Positions 1-64,000 of a stretch of 64,000 bases of DNA are shown piece after piece. The translations under genes and the position numbers were made by a program. Numbering within the stretch: position 1 is the first letter of the stretch; each line of letters starts with the position of its first letter. Source of the stretch: Candidatus Edwardsbacteria bacterium RifOxyA12_full_54_48 (GTDB taxonomy: Bacteria; Edwardsbacteria; AC1; EtOH8); NCBI GenBank assembly GCA_001777915.1, contig MFFN01000009.1, positions 2,783-66,782 of the forward strand. Reading direction: 5' to 3'. A model generated the notes under the pieces. That model was not told the origin of the DNA, made no database searches, and saw only the letters and a program-made list of their open reading frames with translations.

Positions 1-267
1 GAGTGCATGGCCACCCTGGGACAGGTGGGCAACCTGGAAAACGAGAATATTTCCATCGGCAAGGCCGGGCGCAACCGCTGGCTGGGCGTCAAACCCCACA
101 GCCGGGGCGTGGCCAAGAACCCGCATGATCACCCGATGGGCGGTGGCGAGGGAAAATCCTCCGGCGGCAGGCATCCCTGCAGTTCCAAGGGCCTGCTGTC
201 CAAGGGCAAAAAGACCAGAAAGAAGAAGAAGACAACCAGTAAATTCATCCTTAAGAGGAGAAAATAA
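1..267 (+). CDS. rplB: 50S ribosomal protein L2, C-terminal part (5' end lies outside the window)
   Basis: The frame is open from base 1. [30 protein letters not shown] is the conserved L2 C-terminus, and rpsS follows as in S10 operons. Confidence 0.9.
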
Positions 268-617
268 TGTCCCGCTCCCTTAAAAAAGGACCCTATATCG
301 ATCCCAAACTGCTGGCCAAGATCGAGGCCCTGGTGGCCTCCGGGGAAAAGAAGGTCATCAAGACCTGGGCCCGGCGCTCCATGGTGCCACCCGAATTCGT
401 CAGCTATACCATCGCGGTCCACAACGGCAATAAATTCATCCCGGTATATATCACCGAAAATATGGTGGGGCACAAGCTGGGCGAATTCGCGCCCACCCGG
501 ACCTTCCGCAAGCACGGGGCGGTCGGCAAGGAAGTGGACAAAAAGAAAAGGACCGAGACCACTACCGCCGCCATACCGGCAGCTGCAGCGGCGGCCCCGG
601 CGGCCACCAAGGCATAA
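267..617 (+). CDS. rpsS: 30S ribosomal protein S19 with an Ala-rich C-terminal tail
   Basis: [12 protein letters not shown]...[29 protein letters not shown] is the S19 signature. The ATG overlaps the rplB stop (TAATG). Confidence 0.93.
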
Positions 618-634
618 GGAGCGACAGATAGAAG

Positions 635-982
635 ATGGAAGCATTATCCAGAAAAAGGCATATCCGGGTCACCCCCCGGAAGATGAGGGCGGTGGCCGAC
701 CTGATCAGGGGCAAGAAATGCAACGAAGCCCTGTCGATACTCAAATTCGTTCCCAAATCGGGCAGCCCCCACCTGGCCAAGGCTGTCAAATCGGCGGTGG
801 CCTCGGCGGTGGAGACCGCCGGCAACGCCAAGGCCGATCCCGATACCCTGAGGATATCCGAGATCAGGGTGGACGAGGGCATCATCATGAAGCGGTTCCG
901 CCCCCGGGCCCGGGGCCGGGCCGACCGCCGGCTGAAGCGCACCAGTAATCTCTTGGTTCGGGTTTCCGACCAGGCTAAATAA
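635..982 (+). CDS. rplV: 50S ribosomal protein L22
   Basis: The motifs RHIRVTPRKMRAVADLIRGK and RFRPRARGRA are typical of L22, and the gene sits between rpsS and rpsC. Confidence 0.92.
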   Translation: MEALSRKRHIRVTPRKMRAVADLIRGKKCNEALSILKFVPKSGSPHLAKAVKSAVASAVETAGNAKADPDTLRISEIRVDEGIIMKRFRPRARGRADRRLKRTSNLLVRVSDQAK

Positions 983-1000
983 ATTAACGGAGGTAAAGGT

Positions 1001-1648
1001 TTGGGTCAGAAGACACATCCCATAGGGTTAAGGCTGGGGATCATCAAGACCTGGGACTCCAGGTGGTTCGCCAAGAATGATTTTGCCAGCCTGCTGGAGG
1101 AGGACGAGAGGATCCGGCGCTACCTGCGGCAGAAGCTGATGAATGCCAGCATTTCCAAGATAGAGATCGAAAGGACATCCAAGCGGGTGACGGTGACCAT
1201 CCACACTTCCAGGCCGGGCATCGTCATCGGCCGCAAGGGCGGCGAGATCGAGAAGCTTAAGGCCGAGATCCAGCACCTGACCGCCCAGAAGGAGGTCCAC
1301 CTGAATATCTCCGAGATAAAGGTGCCCGAGATGGATGCCCGCCTGGTGGCCGACAATATCGCCCGCCAGCTGGAACAGCGGATCTCCTTCCGCCGGGCCA
1401 TGAAGAAGGCCGTTCAGAGCACGCTCCGAATGGGGGCCTACGGGATCAAGATCGCCTGCGGCGGGCGCCTGGGAGGGGCCGAGATCGCCCGAACCGAAAG
1501 CTACCGCGAGGGCCGGGTGCCCATGCATACCCTCCGGGCCGATATCGATTACGCCACCTCCACCTCGCACACCACCTTCGGCTGCATCGGGATCAAGGTC
1601 TGGATATTCAAGGGCGAGGTGCTGGGCAAGCAGGCGGTAGCCAAATAG
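1001..1648 (+). CDS. rpsC: 30S ribosomal protein S3
   Basis: [23 protein letters not shown] plus a KH-domain region; TTG start preceded by GGAGG. Confidence 0.93.
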
Positions 1649-1684
1649 GAATAATTAACCGACTTTCTGGAGTTGTAAAACACT

Positions 1685-2113
1685 ATGTTGATGCCAAAGC
1701 GGGTAAAACACCGCAAACAAAGAAGGGGACGCAGGTGCGGCCTGGCCACCAGGGGACATTACGTAGCTTTCGGTGAATTCGGGCTCCAATCGCTGGACGC
1801 CGCCTGGATCACCGACCGGCAGATAGAGGCGGCCCGGGTGGCCATGACCAGATTCATCAAGAGAGGCGGCCGGGTCTGGATCAGGATCTTTCCCGATAAA
1901 CCGGTGACCTCCAAGCCGGCCGAGACCAGGATGGGCAAGGGCAAAGGGGCCCCCGATCACTGGGTGGCCGTGGTCAAGCCGGGCCGGGTGATGTTCGAGA
2001 TCGGCGGGATCCCAGAGGCCACCGCCAAGAAGGCCATGCTGCTGGCTTCCCACAAATTGCCCATTAAAACCAGGATGGTTCCGCGCCATCGCCATATCGA
2101 GGTGACGAAATGA
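1685..2113 (+). CDS. rplP: 50S ribosomal protein L16
   Basis: [16 protein letters not shown]...[24 protein letters not shown]; the start could instead be the second ATG at 1691. Confidence 0.93.
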
Positions 2114-2340
2114 AAAAGACCAAAGAGCTTCGGGAGATGACCCGGGCCGAAGTGGAGCAGAAGCTGAAGGAGGAGACCGAGGCCAACTTCAACCTGAAAC
2201 TGCGCCGCAACACCCAGCAGATCCCCAATCCCCTGCAACTTAGGCACACCCGCCGTTCGGTGGCCCGGATGAAGACGGTTCTCAATGAGGACCTCAAGAG
2301 CATCCGCAAACTGGCCGCCGGCGCCGGATCGAAGGAGTAG
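2110..2340 (+). CDS. rpmC: 50S ribosomal protein L29
   Basis: ATGA overlap with rplP; [28 protein letters not shown] is typical of L29. Confidence 0.88.
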
Positions 2341-2345
2341 AACAG

Positions 2346-2603
2346 ATGGCAGAGAGAAATTTAAGAAAGACCAGGATCGGCAAGGTGGTGGGAGACAAGA
2401 TGAACAAGACCATCGTCGTGGCTGTGGAGCGAAGGGTCAAGCATCCTCTGTACAGCAGGGTGGTCAAAAGGACCACCAAATATTACGCCCATTCCGAGGA
2501 GCAATCGGCCAAGCTGGGCGATACCGTCAGGATCATAGAGACCAAGCCCATTTCCAAGACCAAGCGCTGGCGCCTGGTGGAAGTGGTGGAGAAGGCCAAG
2601 TAG
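2346..2603 (+). CDS. rpsQ: 30S ribosomal protein S17
   Basis: [38 protein letters not shown]...[12 protein letters not shown]. Confidence 0.92.
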
Positions 2604-2678
2604 TAATCAATCGTTATATTTAAACCAAATATAAGATAAACAATCCCTGAAAAAACGGGGCAGCAAGGCAGGAAAAAT

Positions 2679-3047
2679 ATGATTCAACAATATACCAGGG
2701 TAAATATCGCCGACAACTCGGGCGCCAAGAAGGCCATGTGCATTCAGGTGATGGGCGGCCATTTCCGCCGCTACGGTTCGGTGGGCGATATCATCAAGGT
2801 GGCCGTCAAGGACGTGTTGCCCGGCGGGGCCATCAAAAAAGGCGAGGTGGCCAGGGCGGTGATCGTCCGGACCAGGAAGGAGATCCGCCGCAAGGATGGT
2901 TCCTACATCCGGTTCGACGATAACGCTGCGGTGATCATCGATGACAAGAACGAGCCCAAGGGCACCCGTATTTTCGGCCCGGTGGGCCGGGAGCTGAGGG
3001 ACCGTCAGTTCATGAAGATCATCTCTTTGGCCCCGGAAGTGATATAG
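2679..3047 (+). CDS. rplN: 50S ribosomal protein L14
   Basis: [24 protein letters not shown]...[24 protein letters not shown]. Confidence 0.95.
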
Positions 3048-3060
3048 GAGCGGATGTAAA

Positions 3061-3378
3061 ATGAAGATCAAAAAAAGCGACAGCGTCATAGTAATAGCCG
3101 GCAATGACAAGGGCAAGAAGGGAAAGGTCCTGAAGATTTTGCCGGATAAGGGACGGGCCATCGTGGAGGGGGTTAATTTCATCAAGCGCCATACCAAGCC
3201 CCGCAAACAGGGCGAGAAGAGCGGGATCTTGGAGAAGGAGGCGGCCATAAACCTCACCAACCTGATGGTGGTCTGCACCAAGTGCGACAAGGGGGTCAGG
3301 GTGGGCATCCGGACCCTGGCCGATGGCAAGCGGGCCCGGGTCTGCAAGTCCTGCGGCGAGATGCTGGACAAAGAATAG
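3061..3378 (+). CDS. rplX: 50S ribosomal protein L24
   Basis: KIKKSDSVIVIAGNDKGKKGKVLKILPDKGRAIVEGVN (KOW motif), in the conserved spc-operon position. Confidence 0.9.
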   Translation: MKIKKSDSVIVIAGNDKGKKGKVLKILPDKGRAIVEGVNFIKRHTKPRKQGEKSGILEKEAAINLTNLMVVCTKCDKGVRVGIRTLADGKRARVCKSCGEMLDKE

Positions 3379-3502
3379 GCCGTTGGGCTTTCCCGCCAAA
3401 CACACTAATATGGTTTACTCTTATATATTTCGCGTTTTTTGTGGGGAAAAGAATAGGTCAAAAGTTACCGCAGTAAGTTCATACTAAAAAATTAGGAACA
3501 AA

Positions 3503-4045
3503 ATGGCAAGATTAAGAGAGAAATACACCAAGGAAGTCAAGCCGGCCCTGGTCAAAAAATTCGGATACAAGAGCGTGATGCAGGCCCCCCGCCTGGAGAA
3601 GGTGGTGGTCAACATGGGCTTGGGCGAGGGCACCCAGGATCCCAAGCTGGTGGAGGCCGCCGCCAAGGATCTGGGCACCATCACCGGCCAGAAGCCCTCC
3701 ATCCGCAAAGCCAAGAAATCCATCGCCACCTTCAAGCTGCGGGCCGGGGTGCCCATCGGCGCCATGGTGACCCTGCGGGGCAATATCATGTACGAATTTA
3801 TCGACCGGCTGCTCAACGTGGCCATTCCCCGTATCCGCGACTTCCGGGGCGTGCCCACCAGGTCGTTTGACGGCCGGGGCAACTACACCCTGGGGGTCAA
3901 GGAGCAGATCATCTTTCCCGAGATCAACTACGACAAGATCGTCAAAGTTTTCGGCATGGACATCACCATCGTCACCACCGCCAAGACCGACGAGGAGGCC
4001 AAGGAACTGCTGCGCCTGATGGGCATGCCGTTCCAGCAGAAGTAG
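3503..4045 (+). CDS. rplE: 50S ribosomal protein L5
   Basis: [39 protein letters not shown]...[19 protein letters not shown]. Confidence 0.95.
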
Positions 4046-4108
4046 CCGCCGCCAGCATCAGACGGTTTTAATAAAACAGAACATATAACCAGGAAGGAAT
4101 AACAACCT

Positions 4109-4291
4109 ATGGCCAGAAAGGCTATGATCGAAAAGGCTGCCAGGCCAAAATATCAGGTGAGACAGCATAATCGCTGCAACCGCTGCGGCCGCTCCCGTGC
4201 ATATTACCGGGATTTCGGCTTATGCCGCATCTGCCTGAGGGAACTGATACTGCGGGGCGAGGTCCCGGGCCTGACCAAAGCCAGCTGGTAA
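4109..4291 (+). CDS. rpsZ: 30S ribosomal protein S14, zinc-binding type Z
   Basis: A 60-aa protein with CNRCGR...CRIC and a terminal KASW. Confidence 0.92.
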
Positions 4292-4324
4292 TTCGATTCT
4301 AAAGAATTTTAGGAGAATAACGAT

Positions 4325-4723
4325 ATGTCGATGACCGATCCCATTGCCGATATGCTGACCAGGATCCGAAATGCGGGCAAAGCCAAACTAAAGAAGGTGG
4401 ACATCCCGTCATCCAAGATGAAGCTGGGGATCACCAAGATCCTGATGAAGGAGCGCCTGATCTCCAACTTCAAATATATCACCGACAACCGGCAGAATAT
4501 CATCCGGGTCTACATTAGATACGATGATAAGGGCAGCCATTTCATCAAGGGGCTGAAAAGGGTCAGCACCCCCGGCCTGAGGGTCTACGCCCCCGGGGAC
4601 AAAGTGCCCAAGGTGAAAAGCGGAACCGGCCTGGCCATTATCTCTACCTCCCAGGGCCTGATGAAGGACAAGGATGCCCGCAAGAGCGGGGTGGGCGGTG
4701 AAGTAGTCTGTTACATCTGGTAA
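4325..4723 (+). CDS. rpsH: 30S ribosomal protein S8
   Basis: MTDPIADMLTRIRNAGKAK...GGEVVCYIW. Confidence 0.95.
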   Translation: MSMTDPIADMLTRIRNAGKAKLKKVDIPSSKMKLGITKILMKERLISNFKYITDNRQNIIRVYIRYDDKGSHFIKGLKRVSTPGLRVYAPGDKVPKVKSGTGLAIISTSQGLMKDKDARKSGVGGEVVCYIW

Positions 4724-4750
4724 TTGATAGTTTTTTTAAGGAGAAATGAA

Positions 4751-5332
4751 GTGTCTCGGGTTGGAAAAAAACCAATAAACTTGCCCCAGGGGGTGAAGGC
4801 CGAAATAAAAGCCGGCTCGGTCAAAGTGACCGGCCCCAAGGGATCCATAGAACAGCCCTTCCACCCCAACATCAAGGTGGCGCTGGAGGGCGACAAATTG
4901 ACGGTGTCCCGGAGCAGCGACGATAAGTTCGACCGGGCTTTGCACGGATTGACCCGGGCCCTGCTGGCCAACGCGGTCACCGGGGTGAGCCAGGGTTTCC
5001 AGAAAGTGCTGCAGGTATACGGGATCGGCTACAAGGCGGTGATAGAGCCCAAGGGCCTGACCCTGTCGCTGGGATATTCCCACACCGTCTTCCTGCCCAA
5101 GCCGGACGGCATAGATTTTGAGATCCAGGACCAGCCGCTGCTGAAGGTCAAGGACAAGACCTATCAGACCAGCATCGTGGTCAAGGGCATCAATCGCCAG
5201 ACGGTGGGGGAGGTGGCGGCCGCCATCAGGCAGTTCCGCAAGCCGGAGCCCTACCAGGGCAAGGGGATCCGCTACCAGGATGAGGTCGTCCGCCGCAAGG
5301 CCGGCAAGGCCGCTGCGGGGGCCGGCGGGTAA
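4751..5332 (+). CDS. rplF: 50S ribosomal protein L6
   Basis: (V)SRVGKKPINLPQGVKAEIKAGSVKVTGPKG. An in-frame GTG at 4751 lies 6 nt after AAGGAG; the track ORF starts upstream at 4724. Confidence 0.9.
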   Translation: MSRVGKKPINLPQGVKAEIKAGSVKVTGPKGSIEQPFHPNIKVALEGDKLTVSRSSDDKFDRALHGLTRALLANAVTGVSQGFQKVLQVYGIGYKAVIEPKGLTLSLGYSHTVFLPKPDGIDFEIQDQPLLKVKDKTYQTSIVVKGINRQTVGEVAAAIRQFRKPEPYQGKGIRYQDEVVRRKAGKAAAGAGG

Positions 5333-5435
5333 CGGATCAGGGCGCCCCAAAATATATTCACCGGGCTTTGGCAGAAGTAAGCCATAACGGATCAGCCTTC
5401 AAACCGAAAATTCCTAATTAACCGGATATACAAAG

Positions 5436-5789
5436 ATGTCAGATAAAGCAAAACAGATCAGAGATGCCAGGATCAGGCGTCACATCAGAATTCGCCGCAA
5501 GGTCAGGGGGACCGGGGAGCGTCCCCGGCTGTGTGTGTTCCGCAGTTCCAAACACATCTATGCCCAGATCATCGACGATTTCAACCACAAGACCCTGGCC
5601 TCCACCGGGCGGCTGGAGCATACCGACAGCGGCAAGATAGCCGAGAGCAAGTTGGTGGGCCAAAGGATCGCCAAACTGGCCATGGACAAGGGGATCACCC
5701 AGGTGATCTTCGACCGAGGGGGATACATCTACCACGGCCGGGTCAAGGCCTTGGCCGAAGCAGCCAGAGAAGCAGGTTTAAAATTCTAA
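5436..5789 (+). CDS. rplR: 50S ribosomal protein L18
   Basis: [36 protein letters not shown]...[26 protein letters not shown]. Confidence 0.94.
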
Positions 5790-5811
5790 AGCTATTTTAG
5801 GAGATAAGATT

Positions 5812-6384
5812 TTGGCAAAGGTAAACTTAAATTCCCTGGGCGATATCAAAGAGCAGGTGGTGCACATCAACCGGGTGGCCAAGGTGGTCAAAGGCGGCAA
5901 GCGCTTTGGCTTTACGGCCCTGGTGACGGTGGGCGACGGCAACGGACATGTGGGCATCGGCAAGGGAAAGGCCCGCGAAGTGTCGGAGGCCATCCGCAAG
6001 GCCACCGAGGATGCCAAGAAGAGCATCTCCCACTACTCCATCGCCGACGGCAAGATCCCCTATCAGGTCCTGGGAAAATACGGCGCCAGCCAGGTGGTCC
6101 TGCGCCCCGCCGGGCCGGGCACCGGAGTGATAGCCGGCAATGTGGTCCGCTCGGTGCTGGAGGCCTGCGGGGTCACCGACATTCTGACCAAGAGCCTGGG
6201 CTCCAACAATCCCCATAACCTGGTCAAGGCCACCCTGAACGGCCTGAAGCAGCTGCGCCTGCCCCAGGATATCATGGCCGAGAGGTTCAAGGATAAGGAG
6301 GCCAAGCCCGCCGCCAAACCGGTTGAAATCAAGCCGGCCGAAGCCGTTCCGGCCGAAGCCAAGCCGGAAGCGCCGGCCCAGTAG
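5812..6384 (+). CDS. rpsE: 30S ribosomal protein S5 with an A/K/P/E-rich C-terminal extension
   Basis: [42 protein letters not shown]; TTG start. Confidence 0.93.
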
Positions 6385-6453
6385 GAAGCCAACCGATCTA
6401 TTTGCAGGCAGCCCCTGCCATGTTATAAATGATTTGTCAGTGAGGAATTTTCC

Positions 6454-6657
6454 GTGTCAAAAACAAAGAAGCTAAGAATAACCCAGGTCCATTCCACCAT
6501 CGACCGCACCGAGAAGCAGAAGAAGATCGTCCGATCGCTGGGCATCAGAAAACTCTACCATACGGTGGAGCAGAACGATACCCCCCAGATCAGGGGGATG
6601 GTCAAAAAGATCGAGCACCTGCTGAAAGTGGAAGAGATCACCGAAGGAGCCAAGTAA
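6454..6657 (+). CDS. rpmD: 50S ribosomal protein L30
   Basis: KLRITQVHSTIDRTEKQKKIVRSLGIRKLYHTV; GTG start; sits between rpsE and rplO. Confidence 0.88.
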   Translation: MSKTKKLRITQVHSTIDRTEKQKKIVRSLGIRKLYHTVEQNDTPQIRGMVKKIEHLLKVEEITEGAK

Positions 6658-6658
6658 C

Positions 6659-7105
6659 ATGAATCTTAACGATATCAGGCCGGCCAAGGGCTCGGTCAAG
6701 AACAGCAAGCGGCGAGGCTGCGGGACCGGCTCCGGACACGGCGGCACCTCCACCCGGGGGCACAAGGGGCAGAAATCACGGGCCGGCTCGGGGGCCAAGG
6801 TCCCGGCCTGGTTCGAGGGCGGCCAGATGCCGCTGCAGCGCCGGCTTCCCAAGCGGGGCTTCACCCCGCTGAAGAGAAGGATCTATCAGCTGGTGGACAT
6901 CTCCTCCTTGGCCAAGATCTCCGGGGCCAAGGAGATCGATCCGGCCTACCTGGCCAAGAAAGGGCTGATCAAAAGCACCCAGAAGCCGGTCAAGATCCTG
7001 GGCAAAGGCGAACTCAAGAACGCCCTGACCGTCAAGGCCAGCGCCTTCTCCGAAGGGGCCCGGAAATCTATAAAAGCCGCCGGGGGCAAGGCCGAGGTAG
7101 CCTAG
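6659..7105 (+). CDS. rplO: 50S ribosomal protein L15
   Basis: MNLNDIRPAKGSVKNSKRRGCGTGSGHGGTSTRGHKGQKSR...EGGQMPLQRRLPKRGF. Confidence 0.94.
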   Translation: MNLNDIRPAKGSVKNSKRRGCGTGSGHGGTSTRGHKGQKSRAGSGAKVPAWFEGGQMPLQRRLPKRGFTPLKRRIYQLVDISSLAKISGAKEIDPAYLAKKGLIKSTQKPVKILGKGELKNALTVKASAFSEGARKSIKAAGGKAEVA

Positions 7106-7163
7106 ATCGCAGCACCATGCTTGGCCCAAGAATTTAATTGCTAATTTACAGTAATGGATTTGG

Positions 7164-8480
<1,317 letters not shown>

Positions 8481-8483
8481 CCC

Positions 8484-9137
8484 ATGAGAATAGTCCTGTT
8501 CGGGGCCCCGGGCTCCGGCAAGGGAACCCAGGCGGCTTTCATCAGCCGGGATCGCAGGATACCGCATATCTCCACCGGCGACATGCTCAGGGAGGCCGCC
8601 AGGAACGGGACGGAGGTGGGGTTAAAGGCCAGATCCTTCATGGACCGCGGGGCTTTGGTGCCGGACCAGGTGATGATCGAGGTGGTGGCCCAGCGGCTGG
8701 AAAAGGATGACGCCCAAAAAGGATTTTTACTGGATGGCTTCCCCCGGACGGTGGAACAGGCCGAAAAGCTGGATGAGATCCTAAAGCTCCGGGGGATGAG
8801 CATCGATGTTGTTCTCTGGCTGGAGGTGGACGACCGGGAGCTGGTGAAAAGACTGACCTCCCGCCGGACCTGCCCCGGATGCGGGGCGATCTACAACCTT
8901 CTGTTCCAGGCCCCCAAAATCCCGGACAGATGCGATAAATGCGGATCGGCCCTGGACCAAAGGGTGGACGACCAGCCGGCCACCGCAAAAAAAAGGCTGG
9001 AGGTTTACCAACAGCAGACCTCCCCGCTGAAGGATTATTACCTCTCGCGCGGCATCCTCAAAAAGATAGACGGCGCTAAAACCCCCGATCAAGTATACAG
9101 TTCTTTAAAAGAAACCCTGTGGTCCGGGCGGAAATGA
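8484..9137 (+). CDS. adk: Adenylate kinase with a zinc-type lid
   Basis: MRIVLFGAPGSGKGTQA P-loop and a lid with CPGCG...CDKCG. Confidence 0.94.
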   Translation: MRIVLFGAPGSGKGTQAAFISRDRRIPHISTGDMLREAARNGTEVGLKARSFMDRGALVPDQVMIEVVAQRLEKDDAQKGFLLDGFPRTVEQAEKLDEILKLRGMSIDVVLWLEVDDRELVKRLTSRRTCPGCGAIYNLLFQAPKIPDRCDKCGSALDQRVDDQPATAKKRLEVYQQQTSPLKDYYLSRGILKKIDGAKTPDQVYSSLKETLWSGRK

Positions 9138-9883
9138 TAATCATCAACAGCAGCTCCGATATCTCCCGGATCAGGGAGGCCGGCAAGATAATCGCCGGTC
9201 TGTGGGATGTTTTTAAAAAATCCGTTGCCCCGGGCATATCAACCCTGGAGCTGGATGACCTGGCCTGCGATTTCATCAGGCAGCGGGGCGGCGAATGCGC
9301 CTTCAAGGGCTACCGCAACTATCCTGCCAACCTGTGCATCTCCATAAATCACGAGGTGGTCCACGGCATACCCCGGGCCGATCGGAAACTGAAATCAGGC
9401 GACCTGGTGGGGATAGACGTGGGGGTCCGCAAAGCGGGCTTTATCGCCGACGCCGCCCGGAGCTACCTGGTGGGCGACAGCCCCTCGCCGGAGGCCTTGA
9501 AGCTGATGGCGGTGACCCGGCAGTCGCTGGAGCTGGGGATCGAGCAGGCCCGGGCCGGCCACAAGGTCACCGACATCTCCAAGGCCGTCCAGCGGACGGC
9601 AGAGAACGCCGGATTTTCGGTGGTGCGGGAGCTGTGCGGCCACGGGGTGGGGGCCAGCCTCCACCAGGAGCCGGAGATCCCCAATTATTTCCGGCCCGGC
9701 CACAGCCCGGAGCTCAAGGCCGGGATGTCGCTGGCCATCGAGCCGATGATCAACACCGGGGGGGGCGAGGTGAAATTCCTGTCCGACGGCTGGACGGTGG
9801 TGACCAGGGACGGCAGCCTGTCGGCCCATTTTGAGGACACGGTGATAGTCACCGACGGAGACCCGGAGATAGTCACCAGATAG
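9134..9883 (+). CDS. map: Type I methionine aminopeptidase
   Basis: NHEVVHGIP...GIDVG...CGHGVG...LAIEPM metal-ligand pattern. The ATG at 9134 overlaps the adk stop (ATGA); the track ORF begins at 9119. Confidence 0.9.
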
Positions 9884-9933
9884 AGCGACCAGCCGGTAGC
9901 GATAACCCAATAACATCAGTAACCAAGGAGTGC

Positions 9934-10152
9934 ATGGCCAAACAGGAAGGGATACAGGTAGAAGGAACGGTGGTGGAGAATCTTCCCAACGCCACCTTCA
10001 GAGTGGAACTGCCCAATGGTCATAAGATACTGGCCCATATCTCCGGGAAGATGAGGATGCATTTCATCAAGATCCTTCCCGGTGACAAGGTGACGGTGGA
10101 GCTTTCTCCTTACGACCTGACCCGGGGCCGGATAGTATACCGTTTCAAGTAA
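9934..10152 (+). CDS. infA: Translation initiation factor IF-1
   Basis: [53 protein letters not shown]. Confidence 0.96.
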
Positions 10153-10189
10153 AAAAACAGTCCGTTAAGAATAAAGGAAATGGGATAAA

Positions 10190-10303
10190 ATGAAAGTAAG
10201 GGCTTCGATAAAAAAGATCTGCGAACACTGCAAAATGATCCGCCGCAAGGGGGTCTTAAGGATCATCTGCAAGAACCCCCGCCATAAGCAGAGGCAGGGC
10301 TAG
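10190..10303 (+). CDS. rpmJ: 50S ribosomal protein L36
   Basis: Hand translation gives [37 protein letters not shown] (37 aa, below the track cutoff), between infA and rpsM. Confidence 0.93.
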
Positions 10304-10341
10304 TTAAATTTTTAAGCGTTTATATTTAAGGAGGCAATAAG

Positions 10342-10725
10342 GTGGCCAGAATTGCTGGTGTTGATCTTCCCCGCGAGAAGCGGATAGAGGTAGGGTTAAC
10401 CTATATTTTCGGTATCGGCCCGACTTCCGCCAAGAAGATACTTTCGGCAGGCAAGGTCGATCCCAATAAAAGGGTCAAGGATCTCACCGAGGACGAGGTG
10501 GGTCGGCTACGTTCCATCATCGAGGCCGAGCACAAGGTGGAGGGCACCAAGCGGACCGAGGTGGCTCTGTCGATCAAGCGCCTGATGGAGATCGGCTGCT
10601 ACCGGGGCCTCCGGCACCGCCGGGGACTGCCGGTGAGGGGCCAGCGCACCAAGACCAACGCCCGGACCAGGAAAGGGCCCAAGAAGGCCGGGGTGGTCAA
10701 GAAGAAGGCCCCGCCCAAGAAGTAA
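10342..10725 (+). CDS. rpsM: 30S ribosomal protein S13
   Basis: (V)[33 protein letters not shown]; GTG start after AAGGAGG. Confidence 0.95.
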
Positions 10726-10769
10726 GATAAACTTTTCAGCGGTTAACATTTTCGATATAAAGGGGAAAA

Positions 10770-11159
10770 ATGGCTGAGGATAAAAAAAGCCAAAAGAAAA
10801 AAGAGAAGAAGATAGAGTCGGCCGGGATAGCCCATATCCAGTCGACCTTCAACAATACCATCGTCACCATTACCGACAAGAACGGCAACGTGATCGCCTG
10901 GGCCTCGGCCGGCAAGGCCGGGTTCAAGGGGTCCCGCAAATCCACCCCCTTTGCTGCCCAGGTGGCCGCCGAGAGCTGCGCCAAGGTCGCCCTGGGGTTG
11001 GGCATGCAGCGGGTGGAGGCCTGGGTCAAGGGCCCCGGCGGCGGACGGGAATCGGCCATCCGCTCTTTGCAGGCGGCCGGACTCAACATCAGCGTCATCC
11101 GGGATGTCACCCCGGTGCCGCACAACGGCTGCCGGGCCCCCAAGAGGAGGCGGGTCTAA
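10770..11159 (+). CDS. rpsK: 30S ribosomal protein S11
   Basis: [30 protein letters not shown]...[18 protein letters not shown]. Confidence 0.95.
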
Positions 11160-11246
11160 AAGTCCGCAGGCGCTTTCGTCTGCGGTGTCGGAGGATCAAC
11201 CCCGGGATAATTTTCAAGGAAATCATTAAGGAGGTTTTTTACACAG

Positions 11247-11876
11247 ATGGCCAGATATACGGACGCTAGATGCAAACTGTGCCGCCGCGAGGGCACCAAG
11301 CTGTTTTTGAAGGGCGAGCGCTGCAATTCCGCCAAATGCGCCTTTGAGAAGAGGAGCTATCCTCCGGGCGAGCGCGGCAAAGAGATCAACCGGAAGCCTT
11401 CGGGCTATGCCATCCATCTCCGGGAAAAGCAGAAGGTGCGCCGCATCTACGGCATCCTGGAACGCCAGTTCCGGGGATACTTTGACAAGGCCTCCCGCAT
11501 GAAGGGGGTCACCGGCGAGAACCTGCTGTCGCTGCTGGAGAGGCGGATGGACAACGTGGTCTTCCGGATGGGGATGGCCCCCTCCCGCTCGGCCGCCCGC
11601 CAGCTGGTGGGCCACAAGCATTTCCTGGTGAACGATAAGGTGGTGAACATCCCCTCCTACCTGATCAAGCCGGGGGACGTGATCAAGGTCAAGGACAAGA
11701 GCAAAGAGAACATCATCATCAAGGAATCTCTGGATAAGAATAAAAGCCGAGCCCTGGTCTCCTGGCTGAAGTACGAGCCGGCCACCATGAGCGGCAGCCT
11801 GCTTAACGTGCCGACCCGGGACACCATCGGATTGCCGATCAACGAGCAGTTGATCATCGAGCTCTATTCCAAGTAG
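11247..11876 (+). CDS. rpsD: 30S ribosomal protein S4
   Basis: [26 protein letters not shown]...[17 protein letters not shown] plus an S4 RNA-binding domain. Confidence 0.95.
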
Positions 11877-11956
11877 GCCTTAACTGCCTGGCTGGCCGCT
11901 GATAAAAAAGCGGCGGGCTCAACCTTCAACCGTTAAACAAGGGGGCAGACTTAACC

Positions 11957-12946
11957 ATGAGATGGAAAAGTTTACAGATGCCGAAAGGCATTATCATAGA
12001 TGAAGCCAACAATACCGACATTTTCGGACGTTTTACCGCCGAACCCCTGGAGCGCGGCTACGGCCTGACCCTGGGCAACGCTCTGCGCCGGGTTCTGCTG
12101 TCCTCCATAACCGGGTCAGCAGTGGTGGCGGTCAAGATCGAGGGGGTGCTGCATGAGTTCTCCACCATCCCCGGCATCATGGAGGATGTCACCGAGATCG
12201 TGCTCAACCTGAAGCAGCTCAGGATCCGGCTGCATTCCGAGCATCCCAAGACCGTCTACCTGAAGGCCCAGACCAAGGGCCGGATCACCGCCGCCCAGAT
12301 CGAGGGCGACCCCGATGTGGAGATCCTGAACCCCGATCTGCACCTGGCCACCCTGTCCGAGGACGGCAGCCTGAAGATGGAGCTGACGGTGGATCACGGC
12401 CGGGGATACGTGCCGGCCGAGGTGTTCCGCAAGTCATACAACACCATCGGGCTGATCCCGCTGGATGCGGCCTTCTCCCCGGTCTCCAAGGTGAATTTCC
12501 ACGTGGAGAACTGCCGGGTGGGCGAGCGCACCGACTACGACCGCCTGATACTGGAGGTCCACACCGACGGCTCCATCAAGCCGGACATGGCGGTATCCTA
12601 CGCCGCCAAACTGCTGCAGGACCACATCGGGCTGTTCCAGTCCTTTGGAGACAAACCCGACGAACTGCGCGAGGATGCGGTGGATAACGACATGCTTAAG
12701 ATGCGGGATATGCTCAACAAGCCGGTGGAGGAGCTGGAGCTGTCGGTCCGCTCGGCCAACTGCCTGAGAGCCAATAATATCAACACTCTGGGCGACCTGG
12801 TGCAGAAGACCGAGAGCGAGATGCTCAAGTACCGTAATTTCGGACGCAAATCCTTGGCCGAGCTGTCGGTGATCCTCAAGGCTATGAGCCTGAGCTTCGG
12901 AATGAAGGTCGACCAATTTCTGGAAACCAAGAAGAAATCCAAGTAA
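11957..12946 (+). CDS. rpoA: DNA-directed RNA polymerase subunit alpha
   Basis: FTAEPLERGYGLTLGNALRRVLLSSI...ELELSVRSANCLRANNINTLGDLV (alpha NTD and CTD). Confidence 0.96.
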   Translation: MRWKSLQMPKGIIIDEANNTDIFGRFTAEPLERGYGLTLGNALRRVLLSSITGSAVVAVKIEGVLHEFSTIPGIMEDVTEIVLNLKQLRIRLHSEHPKTVYLKAQTKGRITAAQIEGDPDVEILNPDLHLATLSEDGSLKMELTVDHGRGYVPAEVFRKSYNTIGLIPLDAAFSPVSKVNFHVENCRVGERTDYDRLILEVHTDGSIKPDMAVSYAAKLLQDHIGLFQSFGDKPDELREDAVDNDMLKMRDMLNKPVEELELSVRSANCLRANNINTLGDLVQKTESEMLKYRNFGRKSLAELSVILKAMSLSFGMKVDQFLETKKKSK

Positions 12947-12988
12947 ACAACATTTTTCGACTACTTTTCTTAAGTAGAATGGAGATCA

Positions 12989-13531
12989 ATGAGACACCGT
13001 AAAGATACCGTCAAATTAAGCCGCACCCGGTCCCACCGGGCCGCATTGGTCAGCAACATGGTGACCTCCCTGTTCAAATACGAGCGGATAAAGACCACCA
13101 TCACCAAGGCCATGGTGATCCGGCGCGACGCCGAGCACATGATCAGCATCGCCCAGAAGGGCACCCTGGCCGCCCGGCGCCAGGTGGCCACCGTGGTCAA
13201 GGACCAGACGGTGCTGAGGAAGCTGTTCGATGTGATCGTCCCCCGGATGAAGGACAAGAAGTCGGGCTTTATCTCCATCGTCAAGCTGTGGCCCCGCCAC
13301 GGCGACGCCGCCCTGCTGGCCCAGATGGAGCTGTTCGGCGCTCCGGACAAGGTGAAGCCCGAGGAGGCCGGAAAGAAGGCCAAGGCCGCACCCAAGAAGA
13401 AGCCCGCCTCCGCCAAGGCTGCGGCGGACAAGTCCGAGAAAAAGGAAGAGGGCGAGAAAAAGGCCCCCAAGGCCAAGAAGGAAAAGCCGGAGAAGAAGGC
13501 CGTCAAAAAAGAGGCCAAGAAGGCGGAATAA
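12989..13531 (+). CDS. rplQ: 50S ribosomal protein L17 with a ~60-aa Lys/Ala/Glu-rich tail
   Basis: MRHRKDTVKLSRTRSHRAALVSNMVTSLFKYERIKTT; last gene of the alpha operon. Confidence 0.94.
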   Translation: MRHRKDTVKLSRTRSHRAALVSNMVTSLFKYERIKTTITKAMVIRRDAEHMISIAQKGTLAARRQVATVVKDQTVLRKLFDVIVPRMKDKKSGFISIVKLWPRHGDAALLAQMELFGAPDKVKPEEAGKKAKAAPKKKPASAKAAADKSEKKEEGEKKAPKAKKEKPEKKAVKKEAKKAE

Positions 13532-13550
13532 TATCCTTTGAACAATGCGG

Positions 13551-13582
13551 GCGCAGGGTGATTTTCACCTTGCGCCTTTTTT
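13551..13582 (+). terminator. Intrinsic terminator of the alpha operon (repeat copy A)
   Basis: GCGCAGGGTGA-TTT-TCACCTTGCGC hairpin (11 bp, one G.U pair) followed by TTTTTT, 20 nt after the rplQ stop. Confidence 0.8.
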
Positions 13583-13650
13583 ATGAATCAAACGGGAAAA
13601 GCAATTAACTTTGGAATACATCAGCCTGGATCTGCCCCTGGCGCAACGTT

Positions 13651-13820
13651 GTTACTTTCTTGTGACCAAGAAAGTAACCAAAGAAGTCACAACCGCCCAG
13701 TTGCGCGGCGGGCAGGGCGTTTGCTCCGGCATTCATTGGACCAGAGCCGGCAGAAAGCAGATAACGCAATGAATGCTTTTTCGGAGCTGCGGCAATGCCG
13801 CTCCACTGAAGGCGGGGACC
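13651..13820 (+). repeat. Copy 1 of a ~170-bp hairpin-headed repeat element (MITE-like or structured RNA)
   Basis: It starts with a perfect 12-bp-stem hairpin GTTACTTTCTTG-TGAC-CAAGAAAGTAAC. It aligns without gaps to the reverse complement of 42141-42312. Confidence 0.6.
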
Positions 13821-13889
13821 AGAAAGCCAGGAAATTTGTGCCTATTAGCGGTTCCATTTTATCCGAGCACAGTCGTGGGATTGTTAACT

Positions 13890-13924
13890 GCGCAGGGTGA
13901 TTTTCATCTTGCGCCTTTTTGTTT
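13890..13924 (+). repeat. Second copy (B) of the rplQ terminator hairpin
   Basis: GCGCAGGGTGATTTTCATCTTGCGCCTTTTTGTTT has one substitution relative to copy A. It shares the TTTTTGTTT tail with copy C. Confidence 0.75.
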
Positions 13925-13939
13925 GCCAGAAAATAATGC

Positions 13940-13968
13940 TTGACAGGTTATGGCAATAATGATACTAT
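13940..13968 (+). promoter_or_regulatory. Sigma-70-type promoter
   Basis: TTGACA, a 17-nt spacer, then TACTAT, with TG at the extended -10 position. Confidence 0.5.
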
Positions 13969-13974
13969 GCAATA

Positions 13975-14193
13975 AAGTTTGGTATATGGTAAAAAATGAT
14001 GAATAAAAGCGTAAAAATATATTCGTTTGGCATATACCTTGCCAGACCAGACCAGACCAGACCAGACCAGACCAGACCAGACCAGACCAGACCAGACCAG
14101 ACCAGACCAGACCAGACCAGACCAGTTATATAAGTTATTACCGACAGAAAACGTCCCGTCTTGCTTCCCGCAAGGAAGCAGGGCGGGTTTTTT
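13975..14193 (+). ncRNA. Candidate ~215-nt small RNA or 5' leader carrying the ACCAG array
   Basis: It is delimited by the promoter at 13940-13968 and the terminator at 14155-14193. No RBS-preceded ORF lies inside. Confidence 0.3.
14041..14125 (+). repeat. Pentanucleotide tandem repeat: GCCAG plus 16 perfect ACCAG units
   Basis: Counted directly in the sequence; 85 nt with no interruptions. Confidence 0.97.
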
Positions 14194-14198
14194 GTTTT
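14155..14198 (+). terminator. Intrinsic terminator or attenuator hairpin
   Basis: CCCGTCTTGCTTCC-CGCAA-GGAAGCAGGGCGGG (14-bp stem, two G.U pairs) followed by TTTTTTGTTTT. Confidence 0.65.
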
Positions 14199-14245
14199 AA
14201 GTTTTCCCACCTATTTTAATGTGAGTATGAAAGGAGGTGAAACTT

Positions 14246-14596
14246 GTGGCAATAAGAATTGGACGCAGCTTTGCCGATCTGATAAGCATATTGGAGCAGG
14301 TCACGGCTGGCCTTAAATCGGCTGCCGGCGACGCCAAGCAAAAGGCTTATGCGTTGGAACTGGGTAAATATTTGAGTGTTTTGCGTGCATTGGATGAAAA
14401 GCAGGAGAAGGCCAAGGCCGAACTGCACAAGCTTTCCAAGGACTTGAAGAAAAACGAAACCGAAGTGCGGTTGCTGCTGGGCAAGGTGGTAAGCTATTTG
14501 GAATCGGAATATGGGAAATCTTCGCCGGAACTGCAAAAGTACGGGGTGGCCCGCAGGCAGCCGGGCGGGAAAAAGGGGCCCAGGGTAAAAGCCTAG
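14246..14596 (+). CDS. Hypothetical 116-aa helical/coiled-coil protein
   Basis: An in-frame GTG lies 8 nt after AAGGAGG; the track ORF starts at 14237. The sequence is Lys/Glu/Leu-rich and I recognise no family. Confidence 0.5.
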   Translation: MAIRIGRSFADLISILEQVTAGLKSAAGDAKQKAYALELGKYLSVLRALDEKQEKAKAELHKLSKDLKKNETEVRLLLGKVVSYLESEYGKSSPELQKYGVARRQPGGKKGPRVKA

Positions 14597-14778
14597 TGTA
14601 TTAGAAAAACAGCACACAGTATCTCGGGGTGGTATCCAGGTATTATGTTAATATACGGCATTAGTATGTCAAGGTAATCTACTATTAAACAATAGAATAT
14701 TATAGTATTGTTTATATTTATAATAAACTGAAAATGGTTGGCCAAACTGAAATATTAAACGTAGAAAGAAGGTTTTAT

Positions 14779-17700
14779 ATGATAAAGCGAATAATACTAA
14801 GTGCGATGCTTTTGTTGGCGTTTTCTAATTCGTTTGCTGCTTTTGGAATTAAGTATGTTCCAATAAAAGATACAATATTATTATCACCTGGTGAATCATT
14901 TTCTGGTAGCGTGTATCGTTATGCTTGGTCGAACGAACCTGGTTGGTACACCTTTATAGATGATTGTATACGCCCATTGTTTGACCGAAATTTATCTTTT
15001 AATAGTGGTTGGCCTTATGTGCTAGATACGGGAAATAATAAAATTCATGTCAGAGGGTTAGATTCTGATAGTACTTGGGGTTTAAATGCACCTAGTACAC
15101 ACTATGCAAGCGGATTTTGCACATATTCACTATGGATTGATCCAGACGCAACGCCGAGCAGTACATTGTATGCCGTTCATGTTCTTAATGGTGGGTCAGA
15201 TATTGGGAATGCCGTTCATGTTCTTAATGGTGGGTCAGATATTGGGAATGCCGTTCATTTTAAAGTTGTAGCTAAAAAGCCGAAAGGATGTGATGGAATA
15301 GGGAATCCTGTATCTGCTCTATATGGCAATAAAATTCTTGATGAAAATGATATTTCGTATAAAGATTTATATTTCCAAAGAAAATACGCAAAAGGAATAA
15401 AATCATTAAGTGATAGCAGTAAATATTGGAGAAAACCATTTGGAAGCATTGATTGGAATCATAGTTGGAATATATATCTTACTAAAAGTTCTAATAACGA
15501 TACTATAATATTGATTGATGGCATCAATGGTTGGAATAAATATTTACGTATTTCTGGTAGTACAGATTATTTATCAGAGCGACAGGACGGAAATTATTTG
15601 GATAGTATTACCGGCGGGGGGTGGAATTTAAATAAATCTGACGGTACCAGGTATAGATTCAATATTTATGGCACAGTGGATAGTATAATTCTGAAAAGCG
15701 GCAAGTTTTATAAACTATGGCATGCTGCAGATAGCACATACCTTGATAGCATTTCAAGTTATTGTGGTAGCAACCTAACTTTACGCTATGGTGTTTCAAA
15801 TCAATTATTAAGGTTGTTTTATGATTCTTTAGAATATTACGTTGAATATAGATATGATACAACAAGAGCAGGTATGAATATCAGTCAAGTAATTTCTCAT
15901 ATTAACAGCGATGGTTCGGAGAACATTTTAAGCAGATTTTATTACAATGGCGATATTACTAAAAGTATAAACGGGGATTATGGTTCTGGCAGATTGTCTG
16001 TATATCAAAGGGGTTTAGGTTGTATAGACACAACCTATAGAGGTAGTAATAAAAAATATGATCGTCTTTGTTGCTGGTATGATTCAACTAATAACAAATT
16101 ATGTTATCAGGAAATGATAAAAGGCGATAACGATACTAATATAACAAACGACAAGGTGGTTTATAAGGCTTATATAAAATATTTCTTTAACTCATCAACT
16201 ACTACAGGATATGATAGTACTAAAGTATACTACTGGGAAGAAAATTCGATAATAGGTGCACATGATCCTACTAATCACAACTTTAATCCTAAGGACAGCC
16301 TTGCTGCCTGGACCGATAACGAAAAATATTTTATAAAAACTTTAATATTCAACAAGGACGGAACCAAATACAAGGACATGACCTATAGCCCCATTACCGG
16401 GATTACTGTTACTACAAAAGATACAATTTATGACAAGGATTACAATCCCGGTTTGGTGATTGGCCCCAATGACGACAGCACGAAATATTATTACTCCACC
16501 TATAAAAACCCCGGTGACACTACCACCCGCTACTGGCCCAGCCCCAGCAAGGTAAAATACCCCAACGGGGATTCGGTGATGACCTACTTCTCGGCCAAGG
16601 GGGATTCCAATTACCGGCTGCCGGATTCGAGCCGGGACGAGATGGGGCGGATAACGGTCTACCATTACGATTCTGAATACAACGATACGGCAGTGGTGTA
16701 TAAGAACCGGGTGCTGGCCGACGGCGAGGGCAGCAACCACGACGTGACCACCAGATACCATTACAACAGCAAGGGCAACCTGATTGAAACCCTGGATCCT
16801 CTGGGGCACAAGACCATCATGCATTACACCGATTCCGATACCGGGCAATATATGATAGAACAGCGGATAGACATGGGAACATCCGGGGAGGGTAACGAGG
16901 ATATAGTCACCCAGTACGGGTATAATTTGAGTAATGGGACTATGGATACCATGACATTCTACCGGGATTACCCCAACAATCCCAGCCGGACCTATTATAC
17001 CTACGACCAGTTCAAGCATCTGGTAAAGACGGTTTATCCCGATACCGCCAGGGATTCCATGGTTTACGACCTAAAGGGTAATCTGCTTAAAAAATACACC
17101 ATCAAGACAGATACGCTTTATAAGGCGGAATACGAATACGACCCGCACGACCATCTGACCAAGCTAAAGGAATACCGTTCGCCCAACGATTCGGCCAATG
17201 CCTATGATTCCACCCTGTATGCCTACAACCTACACGATAAGATGATATCCCAGACCAACGCTTTGGGTAAAATTACCAATTATACTTACTGCATGGACCG
17301 GTTGGTCAAAATCGCCTATCCCGATACCACGTATGATAGCATGGGCTACTGGCCCGGGGGCGATCTGAAGTTCAAAAAAGACCGCAAGGGCCAGGTGACG
17401 TATTACCAGTACGACGGCTATTCCGCCGGCTGCGGCTGTATGTCGTCCAGCCGCTCAAGATTGGCCAAAAAGTATTATTACGACAGCTTGGACCAGTATG
17501 TCAACGGGTTCAACTATCCTTCTGATTCGGTGATCTACGATTATGACCAGGTTGGCAACCGCACAAAAATGGTTGACAAAAACGGAACTACGATGTATTC
17601 TTACGACGGGCTTTATAGGCTGCAAACCGACTCCTGCGGCTATTTGAACACCAAGAACAGATACCAATATGATATGGCCGGCAACCGGACCCGGTTGAAG

Positions 17701-19245
17701 GTTTATAAGGGCGATGACACTACTATTTGCTATCTTGACCAGAATGATACTTTATATGATAATGCCAATCGGTTGGGGCGCACAACGGTGTCCGGGGATA
17801 ACTACGATTTTACCTATTGGGATACCGGCATACCAAAGAGGATAAGCTATCCCACCTATGGTTTTTATTTATACGAAGACTATTGGGCTACACCCCGTGG
17901 TTATATTGATTCTATGAAAACAACTTACAGAGATGAACAGGGAACCTTTGTATGGTTTAGGAATAAATATACTTACAACGGCTTGGGCGACCGGCTTACC
18001 AACTACGTTTACATGACGCGTCCCGGCACTTCGGTGCTTTCCGGCACGATAAATTATACCTACGACGGCCTGCGGCGGCTGAAAAAAGTGCAGAACCCGG
18101 CCGGCTTCAACAATGCGGCCACCATAGATTACGCTTATGACGGTCTCGGCAACCGGCTTTCCAAGTACCGGAGCAATGGAAACGACACCTCCTACGCATA
18201 CAACCAGGCAAACAATCAATTGACAATTTACGATAACATACCGCCCAGCGCGGAGGGATTTTACAACTACTACGACGCCAACGGCAACATGACCACCAGA
18301 TCCGAATGGGCCGAATGGTATTTCAGCTACGACTATGAGAACCGCTTGACAAAGTGCAAAACGGAGAGCAGCGACAGCACCTTGCTTTATTACAATGGCG
18401 ACGGGGCAAGGTTAAAAAAGGTGGGAACGAATGACAGCTCCAAGCAGTATATACCGGACGGCATGTATTCGGTGGTGGAAAGAACCAATAGCGACAGGCT
18501 GCGGTACAAATACGTTTACGCCAACGGCATGCTGCTGGCACGCACAGACAGTTCTGGCAATACCTACCAATACCAGCATAATGCGCTGGGGAGCGTTATT
18601 GGGGTTAATGATAAGAGTTCGGCGGTGTATAAAAGTTATCTGTACGACGAGTTCGGGGATTCTTTAGGGGCTTGGGGCAGCCTGAGCAATAGCTATCGCT
18701 ATACCGGGCAGGAATGGGACGCCTTGCCGCTGAAAGGGTACAATTTACGGGCACGAGAATATTACCCGAAAGTCGGCAGGTTTATGCAGAATGACCCGAT
18801 AGGTAATGCAGGCGGTAGTTTGAATTGGTATTTGTATGTGGCAAATAATCCGGTGAATTATATTGATATTCTTGGATTGAGTGAATGTACTCGTGAAGAA
18901 ATGGTTAACGATGCCGCAGGTATTATGGGTAAGTCTATAAGGTTTTATCGTAATAACGTAAATAGTGGTATGGATTGTGCTCATTGGGCAAAGGCATTTC
19001 AAAATATGTTTGGTACCCCAAATACTAAATGTTGTAAAATGACAGATGTAGGTTATTGGTGGTTTAATAATCGTAATTGGCCAATGCATAATTTAATACG
19101 TGTTGATTGCACAAGTAAATGTGATGATGATAAATATATTTTCTTTATTGATGGATGGTTGGCTGCATTAATTGGTAATAAAACGCCAATATTCTTCGAT
19201 ATGCCTGGTTCACAACCTACGGGCTACCCTTGGGGAGGAAATTAA
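14779..19245 (+). CDS. RHS/YD-repeat polymorphic toxin, 1488 aa, with a Sec signal peptide and a variable C-terminal toxin tip
   Basis: MIKRIILSAMLLLAFSNSFA signal peptide and many YD repeats (YDGLGNR, YDMAGNR, YDANGN). The RHS core end reads RYTGQEWD...NLRAREYYPKVGRFMQNDPIG...NNPVNYIDILGL (ends at 18879), followed by a 121-aa tip. Confidence 0.9.
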   Translation: MIKRIILSAMLLLAFSNSFAAFGIKYVPIKDTILLSPGESFSGSVYRYAWSNEPGWYTFIDDCIRPLFDRNLSFNSGWPYVLDTGNNKIHVRGLDSDSTWGLNAPSTHYASGFCTYSLWIDPDATPSSTLYAVHVLNGGSDIGNAVHVLNGGSDIGNAVHFKVVAKKPKGCDGIGNPVSALYGNKILDENDISYKDLYFQRKYAKGIKSLSDSSKYWRKPFGSIDWNHSWNIYLTKSSNNDTIILIDGINGWNKYLRISGSTDYLSERQDGNYLDSITGGGWNLNKSDGTRYRFNIYGTVDSIILKSGKFYKLWHAADSTYLDSISSYCGSNLTLRYGVSNQLLRLFYDSLEYYVEYRYDTTRAGMNISQVISHINSDGSENILSRFYYNGDITKSINGDYGSGRLSVYQRGLGCIDTTYRGSNKKYDRLCCWYDSTNNKLCYQEMIKGDNDTNITNDKVVYKAYIKYFFNSSTTTGYDSTKVYYWEENSIIGAHDPTNHNFNPKDSLAAWTDNEKYFIKTLIFNKDGTKYKDMTYSPITGITVTTKDTIYDKDYNPGLVIGPNDDSTKYYYSTYKNPGDTTTRYWPSPSKVKYPNGDSVMTYFSAKGDSNYRLPDSSRDEMGRITVYHYDSEYNDTAVVYKNRVLADGEGSNHDVTTRYHYNSKGNLIETLDPLGHKTIMHYTDSDTGQYMIEQRIDMGTSGEGNEDIVTQYGYNLSNGTMDTMTFYRDYPNNPSRTYYTYDQFKHLVKTVYPDTARDSMVYDLKGNLLKKYTIKTDTLYKAEYEYDPHDHLTKLKEYRSPNDSANAYDSTLYAYNLHDKMISQTNALGKITNYTYCMDRLVKIAYPDTTYDSMGYWPGGDLKFKKDRKGQVTYYQYDGYSAGCGCMSSSRSRLAKKYYYDSLDQYVNGFNYPSDSVIYDYDQVGNRTKMVDKNGTTMYSYDGLYRLQTDSCGYLNTKNRYQYDMAGNRTRLKVYKGDDTTICYLDQNDTLYDNANRLGRTTVSGDNYDFTYWDTGIPKRISYPTYGFYLYEDYWATPRGYIDSMKTTYRDEQGTFVWFRNKYTYNGLGDRLTNYVYMTRPGTSVLSGTINYTYDGLRRLKKVQNPAGFNNAATIDYAYDGLGNRLSKYRSNGNDTSYAYNQANNQLTIYDNIPPSAEGFYNYYDANGNMTTRSEWAEWYFSYDYENRLTKCKTESSDSTLLYYNGDGARLKKVGTNDSSKQYIPDGMYSVVERTNSDRLRYKYVYANGMLLARTDSSGNTYQYQHNALGSVIGVNDKSSAVYKSYLYDEFGDSLGAWGSLSNSYRYTGQEWDALPLKGYNLRAREYYPKVGRFMQNDPIGNAGGSLNWYLYVANNPVNYIDILGLSECTREEMVNDAAGIMGKSIRFYRNNVNSGMDCAHWAKAFQNMFGTPNTKCCKMTDVGYWWFNNRNWPMHNLIRVDCTSKCDDDKYIFFIDGWLAALIGNKTPIFFDMPGSQPTGYPWGGN
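15171..15258 (+). repeat. Perfect 39-bp tandem duplication plus a 10-bp partial third unit inside the RHS N-terminal region
   Basis: TGCCGTTCATGTTCTTAATGGTGGGTCAGATATTGGGAA occurs twice, giving AVHVLNGGSDIGN twice in the protein. Confidence 0.95.
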
Positions 19246-19246
19246 A

Positions 19247-19681
19247 ATGTTAAAAAATATTAAGTATCAAGAATTATTTATTTTTATTATTGCTATTTTA
19301 TTTGTGACGGTTTTCGTAATAATATCTTTTAATAATGCAATATTTATTATTTCACCTTTAGGTATTGCGCTTTATGTTGTAGCAATATTACTAACTGTTT
19401 CATTAACTATAACTAAAGCAAAGGAAAGACGGCGGAATATACGCTTTGTAATAATCAATCTAATATTTTTATTATTTCTTTTTTCTATAGCACTTAGATT
19501 AGTCTTACATGAAAAAACGATATTGCCAATAGTAAAATATAATACATTATCAAATAAATTATATTTATATTCCGCATTATTAGCAATAATATATTTTATA
19601 ATATTTGGCCTGATTGATTTTGTTAAGTTTATTGTTGAACGCTTTAAGGTTTTTATAACTACATGCAAAATGGCCCGATAG
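19247..19681 (+). CDS. Putative immunity protein 1 (polytopic membrane protein)
   Basis: The ATG lies 1 nt after the RHS stop and is preceded by GGAGGA. It has about 4 hydrophobic helices, is AT-rich, and its last codons run into the orphan-2 homology block. Confidence 0.55.
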   Translation: MLKNIKYQELFIFIIAILFVTVFVIISFNNAIFIISPLGIALYVVAILLTVSLTITKAKERRRNIRFVIINLIFLLFLFSIALRLVLHEKTILPIVKYNTLSNKLYLYSALLAIIYFIIFGLIDFVKFIVERFKVFITTCKMAR

Positions 19682-20109
19682 GCAATAATGGCGGGAGTTT
19701 GAACTGGTATTTGTACGTGAGAAATAATCCGGTGAACTGGACAGACCCGACGGGTTTGAAAACGTGCATTAATTGGGGTCATACCCCCTGGGTAATAAAA
19801 AATAAAATATACGGTTCATGGGAATTTTATACAATTTTCCCACCCGACAATGGCATTTTGCCAGGGAAGGCTCTATGTACTTGGAAGCGTACTTATTCAT
19901 ATGTAAAAAGTGCTATAAAAATAAAAAAATGTTGGGAAGATTGTAGTGATCAATTTTCGTGGTTTGAAATGGATGGTGAGACTGCTGTTGATGTTTCGAC
20001 TTTTAATTATAAGCGTACTGAAGGACGAAATATCCCAGGGGTAGGTTCACAATGCAGACATCCAAATAATTCTGCGTGGATTACTGTAGGACCAGGAAAC
20101 GAGCATTAA
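19663..20109 (+). CDS. Orphan RHS C-terminal cassette 2 (core remnant plus unknown toxin tip), probably not independently expressed
   Basis: MQNGPIGNNGGSLNWYLYVRNNPVNWTDPTGL matches the end of the RHS core and is followed by a 116-aa unrelated tip. There is no RBS, and the ATG lies inside the preceding ORF. Confidence 0.6.
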   Translation: MQNGPIGNNGGSLNWYLYVRNNPVNWTDPTGLKTCINWGHTPWVIKNKIYGSWEFYTIFPPDNGILPGKALCTWKRTYSYVKSAIKIKKCWEDCSDQFSWFEMDGETAVDVSTFNYKRTEGRNIPGVGSQCRHPNNSAWITVGPGNEH

Positions 20110-20173
20110 AGTGGGAAATAAATATTGAACGGATGAATATTTATCCGCAATAAGTCAATATAAAGGAGTTGAT

Positions 20174-20692
20174 ATGACTAAGATATTGAAATCTATATTT
20201 GTAATAACATTTTTTTTAGTATGCTTTAATTTATTTTTGTTTACTGTTTTAATGATAATGCCACAATTATTTTTTACAACATCAGTGTTGGTATATGCAA
20301 GAATTATTTGTGCAGTTATTTGCACCGTTTTATCATTGTATTTAGTGGTAAAATATATTAAAAAAGAGATAAAAACCACTAATTGGTTCAGATTAAATTT
20401 CAGAGATAAAATTATTGTTTTTTGTTGCGTGTATTTTGTTTTTTCGGCTTTGTTGCATCCATTAACTATTACTATCGTTACTTTTGTAAAACAACCAATT
20501 GATAAAGTTGTTTTTGATTTTATCGATTTGATATTCTTGCGTATTATAAAATTTCCAGGTTATTATATTACTGCTATCAAACCATCACGTTATATTTATC
20601 AAGGCTTAGGCCAAATAGTAACAACAATATTTTGGACATTTATATATGCACTGTATGTTTATATAAATGGAAGAAAGAAAATTGTTAAATAA
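20174..20692 (+). CDS. Putative immunity protein 2 (polytopic membrane protein)
   Basis: AAGGAG RBS; 172 aa with about 5 hydrophobic segments; directly downstream of orphan tip 2. Confidence 0.55.
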   Translation: MTKILKSIFVITFFLVCFNLFLFTVLMIMPQLFFTTSVLVYARIICAVICTVLSLYLVVKYIKKEIKTTNWFRLNFRDKIIVFCCVYFVFSALLHPLTITIVTFVKQPIDKVVFDFIDLIFLRIIKFPGYYITAIKPSRYIYQGLGQIVTTIFWTFIYALYVYINGRKKIVK

Positions 20693-20710
20693 TTATAAGC
20701 CCCACAAAAT

Positions 20711-21535
20711 GTGGGGCTTTATTACAAAGGCGATGGGGTGCGCTTGGCCAAGAGCACCAATGCCGATGTTGAGAAGCGATATGTGGTTGACGGCATGAAC
20801 ACGGTGGTGGAGCAGGATGCCGGCGGGTATTTGCGGTATAAATATGTGTATGCCAACGGAATGCTTTTGGCCAGGGTAGACAGCCTCGGAAGAAAATTCT
20901 GCTACCACCACGATGCCCTGGGAAGCACCATTGGTATAAGCGATAGCAATTACGCTGTTTACAAGAGTTACCTCTATGATGAGTTTGGCGACAGCCTGGG
21001 GGCCTGGGGTTCTACCCCTTATAATGCTTATAGGTACACCGGGCAGGAGTATGATGGAAAGCCTGCATATGCTTACAACCTGCGGGCTAGGGAGTATTAC
21101 CCCAAGCTGGGCCGTTTCATGCAGAATGATCCGATAGGGGACCAGGGCGGGAGCTTAAACTGGTATTTGTACGTGGCAAATAATCCGATTAATGCCACGG
21201 ACCCGACGGGATTGTTCGCGTGGTATATGCGGTATGGCCATTATTGTGGCAAAGGACAAGATGCTGGCCGACCTACGCCGATTGATGCACTTGATGCTGC
21301 TTGCCAAGCACATGATGACTGTTATGGCAAACTTAATCTTGCTGGGATTGTGGGTGCTTTAGATCCATTCTTGCAGAGTGAGCGAGCATGTGGGAGAGAT
21401 AAATGCGATAAAGCACTGTGTGAAGCTGCTAAGAACTTCAAGATACCTTATACCGATGCTGCCGGAATGATGGCGGCGAGAAATGCACGTGGTCTTATAA
21501 TCCTAAAATTCTGTAGCGGTACTTCTGTCCAATAA
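20711..21535 (+). CDS. Orphan RHS C-terminal cassette 3: ~168 aa of RHS core plus a phospholipase-A2-like tip
   Basis: It aligns with main-gene residues from LYYNGDG to DPxGL (ends at 21214). The tip contains YGHYCGKGQDAG and DALDAACQAHDDCYG. The only in-frame start is a GTG inside a hairpin, with no RBS. Confidence 0.65.
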   Translation: MGLYYKGDGVRLAKSTNADVEKRYVVDGMNTVVEQDAGGYLRYKYVYANGMLLARVDSLGRKFCYHHDALGSTIGISDSNYAVYKSYLYDEFGDSLGAWGSTPYNAYRYTGQEYDGKPAYAYNLRAREYYPKLGRFMQNDPIGDQGGSLNWYLYVANNPINATDPTGLFAWYMRYGHYCGKGQDAGRPTPIDALDAACQAHDDCYGKLNLAGIVGALDPFLQSERACGRDKCDKALCEAAKNFKIPYTDAAGMMAARNARGLIILKFCSGTSVQ

Positions 21536-21556
21536 TTTAGTTAAGAGGAAACGAAA

Positions 21557-21919
21557 ATGAAAAATATAAAGAATGTGATTTTAACTATCGGTATCATCTT
21601 TGGCATAGTATATTTCAAGGATGTACCAAAGGCAATATTTACAATGGGGAATAATATACAGTTTTGGGAATATATATTTTTTATCACCGGGCCGGTAGCG
21701 ACTTTACCCATAGCAGTAGTAGGTTGCTTTCATTATAGACTCAGTGGATATATATTATTGATGTGTTCGGTGATAACGTGTATATCCATCATATTTTGTA
21801 AAAACCAGGAACATAAACTGTGGTTAATACTATATTTTAGTCTGCCAGTACTAATTATGAGTATAGCAATTATTATAACAAGTAGATGGAACGTAAAGCC
21901 GGTAGCAACGCAAACGTAA
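21557..21919 (+). CDS. Putative immunity protein 3 (polytopic membrane protein)
   Basis: AAGAGGA RBS; 120 aa with 4 hydrophobic helices; directly after the PLA2-like tip. Confidence 0.55.
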   Translation: MKNIKNVILTIGIIFGIVYFKDVPKAIFTMGNNIQFWEYIFFITGPVATLPIAVVGCFHYRLSGYILLMCSVITCISIIFCKNQEHKLWLILYFSLPVLIMSIAIIITSRWNVKPVATQT

Positions 21920-21936
21920 AGTAAAATAAAATAAAG

Positions 21937-21965
21937 AAGCCCCGCCGTATGGCGGGGCTTTTTAT
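21937..21965 (+). terminator. Intrinsic terminator ending the RHS cassette array
   Basis: AAGCCCCGCC-GTAT-GGCGGGGCTT followed by TTTATT. Confidence 0.75.
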
Positions 21966-22029
21966 TGGTGTTCGTAAAGCCTGGCTTAATGCCGGGCTTT
22001 TTCCCTTCGATAGAACTCAGGGCATGCTT

Positions 22030-22413
22030 TTAACGGCCGTTTGCCGTCTTTAACTGCTGTGGCGGCTTACGGAGCTTTTCCCGTTCGAGGTAGGTATCCA
22101 ATAGCTGGACTATCTGCTTGCGTTCCTTGGCAGGCAGCTTCTCCAATTGGCTTAAACGGCGGTAAAGCCTGTTGTCTTTGGTCTTGGGCGCCGCTTTCAA
22201 TTTATCCAAGCCCATCAATTGGTCTACGGTCACGTCCAGGGCTTTAGAAATCTTGGGCAGCAGGTGGGCCGGTATGTGCTTGGTCTGCTTCTCGTAGTAG
22301 GCGATCACCAGTTGTGGTATGCCGGTCTCGGCCTGCAGGTCCCGCTGTGAATACCCGGCTTCCCGGCGCAGGGTGATTTTCACCTTGCGCCTTTTTGTTT
22401 TTTCGGGTATCAT
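22030..22413 (-). CDS. XRE-family helix-turn-helix transcriptional regulator
   Basis: ITLRREAGYSQRDLQAETGIPQLVIAYYEKQTKHIPAHLLPKISKALDVTVDQLMG is a classic Cro/C1-type HTH. The start is uncertain: TTG 22437, ATG 22413, or the GTG inside repeat copy C. Confidence 0.75.
   Translation of the reverse strand: MIPEKTKRRKVKITLRREAGYSQRDLQAETGIPQLVIAYYEKQTKHIPAHLLPKISKALDVTVDQLMGLDKLKAAPKTKDNRLYRRLSQLEKLPAKERKQIVQLLDTYLEREKLRKPPQQLKTANGR
22366..22403 (+). repeat. Third copy (C) of the rplQ terminator hairpin, overlapping the 5' end of the XRE gene
   Basis: GCGCAGGGTGATTTTCACCTTGCGCC followed by TTTTTGTTTTTT; the hairpin is identical to copy A. Confidence 0.8.
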
Positions 22414-22423
22414 TAACCACAAT

Positions 22424-23542
22424 ATGATAAAAACCAACCTTCATATATCGCTGATATCCGGGCTTTTCCTGCTTCTGTTGGCAGTACCCGTATTTGCCCA
22501 GGTCAAGGGCATGTGGGTGGTGCGCTATTCGCTGACCTCGCCCCAGAACGTCAAGAAGATCGTGGCCCAGGCCCACCAGGCCGGGGTCAACAACCTGTTC
22601 GTCCAGTTCTACGCCCGGGGCGAGGCCTATTACGATTCCAAGCTGGCGCCTACCGCCGACTGCGTGACCAGGAATTTCGACCCGCTGGCCCTGATGGTCA
22701 AGGAGTGCAAGGCCAGGGGGATCAAGATCCACGCCTGGATCAATGTCTATTTCGTCTGGTCGTCGGACCGCAGGCCGCGGGACGGCCGCCATGCCTATTA
22801 CCAGGATGACGGCTGGTTCGCCGCCGACCCCCAGGGCCGGAGTTTAAAGGATTACTCCCAGAAGGAGCTGGGTCAGAGAAACCTGGAGGGGGTCTACCTT
22901 TCGCCCTCCAGCCCGGAGGTGAAGACCTATCTGCGGGAGCTGGTGAGGGAGATCCTTTTCAAATACGACGTGGACGGCATCCACCTGGATTATGTCCGGT
23001 ACGGAAGCATCAATTATTCCTACGACGTCTCCAGCCGCACCAGCTTCTACAACCAGTACAAGGTCGATCCCTTCGCCCTGCTGGAGGGGAACCGGGCCCT
23101 GGAGCCGTATTGGGCCACCTGGCAGCAGTGGCGGATGTACCAGATATCCGACCTGGTGGCCCAGCTGAAGTTGGACATCATGAAATTCAACCCCTGGGTC
23201 CAGCTGTCGGCGGCGGTCAAGCCCGACCCCGACGAGGCCCGGCTGTCGTTCGGCCAGGACTGGCCGGCCTGGCTGGAGAACCGCTGGGCCGATTTCGTGG
23301 TGCTGATGGACTATTCGTCCAATACCGGCACCGTGGTGCGGCTGGCCCGGAAGGCCGTAGCCTACAAGGGGCAGGGCCAGGTCTATGTGGGGCTGGGGGC
23401 CTGGCGGGACAGCATGGACGGGCTGATGGAGAAGATCCGGGCCCTGCGCAAGGCAGGGATCAACGATATCGTCCTTTTTTCCTATGACGGGCTGGCCCAG
23501 CGCAAGATAAGTTTCGAGATGCTGAAACACCGGGGATTCTAG
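22424..23542 (+). CDS. Glycoside-hydrolase-like GHL10 (DUF187/YngK-type) secreted or lipoprotein
   Basis: MIKTNLHISLISGLFLLLLAVPVFAQ signal peptide, then VKGMWVVRYSLTSPQNVKKIV...NNLFVQFYARGEAYYDSKLAP...DGIHLDYVRY. Confidence 0.65.
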   Translation: MIKTNLHISLISGLFLLLLAVPVFAQVKGMWVVRYSLTSPQNVKKIVAQAHQAGVNNLFVQFYARGEAYYDSKLAPTADCVTRNFDPLALMVKECKARGIKIHAWINVYFVWSSDRRPRDGRHAYYQDDGWFAADPQGRSLKDYSQKELGQRNLEGVYLSPSSPEVKTYLRELVREILFKYDVDGIHLDYVRYGSINYSYDVSSRTSFYNQYKVDPFALLEGNRALEPYWATWQQWRMYQISDLVAQLKLDIMKFNPWVQLSAAVKPDPDEARLSFGQDWPAWLENRWADFVVLMDYSSNTGTVVRLARKAVAYKGQGQVYVGLGAWRDSMDGLMEKIRALRKAGINDIVLFSYDGLAQRKISFEMLKHRGF

Positions 23543-23560
23543 ATTTTGATTGAATTGACC

Positions 23561-23590
23561 GCCTGTCGTCATAAACGGCAGGCTTTTTAT
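23561..23590 (+). terminator. Intrinsic terminator
   Basis: GCCTGTCG-TCATAAA-CGGCAGGC followed by TTTTT. Confidence 0.6.
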
Positions 23591-23597
23591 TTATATC

Positions 23598-23626
23598 TTG
23601 CATTTATTCAACCCTGAGAGTAAAAT
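23598..23626 (+). promoter_or_regulatory. Sigma-70-type promoter, possibly giving a leaderless mRNA
   Basis: TTGCAT, a 17-nt spacer, then TAAAAT. The -10 ends 6 nt before the ATG at 23633 and there is no SD sequence. Confidence 0.4.
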
Positions 23627-23632
23627 TACATC

Positions 23633-24289
23633 ATGAAAAGAATCTTTGTCATCATAGCTCTGATTGTCCTCTTTGCCGGATTTAACGCCTGCCTGGCCGG
23701 GGGGATAGACATCGCCCGGCTCAAATACGGCGGGGGCGGGGACTGGTACAACGACCCCGATGAGGAGACCAATCTGCTCAAGGAATTCTCCGCCCGGACC
23801 GGACAGGAGGTCAATCCTGAAAAATTCAATATCTCAGCTGATGACGACCAGTTGTTCTCCCATCCTTTTTTGTTCATCACCGGACACGGCGGGATAAAAT
23901 TCACCGAACGGGAGGTCAAAAGGCTCCGACGATATATCGAATCAGGGGGATTCATCTATGCCGACGACGATTATGGTATGGACACCACCTTCCGGAGGGA
24001 GATCAAACGTATCCTGCCGGAATGTTCTTTGCAGGAACTGCCCTTCACCCATCCCATCTACAACTGCTATTACGACTTCAGCGGCGGCCTGCCCAAGATC
24101 CACGAGCACGAGAAGGGCCGCCCGGTGGGTTATGGCATATATTTTCAGGAGCGGCTGGTGCTGTTCTACAGTTTCAATACCAATATCTCGGACGGCTGGA
24201 CCAATGCCCATAACGACCCGCCGGAGGTGCGGGAGCAGGCCATCAGGATGGGGATAAACATCCTGTGGTATGCCGTTACCAATCCGTAG
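23633..24289 (+). CDS. DUF4159-domain protein (Bat/aerotolerance-neighbourhood family)
   Basis: Signal peptide, then ARLKYGGGGDWYNDPDEETNLL...HPFLFITGHG...GGFIYADDDYG. Confidence 0.6.
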   Translation: MKRIFVIIALIVLFAGFNACLAGGIDIARLKYGGGGDWYNDPDEETNLLKEFSARTGQEVNPEKFNISADDDQLFSHPFLFITGHGGIKFTEREVKRLRRYIESGGFIYADDDYGMDTTFRREIKRILPECSLQELPFTHPIYNCYYDFSGGLPKIHEHEKGRPVGYGIYFQERLVLFYSFNTNISDGWTNAHNDPPEVREQAIRMGINILWYAVTNP

Positions 24290-24300
24290 GGATTCAACCG

Positions 24301-24397
24301 ACCTAACCCTTAAACCGTCCCCTCCTTGACCAAGGAGAGCCTGCACTGAGCCGTACAGGTTATTTTTAGCTAGCGAAGTGGGATAAAGGGGTGGTCA
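24301..24397. repeat. Palindromic element, family 2, degenerate
   Basis: ACCTAACCCTTAAACCGTCCCCTCCTTGACC...GAAGTGGGATAAAGGGGTGGTCAG has the same arm design as 63619-63709. Confidence 0.45.
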
Positions 24398-24620
24398 GAT
24401 GGATGTATAGTTTTATAATTATTAATGGGGTCAGTATATAAGTAACATTTTTATTAGGAATCCATGAAACCATGAACACTTAACTGTAAAAACCCTATCG
24501 ATTCCTGCGTTCCTGGCTTCCTTATAGAATAAATCCATTTGTCTTCGGCCGTTATGCAATTAATTAAGTGCTCTGGTTAATAAAACAATATTTTGCTATA
24601 TTAGTATATTTAAACACCGT

Positions 24621-24676
24621 GGTCATGCCCTAGGCAGGGGTACAAAGCCTGGATTCCTTCCTTCGAAGGAATGACA
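24621..24676. repeat. REP-like double-hairpin element, family 1 (GTCAT..CC / GGAATGAC type)
   Basis: GGTCATGCCC...TGGATTCCTTC-CTTC-GAAGGAATGACA shares its architecture and end motifs with 36226-36304 and 45035-45091. Confidence 0.6.
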
Positions 24677-24705
24677 GGCGATGCTATTAATTGACGCAGT
24701 ATAAA

Positions 24706-27700
24706 ATGGATCAAAAAAGGGATAACATAACTTTAAAAACAGCCCTTCAGGGTATTCACCGGAGGCAGCGGTTTGTAAGCACGATAAATATATTGATTGT
24801 TTCATTATATATCGGCTTAGGCTGGCTGTTGCTGCTCCACCTGGCCGACGGGATATTCATGCTTCCATCATATATCAGACAGGCCTCGTCTTACGTGACC
24901 CTTGCCGCCTTGCCGGGATTGGCCATATATCTTCTGATAACATCTCTGCGGCAGCCCGATCACCGGAAGACAGCAGCCAATATCGAAAACGTCCTGCCGG
25001 AGCTTAAACAGGAGATATCCACTGCGGTTCAGTTCGGGCTGGGTGAGGAAAGCCGGGAAAATTATTCCCGACAGTTGATAGCCGATCTCATCCAGAGGGC
25101 GGAGGAGAAGCTGAAAGTGATCCGGGGCGGAAGCTTTTTACCGGTAAGGGCATTGCCTTTCGGCAAGCTTGCGGTATATATTTTAATTTCGCTTACGCTC
25201 ATCAGCCTGATCAAACCGGCGGAGCTTGGCATCAGCCTGGAGCGATTTATTCATCCCGATGGGGTCATTGGCAATTGGGAGGGGATCGAAATAAACCCCG
25301 GAGATGCCCGGGTGGCCAGGGGAAGCGAAATAAGGGTCGACGTCGCCAATCCGGGTCGAACATCGGGCAGGATAGAGTGGCGGGGAGCCGCCAACGGCTC
25401 GGCTCCCATGACAATCACCAATGGTAAGCTGGAGGCCGGGATAAAAGCGATCGACTCTTCACTTGCCTACCGCATAGTGCTGGGGCGCCGGCAGAGCCGG
25501 TTTTACCGGATAGACTGCTACACTCCGCTGCTGCTGTCGGACATCAGGATCAAGATAACACCCCCCAGATACACCGGCTTTCAGATCCGGCAGACGGAGA
25601 ACCAGGGGGATATCACCGCCATCAGGGGTTCCCGGGTGTATATAAGTGCCGTTTCCACCTTGCCGCTGGAGGAGGCCGGGCTGACCTTTGACCGGAGCGG
25701 ACAGAAGGATGTGGCGATAACCGAAGGCCGGCAGTTGTCGGCAAGCTTTTATGTCGGCAAAGACGAAAATTACCGCCTATGGGGCCGCACCACCCAGGGT
25801 GACACCTTTGTCAACCCGGCGGAATATAGAATAACCTGCCTGGAGGACGAGCCGCCGGTGATCGAGATCACCTCCCCGGAGGGCGAGGTCCTGCTGGGCG
25901 AGGACATGAAGGTGTCATTAACGGGTTTGGCCAGCGACGATCTCGGCCTCTCGGCCGTAAGGTTGGGCTATATCAGCCGCGATCGGGAACAACGCCAGGA
26001 TATCAACCGCTGGCAGAAATGCCTGGCGGCCGCCGCGGTGGAATATGTCTGGGAGGTCGGGCGGCTGGATGTCCTGCCGGGCGATTCGGTGGCCTACTGG
26101 CTGGAGGCCCTGGACAACGATGCGGTATCCGGGCCCAAGACCGGACGCAGCCGGGTTCAGATGATAAGGGTTCCCACCATCGAGGACATCTACCGGTCGC
26201 TGGCCACGGCCGACTCTGCGGCCATTGAGGAGATCGGAAGGGCCGAGCAGGCCCGCAGCCAATTGAACCAGGAGATCGACAAACTGGCCCAAAGCCTGAA
26301 GGAATCCAGGAAGATCGACTGGCAGCAGCAGGCGGCGGCCGAACAGGTGCTGAAAAAACAGCAGGAGCTGGCGGATCGGCTGGAGAAGGCCATGGAACAG
26401 GCGTCCGAAGATCTGGCCCAGCGGGAGAACAAGTGGAGCTTCGATCAGGAAACCATGGAGAAGCTGGCCCAGCTGAGGGAGCTGTTCGACCAGGTGGCTA
26501 CCGATAAAATGCGGCAGGATATGGAACGGCTGAGACAGGCCCTGGACAAGCTGGACAAGCAGGAGGTCAGCCGGGCCCTGGACAATCTGAAACTGTCACA
26601 AGAGGACTTCAATCGTCAGCTGGACCAGACCATGGAGCTTTTGAAGGAGCTGCAGCGGGAACGGCAGATGGAGAAGCTGGACCGCCAGCTGCAGGATCTG
26701 ACCCAACGGCAGAAGGACCTGAAGGATAGGACCGAGGAGCGCCCGGATCATGATCAAAACCAAAGGTTGTCGGCCCAGCAGAAAGGGCTGGCGGAGGACC
26801 TCAAGAAGATCTCAGGCGAAATGCAGGAGCTGGCCAGGGAGCTCAAGGAGCCCAACCGGGAGGCCTCACAGAAGCTGAGCGAAAGCGCCGATCGCCTGCA
26901 GCAGAAACAGACCGGCCGAAAAATGGAGAAAGCCTCGCAATCGCTGTCCCAGAATGAAAATTCACAGGCGGCCGACCTGCAGAAACAGGTGCTGTCGGAG
27001 CTATCGATGGTCTCCTCCGGCATGCAGAGCGCCCGCAGCAGCATGCGGCAGGCCAAAAATAAGGCGGCGGCCAAAGCCGTCCGGCAAAGGGCCCGGGACC
27101 TGCTGGACCTTTCCCGCCAGCAGGAAAGCCTGAACCAGATCGGAACCGATGCGGCGGCCGACCGGAACGATCTGGCCAACCAGCAGCAGATAATCCGGCG
27201 CCAGGCCGAACGGATCAGACAGGAGCTGGACAACATGGCCCGGAATAACATGCTGCTGTCACCCCGTTCCCAGCAGATGATGCAGGAGGCCTCCAGACAG
27301 ATGGACCAAGCCGCCCAGGCCCATTCGGAGGGACGCGGGGACCAGGCCCAAAAGGGCGGCCAGAAGGCCCTGGCCGCGCTCAACGGGGCCGCCATCAGCC
27401 TGATGGAATCATCCAGCGGCCAGGGCGGGGGCTCCGGCGACATGATGCAGGACCTGGCCGGCCTCTCCGGCCAGCAGCAATCGATCAATGAAGGAACCAG
27501 CTCAACGCTGCCCCTGCCCCAGGAGGGCGGCGGACAGATGTCGCAGCAGGCCCGTAGCCAGATGTCAAGGCTGGCCGCCCGGCAGGAGGCGGTCCGGCAG
27601 GGCATGGAGGAGTTCAACCAAAAATACGGCGGCCGGCGGGATAAAACCGGGAGAATGGATGATCTGGTGGAGGAGATGAAACAGGTGATAGAGGACCTCA

Positions 27701-27975
27701 AAAAACAGCAGGTCAGCCGGCAGACCATCGAGAGGCAAGAGAAGATCCTGACCCGGATGCTGGACGCCCAGCAGTCCCTGAAGGAGAGGGATTTCTCCAA
27801 GCAGCGCCAGGCCGAAAGCGGCCGCCTGCCGGAGAACGGCTATCTCCCGCCCAGGACGGATAAAGGGAAATGGACCCCGCAGGGGCTGCCGGCCTGGAAG
27901 AACTGGCGGCAGGAGTATTACCCCCTGGAATATAAAGAGATATTGGAGGAGTACTTCAGATCGCTGGGACAATGA
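24706..27975 (+). CDS. Large membrane-anchored coiled-coil protein, DUF4175-like
   Basis: N-terminal TM helices and a long Q/E/R/L-rich coiled-coil region. The C-terminus ...ILTRMLDAQQSLKERDFS...EYKEILEEYFRSLGQ sits next to the DUF4159 gene. The track ORF starts at TTG 24691. Confidence 0.45.
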   Translation: MDQKRDNITLKTALQGIHRRQRFVSTINILIVSLYIGLGWLLLLHLADGIFMLPSYIRQASSYVTLAALPGLAIYLLITSLRQPDHRKTAANIENVLPELKQEISTAVQFGLGEESRENYSRQLIADLIQRAEEKLKVIRGGSFLPVRALPFGKLAVYILISLTLISLIKPAELGISLERFIHPDGVIGNWEGIEINPGDARVARGSEIRVDVANPGRTSGRIEWRGAANGSAPMTITNGKLEAGIKAIDSSLAYRIVLGRRQSRFYRIDCYTPLLLSDIRIKITPPRYTGFQIRQTENQGDITAIRGSRVYISAVSTLPLEEAGLTFDRSGQKDVAITEGRQLSASFYVGKDENYRLWGRTTQGDTFVNPAEYRITCLEDEPPVIEITSPEGEVLLGEDMKVSLTGLASDDLGLSAVRLGYISRDREQRQDINRWQKCLAAAAVEYVWEVGRLDVLPGDSVAYWLEALDNDAVSGPKTGRSRVQMIRVPTIEDIYRSLATADSAAIEEIGRAEQARSQLNQEIDKLAQSLKESRKIDWQQQAAAEQVLKKQQELADRLEKAMEQASEDLAQRENKWSFDQETMEKLAQLRELFDQVATDKMRQDMERLRQALDKLDKQEVSRALDNLKLSQEDFNRQLDQTMELLKELQRERQMEKLDRQLQDLTQRQKDLKDRTEERPDHDQNQRLSAQQKGLAEDLKKISGEMQELARELKEPNREASQKLSESADRLQQKQTGRKMEKASQSLSQNENSQAADLQKQVLSELSMVSSGMQSARSSMRQAKNKAAAKAVRQRARDLLDLSRQQESLNQIGTDAAADRNDLANQQQIIRRQAERIRQELDNMARNNMLLSPRSQQMMQEASRQMDQAAQAHSEGRGDQAQKGGQKALAALNGAAISLMESSSGQGGGSGDMMQDLAGLSGQQQSINEGTSSTLPLPQEGGGQMSQQARSQMSRLAARQEAVRQGMEEFNQKYGGRRDKTGRMDDLVEEMKQVIEDLKKQQVSRQTIERQEKILTRMLDAQQSLKERDFSKQRQAESGRLPENGYLPPRTDKGKWTPQGLPAWKNWRQEYYPLEYKEILEEYFRSLGQ

Positions 27976-29507
27976 AAATAAAATTAAATCTGCTGATAGT
28001 TCCGGCGCTTTGCCTGGCCATCTTTGCGGCCCAGGGGCAGAAGCCCCAACGCTTCGACCGATCAATTTGGCAGAAGGCGGTGGCCTGCCTGAGGGATGGC
28101 AACCGGGAGGCGGCTTTGGAGCAATTCAAGACATCCCTGGCAGACCCGCCCGACCAGGAGATGGTCCGCCAAGCCGGCCGCCTGTTGCAGCAGGCGGAGG
28201 CCGCTACCCAGGCCGAGGCTATCTATCTGTGGGGCCGGAAGGCTCTGAAAGAAAAGGAGCTTTTTGCTTACGAGCTGGGCGAAATATATCAGCAGCAGCT
28301 GAAATACCGGGAGGCGGTGCGGGAGTTTGGCCGGACCCTGAAACAACAGCCGGGAAGGGCCATGGGAAAATTCGAGGAGCTCTCCCTGCAGGCTGGGTAC
28401 AAGGCCGTCTCCCTCCTGGCCGAAAACGAGGTGGCTGTCGAAACGGATGACGGGAGATGGCTGTTGGGAGAGCTTTTCCGCAAGTCAGGCGATCATCAAA
28501 GGGCCTGGCATTATTACAAGAAAATAAAGGAAGAAAAACGCCTGCGAATGGCGGTCGGCCAGCTGGCGGCCCAGCCCGGCCAGGATGTTTCATCGGTCAT
28601 TTCGGTCATTGCCGAATATTTGGAGGGGCAGAGGTCCGATAGCCTCTTTTGGGAGATGAAACTGTCCGGATTATATCTTGCCAAAGGCGATCATCAAAGG
28701 GCCGAAAATATGTTGACCTCATTATCCGGCAAAAAGATACCACAGGCCCAACTGGAACTGGCCAGTCTCTGGCTGCGGCATAAGAACAATCCCCGCCGGG
28801 CCATGGCTCTGATAGACGATCAGAAAAAACACTGGCCCGATTCGTTGAAGATTGAGGGCGAATTCACCTCCGGACTGTGCCTGATGGCCATGGGAGATTG
28901 GGAGCGGGCCGGAGATAAATGGGCCGGGCTGGCTGAGGGGAGATATGATACTAATGTAAAACAGCGGGCCTATTATATGCTGGGTGAAATAAAACTGGCC
29001 CAAAATCAAGCCGATGAGGCCCTGAAATATTACGGACAGGCGGCCCGGGCCGACCCCCAAGGGTCATATACCAACGATGCCCTGGCCAGGATACTATTGA
29101 TTTCCCAGGCCAAAACTGATAAAATCTCTGATGTCGAGTTGCTGGGCCGGGCGATGGCTTTCAAATATCGGGGCGAGCAGGCCCGGGCCGAAATAACCTT
29201 CGCCCAACTGGCCGATTCGGCCTCGGGCACCATGGCCGGGGACCTGGCCCTGACCGAGCTGGCGGAGATGGCCCTCTCCCGGGGCCATTTTGAAAGGGCT
29301 ATCGAACCCTTGAAGAAACTGGCCGAAAGCACTTCGGACACAACGACCGCGGCCAGCGCCTATCACCGGATGGGCCGGATATACTACCACCAGGTCAAGC
29401 AGAAAAAGGCGGCCCTGGAGTGCTGGCGGGCCGGGATCATGAAATATCCCAACACCTCGTGGGCCGAGATGATGCGCCAAGAGATGGAATCCGGGCAGGT
29501 TCAATAG
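27972..29507 (+). CDS. Tetratricopeptide-repeat protein with a signal peptide
   Basis: ATGA overlap with the previous gene; repeated A/Y/L TPR-like helices (e.g. AEAIYLWGRKAL, QRAYYMLGEIKLAQNQADEALKYYGQA). Confidence 0.6.
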   Translation: MKIKLNLLIVPALCLAIFAAQGQKPQRFDRSIWQKAVACLRDGNREAALEQFKTSLADPPDQEMVRQAGRLLQQAEAATQAEAIYLWGRKALKEKELFAYELGEIYQQQLKYREAVREFGRTLKQQPGRAMGKFEELSLQAGYKAVSLLAENEVAVETDDGRWLLGELFRKSGDHQRAWHYYKKIKEEKRLRMAVGQLAAQPGQDVSSVISVIAEYLEGQRSDSLFWEMKLSGLYLAKGDHQRAENMLTSLSGKKIPQAQLELASLWLRHKNNPRRAMALIDDQKKHWPDSLKIEGEFTSGLCLMAMGDWERAGDKWAGLAEGRYDTNVKQRAYYMLGEIKLAQNQADEALKYYGQAARADPQGSYTNDALARILLISQAKTDKISDVELLGRAMAFKYRGEQARAEITFAQLADSASGTMAGDLALTELAEMALSRGHFERAIEPLKKLAESTSDTTTAASAYHRMGRIYYHQVKQKKAALECWRAGIMKYPNTSWAEMMRQEMESGQVQ

Positions 29508-29543
29508 AAAAACAGATCAATCATAAAATATCAGGAGGCAACC

Positions 29544-30143
29544 ATGAGTTTAGTACCGATAGTGATCGAGCAGAGCGGCAGGGGGGAGCGGGCCTACGAC
29601 ATATATTCCCGGCTGTTGAAGGAGCGGATAATCTTCATCGGGACCCCGCTGGATGATATCGTTTCCAACCTGATCATAGCCCAGCTGCTGTTTCTGGAGG
29701 CCGACGACCCCGAGAAGGACATCTTTCTCTACATCAACTCGCCGGGCGGCGGGGTCTCCTCGGGGCTGGCCATCTACGACACCATCCAGTACATCAAGCC
29801 GGACGTGGTGACCATCTGCATGGGCATGGCCGCCTCCATGGGGGCCCTGCTGCTGTCCAGCGGCGCCAAGGGAAAGCGCTTCGCCCTGCCCAACGCCCGG
29901 GTGATGATCCACCAGCCGCTGGGCGGAGTGTCGGGCCAGGCGGCCGACATCGAGATCCACGCCAAGGAGATCCTGCTGATCCGGGAACAGCTGAACCGGA
30001 TCCTGGCCGACCATACCGGCCAGCCGGTGGACAAGATATCCAAGGACACCGACCGGAACTTCTGGATGTCCTCCGATGAGGCCCGGGAATACGGGATCAT
30101 AGACGATATCATGAAGACCAGGAACCAGCTGCCCAAAAAGTAA
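29544..30143 (+). CDS. clpP: ATP-dependent Clp protease proteolytic subunit
   Basis: [19 protein letters not shown]...[17 protein letters not shown]...[11 protein letters not shown]...MIHQPLGG (Ser-His-Asp context). Confidence 0.96.
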
Positions 30144-30149
30144 AATTAT

Positions 30150-30179
30150 TTGACTTTTCAATTATATATCTGATATAAT
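30150..30179 (+). promoter_or_regulatory. Sigma-70-type promoter for tRNA-Phe
   Basis: TTGACT, an 18-nt spacer, then TATAAT with an upstream TG; it lies 22 nt before the tRNA 5' end. Confidence 0.5.
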
Positions 30180-30201
30180 TACTTTCTTTGAAAAAGTCTA
30201 A

Positions 30202-30277
30202 GCCACGGTAGCTCAGGTGGTAGAGCAGGGGACTGAAAATCCCCGTGTCGGCAGTTCAACTCTGTCCCGTGGCACCA
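30202..30277 (+). tRNA. tRNA-Phe (anticodon GAA) with encoded CCA
   Basis: Acceptor stem GCCACGG/CCGTGGC, D-arm AGCTCAGGTGGTAGAGC, anticodon stem-loop GGGGA-CTGAAAA-TCCCC, T-arm GGCAGTTCAACTCTGTC, then ACCA. Confidence 0.93.
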
Positions 30278-30283
30278 TAATAA

Positions 30284-30309
30284 AGCCGGGCGTGAAGCCC
30301 GGTTTTTCT
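30284..30309 (+). terminator. Intrinsic terminator after tRNA-Phe
   Basis: GCCGGG-CGTGAA-GCCCGGT hairpin followed by TTTTTCTTTT. Confidence 0.65.
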
Positions 30310-30312
30310 TTT

Positions 30313-30577
30313 AGGATTCAGATGGTTATAAGTTGTGCTTTTCGGCAGTTCTCAGCCGGCAGCAAGGATATACCTCGAAACGACGGCTGATCGTCCGACG
30401 CCATAGGCGCCACTATGAATTGTCGGCTTTGGCCGACGGTGTCCGCCGCCGGATGGCAGGACAGGAATGCTGCTGGCGGAAACTCTGTCCCGAGCCTGTC
30501 CGCCCTACCCCGCTGTTGGCGGGGGCAGGAGGAGCACCAGATAGAGCCGGGAATAATATCCCGGCTCTATCTTTTTT
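30313..30577 (+). ncRNA. Candidate GC-rich structured RNA of unknown class, or decayed gene remnant
   Basis: A 265-nt unit between two terminators with several local hairpins (GTCGGC-TTT-GGCCGAC, CCCCGC-TGTT-GGCGGGG). The only ORF across it reads through the terminator. Confidence 0.2.
30539..30577 (+). terminator. Strong intrinsic terminator
   Basis: AGATAGAGCCGGG-AATAATAT-CCCGGCTCTATCT (13-bp perfect stem) followed by TTTTT. Confidence 0.8.
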
Positions 30578-30680
30578 GGCAATAAACGGCCTATGTTGTT
30601 CTGCCAACAAAAGCGCCAACAGGAAAATATTTTACGCCACATCGCGGCCCGTAAAATATATAATTTTTTACCCTTTTAGA

Positions 30681-30709
30681 TTGACAGAGCAGGCCCATAA
30701 TAGTATAAT
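30681..30709 (+). promoter_or_regulatory. Consensus sigma-70 promoter for the downstream outer-membrane-like gene
   Basis: TTGACA, a 17-nt spacer, then TATAAT; 62 nt upstream of the ATG at 30771. Confidence 0.6.
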
Positions 30710-30770
30710 TTTAAAGGTTAGGCAGACACTCTGTAATCTATAAAACAGCAACAATTTAAGGAGAAACAAA

Positions 30771-32087
30771 ATGGCAAAAAGGATCTCGGCTCTCTTGGCG
30801 GTTTTAATGATTATTTCGGCATCTTTTGTCCTGGCCCAGACCGAGGAACCGGCCGACCAGCCGGCTGCCACCGGCGATTTCGCCGCACAGATGATGGGTG
30901 GGCTGGGAGTGGTGATGATAGACGGTGACATGTACTATAGGGTCCAGCTGGTTCCGGAGCTGTCGTTCTCCAAGATCGGCCTGGGCCTGGATGTGGACCT
31001 GCTGTTCAACAACGACGGCATCCGCAAGGAGGACTGGAACCCCAAGAGCCGCTGGGTGCGGATCATCCGTTATGCCCGCTGGGGGCAGAAGCGTGACGTA
31101 TTTTATGTCCGGCTGGGGGCGCTGGACGCCGCCACTTTGGGACACGGCTCCATCATGTACCGTTACGGCAACCAGGTCAACGATGCCGACCGCAAGATAG
31201 GCATGGAACTGGACCTGGACTTCGGCATGGCCGGGTTCGAATCGGTGGTGTCCAACTTCGGGCGGGCCGAGATCTACGGCGGCCGGGGCTACGTCCGGCC
31301 GCTTAAATCCACCGGGATACCGATCATCAAGAATTTCGAGGTTGGTGCAACGGTGGTAAGCGACCTGGATCCCGACCAGAATTCCGGAGTAGATGACAAG
31401 GTAACTGTCTTCGGGGCCGATCTGGGCCTGCCGATCATCAATACCAAACTGCTTTATACCCAGCTGTATTACGACTTTGCCAAGATAAAAAACTATGGCT
31501 CCGGCAATGTAGTGGGCATTTCGGCCGACCTTAAATTCCCCGGAGAGATCCTGACCTTGTCGTCAAAACTGGAACAGAGATTTTTGGGTGCAGAATATCT
31601 GCCCCAGTATTTCGATCGCTTTTATGAGGTGGAACGCTATCAGTTTGGGGCCTTACCACCAAGGAAAGTATTACTGCTGAATTACCTGACCGAGTCCCGC
31701 AACGGGACCTACGGAGAGCTGGCGGCCACCCTGGTGGGCAGGCTGACCATACTGGGAAGCTACCAGGCCATTCACAAGGTGCCCTACAGCGGAATGCTGC
31801 ATTTCGGCACCGACCTGTCGAAATTGATCCCCAACAACAAGATGGAGATCCGGGCGGCCTACGACCAGAAGGGCATCAACGGGGCCAAGGACCTGTTCAC
31901 CAACAACGAGAACACCCTGGTGACGGTGGAGGGAGGCTATCAGGTGTATTCCCATGTGATGCTGTACCTGACCTACCTGAAGACCTACGAAAAAATCACC
32001 AAGGATGATGATGGAAACACCATTCCGGCCTATTACAAGTCGGTGGAGAAATTCTCCCCCCGGCTGGCGGTCAAGTTCAGCTTCTAA
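30771..32087 (+). CDS. Putative outer-membrane beta-barrel protein
   Basis: Signal peptide MAKRISALLAVLMIISASFVLAQ, alternating amphipathic beta-like segments rich in G/Y/D, and a C-terminal ...RLAVKFSF with terminal Phe. Family not recognised. Confidence 0.5.
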   Translation: MAKRISALLAVLMIISASFVLAQTEEPADQPAATGDFAAQMMGGLGVVMIDGDMYYRVQLVPELSFSKIGLGLDVDLLFNNDGIRKEDWNPKSRWVRIIRYARWGQKRDVFYVRLGALDAATLGHGSIMYRYGNQVNDADRKIGMELDLDFGMAGFESVVSNFGRAEIYGGRGYVRPLKSTGIPIIKNFEVGATVVSDLDPDQNSGVDDKVTVFGADLGLPIINTKLLYTQLYYDFAKIKNYGSGNVVGISADLKFPGEILTLSSKLEQRFLGAEYLPQYFDRFYEVERYQFGALPPRKVLLLNYLTESRNGTYGELAATLVGRLTILGSYQAIHKVPYSGMLHFGTDLSKLIPNNKMEIRAAYDQKGINGAKDLFTNNENTLVTVEGGYQVYSHVMLYLTYLKTYEKITKDDDGNTIPAYYKSVEKFSPRLAVKFSF

Positions 32088-32120
32088 ATTCAGGGCCAGC
32101 GGTCATCGTCTTCCATAAAG

Positions 32121-32858
32121 ATGAATGCCATGCACCGGCATATAAGTTCTTTTTTCGGCAGTCTGGCGGATTTCGTCTTTCCTCCCTTTTGCAGTCACTG
32201 TCACCGGAGGACCTCGGAAGGGCTGGCGGGCGGGATCTGCCGGGGCTGCTGGTCCTTGGTCAAAAAATGGCAGGACGGGCAGTGCCAGCGCTGCGGCCAG
32301 CCGGTGGCGGAAGCTGGATCCCTATGCCGGCATTGTCTGATCCCCGAATGGGGCTGCAGCGATATCAAGACCATCGGGCCTTTTGAGGCCCCGCTGTCCG
32401 AGGCCGTTCATATGCTCAAATATTCGGATGCCAAAAGCGTGTCCCGCCGGCTGGGGGCCATGATGGCCGAGCGTATTGTTTCGGACCAAAGGTATAATAA
32501 AGCGGATTTGGTGCTGGCCGTGCCGCTCCATATAGCTCGGAAAAGGGAGCGGGGATACAACCAGGCCCAGCTTCTGGCCGAACAGCTGGGAAAGTCCCTG
32601 GGCGTACCCTCTCCGGAAGGCCTGCTAACCAGGGCCCGGCACACCAGAACCCAGACCACCCTGAACAGGGAACAAAGGCTCAGGAACGTTAAAGGAATAT
32701 TTGCTGTGCATAATCCAGACAGAATCAAGGGCAGATCAATAATACTAGTTGACGACGTGTTGACCACCGGGGCCACCATAGGCTCCTGTGGTCAATCTCT
32801 TTTTTCGGCCGGGGCCCGGGAGGTGCTGGCCCTGACGGCGGCCGCCGCCCCGCTGTGA
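32121..32858 (+). CDS. comF: ComF-family phosphoribosyltransferase-fold protein
   Basis: N-terminal CxxC...CxxC zinc finger and the C-terminal PRPP-binding motif SIILVDDVLTTGATI. Confidence 0.8.
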   Translation: MNAMHRHISSFFGSLADFVFPPFCSHCHRRTSEGLAGGICRGCWSLVKKWQDGQCQRCGQPVAEAGSLCRHCLIPEWGCSDIKTIGPFEAPLSEAVHMLKYSDAKSVSRRLGAMMAERIVSDQRYNKADLVLAVPLHIARKRERGYNQAQLLAEQLGKSLGVPSPEGLLTRARHTRTQTTLNREQRLRNVKGIFAVHNPDRIKGRSIILVDDVLTTGATIGSCGQSLFSAGAREVLALTAAAAPL

Positions 32859-33031
32859 TCGCCTTTTAATGGGACGCGGATCTGCAGGGATTTTTAATTC
32901 AAAGGGTTCTCTTTGTAATTCCCTCACTTCATTGCCTTCAGTGTAAACCCCGAGCCAGCAGGACTTGCTTGCCTTACTCAGGGCAGGCTTCCAGCGGGAA
33001 TCCGGGCCGGTAACTAAAAGCCCGATTTCGG

Positions 33032-33060
33032 TTGACATGCCCGAAGGGTAGTGATAAACT
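33032..33060 (+). promoter_or_regulatory. Sigma-70-type promoter upstream of the PPi-PFK gene
   Basis: TTGACA, a 17-nt spacer, then TAAACT with an upstream TG. Confidence 0.4.
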
Positions 33061-33089
33061 AAATTTTGACAGTTGATAAGGGATCTTGT

Positions 33090-35177
33090 ATGAAAGAAAT
33101 TTCCATCCTGCAGAAACACCGGTCCAACTACCAGCCCAAACTGCCTCCGGTTTTCATCCAAAAAGAAACATCGGTCGAAGTCCGGGAGGGGGAGCAAGCG
33201 GAGCCGCAGTCCGACCAGAAAGCCGTCAACGAAAGATTTCCCAGGACCTACGGGCTTCCATTACTGACCTTTGAGACCACCGAGAAGGCCGAACTTCCGG
33301 CCATCAATGTGGGGGTGGTGCTTTCCGGGGGGCAGTCTCCCGGCGGGCATAATGTCATCGCCGGGCTGTTCGACGCTATAAAGCAATTCAACCATAAGAG
33401 CCAGCTCTACGGCTTTCTGGAGGGTCCCAGCGGGCTGATAGATAATAAGCAGCTGCTGCTGACCGAAGAGATCGTAGACCAGTACCGCAATACCGGGGGT
33501 TTCGACATCATCGGCTCGGGACGTACCAAACTGGAGAAGGAGGCGCAATTCGACCAGGCGGCCGCCACCTGCCGTTCGGCCGGGATCGGAGCCATAGTGA
33601 TCATCGGCGGCGACGACTCCAACACCAACGCCGCCATGCTGGCGGAGTATTTTCTGCAGAAGGACATCGATATAAAGGTGATCGGCTGCCCCAAGACCAT
33701 CGACGGCGACCTGAAGAATAAGCAGGTCGAGATCTCCTTCGGATTCGACACCGCCACCAAGGTCTACTGCGAACTGCTGGGCAACATCCAGCGGGACGAT
33801 CAGTCGGCCAAGAAATACTGGCACTTTATCCGGGTGATGGGCCGGGCGGCCTCGCATATCGCCCTGGAATGCGCCCTGCAGTGCCATCCCAACATCACCA
33901 TCATCTCCGAGGAGGTGGCCGACCAGGGTCGGCGGCTTAAGGAGATCGTGGAATACATCGCCGGGGTGGTCCGGGACCGCTCCCTGAACGGCATGGATTA
34001 CGGGGTGGTGGTCATCCCCGAGGGGCTGATAGAGTTCATCCCGGAGATCAAAAAGCTGATAGCCGAGCTCAACGACCTGATGGCCGAGCACAAGGACTAT
34101 TTCAACGGCCTGACCACCCCGGAGGACAAGCACCAGTTCATCAACAAGAACCTGACCGCCCAGTCGGCCCAGGCTTTCGCTTCGATCCCCCAGGAGATCC
34201 AGTGGCAATTATTGGAGGATCGCGACCCCCACGGCAACGTCCAGGTGTCCCGGATCGAGACCGAAAAACTGCTGATCGACATGGTGGGAGACCTGCTGAG
34301 GGAATGGAGGGCCGAGGGAAAATTCTCCGGCAAGTTCAGCCCCCAGAACCATTTCTTCGGCTACGAGGGGCGGTGCTCCGCGCCCTCCAATTTCGACGCC
34401 GACTACAGCTACAGTCTGGGCTATGCCGCGGCGGCCCTGGTGGCCTGCGGCAAGACCGGCTATATGGCTCAGATCGCCAATCTGGCCGAGCCTCCGGGCA
34501 ACTGGGTGGCGGGCGGCATTCCCCTGACCATGATAATGAATCTGGAGCGGCGGCAGGGCAGGGATGTTCCGGTGATCAGGAAGGCCCTGGTGAACCTGAA
34601 CGGCGGACCGTTCAAGGAATTCGCCCGGCAGCGGGATGGCTGGGCCAAGGGCAACGACTACATCTATCCCGGGCCGATCCAGTATTTCGGGCCGGCCGAG
34701 GTCTGCGACCGCAGTACCATGACCCTGGCGCTGGAGCAGGGCGAGGACATTCTGAATATTCTGCAGGGCCTGGATGTCCTGCGGGACTCAGATGTCTTTT
34801 CCGAGCTGGGGCCGGAGGCCATCATCCGTCTGTTAAGCCTGGTGCAAAGGCTGTACATCAAACCCGGACAGATGGTCATCCGCCGGGGCGAGCTGGGGCA
34901 GTGCTTCTACATCGTGATGGATGGCGAGCTGGAGGTGATGGGCAAGGACGACAAGACCCCGGTGGCCACCCTCAAGAAGGGCGACCCCTTCGGGGAGATC
35001 GCCCTGCTGACCGACGTGCCCCGGACCGCCAACGTGGTGGCCAGGACCGACGGCAGCGTGCTGTTTTTGGATTCCTACAGTTTCAAGGATTTTCTGGCCG
35101 AGTTCGGCAATCTGGGAGACAGACTGGAGAAGCTGGGTGCGGAGAGGCTGAAGGAGCTGGAGGGGAAGGGGAACTGA
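33090..35177 (+). CDS. pfp: Pyrophosphate-dependent 6-phosphofructokinase fused to a C-terminal cyclic-nucleotide-binding domain
   Basis: LSGGQSPGGHNVI, IIGGDDSNTNAA, GCPKTIDGDL and VMGRAASHIALE are long PPi-PFK hallmarks. Residues encoded from ~34750 form a CAP-type cNMP domain (GELGQCFYIVMDGELEV...GDPFGEIALLTDVPRTANVVA). Confidence 0.85.
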   Translation: MKEISILQKHRSNYQPKLPPVFIQKETSVEVREGEQAEPQSDQKAVNERFPRTYGLPLLTFETTEKAELPAINVGVVLSGGQSPGGHNVIAGLFDAIKQFNHKSQLYGFLEGPSGLIDNKQLLLTEEIVDQYRNTGGFDIIGSGRTKLEKEAQFDQAAATCRSAGIGAIVIIGGDDSNTNAAMLAEYFLQKDIDIKVIGCPKTIDGDLKNKQVEISFGFDTATKVYCELLGNIQRDDQSAKKYWHFIRVMGRAASHIALECALQCHPNITIISEEVADQGRRLKEIVEYIAGVVRDRSLNGMDYGVVVIPEGLIEFIPEIKKLIAELNDLMAEHKDYFNGLTTPEDKHQFINKNLTAQSAQAFASIPQEIQWQLLEDRDPHGNVQVSRIETEKLLIDMVGDLLREWRAEGKFSGKFSPQNHFFGYEGRCSAPSNFDADYSYSLGYAAAALVACGKTGYMAQIANLAEPPGNWVAGGIPLTMIMNLERRQGRDVPVIRKALVNLNGGPFKEFARQRDGWAKGNDYIYPGPIQYFGPAEVCDRSTMTLALEQGEDILNILQGLDVLRDSDVFSELGPEAIIRLLSLVQRLYIKPGQMVIRRGELGQCFYIVMDGELEVMGKDDKTPVATLKKGDPFGEIALLTDVPRTANVVARTDGSVLFLDSYSFKDFLAEFGNLGDRLEKLGAERLKELEGKGN

Positions 35178-35186
35178 GCTAAACCA

Positions 35187-35239
35187 AACTCAACCCCTAC
35201 CCCCTTCTCTTGCGAAGAGAAGGGGTCGGGGTATGAGTT
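35187..35239. repeat. Palindromic element, family 2 (AACCCC..CCCTTCTC / GAGAAGGGG..GGGGT type)
   Basis: AACTCAACCCCTACCCCCTTCTCTT-GCGA-AGAGAAGGGGTCGGGGTATGAGTT is a near-perfect palindrome. Confidence 0.65.
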
Positions 35240-35289
35240 CAAAGCTGAAAGCTATAATCCTTAATCTTTAATCCATTCGGGAGGACATC

Positions 35290-36210
35290 ATGCCACTAGT
35301 CGGAACCCGCGAGATGTTCAAAAAGGCCTATGACGGCGGCTACGCCATCGGGGCCTTCAACGTCAACAACATGGAATTATTGCAGGCCATCGTCGATGCC
35401 GGCACCGAGGAGCGGGCACCCCTGATCCTGCAGGTGTCGGCCGGGGCCCGCAAATACGCCCGGCAGGAATACCTGATCCACCTGGTACAGGCGGCCATGG
35501 AGACCACCGACATTCCGGTGGCCCTGCACCTGGACCACGGCGACAGCTTCGAGCTGTGCCAGGCCTGCGTGGACGGGGGATTCTCCTCAGTGATGATCGA
35601 CGCCTCGCATTTCCCCTTCGAGGAAAACGTGGCCCTCACCAAAAAAGTGGTGGACTATGCCCACGCCAAGGGGGTGCCGGTGGAGGCCGAGCTGGGCAAG
35701 CTGACCTCCACCTCCGACGAGCCGGGGGCCCGGGAGGCGGTGTACACCGACCCGGACGAGGTGGTCGAATTTGTCAAACAGACCGGATGCGATTCGCTGG
35801 CCATATCCATCGGGACCTCCCACGGGGCCTACAAATTCAAGGGCGAGGCCACCCTGGACTTCCCGCGCTTAGAAAAGATCCAAAACCTGCTGCCGGGATA
35901 TCCCATCGTGCTGCACGGGGCCTCTTCGGTTCCGGCCGAGCTGGTGGATATCTGCAACAAATACGGCGGCAAACTGCCGGGCACCCGCGGGGTGCCGGAA
36001 GAATTCCTGGCCCGGGCCGCCAAGATGGCGGTCTGCAAGATCAATGTGGACACCGACCTGCGGATCGCCATGACCGGTGCCATCCGCCAGGTCTTTGCCG
36101 AGAGCCCTTCGGAGTTCGATCCCCGCAAATACCTGGGCCCGGCCCGGGAGGCGGTCAAGCAGGTGGTCAAGGGCAAGGTCAAGCTGTTCGGCTGTGCCGG
36201 GAAGGCATAA
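35290..36210 (+). CDS. fba: Class II fructose-1,6-bisphosphate aldolase
   Basis: YAIGAFNVNNMELLQAIVDAG...PVALHLDHG...VMIDASH...HGASSVP. Confidence 0.88.
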   Translation: MPLVGTREMFKKAYDGGYAIGAFNVNNMELLQAIVDAGTEERAPLILQVSAGARKYARQEYLIHLVQAAMETTDIPVALHLDHGDSFELCQACVDGGFSSVMIDASHFPFEENVALTKKVVDYAHAKGVPVEAELGKLTSTSDEPGAREAVYTDPDEVVEFVKQTGCDSLAISIGTSHGAYKFKGEATLDFPRLEKIQNLLPGYPIVLHGASSVPAELVDICNKYGGKLPGTRGVPEEFLARAAKMAVCKINVDTDLRIAMTGAIRQVFAESPSEFDPRKYLGPAREAVKQVVKGKVKLFGCAGKA

Positions 36211-36225
36211 GCATAAAGTTATTAT

Positions 36226-36304
36226 CATGCCATTCCCGCATAAAGTGCGGAATAAATTTCGAATGGCATCCAGGGCTGGATTCCCTCGTTTGAGGGAATG
36301 ACAG
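36226..36304. repeat. REP-like double-hairpin element, family 1
   Basis: TCATGCCATTCCCGCATAAAGTGCGGAA...GGATTCCCTC-GTTT-GAGGGAATGACA. Confidence 0.6.
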
Positions 36305-36434
36305 ATTAAAGCATTGGTTGTCTGAAAATGCAAAAATCATAATAATCATGTAAGGAGGAATGATATTGGGCGACAATTAACGTCCTTTTAGACTATCTGA
36401 ATCAACCAGTAAACTAAAAAGGAGCGTGAACATC

Positions 36435-37589
36435 ATGAGCACCGATATCAAAAAATCCCTTCGCGAGCTGACCAAAATGCAGCCCGGCGAGGGCTACGTG
36501 CTGAGCGTCTACGTCAACGCCGCCCCGGACGGCAAGGGGCGCAGGAGTTACAACGTTTTTCTCAAGAAGAAATTCAATGAGATCGAGAAGAGCTTAAACC
36601 CGCACAGCCCCGAAGCGGAAAGTTTTCCCAAGGACGTCAAGGAGATAAACCGCTACCTGGAGGAGGACCTGAAGCCGGAGAGCAAGGGGGCCGCCCTATT
36701 CATTTCCCAGAGCAAGAAAATATTCAAGAGCTTCCAGACGGTGCTGCCGCTGGCCAACCGGGTGATAGTGTCCCGGGTTCCGTTCATCTACCCCCTGGCC
36801 AGGATGTCCGACAATTATTACCCTTACGGCGTGATCATCAGCGACGAGAAGCAGGCCAGAATGCTGAAGATATACCTGGGCAACCTGGAGGAGGAGGCCG
36901 ACATAGTCACCGCCGCCGACGACATCTCGGCCAAGGGCTACGAGACCAGGAAGGGCCGGCTGGGCCTGTCCGACGAGAAACACCAGCGGCACCTTAAGGA
37001 TCTCCGGGCCAAACACGTAAAAAGCGTCATCCGGGAGGCCCAGAGATTCTTCCAGGGCGATACCGCCCATCTGCTGGTGGCGGCGGAGAACGGGACTTTG
37101 GCCGAGATCAACCGGCAGCTGCCGGCCGCCCTCAAGGACAAGGTGATCACCACCGCCAAATTCGACATCAAATCCCCCAACAAAAAGGTGCTGGATGAAT
37201 CGCTGAAGCTGTTCCATGACCTGGAGAACCAGGAGTCCCAGAGGATAGCCCGGGAGGCCGTGGTGCTGGCTAAAAGCAAGGGGGGCCGGGCCATGCTGGG
37301 CACCAAGGCCATCCTGGCGGCCCTGCAGGACGGCCGGGCCGAGACCCTGGTGATCTCGGAAAAATACTCCGGGCAGGGCTGGCAGTGCGCCGACTGCCTG
37401 ATGCTGGGAGCCCTGGGCAAACCCAAGGTATGCGTTTATTGCGGCGGCAAGGCCATCGACAAAGATCCGGATATGAAGGAGGAGATGGTGGGCCTGGCCC
37501 TGAGGCACGGGGTCAAGGTGGAATTCGTGGAGGGATCGGCCGAACTGGACCAGAACGGCGGGATCGGGGTCCTGATGAAGAACAGATGA
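36435..37589 (+). CDS. Bacterial aeRF1/Pelota-like (baeRF1-type) protein with a C-terminal zinc ribbon and no GGQ
   Basis: YVLSVYVNAAPDG N-terminus; central KGRLGLSDEKHQRHLKDLRAKHVKSV aligns with eRF1 HGRGGQSALRFARLR; C-terminal MLGTKAILAALQDGRAETLVISE plus CADC...CVYCGG. The ATG lies 10 nt after AAGGAG. Confidence 0.6.
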   Translation: MSTDIKKSLRELTKMQPGEGYVLSVYVNAAPDGKGRRSYNVFLKKKFNEIEKSLNPHSPEAESFPKDVKEINRYLEEDLKPESKGAALFISQSKKIFKSFQTVLPLANRVIVSRVPFIYPLARMSDNYYPYGVIISDEKQARMLKIYLGNLEEEADIVTAADDISAKGYETRKGRLGLSDEKHQRHLKDLRAKHVKSVIREAQRFFQGDTAHLLVAAENGTLAEINRQLPAALKDKVITTAKFDIKSPNKKVLDESLKLFHDLENQESQRIAREAVVLAKSKGGRAMLGTKAILAALQDGRAETLVISEKYSGQGWQCADCLMLGALGKPKVCVYCGGKAIDKDPDMKEEMVGLALRHGVKVEFVEGSAELDQNGGIGVLMKNR

Positions 37590-37644
37590 ATCTAAAATCA
37601 TATTTACCCCTAAAAGCCCATAAATCAATTTTGAGGAGAGCCAT

Positions 37645-39388
<1,744 letters not shown>

Positions 39389-39445
39389 CCGGAGGCTTTA
39401 AGGGCGCCGCATGGTTTTGGATTGTGCGGCGCCGTATTTGTATCC

Positions 39446-41821
39446 ATGAAAAAGATATTCTTAATAACGATCCTGGTGATCATATCCTCCGGGCGGTATG
39501 TTTTTTCCGATGCCACAGCCCGGGAATTGCAGATATTCCAGACCAATTCCACCAACGGGAACCTATTCCCCTGTCGCTGCCCCAGCGAGCCCAAGGGGGG
39601 ACTTGCCAAACAGGCATCCCTGATAAAGAAGCTGGCCGGCGGCGGACCTTACTGGCTGCTGGAGTCCGGGGACATCTTCGGGATCAACACCGACCGGCCC
39701 TCGGATTCGCTGGTTTTGGCGGCCTACCAGGCCATGAAGTACCAGGCGGTGGCCGTCGGCGACCAGGAGCTGGCCAAGGGGGGCGACTATTTCCTGCAAT
39801 TGAAAGACCGGTTTGACATTCCCTTTGTTTCCGCCAATCTGCTTTACAATGGCAGACCGATGGCCGAAGCCTACCTTATCTGCTCTTTAGGCAAACCAGC
39901 GGTAAAAGCTGCGGTGATCGGGCTGATATCGCCCCAGACCATGCTATATTACCCCCAGGAAAAACTGGCGGGCATACAGATCCTTCCGCCCCAACCGGTG
40001 CTCCGTGGCCTGATCGACAGTTTAAAGGGCAAGGTTGACCTGTTCATCCTGGCCTCGCATCTGGGGTTCGAGGAAGAGGTTGAGATCGCCCAAAAATTTC
40101 CGGAGCTGTCGCTGATCATCGGCGGGCACAGCCAGACCGAATTGAATGAAGCGGACCGTACCGGAAACGTGCCGATAGTAGAATCGGGCTCCAGCGGCAA
40201 ACGGCTGACCAGAGCGGTTTTGACCAGAAAGAACGGCAAGTGGCTGTTATCGGAATCAAAGCTTTATGGAATAACCTCCGACCTGCCCGACGATCCCGCA
40301 GTTTCTAAAATTATAGGACCAATGCCGGGTTATTCCCATCATAATAGCGACACAGTAAGCAGCGCCAAGATCGAAAGATCGGTCATTCATATCTTTGTGG
40401 CCCCGGACTGCCCCGACTGCCAAAAGCTGGAGGATGGGCTTTTCAAAAAAACAGCCCGCCAATATTCCAGCCAACTCAAGATCCAGTATCATATGGTTGA
40501 TGATTCCCGGGAATACAAGTTACTGCTGGATTATGAAAAATTATGTAACGATAAAAACAATGAGATACCGGCGGTAGTCATAAACGGCCGGATCCTGGCC
40601 GGGGTGGAGGAGATCGAAAAAGAATTGGAGGGCCTGCTGGGCCTGCAGTTGAACCGGAAAACTATAGAGAACACAAAAGATAAAAGATCAGATATAAAAA
40701 ACAGCGGACTAGAAAACACGACAGCAAACGAGGCATTCGTCGATAGCATCTACCTGGCCTTGGTCACCGACCTGCGCTGCCAGAAATGCGGCCGGGCCGA
40801 GTACATGATAAGGGCTTTGCAGGATGAGCATCCCCGGTTGGCGGTCAGGAAGTTCGACCTGCAGACCAGGGAGGGCAAGCTGATGGCCGAGGCCCTGGGC
40901 CTGCTATACGGCCTGCCGGGCGACAGCCGCCTTAAGGCTCCGGCGGCCTACCTGGGGGAAGACTATCTGCTGGAGGCCCAGATGGACGATCAGGCCCTGT
41001 CGTCCCTGATCGCCAAGTACCAGGCCGGCACTCTCCGCATTCCCTGGGAGGAGGCCCAGGTCCTGGCCGACCGGGCAGGCCAGAGCATCTTCCAGCGCTT
41101 CAAATCCTTCGGCCTGCTGGGGGTGATGGGGGCGGGTCTGCTGGACGGGATCAACCCCTGTTCCCTGGCGGTGTTGGTGTTCTTCATCTCCTACCTGGCC
41201 TTTGTGGGCCGCAAAAGATGGGAGATCCTGGCGGTGGGCATCTCCTACACCCTGGCCGACTTCCTGGTGTACTTCCTGATCGGCATCGGGAGCCTGTCTT
41301 TCCTGATGACCCTCAAGTCACTTCCCCTGCTAAGCAAAATACTTTACTGGCTGGCGGTGGTCGCCGGGTTCATCCTAGCCTTCTATAATTTCAGGGATTA
41401 TTTGAAAGCCCGCCGGGGAGATCTCTCCGGAATGGACCTTCAGTTGTCCAGCAAGACCAAACAGCGAATACACAAGGTCATCCGCGACCGAATGGGGGCC
41501 GGGGGGCTTATCGGAGGTGCTTTTGTGGCGGGGCTGATCACCTCGGTCCTGGAGTTCGCCTGCACCGGGCAGGTCTATTTGCCCACCATCGCCTTTGTCA
41601 GCCAGATATCCTCGGCCAGATACCAGGCCTACGGCTATCTGCTGTTGTACAACCTGATGTTCGAGGTGCCGATGATAGTCACCTTCGTCATCGCCTTCTG
41701 GGGGGTGTCATCCAAGACCATCGCCGGATGGGCTCAGCGCTCGGTGGCCGGAGTGAAACTGGCCACCGCCATACTGTTCACGGTGATGAGCCTGGCGCTG
41801 ATATTGATTCTGCTAGGTTAA
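39446..41821 (+). CDS. Multidomain envelope protein: phosphoesterase/5'-nucleotidase-like N-terminus, two thioredoxin-like CxxC modules and a DsbD/CcdA-like membrane domain
   Basis: Signal peptide MKKIFLITILVIISSG; ...SHLGFEEEVEIAQKFPELSLIIGGHSQTE; CPDC (40409-40420) and CQKC (40778-40789). The C-terminal ~6 TM region has LLDGINPCSLAV and EFACTGQVYLP. Confidence 0.5.
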   Translation: MKKIFLITILVIISSGRYVFSDATARELQIFQTNSTNGNLFPCRCPSEPKGGLAKQASLIKKLAGGGPYWLLESGDIFGINTDRPSDSLVLAAYQAMKYQAVAVGDQELAKGGDYFLQLKDRFDIPFVSANLLYNGRPMAEAYLICSLGKPAVKAAVIGLISPQTMLYYPQEKLAGIQILPPQPVLRGLIDSLKGKVDLFILASHLGFEEEVEIAQKFPELSLIIGGHSQTELNEADRTGNVPIVESGSSGKRLTRAVLTRKNGKWLLSESKLYGITSDLPDDPAVSKIIGPMPGYSHHNSDTVSSAKIERSVIHIFVAPDCPDCQKLEDGLFKKTARQYSSQLKIQYHMVDDSREYKLLLDYEKLCNDKNNEIPAVVINGRILAGVEEIEKELEGLLGLQLNRKTIENTKDKRSDIKNSGLENTTANEAFVDSIYLALVTDLRCQKCGRAEYMIRALQDEHPRLAVRKFDLQTREGKLMAEALGLLYGLPGDSRLKAPAAYLGEDYLLEAQMDDQALSSLIAKYQAGTLRIPWEEAQVLADRAGQSIFQRFKSFGLLGVMGAGLLDGINPCSLAVLVFFISYLAFVGRKRWEILAVGISYTLADFLVYFLIGIGSLSFLMTLKSLPLLSKILYWLAVVAGFILAFYNFRDYLKARRGDLSGMDLQLSSKTKQRIHKVIRDRMGAGGLIGGAFVAGLITSVLEFACTGQVYLPTIAFVSQISSARYQAYGYLLLYNLMFEVPMIVTFVIAFWGVSSKTIAGWAQRSVAGVKLATAILFTVMSLALILILLG

Positions 41822-41929
41822 TAATTTTGACTCTAAATGAAATTGATATACAGCTTATAGCATGTAATATTTGTAAATGGCAGTGTTGCAAGGGAAGAAA
41901 CACCGTTTTGAGGCTTGGCTTCTTTTACC

Positions 41930-42312
41930 GCTTTCTCTTTAAAGAGAAAGCTACAAAGTCACGCCAAAGGCGGATCCGCCTATATGGATTTACCTGCGGT
42001 GGCGGAAGAACTGTCGCTGCACCGCTGCCTGGAAGTTTTAATATCCATCTGCCTAAATGTCTTGACCACGAAACAGGGCACTCGCAGGCAAAACATTCTT
42101 TACGGCAGCTTTTGCCAAACAGCAGCGCTGATGCGACCCGGGACCCCGCCTTTAAGTGGAGCGGTGTAAGCATCAGCCCCGATAAAGCAGTCATTGTGTC
42201 ATTTGCATCAGGCTTGTTCTGGTTCAATGGATGCCGGGGCGCAGGTCTTACTGTCCGCGCAACTGGGCGGAAAGGACATCTTTGGTTACTTTCTTGGTTA
42301 CAAGAAAGTAAC
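41930..42312 (-). repeat. Copy 2 of the hairpin-headed repeat element (170-bp conserved core 42141-42312 plus a copy-specific extension ending in a second hairpin)
   Basis: The reverse complement of 42285-42312 is GTTACTTTCTTG-TAAC-CAAGAAAGTAAC, and the following 145 nt align without gaps to 13679-13820. The far end carries the GCTTTCTCTTTAAAGAGAAAGC palindrome (41930-41951). Confidence 0.6.
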
Positions 42313-42381
42313 AGGTAAGACATTGCAGGAATGCTTTTGTACAAACTAAATACCGAAAAAATATAATTATAAAAGAGAGTT

Positions 42382-42714
42382 ATGCCGAGTAATTATTTTC
42401 AACAGAACAAAGATTATCTTATGGCCACCGCCGTGGGATTATTGGCCGGATGGCTGGACCTGCTTCATGTCAGCTGGATATGGGCCGCCTTGTTGGTATT
42501 GTTTGGCGGAGCAGCTTTGGGACATTTCTTCGAACGGCACCCCCGCAGCCTGGCTTTCTCGCTGGGGTTCGGACCGTTCCTGCTGCAGCTGGCGGCCCTG
42601 ATGTTCGACCGGATGCCGGCTTTCAAGCAGAACCTGTTCTTCTCCCTGCTGGCTCTGATCCCGGCTTTCCTAGGGGTCTATGCCGGGCAGCTGTTCAAAA
42701 AACTTAATAAATAG
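42382..42714 (+). CDS. Small hypothetical membrane protein (110 aa, ~3 TM helices)
   Basis: Hydrophobic segments LLAGWLDLLHVSWIWAALLVLFGGAALG and FGPFLLQLAALMF; no family recognised. Confidence 0.35.
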   Translation: MPSNYFQQNKDYLMATAVGLLAGWLDLLHVSWIWAALLVLFGGAALGHFFERHPRSLAFSLGFGPFLLQLAALMFDRMPAFKQNLFFSLLALIPAFLGVYAGQLFKKLNK

Positions 42715-42734
42715 CAATAGGACTTTGGCCGGAT

Positions 42735-44174
42735 ATGAACAGCGGCTCCCTCGACAGTTCCCAGAAAAACCCCAGGTACAAACGGCCGATGCTTTGGCTG
42801 GAATCGGTGTCCGGCTATTTTTATCCTTTTGAAATAATAGAGCGCAAGATAGACACGCTGGAGATCATCGGGGAATGGGAAACGGCTGAGGCCATCCTTA
42901 CCGGTTCGCTGTTAGAACTGGATAGGTTCGATGACAAGATCATGCTGGCCGAAGCCTGCAGCCGGCTGGGCAGCCTGAAGGTCAATCGGGGCCAGTATTC
43001 TGATGCCGGCAAGGTATTCGATCGGTCCCTTACCATCTTTCAGGATGCGGACGATAAAAGAGGACAGGGCCGGGTGCTGTGCAACATCGCCAGCATCCAT
43101 CACAACCGGGGGGACTACGACAGCGCCCTGGACTGCCTGAAAGAGGCCCTGGGGTACGCCGAAGAGTTGGATAACAAACAGGGGATCAGCCGGGCCATCG
43201 GCAATATCGGTATCATCTATTATGAGAAGGGCGATTTCCAGAAGGCGGTCGAGTATTACCAGCGGGCCATGGATATCTCCCGGGAGCTGGGCGACCAGGA
43301 GACCGAGACCATCTCGGTGGGCAATATCGGGATGATCTACCAGGAGATAGGCGACTATCCCAAGGCTTTGGAGTATTGCACCCGTTATCTGAAGATGGCC
43401 CAGAGCCAGGGGAACAAACAGGTGATCAGCTATGCCCTGGGAAATGTGGGATCCATCTATTTCGAACTGGACGAACTGAAAAAGGCCAGGGAATACTTTA
43501 AGAAATACCTGGAGATATCCCTTGAATTGGGGGACAAACCGGGCCAGATAGTGGCCTGCGACGACATGGGGATCACAGAGATGTTTCTGGGCAACTTCCC
43601 GGCCAGTCAGGAATATTACGACAAGGCTTTGGAGCTGACCTCCGAACTGAGCAATGCCGAGAATCTGGCGGTCCTTTTGGCCAACATCGGCAAACTGCAG
43701 GCCCGGCTGGGAAATATGGTCCAGGCGGAGGGATATTTTGTCAAAGGCATAGAAAGCGCCAAGAAAACAGAAAATAATTTTCAACTGGCGCAGAATTACT
43801 TTTTCCTGGCCGATTTCTATCATAAGGAAGGGCGGCTGCAGCCGGCCAGGGAGTACAATCAAAGGGCATTGGAACTGGCCCGGGAGACCAACTGCCGGGA
43901 GGTGATCATAAACGCGGGGATACTGGAGAACCTTCTGCTGGCAGGGGATGACAGGCCCCGGGCCGTCTCCGGCCTGGAAACCATGCTGTCGGACATTCAA
44001 ACCGAGAAACACCGGGCGGAGATAAATTATCACCTTCTCAAGCTGGCCGGCCGGGAAGTCAACCGGAAAATTGCCGCCGGGCTTTATAGGGAACTTTGGC
44101 AGAGATCGGGCAATATAGATTACCGTGACCGGCTGAAAGAAATTCAAACATCCATTAATAAAAGGGAACCATGA
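42735..44174 (+). CDS. Tetratricopeptide-repeat protein
   Basis: About 9 tandem 40-aa units of the type GxxxxNIGxIYxxxGDYxKALEYYxKAL. Confidence 0.7.
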   Translation: MNSGSLDSSQKNPRYKRPMLWLESVSGYFYPFEIIERKIDTLEIIGEWETAEAILTGSLLELDRFDDKIMLAEACSRLGSLKVNRGQYSDAGKVFDRSLTIFQDADDKRGQGRVLCNIASIHHNRGDYDSALDCLKEALGYAEELDNKQGISRAIGNIGIIYYEKGDFQKAVEYYQRAMDISRELGDQETETISVGNIGMIYQEIGDYPKALEYCTRYLKMAQSQGNKQVISYALGNVGSIYFELDELKKAREYFKKYLEISLELGDKPGQIVACDDMGITEMFLGNFPASQEYYDKALELTSELSNAENLAVLLANIGKLQARLGNMVQAEGYFVKGIESAKKTENNFQLAQNYFFLADFYHKEGRLQPAREYNQRALELARETNCREVIINAGILENLLLAGDDRPRAVSGLETMLSDIQTEKHRAEINYHLLKLAGREVNRKIAAGLYRELWQRSGNIDYRDRLKEIQTSINKREP

Positions 44175-44998
44175 AAGAGCTGATACTTAAGAACGTGAAG
44201 ATAGGCCGTGGGAATCCGCTGGCCCTGATAGCCGGGCCCTGCGTGCTGGAGGACGAGGCGGTGGTGATGAGGACCGCCGAACAGGTAAAAAAGATCTCCG
44301 AAAAGCTGAAGATCGGCCTGGTGTTCAAGTCCTCCTATAAAAAAGACAACCGTTCTTCGGCCAAGAGCTACCAGGGGCCGGGGCTGGAAAAGGGTTTGAA
44401 AATACTGGAGAAGGTCAAAAAGCAGTTCGATGTGCCGGTGCTCTCCGATGTGCATTATCCCGAGGAGGTGGCGGCCTGCGCCCAGGTGCTGGACATCATC
44501 CAGATCCCGGCCTATCTGTGCATGCAGACAGAGCTGACATTAAGGGTCGCCAAGACCGGCAAGGTGGTCAACATAAAAAAGGGGCAGTTTTTGGCCCCGG
44601 AGGATATGGGACATATCGTCAAAAAGATCGAGGAGACCGGCAATACCAATATCCTGCTGACCGAGCGCGGCAGTTGCTTCGGCTACCACAACCTGGTGGT
44701 GGATTTTAAGGCCCTGCCCATCATGCGTTCGCTGGGATATCCGGTGGTGTTCGACGTCACCCACACCATCCGCAAATATGGCAAGCCATCCAGCGATCCG
44801 GCCGGGGGGAGCCCGGAATTCATCGAGCCGCTGGCCCGGGCCGGGGTGGCCTGCGGCTGCGACGCCATATTCATCGAGACCCATCCCAGGCCCTGCGAGG
44901 CCAAATGCGATGCAGCCAGCATGCTGGAGCTGTCAAAATTGGAGCGGCTGCTGGAGAGTTTAATGGAACTGGACCAGGTGGCCAGGAAGTACGTTTAA
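44171..44998 (+). CDS. kdsA: 3-deoxy-8-phosphooctulonate (KDO-8-P) synthase
   Basis: LALIAGPCVLEDE...VFKSSYKKDNRSS...DIIQIPAYLCMQTEL...VFDVTHT. Confidence 0.9.
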   Translation: MKELILKNVKIGRGNPLALIAGPCVLEDEAVVMRTAEQVKKISEKLKIGLVFKSSYKKDNRSSAKSYQGPGLEKGLKILEKVKKQFDVPVLSDVHYPEEVAACAQVLDIIQIPAYLCMQTELTLRVAKTGKVVNIKKGQFLAPEDMGHIVKKIEETGNTNILLTERGSCFGYHNLVVDFKALPIMRSLGYPVVFDVTHTIRKYGKPSSDPAGGSPEFIEPLARAGVACGCDAIFIETHPRPCEAKCDAASMLELSKLERLLESLMELDQVARKYV

Positions 44999-45034
44999 CC
45001 ACCAAGCCACCAAGAAATTATCTGGAGCTAAAGT

Positions 45035-45091
45035 GTCATCCCCGCAACAGCGGGAATCCAGGTTTGGATGCCCGTTTTCACGGGCATGACA
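45035..45091. repeat. REP-like double-hairpin element, family 1
   Basis: GTCATCCCCGC-AACA-GCGGGAATCCAGG...GGATGCCCG-TTTTCA-CGGGCATGACA. Confidence 0.6.
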
Positions 45092-45120
45092 AATAGGATG
45101 AAATAAAGCCAAAGGAGTAA

Positions 45121-46800
45121 GTGATGAAAAAGATTATCCTGATCTCAGCCCTGATGCTGATAGCCTCCGGCACGTTTGCTCTGCAGACCATAGAGCAGAA
45201 GACCCCCATTTCGCAGGTGGTGATCTACAACGACCGGGTGGAGATAACCCGGATGCACAAGACCGGCTACCAGCCCGGGGAATACCAGCTCAAGATGACC
45301 GACCTGCCGTCCTCGCTGGACGAGAACTCGGTGCGGACCTCGGGGAGCGGCACGGCCGAGGTCAAGATCAACGGGGTGAAGATCGAAACGGTCTACCTGG
45401 ACACCACCACCAACCAGAAATACAAGGCCCTGGAGGATTCGGTGGAGCAGCTCAAGGAACAGCAGAAGATCTACGACGACCGCTACGGTCTGCTGCAGAA
45501 GGAGGCCGATTACCTGGAGAAGATAAAAAATGCCAGCACTGCTTTGCCTTCAGGCAGAGAATCCGAAAAGCCCAGATCCACCACGGTCAGCGAGTGGACC
45601 GGGCTGTATAATTTCTACGATGCCAAATTCGAAGCCATAAACAAGGAACAGCGGAGCATCGAGAAAAACAAGAAGGCCCTGCAGGCCAGGCTGAACGCCC
45701 TGCAGAGCCGCCTGCACAAGATATCGGCCGGGGCCAACCTGACCAAGAAGAACGTCAGCGTCAGCTTCACCGTCAAAAAGGAGGGCAGTTTGGCCCTAGC
45801 CTTAAGCTATATGATGATGGGGGCCTCCTGGCATCCCCAATACGACATCCGGGTGTCGCCGGAGAACAAGGAGGTGGAGTTCACCTATTACGGGGTGATC
45901 TACCAGAACACCGGCGAGGATTGGAAGAACGTCAAAATAACGCTGTCCACCGCCCAGCCGTCCATCTCCGGCTCCATGCCGGCCCTCAAGCCCTGGTATG
46001 TGGATGTCTATCAACAGTATTATCAGAAGGGACAAGCACCGCAAAGAGCCAAACAGATCCTTTCTGTCGGTAAAGAAATGCAACAGGTTCAGTCTCCTAT
46101 TTTTGATGAGGCAACTTCACCATCACGAGGTGTTATAGGAAATACGGCTGGAATAGTTACTTCTGATGTTGAATTCACAGGCACCTCCTACGTTTACCTG
46201 ACACCCGGCGAGAACAACATCCCCTCGGACGGCGAGCCGCACAAGATCCCCATCGCCTTCGAGACCCTGAAGGCCGACTTCGAATATTCTTCGGCCCCCC
46301 GCCTGAAACAGTACGCCTACCTGCAGGGCAAGGTCAAGAACACCACCGAGTATCCCTTCATCGCCGGGGACATCAACGTTTTCTTCGGCAATAATTTCGT
46401 GGGCACTTCGGCCATCAACACCGTCATCCCCTCGGAAAAGTTCGACGTCTCGCTGGGCATAGACGAGGGCATCAAGATCACCCGGCAGAAGGTGAGGGAC
46501 CTGGTCGAGAACGGCAAGCGGATCAAGCGAACCTACGGCTACAAGGTGACGGTCAAGAATCTCAAGAAAACCAAGGAGATCCTGACGGTCAACGAACAGT
46601 ATCCGGTCTCCCGGAATGATAAGATCAAGGTCAAATTGGTGTCGCCCAAGTTCGACGACGAAAAGCTGGAATACGGGATCAAGGAAAAGGCCAACGGCAT
46701 CATCGAATGGAAGATGGAACTGGGCCCGCAGGAGAAGAAGGAGATGGAATTGGAGTACATTTTGGAATATCCCGGCGGGGTCAGCGTGACCGGACTATAA
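45121..46800 (+). CDS. DUF4139/DUF4140 (MuiA-like, TIGR02231-type) protein
   Basis: Signal peptide; ISQVVIYNDRVEITRMHK...LPSSLDENSVRTSG; a central coiled coil; C-terminal ...YPFIAGDINVFFGNNFVGTSAI...FDVSLGIDEGIKITR. Confidence 0.7.
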   Translation: MMKKIILISALMLIASGTFALQTIEQKTPISQVVIYNDRVEITRMHKTGYQPGEYQLKMTDLPSSLDENSVRTSGSGTAEVKINGVKIETVYLDTTTNQKYKALEDSVEQLKEQQKIYDDRYGLLQKEADYLEKIKNASTALPSGRESEKPRSTTVSEWTGLYNFYDAKFEAINKEQRSIEKNKKALQARLNALQSRLHKISAGANLTKKNVSVSFTVKKEGSLALALSYMMMGASWHPQYDIRVSPENKEVEFTYYGVIYQNTGEDWKNVKITLSTAQPSISGSMPALKPWYVDVYQQYYQKGQAPQRAKQILSVGKEMQQVQSPIFDEATSPSRGVIGNTAGIVTSDVEFTGTSYVYLTPGENNIPSDGEPHKIPIAFETLKADFEYSSAPRLKQYAYLQGKVKNTTEYPFIAGDINVFFGNNFVGTSAINTVIPSEKFDVSLGIDEGIKITRQKVRDLVENGKRIKRTYGYKVTVKNLKKTKEILTVNEQYPVSRNDKIKVKLVSPKFDDEKLEYGIKEKANGIIEWKMELGPQEKKEMELEYILEYPGGVSVTGL

Positions 46801-46803
46801 TAT

Positions 46804-47278
46804 AACCACCAAGACACCAAGGCACCAATAATCTAATTCAATTTCCAAAGTGGATATGGATAAGCTTGTGCCCTTGCCAGAACATCTAGATAGATTGGCG
46901 AAAATAGTGGTGGACTCTGCTTATAAAGTTCATACTGCACTTGGCCCAGGGTTGCTTGAATCCGTGTATGAAAAATGTATGTTGCCTGAACTAAGGTCAC
47001 GGAACATTAAATGCAAAGAGCAAGTGGAAGTGCCGATCACTTATGGAGAAGTAAAAATAGATGCAGGTTTTCGGATAGATATTATAGTTGAGGATGAGGT
47101 AATTGTAGAACTTAAGGCAGTAGAAAAACATAACCCCCTATACGAAGCCCAATTGTTGACATATTTAAAACTCACCAAAAAGCGATTAGGATTATTGATA
47201 AATTTCAATGTTCCTGTTATCAAACAAGGGATAAAAAGAATAGTTTTATAAACTTCGTGTCTTGGGGTCTTGGTGGTT
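46804..47278. mobile_element. GxxExxY gene cassette bounded by 23-bp imperfect inverted repeats
   Basis: AACCACCAAGACACCAAGGCACC (46804-46826) matches the reverse complement of CGTGTCTTGGGGTCTTGGTGGTT (47256-47278) at 20 of 23 positions. Confidence 0.4.
46856..47251 (+). CDS. GxxExxY family protein (PD-(D/E)XK-like fold)
   Basis: AYKVHTALGPGLLESVYEKCM...DIIVEDEVIVELKAVEK...AQLLTYLKLTKKRLGLLINFN. A GTG at 46850 is an alternative start. Confidence 0.8.
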   Translation: MDKLVPLPEHLDRLAKIVVDSAYKVHTALGPGLLESVYEKCMLPELRSRNIKCKEQVEVPITYGEVKIDAGFRIDIIVEDEVIVELKAVEKHNPLYEAQLLTYLKLTKKRLGLLINFNVPVIKQGIKRIVL

Positions 47279-47295
47279 AAAAAGAAGGAAGGAAA

Positions 47296-48270
47296 ATGAA
47301 GAACAGCAATAAGAGCATAGTCAACCTGGGCAGGAAGGTCATCAAGACCGAGGCCCTGGCCCTGAACGAATTGGCCGACCGTCTCAATGGCAATTTCGAC
47401 CAGGCGGTGGATGTTCTGTTTAAGGTCAAACGCAAGGTGATCGTCACCGGGGTGGGAAAATCCGGGCTGATCGGCCAGAAGATAGCCGCCACTTTGACCT
47501 CCACCGGCACCCCGGCCTTCTTTCTGCATCCCACCGACGCCCTGCACGGCGACCTGGGGCTGGTGCGCAAGGGCGACGCGGCCATCATCATCTCCAAGAG
47601 CGGGGAGACCGACGAGCTGTACGAACTGCTGTCTGTCCTGAAGAGGGTGGGGGTCAAGATCATTGCCCTGCTGGGCAAGCTGGATTCCCCGCTGGCCGGG
47701 CTGTCCGACGTGGTGCTGGACGTCTCGGTCAAAGAGGAGGCCTGCCCGCACGATCTGGTGCCCACCTCCAGCACCACCGCCGCCCTGGCCATGGGCGACG
47801 CCCTGGCCGTGGCCCTGTTGGACCAGCGTAATTTCAGCCCGGAGGACTTCGCCTGTTTCCATCCCGGCGGTGGGCTGGGCAAAAGGCTACTGCTGAAGGT
47901 GTCCGACCTGATGCTGACCGGGAAGGATGTTCCCATCGTCGCCAGCGGATCGGGCATGAAGGAGGCCCTGATAGAGATGACCGCCAAGCGCGGGGTGACC
48001 TCGGTGGTGGACGAGAAGGGCAGACTGCTGGGGATCATCACCGACGGCGACCTCAAAAGACTATTGGCCAGGACCAACGACATCTTTTCCTTAAAGGTGG
48101 ACGAGGTGATCGGCAGGAACCCCAAGACTGTTGACCAGGAGCGCCTGGCGGTCAAGGCCGCCAAGATGATGGAGGACCACCGGGTGACCTCCCTGCTGGT
48201 GGTGGACAAGGAGAAGAAGCCGGTGGGGATAATCCATCTGCATGACATAATGCAGGCGGGAGTGCTTTAG
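47296..48270 (+). CDS. kdsD: Arabinose-5-phosphate isomerase (KpsF/GutQ/KdsD family; SIS plus tandem CBS)
   Basis: VIVTGVGKSGLIGQKIAATLTSTGTPAFFLHPTDALHGDLG...SKSGET... followed by CBS pairs. Confidence 0.88.
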   Translation: MKNSNKSIVNLGRKVIKTEALALNELADRLNGNFDQAVDVLFKVKRKVIVTGVGKSGLIGQKIAATLTSTGTPAFFLHPTDALHGDLGLVRKGDAAIIISKSGETDELYELLSVLKRVGVKIIALLGKLDSPLAGLSDVVLDVSVKEEACPHDLVPTSSTTAALAMGDALAVALLDQRNFSPEDFACFHPGGGLGKRLLLKVSDLMLTGKDVPIVASGSGMKEALIEMTAKRGVTSVVDEKGRLLGIITDGDLKRLLARTNDIFSLKVDEVIGRNPKTVDQERLAVKAAKMMEDHRVTSLLVVDKEKKPVGIIHLHDIMQAGVL

Positions 48271-48347
48271 ATTTTTAAAATCTTTCCAGAAGATGGTAGA
48301 CATTTAATAGAAATTTATATACAACTTAACTAAATATTGGAGATAAC

Positions 48348-48827
48348 ATGGATACTTCAAAATTACGGACCCTTTATCAAAAAAATGAAATTGCCCATTT
48401 GTTTTTTGACTATATTGCAAATAGAAAAAATAATGCATCTGAAAGTCGTATACACCGTATAATATCTAATATAAAACAAGGCAACAATGATATTTCAAGA
48501 AGCCAAGTTATTGAACTTTTAAAAGAATTAGAAAACATCGGTTGTGGTGAGTTTGTTGCTGGTCGTCATGGTTGGCCTTCTAGATTTGTTTGGAACGTCG
48601 GTATGATTAGTGTTGGTAAAATCGCTCGAGGCGAATCACAAGAAGCTGAAGAGTTGCCAGAAGAAATTGAAACACAAGAGGAAGATATTGAAATGATTGC
48701 CCATGCATATTTTTTGCGAGCTAATATGCAAATTGAAATAGAGTTGCCGGATAATTTAACAAAAAGCGAAGCAAACAGAATGGCTGAATTTATTAAATCG
48801 CTTCCTTTTGAAAATAATGAACAGTGA
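48348..48827 (+). CDS. Hypothetical 159-aa protein on an AT-rich insert
   Basis: The composition is clearly lower in GC than the flanking LPS genes, the middle is acidic (EELPEEIETQEEDIE), and no family is recognised. Confidence 0.45.
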   Translation: MDTSKLRTLYQKNEIAHLFFDYIANRKNNASESRIHRIISNIKQGNNDISRSQVIELLKELENIGCGEFVAGRHGWPSRFVWNVGMISVGKIARGESQEAEELPEEIETQEEDIEMIAHAYFLRANMQIEIELPDNLTKSEANRMAEFIKSLPFENNEQ

Positions 48828-48987
48828 AGTATTTTGTAATAATTAAAAACACCATAAAAAACAAATGGTTTTTCGTTTATCTGGCATAACAATTCTGGTA
48901 TAAATTTTGCTGTGCTATTGACAAATGAAACCACGCTCCTCTAATTTATTGACAGATAAATCGTTATAAAAGACTTCAAATTTTATT

Positions 48988-49020
48988 AAGCGGCCTTTTT
49001 ATTAAAAAAGGCCGCTTTTT
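48988..49020. terminator. Bidirectional-looking terminator hairpin
   Basis: AAGCGGCCTTTT-TATT-AAAAGGCCGCTT flanked by T-runs and A-runs. Confidence 0.6.
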
Positions 49021-49036
49021 AGCTTGAAAAGGGCAG

Positions 49037-49936
49037 GTGGCTGTGGTAAATTTAACTGTGCGAAAAAAAATACGACGCCATATACAATACATCCTGATCC
49101 GGGCAGTTCTCTTTGTCATCCAAATACTTCCCAGAGGGGCGGCCGTCTTCGCCGCCGCCGGGCTATCCGGCCTGGCCTGGCGCCTCCTGAAAAAGGAAAG
49201 AAGGAAAACCCTCTTCAACCTGGCCCTGATCTTTCCGGAGCGCAGCGACCATGAGGCCGTGGGGCGGAAGGTCTTCAGGAACGTGGCGGTCTTGGCGGCC
49301 GATGCCTTCAAACTGTCCGAGCTGAGTGATAAGCAGATGAACGAACTGGTGACGGTGGAAGGGCGGGAGCATTTCGATGCCGCCTATAACCTGGGCAGGG
49401 GCCTGGTGGCCGTCACCGGGCATATCGGCTGCTGGGAGCTGATCCCGGCCTGGTTCTCCCGCCAGGGCTACAAGATCAGCGTCATCGGCAAGCGGGTATA
49501 TGATCCCCGGCTGGACAAACTGCTGATCAAAATGCGCTCCGGCCAGGGAGTCAATATAATCGACCGGGACAGCGGGGCCAAGGATGCCCTGCGCGATCTG
49601 CGCAGCGGCCATGCGGTGGGGATACTGATAGACCAGGACACCCGGGTGGCCAGCATCGACGTGGAGTTCTTCGGGCATCAGGCCAGCACTCCGGTGGGGG
49701 CGGCCGCCCTGGCCGACAAGACCGGGGCCCCGGTGGTGCCGCTGGCCATCCTCCGCCAGCCGGATGGAAAATACCTGCTGTCCATCAAGCCGGCCATAGC
49801 CTTCAACAACGATCTGCCCAAGCAGGAACGGATCCGGGCCATGGTCCAGGAGCAGACCCGCCAGCTGGAGGAGTTCATCCGGCGTGACATCACCCAATGG
49901 GTGTGGATGCACCTGCGGTGGAAGGAAAAGCCTTGA
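49037..49936 (+). CDS. Lipid A biosynthesis (Kdo2-lipid IVA) acyltransferase, LpxL/HtrB family
   Basis: VTGHIGCWELIP (the H-x4-E acyltransferase motif of this family), ILIDQD, FFGHQASTPVGAAALA; GTG start. Confidence 0.72.
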   Translation: MAVVNLTVRKKIRRHIQYILIRAVLFVIQILPRGAAVFAAAGLSGLAWRLLKKERRKTLFNLALIFPERSDHEAVGRKVFRNVAVLAADAFKLSELSDKQMNELVTVEGREHFDAAYNLGRGLVAVTGHIGCWELIPAWFSRQGYKISVIGKRVYDPRLDKLLIKMRSGQGVNIIDRDSGAKDALRDLRSGHAVGILIDQDTRVASIDVEFFGHQASTPVGAAALADKTGAPVVPLAILRQPDGKYLLSIKPAIAFNNDLPKQERIRAMVQEQTRQLEEFIRRDITQWVWMHLRWKEKP

Positions 49937-50044
49937 GTTAACGATTGATATAAGATGGTCGGACAGCGTCATACAATAGGGAAACGAAAGTCACTATCAA
50001 AAAGACATATAAAATCTTAGACATTTAATTGACATTCTTTTGCA

Positions 50045-50587
50045 ATGAGAAACAGATCGATATATATATTGTCATTAATATTACTGGCGGGGTGCGGGAC
50101 CAAGGACCAGCCGGCCCGGATCCAGCCGGTTCAAGGCAGAACGCCCTCCCAGACCATCGTGGATTTCAACCTGATCGAGACCATCCTGGGCCGCCGCTCC
50201 TGGGTGCTCAGGGCCGACCAGGCCGACACCTACGACCAGAGCCAGGAGGTGGACCTGCGCAAGCTGGATATTGATTTCTACAAGACCGGCACCGACTCGG
50301 TCAACGCCACACTGACGGCTGATTTCGGCAAGGTCAACATGGCCTCCCGCGACATGGAGGCCAGCCGGAATGTCCGGATGGTGACCAGCGACAGCCTGGT
50401 GCTGACCACCGACCACCTTACCTGGAATAACGATACCAAAAAATTGTTCACCGAATCGGCCATCCGCCTGGAGAAGGGCACCGACTGGCTGACCGGCGAC
50501 GGACTGGAGGCCAGCTCGGATCTCAAGGAGATCCAGATCAAAAGGAACGTCAGGGGCCAAAAAGATCTGTTGAACATAGAACGATGA
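50045..50587 (+). CDS. lptC: LPS export system protein LptC (lipoprotein form)
   Basis: LILLAGC lipobox; an OstA-like beta-jellyroll pattern (...NVRMVTSDSLVLTTDHLTWNNDTKKLFTESAIRLEKG...); position upstream of the lptA-like gene. Confidence 0.65.
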   Translation: MRNRSIYILSLILLAGCGTKDQPARIQPVQGRTPSQTIVDFNLIETILGRRSWVLRADQADTYDQSQEVDLRKLDIDFYKTGTDSVNATLTADFGKVNMASRDMEASRNVRMVTSDSLVLTTDHLTWNNDTKKLFTESAIRLEKGTDWLTGDGLEASSDLKEIQIKRNVRGQKDLLNIER

Positions 50588-51636
50588 GCTGCCTTGCCGG
50601 AATATTGATAGCCGCCCTGATGGCGGCCGCGGCGCCCGACACCAGCCAGCCCTACATGGTGTCGGCCAATTCCATGAAGGTCCAATTAGTGGGACAGGAC
50701 AAGGTGACCTGGCTGCGGGGAGGGGTGGAGATCATCCACGGGCCGACCGTCATCCGGGGCGACAGCGCCCGGGTGTCCACCCTGCAGGAGCAGGCCCTGA
50801 TCTGGGGCCATGTCCGGATAACCGACCGGACGGCCGAGCTGGCCGGGCAGAGCGCGGTCTACTTTAAAAGATACGGCCGGAGCGTCCTGCAGGGCCGGTC
50901 AAACCTTAGGGACGGCGGCTGGACCCTGACGGCCGATTCCCTGGTCCATCTCCGGGACCAGGCCAAGAGTTACGCCTTCGGCCAGGTGGAAATGCGGGAC
51001 TCGTCAGGCAAGAGCAATATCCAAAGCGACTACGGGGAATACTGGCACCAGGAGAGCTATGGCCTGCTGACCGGAAGCCCCAAGTACTCCATCACCGGCG
51101 GTGGCGGCAAGCTCAGCACCATCACCTCCGACCGGATGGAGGCCTATCAGCAGGGCCAGGTGGCCATCGCCACCGGCAATGTCAATTACTCCGAGGACAG
51201 CGTCTGGGCCTCGGCCGGTAGGATGTCCTACTTCAGGAACGAGGGCCGGTTGTTCCTGGAGGAGCAGCCCCGGGTGTGGCGCAGCGATGCCGACCTGTCG
51301 GGCCGGACCATTGAGCTTTCCTTCTACCGGGACAGTCTGAAGAACTCGGTGGTGCGCGATTCGGTGGTGCTGCGGCAGTTTTTGGCCGAGCCGGGCGACA
51401 TCGACCTGATCAAATGCGACAGCCTGTGGATAGAATTCTCCCAGGGAAAGCTCTCCCAGGCCCGGGCCACCGGCAGCGCCTGGAGCCGCTACCACCAGCT
51501 GGACAAGGGCCAGGTCTCGGGCTGGAACGTCACGGCCGGCGACCAGATGGAATTTTATTTTACCCAAGGTAAGATTGATAAACTCAAGGTGAATCAAAAA
51601 TCTCGGGGTGCCTATTTCGAATTGGAGAAGCCATGA
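50584..51636 (+). CDS. LptA/OstA-domain protein (350 aa, extended)
   Basis: ATGA overlap with lptC; repeated OstA-like strands (ANSMKVQLVGQDKVTWLRGGVEIIHGPTVIRGDSARV...). Confidence 0.55.
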   Translation: MSCLAGILIAALMAAAAPDTSQPYMVSANSMKVQLVGQDKVTWLRGGVEIIHGPTVIRGDSARVSTLQEQALIWGHVRITDRTAELAGQSAVYFKRYGRSVLQGRSNLRDGGWTLTADSLVHLRDQAKSYAFGQVEMRDSSGKSNIQSDYGEYWHQESYGLLTGSPKYSITGGGGKLSTITSDRMEAYQQGQVAIATGNVNYSEDSVWASAGRMSYFRNEGRLFLEEQPRVWRSDADLSGRTIELSFYRDSLKNSVVRDSVVLRQFLAEPGDIDLIKCDSLWIEFSQGKLSQARATGSAWSRYHQLDKGQVSGWNVTAGDQMEFYFTQGKIDKLKVNQKSRGAYFELEKP

Positions 51637-53033
51637 GTCCCACTAAGATGGGATTAAGGCAGGAACTGCGACAGGTGCTGGCTCCGGAGATGCTGCAACT
51701 GCTGAAACTGCTGCAGCTGCCGACCCTGGAACTGCAGCAGCTGGTGCGCCAGGAGCTGGAGATCAATCCCCTGCTGGAGGAGATCCTGGAGGAGCCCTCC
51801 AGCGATATGCAGAAGGAGACGGAGGAACGGGAGGAGCACAACGAGCCGTCCCCGGAGCTGGACCGCATCGACTGGCGGGATTACATGCAGGAGGGGGTGG
51901 ACGACCGGTACCTGAAGAACCTGGAGCCCACCGAGGAGCCCGAGGGCCCCATCATCGCCCAGAAGGACACCTTTCAGGATTATCTGCTGTTCCAGTTGAG
52001 GACCTCGGCGGCCGATCCCCAGGCCACCGCCATCGGAGAGTACCTGATCGGCAACCTAAGCGACGACGGATACCTGACCACCACCCTGGAGGAGGTGGCC
52101 CAGGCCCTGGACCAGGATATAGGCGCGGTGGAGCGAGCCCTGGCCGAGGTCCAGAAGCTGGACCCGCCGGGGGTGTGCTGCCGGGATCTGCGGGAATGCC
52201 TGCTGATCCAGCTGGGGATACTGGGGCAGGAGGAGAGCCTGGCGGCCAGGATCGTGTCCGGCCACCTGGACGACCTGGTGCACCAGCGATACCCGGTCAT
52301 CGCCCGGGCTTTGGGCGTCCTGGAATCCCAGGTGCTGCAGGCCCGGGAGCTGATCTCTTCGCTGTCGCCCAAGCCGGGGGCCAGTTTCACCAGCGACCAG
52401 TCGCAGTATGTCTACCCCGACCTGGTGATAGAGAAAAGGGACGGGGAATACCTGGTCAGAACCAACGACCAGGCGGTGCCGCGGGTCAGGCTGACCACCG
52501 GCTACCGCCAGATATTAAGCCAATCCAGAAAATCCAGCCCCCAGGACCGGGAGTATGTGGTCAAGAGGCTGGAGGCGGCCCGGTTCATCGTCCGGATGAT
52601 AGAGCAGCGCCGCCGGACCATGAGCCGGATAATGCAGGCCATCATCCAAAGGCAGACGGAGTTCCTGGACAAGGGCATCAGGTACCTCAAGCCCCTGACC
52701 ATGAAGCTGATAGCCCAGGACATCGAGATGCATGAATCCACCGTCAGCCGGGCGGTGCACAACAAATACGTGATCACCCCCAACGGGATGCTGCCGGTGA
52801 AATATTTCTTCGGGGTGGGGCTGAAGTCCGATTCCGGGGAGGATTCCGCCAAATCGATCAAGGACACCATCGCCGAAATGATCAGGCAGGAGATCTCCCA
52901 AAAACCCTTAAGCGACCAGGAGATCGCCGATAAGCTGAGCCGCCAGGGGATCACCATCGCCAGGCGGACGGTGGCCAAGTACCGCGAGGAGCTGAAGATA
53001 CTTCCCACCAAATACCGCCGGGAAAAAAGATGA
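51633..53033 (+). CDS. rpoN: RNA polymerase sigma-54 factor
   Basis: N-terminal LRQELRQVLAPEMLQLLKLLQLPTLELQQLVRQELEINPLLE; C-terminal HTH and RpoN box ...ARRTVAKYREELKI. Confidence 0.95.
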   Translation: MSPTKMGLRQELRQVLAPEMLQLLKLLQLPTLELQQLVRQELEINPLLEEILEEPSSDMQKETEEREEHNEPSPELDRIDWRDYMQEGVDDRYLKNLEPTEEPEGPIIAQKDTFQDYLLFQLRTSAADPQATAIGEYLIGNLSDDGYLTTTLEEVAQALDQDIGAVERALAEVQKLDPPGVCCRDLRECLLIQLGILGQEESLAARIVSGHLDDLVHQRYPVIARALGVLESQVLQARELISSLSPKPGASFTSDQSQYVYPDLVIEKRDGEYLVRTNDQAVPRVRLTTGYRQILSQSRKSSPQDREYVVKRLEAARFIVRMIEQRRRTMSRIMQAIIQRQTEFLDKGIRYLKPLTMKLIAQDIEMHESTVSRAVHNKYVITPNGMLPVKYFFGVGLKSDSGEDSAKSIKDTIAEMIRQEISQKPLSDQEIADKLSRQGITIARRTVAKYREELKILPTKYRREKR

Positions 53034-53920
53034 GCATTACGGAAAGCAAAACAATAAAATCCGGTCCGGGGCGGCTGCCCGGCCATTTCAAACAGCGGGT
53101 CGTCAGGTCCCCCAAGGTGGAGGAGGTGGCCGGCACCTTGAGCCGCTTAGGCCTGCATTCGGTCTGCGAGGAGGCCCGGTGCCCCAACCGCAACCATTGC
53201 TATTCCGAGGGCACGGCCACCTTTCTGATAATGGGAGGCAGCTGCACCAGATCCTGCGGGTTCTGCGCCGTCAGCAAGAGCGCTCCCCAAGGGCTGGATC
53301 CCGAGGAACCGCGGGCGGTGGCCCGGGCGGCAGCCGAACTCAAACTGAAATATGCGGTGGTGACCTCGGTCACCCGCGATGATCTGGAGGACGGCGGGGC
53401 CGGCCATTTCGTGGCGGTCATCGAGAATATCCGGCTGCTGGATCCCCCGGTCCTGATAGAAGTGCTGACCCCGGATTTTAGGGGCCGTCCGGAATCGATC
53501 GATGCGGTGATCGCCGCCGGGCCGGATATCTTCAACCATAACCTGGAGACCATCGCCCGGCTGTATCCCCTGGTGCGCCCCCAGGCCGATTATAAAAGAT
53601 CACTGGGACTGATAACCAGGGTCAAGAAAAACGGCCTGACCACCAAGTCCGGGCTGATGGCCGGGCTGGGAGAATCGCTGGCCGAGATAAAGGCCGCCAT
53701 GTCCCATCTGGCCGATGCCGGCTGCGACATCATTACCATCGGGCAGTACCTGGCGCCATCGGCCCTGCATTATCCGGTGGCCCGGTATTGGGAGCCGGAG
53801 GAATTCGAGGAATGCCGGGCCTACGGCCAGGATCTGCTGGGCCTCAAAGCGGTGGTGGCCGGACCCCTGGTAAGAAGCTCTTATTACGCCCACCAAACAT
53901 ACCAGACCATAAACCATTAA
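53030..53920 (+). CDS. lipA: Lipoyl synthase
   Basis: VCEEARCPNRNHC plus the radical-SAM motif CTRSCGFC, and ...SGLMAGLGES... Confidence 0.93.
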   Translation: MSITESKTIKSGPGRLPGHFKQRVVRSPKVEEVAGTLSRLGLHSVCEEARCPNRNHCYSEGTATFLIMGGSCTRSCGFCAVSKSAPQGLDPEEPRAVARAAAELKLKYAVVTSVTRDDLEDGGAGHFVAVIENIRLLDPPVLIEVLTPDFRGRPESIDAVIAAGPDIFNHNLETIARLYPLVRPQADYKRSLGLITRVKKNGLTTKSGLMAGLGESLAEIKAAMSHLADAGCDIITIGQYLAPSALHYPVARYWEPEEFEECRAYGQDLLGLKAVVAGPLVRSSYYAHQTYQTINH

Positions 53921-53935
53921 CCGAGGAGGGACAAA

Positions 53936-54256
53936 ATGGATCTGAACATCACCACCAGGCATTTCGACGGGCTGAGCGATTCGCTGCGGTCGGATATCGA
54001 AACCAGGATGGTCAAGCTGGAAAAATTCTTCGACCGCATCGTGGAGGCCAAAGTGATCTTAAGCGAGGAGAAGAACCGGCAGATCGCCGAGGTCTCAATC
54101 CATCTGCCGGGCGGGGTCCGGTTGCTGGCCAAGGAGGAGGCCGGGGACATGTGGGCCGCGGCGGAGCTGGCCATCAAGAAGATAGAGATCCAGGTCAAGA
54201 AGGTCAAGGACCGGAAAAAGGACCGCCAGCGAACCACCCTCAGGAAATCGCTATAA
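53936..54256 (+). CDS. hpf: Ribosome hibernation promoting factor (short HPF / sigma-54 modulation protein family)
   Basis: MDLNITTRHFDGLSDSLRSDIETRMVKLEKFFDRIVEAKVILS...; conserved neighbourhood with rpoN. Confidence 0.82.
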   Translation: MDLNITTRHFDGLSDSLRSDIETRMVKLEKFFDRIVEAKVILSEEKNRQIAEVSIHLPGGVRLLAKEEAGDMWAAAELAIKKIEIQVKKVKDRKKDRQRTTLRKSL

Positions 54257-54277
54257 ACCAACCAACCGGAGGCGCCC

Positions 54278-55246
54278 ATGAAAGCGGTATTGGTAAAGGA
54301 GCTGCTGGCCGACCGCCAGGAGGCCCTGCATTTGGAGGTCCTGACCGGGGATAGCGGCCTGGACCGGAAGATAATCATCGCCGACACCAACCGGCCCGGC
54401 CTGGCCTTTACCGGCTATATGGGCTATTTCCTGTGGGAGAGGGTGCAGATAATCGGCATCACCGAGACCGGCTACCTGGAGACCCTGCCGTCGGATAAAC
54501 GGATCGAGGCCATCAAGCGGGTCACCTCTTTCGAGCTGCCCTGCATCGTGGTCACCAAGAAGCTGGGGGTGCACCCCGAGCTGCTGTCCGAGGCCAAGGC
54601 CAGGAATATTCCGGTGTTGAGGACCGATATCGACACCACCGAGTTCATTCACCGGCTGTCGTCCTACATCGACAACATGCTGGCGCCCACCACCACCATG
54701 CACGGCACCCTGGTGGATGTCTACGGGGTGGGCCTTTTGTACACCGGCGACTCCGGCATCGGCAAGAGCGAATGCGCCCTGGACCTGATCGAGCGGGGAC
54801 ACCGGCTGGTGGCCGACGATGTGGTCACCATCAAGAAGCGGGGGGAGAGGGTGCTGATGGGCTACGGCAACCAGATGCTGCAGCATCATATGGAGATCCG
54901 GGGGATCGGGATAGTGGACCTGACCACCCTGTTCGGCATCCGTTCGGTGCGGATGCGCAAAAGGATAGAGGTGGAGGTCCGGCTCAAGCGCTGGTCGGAC
55001 GACGAGGATTACGAAAGGCTGGGGCTGGAGGAGAAGCCCACCACCATCCTGGGGGTGGAGATCCCCTTGATCACCGTTCCGGTGGTGTCGGGCAAGAACA
55101 TCAGCGTGATCTCCGAAGTGCTGGCCATGAACCATCTGCTGAAACTGTGCGGATACAGCAGCGCCGAGGAGTTCAACAACCGGCTGCTGGATTCCATGCA
55201 AAAGAAGTTCGAGTCGGCCCGGTTCGTGGAGGACGATCTGGAGTGA
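54278..55246 (+). CDS. hprK: HPr kinase/phosphorylase
   Basis: HGTLVDVYGVGLLYTGDSGIGKSECALDLIERGHRLVADD...EIRGIGIVD. Confidence 0.93.
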   Translation: MKAVLVKELLADRQEALHLEVLTGDSGLDRKIIIADTNRPGLAFTGYMGYFLWERVQIIGITETGYLETLPSDKRIEAIKRVTSFELPCIVVTKKLGVHPELLSEAKARNIPVLRTDIDTTEFIHRLSSYIDNMLAPTTTMHGTLVDVYGVGLLYTGDSGIGKSECALDLIERGHRLVADDVVTIKKRGERVLMGYGNQMLQHHMEIRGIGIVDLTTLFGIRSVRMRKRIEVEVRLKRWSDDEDYERLGLEEKPTTILGVEIPLITVPVVSGKNISVISEVLAMNHLLKLCGYSSAEEFNNRLLDSMQKKFESARFVEDDLE

Positions 55247-55414
55247 CAGGCATCCTTTTCCTCCGCCAAGACCGTGAACGGCCTGCTATGGTGTGCGGCT
55301 ATCGATGACGTCTAACCCAGACCTTAAGGTCTGGGTTAGGACAGTACATGCGATGATTAAAGGCCATTTATGGATGACGGATCGAACGCTGCCACTGAAA
55401 GTTAAATCAACTCA

Positions 55415-55480
55415 ACTCAACCCCAACCCTTCTCTTGACCTTTTGCTGGACCAGTCGAAGTGAAGGGAGAGGGATGGGGT
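55415..55480. repeat. Palindromic element, family 2, with a central insert
   Basis: AACTCAACCCCAACCCTTCTCTTGACC...GAAGTGAAGGGAGAGGGATGGGGT. Confidence 0.55.
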
Positions 55481-55499
55481 AAAAAATAATAAATCAATT

Positions 55500-57572
55500 A
55501 TGCCCAAACTTAAATTTATATTCGGGGTTCACAACCACCAGCCGGTGGGCAATTTTGATTTCGTCTTCCAGGAGGCGTATCAAAAGGCCTATCTGCCGTT
55601 CCTGGAGATGGCCGCCCGATACCCCTGGTTCCGCTTCACCATCCACAACAGCGGATGCCTGTGGGAATGGCTGGAGGCCAATCACCCGGAATATTTGGAC
55701 AAGGTCAAGGTCTTGGTCAAATCCGGGCAGGTGGAGCTGATGGGCGGGGGCTTTTATGAACCGGTGCTGCCGGCCATTCCGGAGGACGACCGCCGTGGCC
55801 AGTTGGAGATGATGTCCGGATATCTGAAGGATAGGTTCGGTGAAACTCCGGCCGGGGCCTGGGTGGCCGAACGGGTGTGGGAGCCCTGCCTGGCATCGAC
55901 CCTGGCCGGGGCCGGCATCAAATACACGGTGCTGGACGACTACCACTTCAAGTGCGCCGGAAAACAGGAGAAGGACCTGGGCGGTTATTACCTGACCGAC
56001 GACCAGGGCCAAACGCTGTCGGTTTTTCCCATCAGCCAGAAACTCAGGTACCTGATACCATTCCATGACGTGGACGAGGTCATGGCTTATCTCCGGGAGC
56101 TGTATGATGCCAATAATAAGGCCCTGGCCATCCTGGCCGACGACGGGGAAAAATTCGGCATCTGGCCCGGAACCTATGACCATGTCTATACCAAGGGCTG
56201 GCTGGAACGCTTCCTGGAAAAACTGTCCCAGAACCTGGACTGGATCGAGCTAAGCACCTTCTCGGAAGCGCTCAAGGAAACATCCCCTTTGGGACGGATA
56301 TATCTGCCCACCGGATCCTACGCCGAGATGGGCCAGTGGGTACTGGAGCCGGAATCCGAAGTGATCTATCGGGAGTTGGCGGACCGTCTGAAGAATGATG
56401 GCAGCTACCAGCGCTACAGCCCGTTCGTCCGCGGGGGGATCTGGCGCAACTATCTGGTGAAATATCCCGAATCCAACAATATCTACCGCAAGATGCTTCA
56501 CATCAGCGGCAAAGCCGCAGGCTCCGGGGATGATATCAAGCGGGAGCTGTACCGGGGACAGTGCAACTGCGCTTACTGGCACGGGATCTTCGGCGGGCTT
56601 TACCTGCCCCACTTGCGGGAAGCCCTGTACCGGCACCTGATCCGGGCGGAGAATTTGGCGAACAAGGAACGGCCGCCGGAATATCCCACGGTTGAAAGGA
56701 AAGATTTCGACGGGGACGGGCATCAGGAGATCCTTTTGTCCAACGACAAAATGAACCTCTACCTCTCCCCGGAACAGGGGGGGACGATATTCGAATGGGA
56801 CCTTAAAGAAAAGGAAATAAACCTTTTTGACACCCTGGCCCGCCGGCCGGAGAATTATCACCGCCAGATAGCCGACATCGGCCACGGGGACCAGGGGCAG
56901 GGGAAGAGCATCCATGAGACGCTGACCGCCAAGGAGCAGGGCCTGGAGAAACTTCTCCATTACGACAGATTCCGCCGGGTGGGATCGGTGGACCATCTGT
57001 TCGTCGAAGGAACCACCCTGGAGGAATTCATTGCCTGCGCCCATAAAGAGACCGACCAGACACTGGGCTCTAAGTGGGAGGCCGGAACATCCCAGGAGGG
57101 CGAGCTGATAAAAGTAGAGCTGGCAAAAATATCGGGCGATCTTCAAATATCAAAAACCATATCTCTAGGTGCGGACGGATCGTTTGGGGTTCACTATCGG
57201 TGGACCAACAACGGAAAGGCGGGCCTTGATATTTGGCCGGGGGTGGAGTTCAATTTCGGCTTGCTGTCATCCGGGCCTGGGAGGCATTGCAGCTCGCCGG
57301 ACCCGCTGATCACCGAAAGGCTGGATCAGCCGGCATCCGACAATGCGATCAGCCGGCTGACGGTCCACGACCAGCATCGTAAAATGGAGATAGTTCTCTC
57401 CCTGAGCCGGCCGGCCGACCTGTGGCGGTTCCCGGTGGAGACGGTGTCCCAGTCGGAATCCGGCCTGGAAAGGAATTACCAGTGCTCTTGCTTTTTATGG
57501 CATGCCAAATTAAGATTGGAACCCGGGGAAGGATACAACCTGAACTTTGAAGTAGGATACAAAGGGGTTTGA
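55500..57572 (+). CDS. Glycoside hydrolase family 57 enzyme (alpha-amylase or 4-alpha-glucanotransferase type)
   Basis: FIFGVHNHQPVGNF...GQVELMGGGFYEPVL...AWVAERVWEP...ILADDGEKFG. Confidence 0.82.
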   Translation: MPKLKFIFGVHNHQPVGNFDFVFQEAYQKAYLPFLEMAARYPWFRFTIHNSGCLWEWLEANHPEYLDKVKVLVKSGQVELMGGGFYEPVLPAIPEDDRRGQLEMMSGYLKDRFGETPAGAWVAERVWEPCLASTLAGAGIKYTVLDDYHFKCAGKQEKDLGGYYLTDDQGQTLSVFPISQKLRYLIPFHDVDEVMAYLRELYDANNKALAILADDGEKFGIWPGTYDHVYTKGWLERFLEKLSQNLDWIELSTFSEALKETSPLGRIYLPTGSYAEMGQWVLEPESEVIYRELADRLKNDGSYQRYSPFVRGGIWRNYLVKYPESNNIYRKMLHISGKAAGSGDDIKRELYRGQCNCAYWHGIFGGLYLPHLREALYRHLIRAENLANKERPPEYPTVERKDFDGDGHQEILLSNDKMNLYLSPEQGGTIFEWDLKEKEINLFDTLARRPENYHRQIADIGHGDQGQGKSIHETLTAKEQGLEKLLHYDRFRRVGSVDHLFVEGTTLEEFIACAHKETDQTLGSKWEAGTSQEGELIKVELAKISGDLQISKTISLGADGSFGVHYRWTNNGKAGLDIWPGVEFNFGLLSSGPGRHCSSPDPLITERLDQPASDNAISRLTVHDQHRKMEIVLSLSRPADLWRFPVETVSQSESGLERNYQCSCFLWHAKLRLEPGEGYNLNFEVGYKGV

Positions 57573-57838
57573 TGCAGGAGATAAAAGCGCTCATCGTCAA
57601 CCGCCTGGGCATGCATGCCAGGCCGGCCGCCCTGTTCGTCAAGACATCCAGTAAGTTCCAGTCCAAGATCTGGGTCCGCAAGGATGATCTGGAGGTCAAC
57701 GGAAAGAGCATCATGGGGGTGATGATGCTGGCCGCCGAACCCGGCAGCAGCCTGATCATCAAAGCCGACGGTCCGGACGAGCAGGAAGCCCTGGAGGCCC
57801 TGGCCAAGCTGGTAGCTGATAAATTCTATGAGGATTGA
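57569..57838 (+). CDS. ptsH: Phosphocarrier protein HPr
   Basis: IVNRLGMHARPAALFV (active-site His) and KSIMGVMMLAA (regulatory Ser). Confidence 0.92.
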   Translation: MMQEIKALIVNRLGMHARPAALFVKTSSKFQSKIWVRKDDLEVNGKSIMGVMMLAAEPGSSLIIKADGPDEQEALEALAKLVADKFYED

Positions 57839-57840
57839 TC

Positions 57841-59604
57841 ATGGCCAATGAGACCAGATTATACGGGATCCCCGTCTCCCCGGGTTTCGGCATCGGCCAG
57901 GCTTTCATCTATCGCAAAAACCTGCCGGTGCTCAAGCGGCGGATGGTGGATAATGCCAACAAGGAGATCGCCAGATTTCACAACGCCCTTAGCAACGCCC
58001 GGCTGGAGATCGCCGAGCTTCGGGATATGATCGCCGGCCGGCTGGGGAGGGATGAGGCCGAGCTGTGGACCGCCCAGCTGATGATGCTGGAGGACGTGAC
58101 GGTGATCCAAGCCACCGCCGACAGGATCAGGGAAAAGAAACAGGATGCCGCCTCGGCCTTCCAGGAGACGATCAGCCAGGTGGCCGAGACCATCGAGTCG
58201 TCCTCCAATCAGTATCTCAAAGAGCGGGTGGCCGATATCCGGGATATCTCCTGGCGGGTGATAAAACACATCCAATCCGGGAATCCATCGGTTCTGCATA
58301 AGCTTTCCCGGAATTCGGTGGTGGTGTCCCACGACCTGTCGGCGGCCGATACTGCTTTGATGTCGGCCCGGAATATAGCCGGCTTCATCACCGAGGTGGG
58401 AGGCAAGACATCGCATACCGCCATTGTGGCCCGCTCCCTGGAGATCCCGGCGGTGGTGGGCATCAAGGACGCTCTGCAGCAGCCCCTGCCCGGCGCCATG
58501 GTCATCGTGGACGGCACCAGGGGGGTGGTCATACTGGACCCGCTGCCCCAGACCCTGGAATCTTACCAACAGGAGCAGAAGGAATACCAGAAGCATATCT
58601 CCGACCTGAAGAGGCTGCGGAAAAGCAAGCCGGTGACCCTGGACGGGCGCCGGATAGAATTGTCTGCCAATATAGAATTGCCGGAAGAGATCCCCTCGGT
58701 AAAATCACACGGGGCCAAGGGCATCGGGCTTTTCAGGACGGAATACCTTTTCCTGACATCCTCCCAGCTGCCCGATGAGGAGCAGCAGTTCGCTATCTAC
58801 AAACAGGTAGCCGAGAAAATCGCCCCGGATCCGGTGATAATCCGCACTTTTGATCTGGGCGGGGACAAGATCAACGGCCACGGCTTCTCGCCCGAGGCCA
58901 ATCCCTTCCTGGGGTGGCGGGCCATCAGGTTCTGCCTGGACCGTCCGGAGATCTTCCGGGCCCAGCTCAGGGCCATCCTGAGGGCCTCGGCCTTCGGCTC
59001 GGTCAGGATCATGCTCCCCATGATCTGCTGCCTGGAGGAGGTAACCCAGACCAAGGTCATTCTGGATTCCATCCGACTGGAGCTGGACGAAAAGAAGATC
59101 GCCTATGACCGCAACTGCCAGCTGGGAGTGATGATAGAGACCCCGGCAGCAGCCCTGACCAGCGACATCCTGGCCCCAGAGGTGGATTTCTTCAGCATCG
59201 GCTCCAACGATCTTACCCAATACACCCTGGCGGTGGACCGGGTCAACGAGAAGGTGGCTAAATTGTACGATCCCTTCAATCCGGCGGTGCTTAAACTGAT
59301 CAAGCAGGTGATAGAATCCGGGCACCGCTCAGGCATCTGGGTGGGCCTGTGCGGGGAGATGTGCGCCGATCCCCTGGCGGTGCCGCTGTTATTGGGATTG
59401 GGTCTGGATGAGTTCAGCATGAACGCGGTCTCGGTCCCCGAGGTCAAACGGATGATCCTCAAACTCAGGTTGGAGGATTGCCAAAAGGTGGCCGGGAGGG
59501 CCATGGAAGCAAAAAGCGCGTTGCAGGCCAGGACCGTACTTTCGGAGTTTGTACTGAACATCTTTCCGGACCTGGCCCTGAGCTGTGCCCTGGAAAGATC
59601 ATGA
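57841..59604 (+). CDS. ptsI: Phosphoenolpyruvate-protein phosphotransferase (PTS enzyme I)
   Basis: GGKTSHTAIVARSLEIPAVVG, GIGLFRTEYLF, FFSIGSNDLTQY. ATG at 57841; the track ORF starts at TTG 57835. Confidence 0.94.
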   Translation: MANETRLYGIPVSPGFGIGQAFIYRKNLPVLKRRMVDNANKEIARFHNALSNARLEIAELRDMIAGRLGRDEAELWTAQLMMLEDVTVIQATADRIREKKQDAASAFQETISQVAETIESSSNQYLKERVADIRDISWRVIKHIQSGNPSVLHKLSRNSVVVSHDLSAADTALMSARNIAGFITEVGGKTSHTAIVARSLEIPAVVGIKDALQQPLPGAMVIVDGTRGVVILDPLPQTLESYQQEQKEYQKHISDLKRLRKSKPVTLDGRRIELSANIELPEEIPSVKSHGAKGIGLFRTEYLFLTSSQLPDEEQQFAIYKQVAEKIAPDPVIIRTFDLGGDKINGHGFSPEANPFLGWRAIRFCLDRPEIFRAQLRAILRASAFGSVRIMLPMICCLEEVTQTKVILDSIRLELDEKKIAYDRNCQLGVMIETPAAALTSDILAPEVDFFSIGSNDLTQYTLAVDRVNEKVAKLYDPFNPAVLKLIKQVIESGHRSGIWVGLCGEMCADPLAVPLLLGLGLDEFSMNAVSVPEVKRMILKLRLEDCQKVAGRAMEAKSALQARTVLSEFVLNIFPDLALSCALERS

Positions 59605-59656
59605 TGGAAAATGGAACGGACAACCATAAAACCAAAATATAATCAAAGAAGGAAAA

Positions 59657-60772
59657 ATGGACGAGAAGAAGAAACTGCAATTGCTGGATCTGGCCGCCCA
59701 ATACCAGACCATCAAGCCGGAGATTGATGAGGCCATCGCCAAGGTGGTCTCCACCGGCGGATTCATCCTGGGCAAGACCGTGGAGGAGTTTGAAAAATCG
59801 GTAGCCGGGTTCGTGGGAGTGAAATACGGCATCGGGGTGAATTCTGGGACCGACGCCCTGTATCTGGCCCTTAAGGCCGCCGGGGTCAAGGAGGGGGATG
59901 AGGTGATCACCACCCCGTTCACCTTCATCGCCACCGCCGAGGTGATCTGCTGGATACCGGCCAAGCCGGTGTTCGTGGACATCTGCCCCGACACCCTTAA
60001 CATCGATCCGGCCAAGCTGGAGAAAGCCATCAGCCCCAGGACCAAGGCCATCATCCCGGTCCACCTATACGGGCAGGCGGCCGACATGACCGCGATCATG
60101 GAGATAGCCAAAAAGCATAAACTGGCGGTGATCGAGGACTGCGCCCAGAGCCTGGGGGCCAAATACCAGGGCCAGCAGACCGGCAGCATCGGCCACATTG
60201 CGGGTTTAAGCTTTTTCCCCAGCAAGAACCTGGGGGCCTACGGCGATGGCGGTATGGTGCTGACCAATGATGAGGAGATGATGAAGATGGTCAAGATGCT
60301 GCGCCAGCACGGGCAGGACAAGAAATACCACCACCTCAAGCTGGGGGTCAACTCCCGGCTGGATGCCCTGCAGGCCGCGGTGCTGTCGGTCAAGTTGAAG
60401 CATCTGGAAAGATGGAATCGGGCCCGACAGGAGAAGGCCGGATATTACAATCAGCGCTTTGCCGGGATCGGCGACATCAAAATTCCCCAGGTGCGCCCAA
60501 GCAATGAAGCCATCTATCACCAGTACACCCTGAGGACCGCCAAGCGGGATGCCATGGTGGAGTTCCTGGGGCAGAACGGGGTGCCGACCGCGGTGCATTA
60601 TCCCATCCCGCTGCATATGCAGCCGGCCTTTGCATTTTTGGGTCACCAGAAGGGGGGCTTTCCGGTGGCCGAAGAGGCCGCCAGTCAGGTGTTCTCCCTG
60701 CCGATATACCCTGAGATCACCAGGGAACAGCAGGACCAGGTGGTGGACGCCATCGCCAAATTCTACAAATAA
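59657..60772 (+). CDS. DegT/DnrJ/EryC1/StrS-family PLP-dependent sugar aminotransferase
   Basis: FILGKTVEEFEKSVA...NSGTDALYLAL...SFFPSKNLGAYGDGG... Confidence 0.88.
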   Translation: MDEKKKLQLLDLAAQYQTIKPEIDEAIAKVVSTGGFILGKTVEEFEKSVAGFVGVKYGIGVNSGTDALYLALKAAGVKEGDEVITTPFTFIATAEVICWIPAKPVFVDICPDTLNIDPAKLEKAISPRTKAIIPVHLYGQAADMTAIMEIAKKHKLAVIEDCAQSLGAKYQGQQTGSIGHIAGLSFFPSKNLGAYGDGGMVLTNDEEMMKMVKMLRQHGQDKKYHHLKLGVNSRLDALQAAVLSVKLKHLERWNRARQEKAGYYNQRFAGIGDIKIPQVRPSNEAIYHQYTLRTAKRDAMVEFLGQNGVPTAVHYPIPLHMQPAFAFLGHQKGGFPVAEEAASQVFSLPIYPEITREQQDQVVDAIAKFYK

Positions 60773-60781
60773 AATATTAAA

Positions 60782-60805
60782 GACCCAGCCCGCAAGGGCT
60801 GGGTC
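60782..60805. terminator. Hairpin between convergent genes (the T-run is on the minus strand, serving rlmN)
   Basis: GACCCAGCCC-GCAA-GGGCTGGGTC, preceded by an A-rich tract on the + strand. Confidence 0.55.
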
Positions 60806-60825
60806 CTGGTGGTGGCAGCGTCTCT

Positions 60826-61881
60826 TCAGGTTTGTTTTGATATTGCCGCGGCCCTCAACTGCCCGCAGGCGGCGCTGATGTCCTGGCCTTTGCTGATCCT
60901 GACGGTCACCGCCACCCCCAACTGGTGCAGCCTTTCAAAGAAGGCCTGCTGGACCTGGGGCGATGAGGGCCTGAAGACACCTTCTCTGCCCCCCGGATTA
61001 TAAGGTATCAGATTGACCTTGGCCGGGATGTTCTTTAATAACTTCGACAGTCGGTCGGCATCGCCCAAACTGTCGTTTATCCCGGCCAGCAGGATATATT
61101 CAAAGAACACCAGCTTGCCTTTCCGGTTGCTGAAATCCCGAGCGGCGGTCAGCAGCTCTTTTAAAGGATATTTTTTATTTACCGGCATGATCTTATCTCG
61201 AACGGCATCACTGGTGGCGCTAAGGGATATGGCCAGCTTGAATTGCTCCGGTTCTTCCATCAGCCGTAAGATGCCGGGCACTATTCCCGAGGTGGAGATG
61301 GTGATATGCCGGGCGCCGATGTTGAACCCCTGGTGCGAATTTATCAGCCGGGCGGCCGAGAGCGTAGCATCGTAATTGAGCATCGGCTCGCCCATGCCCA
61401 TGAATACGATGTTGGTGATGCGATTCTGCCATCCCATCATGCCCTGCAGGTGGAACAGCTGGTCGACAATCTCCCCGGCGGTCAGGTTGCGGACCAAGCC
61501 CAGGGACCCGGTGGCGCAGAAGCCGCAGTTCAGCCTGCAGCCCAGCTGGGTGGAAAGGCAGGCGGTGAGGCGCTCCTTGCTGGGGATCAGCACGCTCTCG
61601 ATCAGCTGGCTGTCGGCGGTCTCCAGCAGGATCTTCCGGCTGCCGTCCCGGGACCGGCGCTGGGTACTTAACCGCAGTTCATCGGGCCGGAAAGTCTTCT
61701 CCAGACCGGTGCGCAGCTCCTTGGAGAGGTCGGTCATCCGGGAAAACTCCGAGACGCCTCGCTGATAGAACCAGGCCATGATCTGCCGGGCATGGAAAGC
61801 CCTGGCCCCCAGCGGGGCCAGAGTTTTCTGCATCTCTTCGAGATCTAATCCCTTAAGGGAGGGGTTTGAAATATTTTTCAT
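60826..61881 (-). CDS. rlmN: 23S rRNA/tRNA adenine-C2 methyltransferase RlmN (radical SAM)
   Basis: FHARQIMAWFYQRGV..., CLSTQLGCRLNCGFCATG, ...NLIPYNP... Confidence 0.93.
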   Translation of the reverse strand: MKNISNPSLKGLDLEEMQKTLAPLGARAFHARQIMAWFYQRGVSEFSRMTDLSKELRTGLEKTFRPDELRLSTQRRSRDGSRKILLETADSQLIESVLIPSKERLTACLSTQLGCRLNCGFCATGSLGLVRNLTAGEIVDQLFHLQGMMGWQNRITNIVFMGMGEPMLNYDATLSAARLINSHQGFNIGARHITISTSGIVPGILRLMEEPEQFKLAISLSATSDAVRDKIMPVNKKYPLKELLTAARDFSNRKGKLVFFEYILLAGINDSLGDADRLSKLLKNIPAKVNLIPYNPGGREGVFRPSSPQVQQAFFERLHQLGVAVTVRISKGQDISAACGQLRAAAISKQT

Positions 61882-61901
61882 TGTTCAATGATAATGGAGC
61901 T

Positions 61902-62639
61902 ATGGGCAAAAGTCAAGGACATAACGGCCGGTATCAGTGCCCGCAATGCGGTGCCGAAATCAGCCTCTCGCCAAAACGCCGCCTGGGCAACTGCCCTTTT
62001 TGCGGTTCGCGGCTGTATATGGAGCCCCGGGAAGTTGAGAACCGCTGGATGCTTCGCCCGGTCCTGATGCGCTCCGAATGCCACCGGATACTATCAGCCT
62101 GGCTGTGGGAGAACTATCAGGGAACGGCATCAGGCCTGGAGATCAGCCAAAGTCTGTGGGTCCCCTGGCTGAGGAAGGAGCGGAGAAAGGATGGCCAGTT
62201 TGCCGGACACAGCTATGAGCTGGCGGAAAAACCCGCTGACCCGCACATCACCAGGGTAAAAATCCCGCCGGGCGAATATGTCCGATTCGATAGTGAAAAA
62301 ACCGCCGGTTTCGTTCTGCCAGAGGTTCCGGATGAAAAGCCGGGGCCGGGAGGCGTCATTATATACGTCCCCTTTCATGTTGCCAGCTTCAGCTACGGCG
62401 GAGAGCGAAGAAGCGCGGCAATAGAAGCTTCCACTGGAAGCCTGGCGGGATACCAGCCCGACAAGAAGGCCAAAATATCATTTCAGTGGGGAAGCCTGGC
62501 TATAGCCGGCGTAATATTTTTGCTCGAAGGCATGCTGATCAAGCCGGTGATAGCCAAGACCATAGTGCTGGGCCTGAGCTTCGCCATATTGGAGATCGGC
62601 ATCAGCCTGCTGTGGGAGGGATGGGGATGGCGAAAGTAA
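61902..62639 (+). CDS. Zinc-ribbon protein with a C-terminal double TM anchor (paralog 1)
   Basis: YQCPQCGAEISLSPKRRLGNCPFCGS; C-terminal hydrophobic WGSLAIAGVIFLLEGMLI...LGLSFAILEIGISLLW. The track ORF starts at 61866. Confidence 0.5.
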   Translation: MGKSQGHNGRYQCPQCGAEISLSPKRRLGNCPFCGSRLYMEPREVENRWMLRPVLMRSECHRILSAWLWENYQGTASGLEISQSLWVPWLRKERRKDGQFAGHSYELAEKPADPHITRVKIPPGEYVRFDSEKTAGFVLPEVPDEKPGPGGVIIYVPFHVASFSYGGERRSAAIEASTGSLAGYQPDKKAKISFQWGSLAIAGVIFLLEGMLIKPVIAKTIVLGLSFAILEIGISLLWEGWGWRK

Positions 62640-63619
62640 CCGCCTTGCTTTGCCCGGTGTGCGGCTCCGGCCTGGTGGCAGAATCCGGCAGCATCCTGGC
62701 CCAATGCCGCTCCTGCCAGGCTTCGGTGGCCCTGGGCTCGCAAATGGGCTTCTACCGCTACTATGTGGAGCCCGGGATCAAGCGCAATGGGGCCATATCC
62801 CTGGCCGGGCAGGCCGCCGAGCTTTCCTTTGAGCCCATTGCCGCCCAGCTGATGTTCATTCCCGTCTGGCATATTGATGCCGAGGCTTTTGGTTTTATCG
62901 GCGGACAGCGGCCGATAGTGGAGAGAATCCTGAAGATCCCCATCTCCGATGCCGAGGGCAACACCCTTTATGAAAAGGAGATCAAGCAGAAGAGCGGCGG
63001 CGAGGTGGTGAAAAAGAGCTTGTGGATCAAGAAGGATTACCGGATGCTGGGCATCAAATGGAACGAGCTGGGGGGCTGCGATATCAAGGACATTGCGCCC
63101 GAAATGGAACTGATGCCGGAGGACGATGCCGAATTGTCCAGGCTGGGCCTGGTGCTGGAACCGGACGCGGCAGCCGAGCCGGAGATGATAGCGGAATCCA
63201 CAAAATATTTCAAAGGCCAGATGTTGTATCCCTACGGGAGCTATCAGGGGTTGACCAGCCGGATCTCCCTGCTAAAGCAGAACCGGAGGCTGATCTATTA
63301 CCCGGTGTGGCGGGTGCTGGGGTTTACCAAGAAAGGCCGGTTCAAATGCCTGGTTGACGGCGTAAACGGAACGCAGATATATGTCAAGCAATACCGCCAG
63401 GCTAAAATCGCCCCCCCCACCAAACCCCTGATCGCCACCCTGGCAATAGCCTTGGCCCTGGGGATGATATTATCCCCGCACCAGGTCTTTATGCAGGGCT
63501 GGCTGTCCTTTGTGGCGCCGTTCTTCCTGTTGGGATTCCTGGCCGGCGGCACCATGCTGAACCGCCTGATACTGGATCGACTGGCCGAGAAGGCCGCCCG
63601 TTTCATCTGGAAGGTGTAA
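62627..63619 (+). CDS. Zinc-ribbon protein with a C-terminal double TM anchor (paralog 2)
   Basis: LLCPVCGSGLVAESGSILAQCRSCQ; ...LIYYPVWRVLGF...LVDGVNG...; two C-terminal TM helices. The start (62621 or 62627) overlaps the end of the upstream gene. Confidence 0.5.
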   Translation: MAKVTALLCPVCGSGLVAESGSILAQCRSCQASVALGSQMGFYRYYVEPGIKRNGAISLAGQAAELSFEPIAAQLMFIPVWHIDAEAFGFIGGQRPIVERILKIPISDAEGNTLYEKEIKQKSGGEVVKKSLWIKKDYRMLGIKWNELGGCDIKDIAPEMELMPEDDAELSRLGLVLEPDAAAEPEMIAESTKYFKGQMLYPYGSYQGLTSRISLLKQNRRLIYYPVWRVLGFTKKGRFKCLVDGVNGTQIYVKQYRQAKIAPPTKPLIATLAIALALGMILSPHQVFMQGWLSFVAPFFLLGFLAGGTMLNRLILDRLAEKAARFIWKV

Positions 63620-63709
63620 CCTAACCCCCAACCCCTTCCCCTTCGCAGTCAATATCTAAAGTAAAGCTCAGGGCAGGCTCTCGAGGGAAGGGGAAAAGGG
63701 GATGGGTTA
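63619..63709. repeat. Palindromic element, family 2, with a central insert
   Basis: ACCTAACCCCCAACCCCTTCCCCTTCGC...CGAGGGAAGGGGAAAAGGGGATGGGTTA. Confidence 0.55.
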
Positions 63710-63716
63710 AAAGACT

Positions 63717-64000
63717 ATGATTCGCAATCAACACTATACTCAAATAAAGCTGGCGATTGCTAAAAAAATGCGTCTGGAAATGACATCTGCTGAAGCATGT
63801 TTTTGGAAAGCTGTAAAGGGCAATAAACTAAATGGACTGCATTTCAGAAGACAACAGGTCGTTGATGGTTTCATTGCGGATTTTTACTGTGATAAACTGA
63901 AATTGGTGGTAGAAATTGATGGAGGTGTGCATGAGAAACAGAAAGCTTATGATGCCGAAAGAGACCGCATAATTAAAACTCACAAAAAAAAATATTACGC
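63717..64000 (+). CDS. DUF559 (Vsr-like endonuclease fold) protein, 3' end outside the window
   Basis: Hand translation gives MIRNQHYTQIKLAIAKKMRLEMTSAEACFWKAVKGNKLNGLHFRRQQVVDGFIADFYCDKLKLVVEIDGGVHE... Confidence 0.7.
   Translation, partial: MIRNQHYTQIKLAIAKKMRLEMTSAEACFWKAVKGNKLNGLHFRRQQVVDGFIADFYCDKLKLVVEIDGGVHEKQKAYDAERDRIIKTHKKKYY

Follow-up and report, generated by a model that had tools for sequence, protein, structure and literature searches.

Gene content of the rplQ–GHL10 interval

The ribosomal protein gene rplQ, which closes the alpha operon, and a gene for a GHL10-family lipoprotein are the left and right anchors of an accessory hotspot in the 64-kb stretch of Edwardsbacteria DNA analysed here (the window). 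rplQ is kept in all relatives, and the GHL10 gene adjoins it in outgroups. In the window, three copies of a hairpin (A, B and C) lie between the two genes and delimit a short non-coding structured module (E3) and a long RHS toxin island (E4), which ends in an XRE-family regulator gene whose ATG is 10 nt from that of the divergent GHL10 gene (Table 1).

Table 1 Features of the hotspot and of the distant E3 paralogue (window coordinates).
Feature	Position	Strand	Basis or remark
rplQ (ribosomal protein L17)	12989..13531	+	Pfam Ribosomal_L17, E = 2.3e-28
Hairpin copy A	13550..13582	+	native rplQ intrinsic terminator; 12-bp stem, 3-nt loop, T-run
Module E3, non-coding	13583..13889	+	same edges in L075 and L070
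Hairpin copy B	13890..13924	+	one C>T, giving a G-U pair on the + strand; same substitution in L075
Sigma-70-like promoter, predicted	13940..13968	+	TTGACA, 17 nt, TACTAT, extended TG
(CCAGA)16.8 pentanucleotide array	14042..14125	+	between promoter and first island gene
116-aa protein	14246..14596	+	first island gene; 119 aa from GTG at 14237
Full-length RHS/YD-repeat toxin, 1503 aa	14734..19245	+	Pfam RHS_repeat, DUF6531
Immunity-like membrane proteins alternating with orphan RHS C-terminal tips	19247..21919	+	5 ORFs
Orphan cassette ORFs	19247-19681, 19663-20109, 20174-20692, 20711-21535, 21557-21919	+	20711-21535 has a phospholipase A2 domain
Terminator-like hairpin	21934..21963		scored on both strands; between convergent island genes and XRE
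XRE-family HTH regulator, 127 aa	22030..22413	-	Pfam HTH_3
Hairpin copy C and T-run	22365..22403	+	- strand encodes RRKVKITLR of XRE
GHL10-family glycosyl-hydrolase-like lipoprotein	22424..23542	+	Pfam GHL10, E = 5.7e-28
E3 core paralogue	42130..42313	-	inverted; no flanking rplQ hairpin

The segment between copies A and B is 313 nt long. Its core of ~180 nt (13650–13830) opens with the hairpin GTTACTTTCTTGTGACCAAGAAAGTAAC and, as a first-pass annotation of this DNA had noted, recurs at 42.1 kb; the two copies share 59 nt at 90% identity and are ~75% identical overall. The E3 consensus fold contains eight compensated pairs, and comparison with Rfam gave no match.

Copies B and C enclose 8,450 nt at 41% G+C, against ~55–63% in the flanks, in agreement with the earlier description of this segment as AT-rich and accessory (CCAGA array, RHS gene, cassettes and XRE). 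The predicted promoter 25 nt past copy B scores best in the island; it is kept at the island's left end in L008 and L075, and L079 has an analogous site. The pentanucleotide array comprises 11 units in L075 and is missing from L008. The first island protein, which has no Pfam match, is conserved in L075 and L008 and truncated in L079. Inside the RHS gene, a 39-nt tandem repeat (15170–15258) differs in copy number between samples, and contigs of the same population show a 39-nt length difference at this gene. Repeated RHS core ends occur at 18739, 19618 and 21074. Weak, sub-threshold Rfam hits at 21917–22014 are due to the terminator-like hairpin that follows the cassettes. Rhs/YD loci typically combine a full-length RHS gene and its immunity gene with displaced C-terminal tips that have immunity genes of their own, are A+T-rich and turn over rapidly. 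This model accounts for the inside of E4 and leaves the hairpin repeats and the non-RHS modules unexplained.

A native terminator is repeated at the module edges

A search for the 26-nt hairpin core GCGCAGGGTGATTTTCACCTTGCGCC finds three + strand copies in the window and none in shuffled sequence (chance expectation 0). Copies A (13551–13576) and C (22366–22391) are exact, and copy B (13890–13915) has a single C>T mismatch. Counting the G before it and the T-run, the repeat unit measures ~31–35 nt; GGCGCAGGG...GCGCCTTTTT is common to copies A and C, and the tail TTTTTGTTT to copies B and C. The first-pass annotation had described the three copies, the substitution in B and the tail shared by B and C, all of which the search reproduces. 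The variant tends to be shared within a genome, with AGGG in the window and L075 and AAGG in most others; L006 is mixed.

The stem of copy A begins 18 nt after the end of rplQ. All three copies score as intrinsic-terminator-like on the + strand, the T-run is found on one strand only, and the predicted RNA hairpin energy is −22.6 kcal/mol for the + strand against −17.7 kcal/mol for the − strand. Both substitutions observed keep G-U pairing in the + strand RNA and weaken the − strand hairpin. Orthologous hairpins with the same outer stem lie 3′ of rplQ in L079 and 5′ of the GHL10 gene in L083 and L080, none with an XRE gene at this position. Because such hairpins occur in lineages without the regulator, the sequence is native to this Edwardsbacteria clade, in which it forms the intrinsic terminator of rplQ.

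Relatives carry different modules at the same site

Across relatives, the gap between rplQ and the GHL10 gene is a single hairpin-bounded hotspot, in which two further modules occur: E1, a DUF559 nuclease gene, and E2, a gene for an immunity-like membrane protein. An empty site, which the first-pass annotation proposed to look for, is found in L073 and L082, where rplQ is followed by one hairpin and directly by the GHL10 gene. L006 carries E1 between two hairpins, and L070 carries E2 and E3, each followed by a hairpin, with no RHS island before the GHL10 gene. In L007, E1 lies between the first two hairpins, and E2, orphan RHS cassettes and XRE between the second and third. In L008, E4 follows the first hairpin at once, with no A–B segment, and L075 (~93% identical) repeats the A-E3-B-E4-C layout of the window, including the private C>T of copy B. 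In the outgroups L009, L052, L050 and L071, rplQ is followed by a different terminator and directly by the GHL10 ATG. The more distant L079 has an RHS island at this position with the hairpin on its left side only.

At every junction, the join lies no more than 1 nt from the left edge of the hairpin or, on its right, inside the T-run. These states support the earlier proposal that the hairpin copies are module boundaries at an insertion site. Module order is constant in all genomes compared and module divergence is close to that of core genes. The island interiors are far more diverged than their flanks. E1 and E2 each begin on the left with a diverged repeat of ~25 nt from the native right flank, next to an identical hairpin, the pattern expected if incoming DNA carried a copy of an att-like site. 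Same-population contigs listed or counted as similar all carry the island in the same layout, and no excised variant was found among them, so they give no sign of current excision.

The XRE regulator has a chimeric N-terminus

Copy C and its right flank encode codons 1–16 of the XRE regulator. The first-pass annotation had suggested that the hairpin rebuilt this N-terminus and had offered a GTG inside the hairpin as a candidate start. The rebuilding stands, but the most likely translation start is the ATG at 22413, the choice of public gene callers and a codon conserved in orthologues. In the family alignment, only this locus has the hairpin-coded KRRKVKITLRREAG in place of the canonical N-terminus FGxRLAxLRREAG, and homologues elsewhere start with the canonical first helix, which differs from the one here. 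The N-terminus is thus a chimera built from host sequence, and the DNA of the XRE body joins the hairpin side at GGCGCAG. With dN/dS values of 0.14–0.42, the gene is under purifying selection.

The gene is also a mosaic, its central part being 89% identical to L074 and 71% to the clade-mate L075. L074, the closest intact homologue and the only one outside this locus, has no hairpin; its gene order is XRE, DnaG-type primase and two tyrosine integrases, with convergent RHS genes. In the window, no integrase domain was found among the island ORFs, as annotated earlier, and no homologue of the L074 integrases or primase was detected by sequence search in the window or in the DNA available from 11 relatives.

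Origin of the array

We favour, with moderate confidence, the explanation that the modules are integrase-less remnants of Campbell-type insertions at the rplQ hairpin, later pruned from hairpin to hairpin. Foreign DNA would have entered at the hairpin in the clade ancestor by Campbell-type (single-crossover, att-like) insertion, presumably catalysed by a site-specific recombinase. Each insertion would leave a hairpin copy on either side, and repeated insertions would have built a tandem array E1, E2, E3, E4, of which the window retains E3 and E4. The E4 donor was probably L074-like, with RHS genes, XRE, primase and two tyrosine integrases, and its replication and integration module would subsequently have been lost. 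A deletion at the 7-nt microhomology GGCGCAG is a likely route: it would have taken the recombinase with it and placed the XRE body in reading frame with the hairpin and flank on the right, which would now supply the Met and the first helix. Of the 21 nt that follow copy C on its right, 16 are identical to the 5′ end of the L074 XRE gene, a resemblance that a simple deletion-fusion model leaves unexplained. Of the two fates first proposed for the mobilising function, action in trans or loss, the primase and two integrases beside the L074 XRE make loss plausible.

The modules would thereafter have been integrase-less, like cis-mobilizable elements, and the hairpin copies would have provided exact breakpoints for module loss, giving the differing states of relatives, one-hairpin sites included. 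The island interior (RHS tips and XRE alleles) has turned over by homologous recombination. Constant order and core-like divergence point to an old array pruned by exact deletions; nothing in this genome indicates that the two successive integrations originally envisaged took place recently, the A-E3-B-E4-C layout being inherited in L075. A single array-forming episode plus deletions would suffice, and short-homology recombination could have made the deletions. We found no recombinase, and no circular junction or hairpin-bearing free element, in the sequences analysed, so that site-specific integration is inferred. Given the left-only hairpin of L079, the island may have arrived without hairpin duplication and the right copy may differ in origin.

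A possible but less probable course of events involves no dedicated recombinase at any time. The gap would be an ordinary hotspot in which homologous recombination within the core genes on either side swaps the content; unequal or illegitimate recombination or replication slippage would have duplicated the hairpin, alone or together with its flank, and modules would have been lost by RecA-dependent or slippage deletion between direct repeats of 31–55 nt. The diverged island interiors and the mosaic XRE indicate that homologous replacement does occur here, and the constant order, the core-like divergence, the L079 island and the failure to find an integrase all fit. However, four unrelated modules join the hairpin at the same nucleotide, a point that illegitimate events are not expected to hit repeatedly. 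The copies also have identical hairpins next to a diverged co-duplicated flank, and two integrases adjoin XRE in the closest intact XRE-RHS element.

It is unlikely that the hairpin serves a host-encoded recombinase acting in trans, in a cassette array resembling integrons or Xer-dependent modules in which each cassette ends in a hairpin. Integron arrays and integrase-less attC clusters are built from small, unrelated genes without recombinases, all in one orientation and each with an imperfect, hairpin-forming palindrome behind it, and the locus shares these traits. Its cassettes also keep a constant order; the perfect palindrome admits a reading as two inverted 10-bp arms with an asymmetric 7-bp spacer between them, and copies within a genome tend to one variant. 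Yet the hairpin, read directly, has neither attC-type R/L boxes nor GTTRRRY nor similarity to dif, and is much shorter than attC; there is no IntI or attI here, and one module is an 8.4-kb multigene island. The site occupies a single locus in all DNA searched, L006 mixes variants, the population shows no present-day variation, and no candidate enzyme emerged from the homology search of the window and 11 relatives.

Still less likely is that the palindrome is an operator for XRE, kept for that role at the regulator's own 5′ end, ahead of the island promoter and behind rplQ, its position at module edges being secondary. A perfect 12-3-12 palindrome is typical of an HTH dimer site, copy B precedes the best island promoter and copy C overlaps the XRE start. 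Against this, the hairpin is equally conserved where XRE is absent (L073, L082, L070, L006 and the sister clade), its one-sided T-run and the two substitutions follow the + strand RNA, and identical 26-mers at each module edge are left unexplained.

A generic high-copy terminator or REP-like repeat, present three times by accident, is close to refuted as an explanation: despite its standard intrinsic-terminator look, the hairpin occurs nowhere outside the gap, either in the window or among the 84 loci examined (including ~175 kb from ingroup relatives), and none was found in viral contigs, the window's exact variant has no match in genome, metagenome and viral collections, and other terminators in the window differ in sequence.

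Relation to known island arrays

The locus adds a new example to a known mode in which genomic islands pile up at one site. Decayed elements of the ICESt1/CIME type accrete in tandem at att sites, and CIMEs are thought to arise by integration, decay and further integration, with modules lost or excised at the repeats (PMC5704250). The modules here resemble them in having no integration or transfer genes, in keeping target direct repeats at both ends and in standing in tandem at one chromosomal site. In contrast to CIMEs, which repeat a gene's 3′ end, this locus repeats the intrinsic terminator hairpin that follows rplQ. It also belongs to an uncultured Edwardsbacteria lineage, neither a cognate integrase nor an intact same-site element is known, and no excision was observed.

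In Dehalococcoides, a single conserved gene, ssrA, is followed by several low-G+C islands in tandem, each bounded by a short target direct repeat (20 bp of the tmRNA gene); their number varies between strains, and some have no integration module (PMC3146451). Most of those islands keep a serine recombinase module beside attL (PMC3146451), whereas no module here keeps a recombinase. PAISt of Streptomyces turgidiscabies differs in carrying its own integrase and in using an 8-bp palindrome at the bacA 3′ end; it shares a palindromic integration site with the present locus, and modular excision via internal site copies, with excision shown experimentally, belongs to PAISt (PMC4057263).

Direct terminator repeats between rplQ and the GHL10 gene

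The 26-mer GCGCAGGGTGATTTTCACCTTGCGCC occurs three times in the window, always on the + strand, twice exactly and once with a single C>T change. It has no match in shuffled sequence, so the recurrence of the hairpin that the first-pass annotation had picked out is real and non-random. Once a preceding G and the T-run are added, the unit common to copies A, B and C reaches 31–35 nt. Each copy scores on the + strand as an intrinsic terminator (12–13 pairs, a 3-nt loop and 5–6 T), and the predicted RNA hairpin energies are −22.6 kcal/mol on the + strand versus −17.7 on the − strand for A and C, and −16.3 versus −8.9 for B. With a G+C-rich stem–loop, a T-run on the transcribed strand and a position after a gene, the element is a predicted Rho-independent terminator. 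Copy A lies 18 nt past the stop of rplQ (Pfam Ribosomal_L17), while 33 nt separate the end of copy C from the start codon (ATG) of a GHL10-family gene. Variants of the hairpin tend to agree within one genome, with AGGG in the window and in its relative L075, AAGG in most other loci, and one of each in L006.

Copies A and B enclose 313 nt at 50% G+C. The segment from B to C measures 8450 nt at 41% G+C, against ~55–63% in the flanks, and is thus the AT-rich island it had been taken for. Its content is that of an Rhs/YD-repeat toxin locus, with RHS repeats, a variable C-terminal tip followed downstream by a putative immunity gene, and orphan tips, and the RHS core-end sequence is repeated at three places; position and membrane character suggest an immunity function for the membrane genes. 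Integrase and transfer-gene Pfam domains are absent from the island ORFs and from the precomputed gene calls, as the initial reading of the island had proposed. An Rfam search over 13–23 kb gave only sub-threshold matches, at the 21.9-kb terminator, and none for the element between A and B.

Coordinates of features in the window and in comparison loci (L numbers)
Feature	Location	Strand	Remarks
Hairpin copy A	13551	+	exact 26-mer
Non-coding ~180-nt element, first copy	13650–13830	+	between A and B
Hairpin copy B	13890	+	one C>T
Strong promoter-like site			within B–C; best promoter of the island
(CCAGA)16.8 array	14042–14125		within B–C; perfect
Terminator-like hairpin	14155–14187		upstream of first island gene
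116/119-aa ORF			within B–C
RHS protein, 1503 aa			within B–C; Pfam RHS_repeat and DUF6531
39-nt perfect tandem repeat, 2.3 copies	15170–15258		inside RHS gene; peptide unit AVHVLNGGSDIGN
Immunity-like membrane proteins alternating with orphan RHS tips			within B–C; one tip with phospholipase A2 domain
Terminator-like hairpin scoring on both strands			within B–C
HTH_3 (XRE) gene	ATG at 22413	−	within B–C
Hairpin copy C	22366	+	exact 26-mer
Spacer between divergent XRE and GHL10 ATGs	22414–22423		10 nt
tRNA gene	30.2 kb		sole tRNA of the window
Non-coding ~180-nt element, second copy	42130–42313	−	
Module E1	L006 11609–12369; L007 11651–12297		carries a 122-aa DUF559 (Vsr-like endonuclease fold) gene
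Hairpin and GHL10 gene after gyrA	L080 and L081 9850–10030		
Inverted repeats, 41–62 nt	L074 583–671 and 3249–3335		79–83% complementary
Other DNA in rplQ–GHL10 gap	L084 5700–6874		~1.1 kb
GIY-YIG gene, 87 aa	L075 2158–2421		between ClpP gene and next gene
Gap matching the GIY-YIG site	L003 17720–18348 (~window 30.1–30.8 kb)		window population

The perfect pentanucleotide array sits between the best promoter of the island and the terminator-like hairpin upstream of its first gene. It has 16 CCAGA units in all contigs of the window population, 11 in L075 and none in L008, and could act as a slippage-prone switch.

RpoA of the window is 99% identical to that of a Candidatus Edwardsbacteria MAG, and exact-protein look-ups with L17, GHL10 and XRE place the population in dozens of assemblies. 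The island layout is identical at every distinct place returned (nearly all other contigs read being counted as similar), indicating that the island is fixed in this population, and these look-ups revealed no excised or alternative layout among assembled contigs. Between samples, contigs of this population vary by nothing but one 39-nt unit in the RHS gene.

Hairpins as module boundaries in related genomes

Comparison of the rplQ–GHL10 gap across ingroup relatives shows that the hairpins mark true edges of modules in a long-standing insertion hotspot. In L073 (a 2.68-Mb contig) and L082 the gap holds a single hairpin, which is the empty arrangement of rplQ, one hairpin and GHL10 that the first-pass annotation had suggested looking for. 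L006 carries a hairpin, module E1 (~0.7 kb with a DUF559 endonuclease gene, Pfam E = 1.4e-27) and a second hairpin. L070 has a hairpin, E2 (0.67 kb, 32% G+C, encoding a 155-aa multi-pass membrane protein), a hairpin, E3, which is the homologue of the A–B segment, and a final hairpin. In L007, hairpin, E1 and hairpin are followed by E2 fused to orphan RHS cassettes and XRE, and then by another hairpin. L008 shows a hairpin and at once the RHS island (E4), without E3, its contig stopping inside the island, and L075 repeats the layout of the window, including the private C>T of copy B. Module right ends fall at most 1 nt from the left edge of a hairpin in every case, and the following module begins in the T-run. 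A direct repeat thus flanks E3 and E4 on either side in the window, and likewise all four modules, E1 to E4, in relatives, the flanking target repeats that characterise CIME-type elements. L079, a more distant locus, has an RHS island with the hairpin on its left only; on the right it has a different terminator and promoter.

By core-gene identity, the window, L075, L006, L007 and L070 form clade I (90–96% to one another), L073 stands at 88% and 82% to clade I, and clade II (L008, L082 and L076) is ~83% identical to clade I. Hairpin–XRE junctions and RHS islands occur in both clades, and emptied sites come from clade II and L073. Module divergence matches core divergence: E1 is 92% identical between L006 and L007 (rpoA–rplQ 93%, GHL10 90%), E2 92.5% between L070 and L007 (90% and 92%), and E3 96% between the window and L070 (95% and 92%). 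The order E1 < E2 < E3 < E4 is kept in every genome. This constant order and core-like divergence indicate ancient events, and not two recent successive integrations in this genome as originally proposed; the simplest history would be an old array followed by exact hairpin-to-hairpin deletions. The interior of E4 behaves differently from its flanks. The RHS gene of the window shares 77% identity with that of L075, and XRE 79.5%, whereas the flanks are at 92–94%, and in its central third XRE of the window and L007 matches the TA06-labelled MAG L074 at 89% yet the clade-mate L075 at only 71%, implying that the island interior was replaced by homologous recombination.

The hairpin predates the insertions

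In the outgroups, whose GHL10 proteins are 61–66% identical, rplQ is followed by a different hairpin (GCGTAAAGC...GCTTTACGC) and a T-run that abuts the GHL10 ATG, so GHL10 could rely on transcripts that read through the rplQ terminator. Lineages at ~73–75% identity have hairpins with the same outer stem as that of the window, GGCGYAAGG...CCTTGCGCC plus a T-run, located after rplQ in L079 and before GHL10 in L083 and L080. XRE is absent from this position in all three, and hence both the rplQ–GHL10 adjacency and the hairpin predate the insertions. In L080 and L081, GHL10 and its upstream hairpin follow gyrA and not rplQ, which shows that the hairpin moved along with GHL10 on rearrangement.

E1 and E2 carry at their left ends, right of the hairpin, a diverged repeat of ~25 nt from the native flank (E2, TTTTTTGTTTTTGGTGTAGTATTAC; native L083, TTTTTTGTTTTTATTGTATGATTAC; ingroup, TTTTTGTTTTTTCGGGTATCATTAAC), a further hint of a possible att-like duplication. 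The hairpin is identical in all of these; selection or conversion thus keeps it unchanged as the flank duplicated with it diverges.

A regulator whose first helix is encoded by the hairpin

Pfam HTH_3 recognises the five-helix domain of the XRE protein (E = 7.3e-9; 36 bits, cut-off 23), the alignment beginning at profile position 4, within the segment coded by the hairpin. Among the ten homologues found, those outside this locus begin ...FGxRLAxLRREAGYSQ, a normal HTH_3 first helix, while the three proteins from this locus begin MIPEKTKRRKVKITLRREAGYSQ. Here 21 nt of an L074-type gene have given way to 24 nt that read as hairpin plus T-run in reverse complement, and the junction falls at GGCGCAG, which is both the hairpin start and, in XRE, Leu-Arg codons. 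The suggestion that the insertion rebuilt the XRE N terminus is therefore supported, with the hairpin-coded start taking the place of the canonical first helix; the gene most likely starts at an ATG and not at the candidate GTG. This ATG and codons 2–7 lie in the flank between hairpin and GHL10, a flank with homologues in L083 and L080, both lacking XRE here. A dN/dS of 0.14–0.42 indicates that XRE is under purifying selection. The AlphaFold model, which places a helix at residues 4–18, is of low confidence (pLDDT 64) and carries no weight. The divergent ATGs of XRE and GHL10 are so close that the promoter of each is bound to lie within the other gene or at a greater distance.

The 21 nt that follow copy C on its right (TTAATGATACCCGAAAAAACA as reverse complement) agree with the 5′ end of L074 XRE (TTAAACATACCCGAAGAGACT) at 16 of 21 positions, at the same place in the gene. 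An XRE-derived flank, with one-hairpin sites as scars, is less likely, as L083 and L080 carry a homologous flank without XRE. The flank is more likely native, and patchy conversion by incoming XRE alleles is one possible source of the match. At the position of ingroup ATACCCGAA, the sister clade reads ATACAATAA.

L074 holds the nearest intact XRE gene, which is divergent from a 900-aa DnaG-type primase gene and two tyrosine recombinase genes and convergent with RHS and immunity genes; the RHS–XRE arrangement is as in the window. A search for terminal repeats of this element found only inverted repeats around the integrase pair, with the contig ending 0.9 kb beyond. L074 has no hairpin and its ends are not definable, so it does not provide an intact integrase-bearing element that uses the same att site. 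A tblastn search with its integrases and primase found no match in the window or in the stretches examined from 11 relatives. We infer that an L074-like element may have integrated at the hairpin, and that a deletion at the GGCGCAG microhomology would then have removed the XRE 5′ end, primase and integrases and fused XRE to the right-hand hairpin. As a separate matter, the inverted repeats that bracket the two adjacent recombinase genes suggest that the pair may be invertible or transposable.

Origin of the repeats

We lean towards Campbell-type accretion at the hairpin followed by decay as the probable origin of the locus. The closest descriptions include cis-mobilizable elements that accrete in tandem at att sites (PMC5704250), the Dehalococcoides ssrA islands, which stand in tandem between 20-bp repeats of their target (PMC3146451), and PAISt, a modular island with a palindromic att site (PMC4057263). 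The locus has in common with these flanking target repeats, tandem modules, absence of an integrase and empty sites in relatives; unlike them, its repeat is a terminator hairpin and not a gene end, and a cognate integrase and excision are not in evidence. The att-like reading of the first-pass annotation is accordingly upheld in that hairpins bound modules and emptied sites exist. Neither a recombinase (in the island, the window or the examined parts of relatives) nor a free element bearing the hairpin nor an excised variant was found, and the reading stands as plausible but unproven. Target-site duplication by a transposase is unlikely, since the repeats measure 31–55 nt and E3 and E4 have neither a transposase nor terminal inverted repeats. 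A tRNA or tmRNA target was also rejected, the sole tRNA of the window lying elsewhere.

A purely homologous or illegitimate origin is rather unlikely. Recombination at short homologies could account for the hairpin-to-hairpin deletions, and both the missing recombinase and the one-sided island of L079 count against a site-specific system. It is more doubtful still that the rplQ terminator doubles as the site of a recombinase encoded elsewhere, as an integron-like cassette array without a linked integrase, with nuclease and immunity genes, an RNA element and a toxin island inserted and removed at the terminator and one event recruiting the hairpin as first-helix coding sequence of a regulator. 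The hairpin fails the sequence criteria of integron attC sites, having no R″–L″...L′–R′ boxes or GTTRRRY; no IntI/attI platform was found, and no called gene from SecY to ~10 kb past GHL10 matches Phage_integrase. Should the hairpin truly serve as a recombination site in trans, it would represent a new type of cassette system; otherwise the locus neatly illustrates how islands accrete and decay. An operator role of the palindrome for XRE is quite improbable.

A generic repeat, the high-copy terminator or REP sequence that had been named as a finding that would refute the att-like reading, is scarcely tenable and is refuted by the absence of the hairpin from all other DNA examined: no copy lies outside the rplQ–GHL10 gap in a sample of 84 loci that takes in the 64-kb window and ~175 kb from ingroup relatives, and REP/BIME-type dispersed palindromes are excluded there by copy number. 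Exact-pattern scans of genome, metagenome and viral collections gave no match; they used the window variant and not the AAGG variant of relatives, about which the genome and metagenome scans say little.

The locus is a further example of known island accretion, its unusual detail being a terminator hairpin that encodes part of a regulator. It offers a nucleotide-level view of a toxin island and smaller modules gathering at a single site, in a phylum whose members are known from metagenomes alone, with occupied, partly occupied and emptied states all open to comparison. An intrinsic terminator here acts as the module-delimiting repeat, and a host terminator hairpin has been taken over as the N-terminal helix coding sequence of a regulator still under selection.

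Small elements in and around the gap

E1 is bracketed by inverted repeats (GACTCAYCCCC / GGGGTGAGTC) and several CCCCTCTC...GAGAGGGG hairpins, and may itself be a small selfish element. In L084, a more distant relative, the gap is filled with other DNA, so the hotspot extends well beyond the hairpin-bearing clade; a 138-aa ORF there, with no Pfam match on record, presumably resembles, as judged by eye, the four-helix-bundle proteins of 23S rRNA intervening sequences. The two copies of the ~180-nt non-coding element are ~75% identical, begin with a perfect hairpin (GTTACTTTCTTGTRACCAAGAAAGTAAC) followed by CCGCCCAGTTGCGCGG, and share a consensus fold with 8 compensated pairs; the element is perhaps a small RNA not yet described, or else a small mobile element. 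The GIY-YIG gene of L075 is absent from the gene calls of the matching gap in the window population, and may be another small insertion polymorphism.
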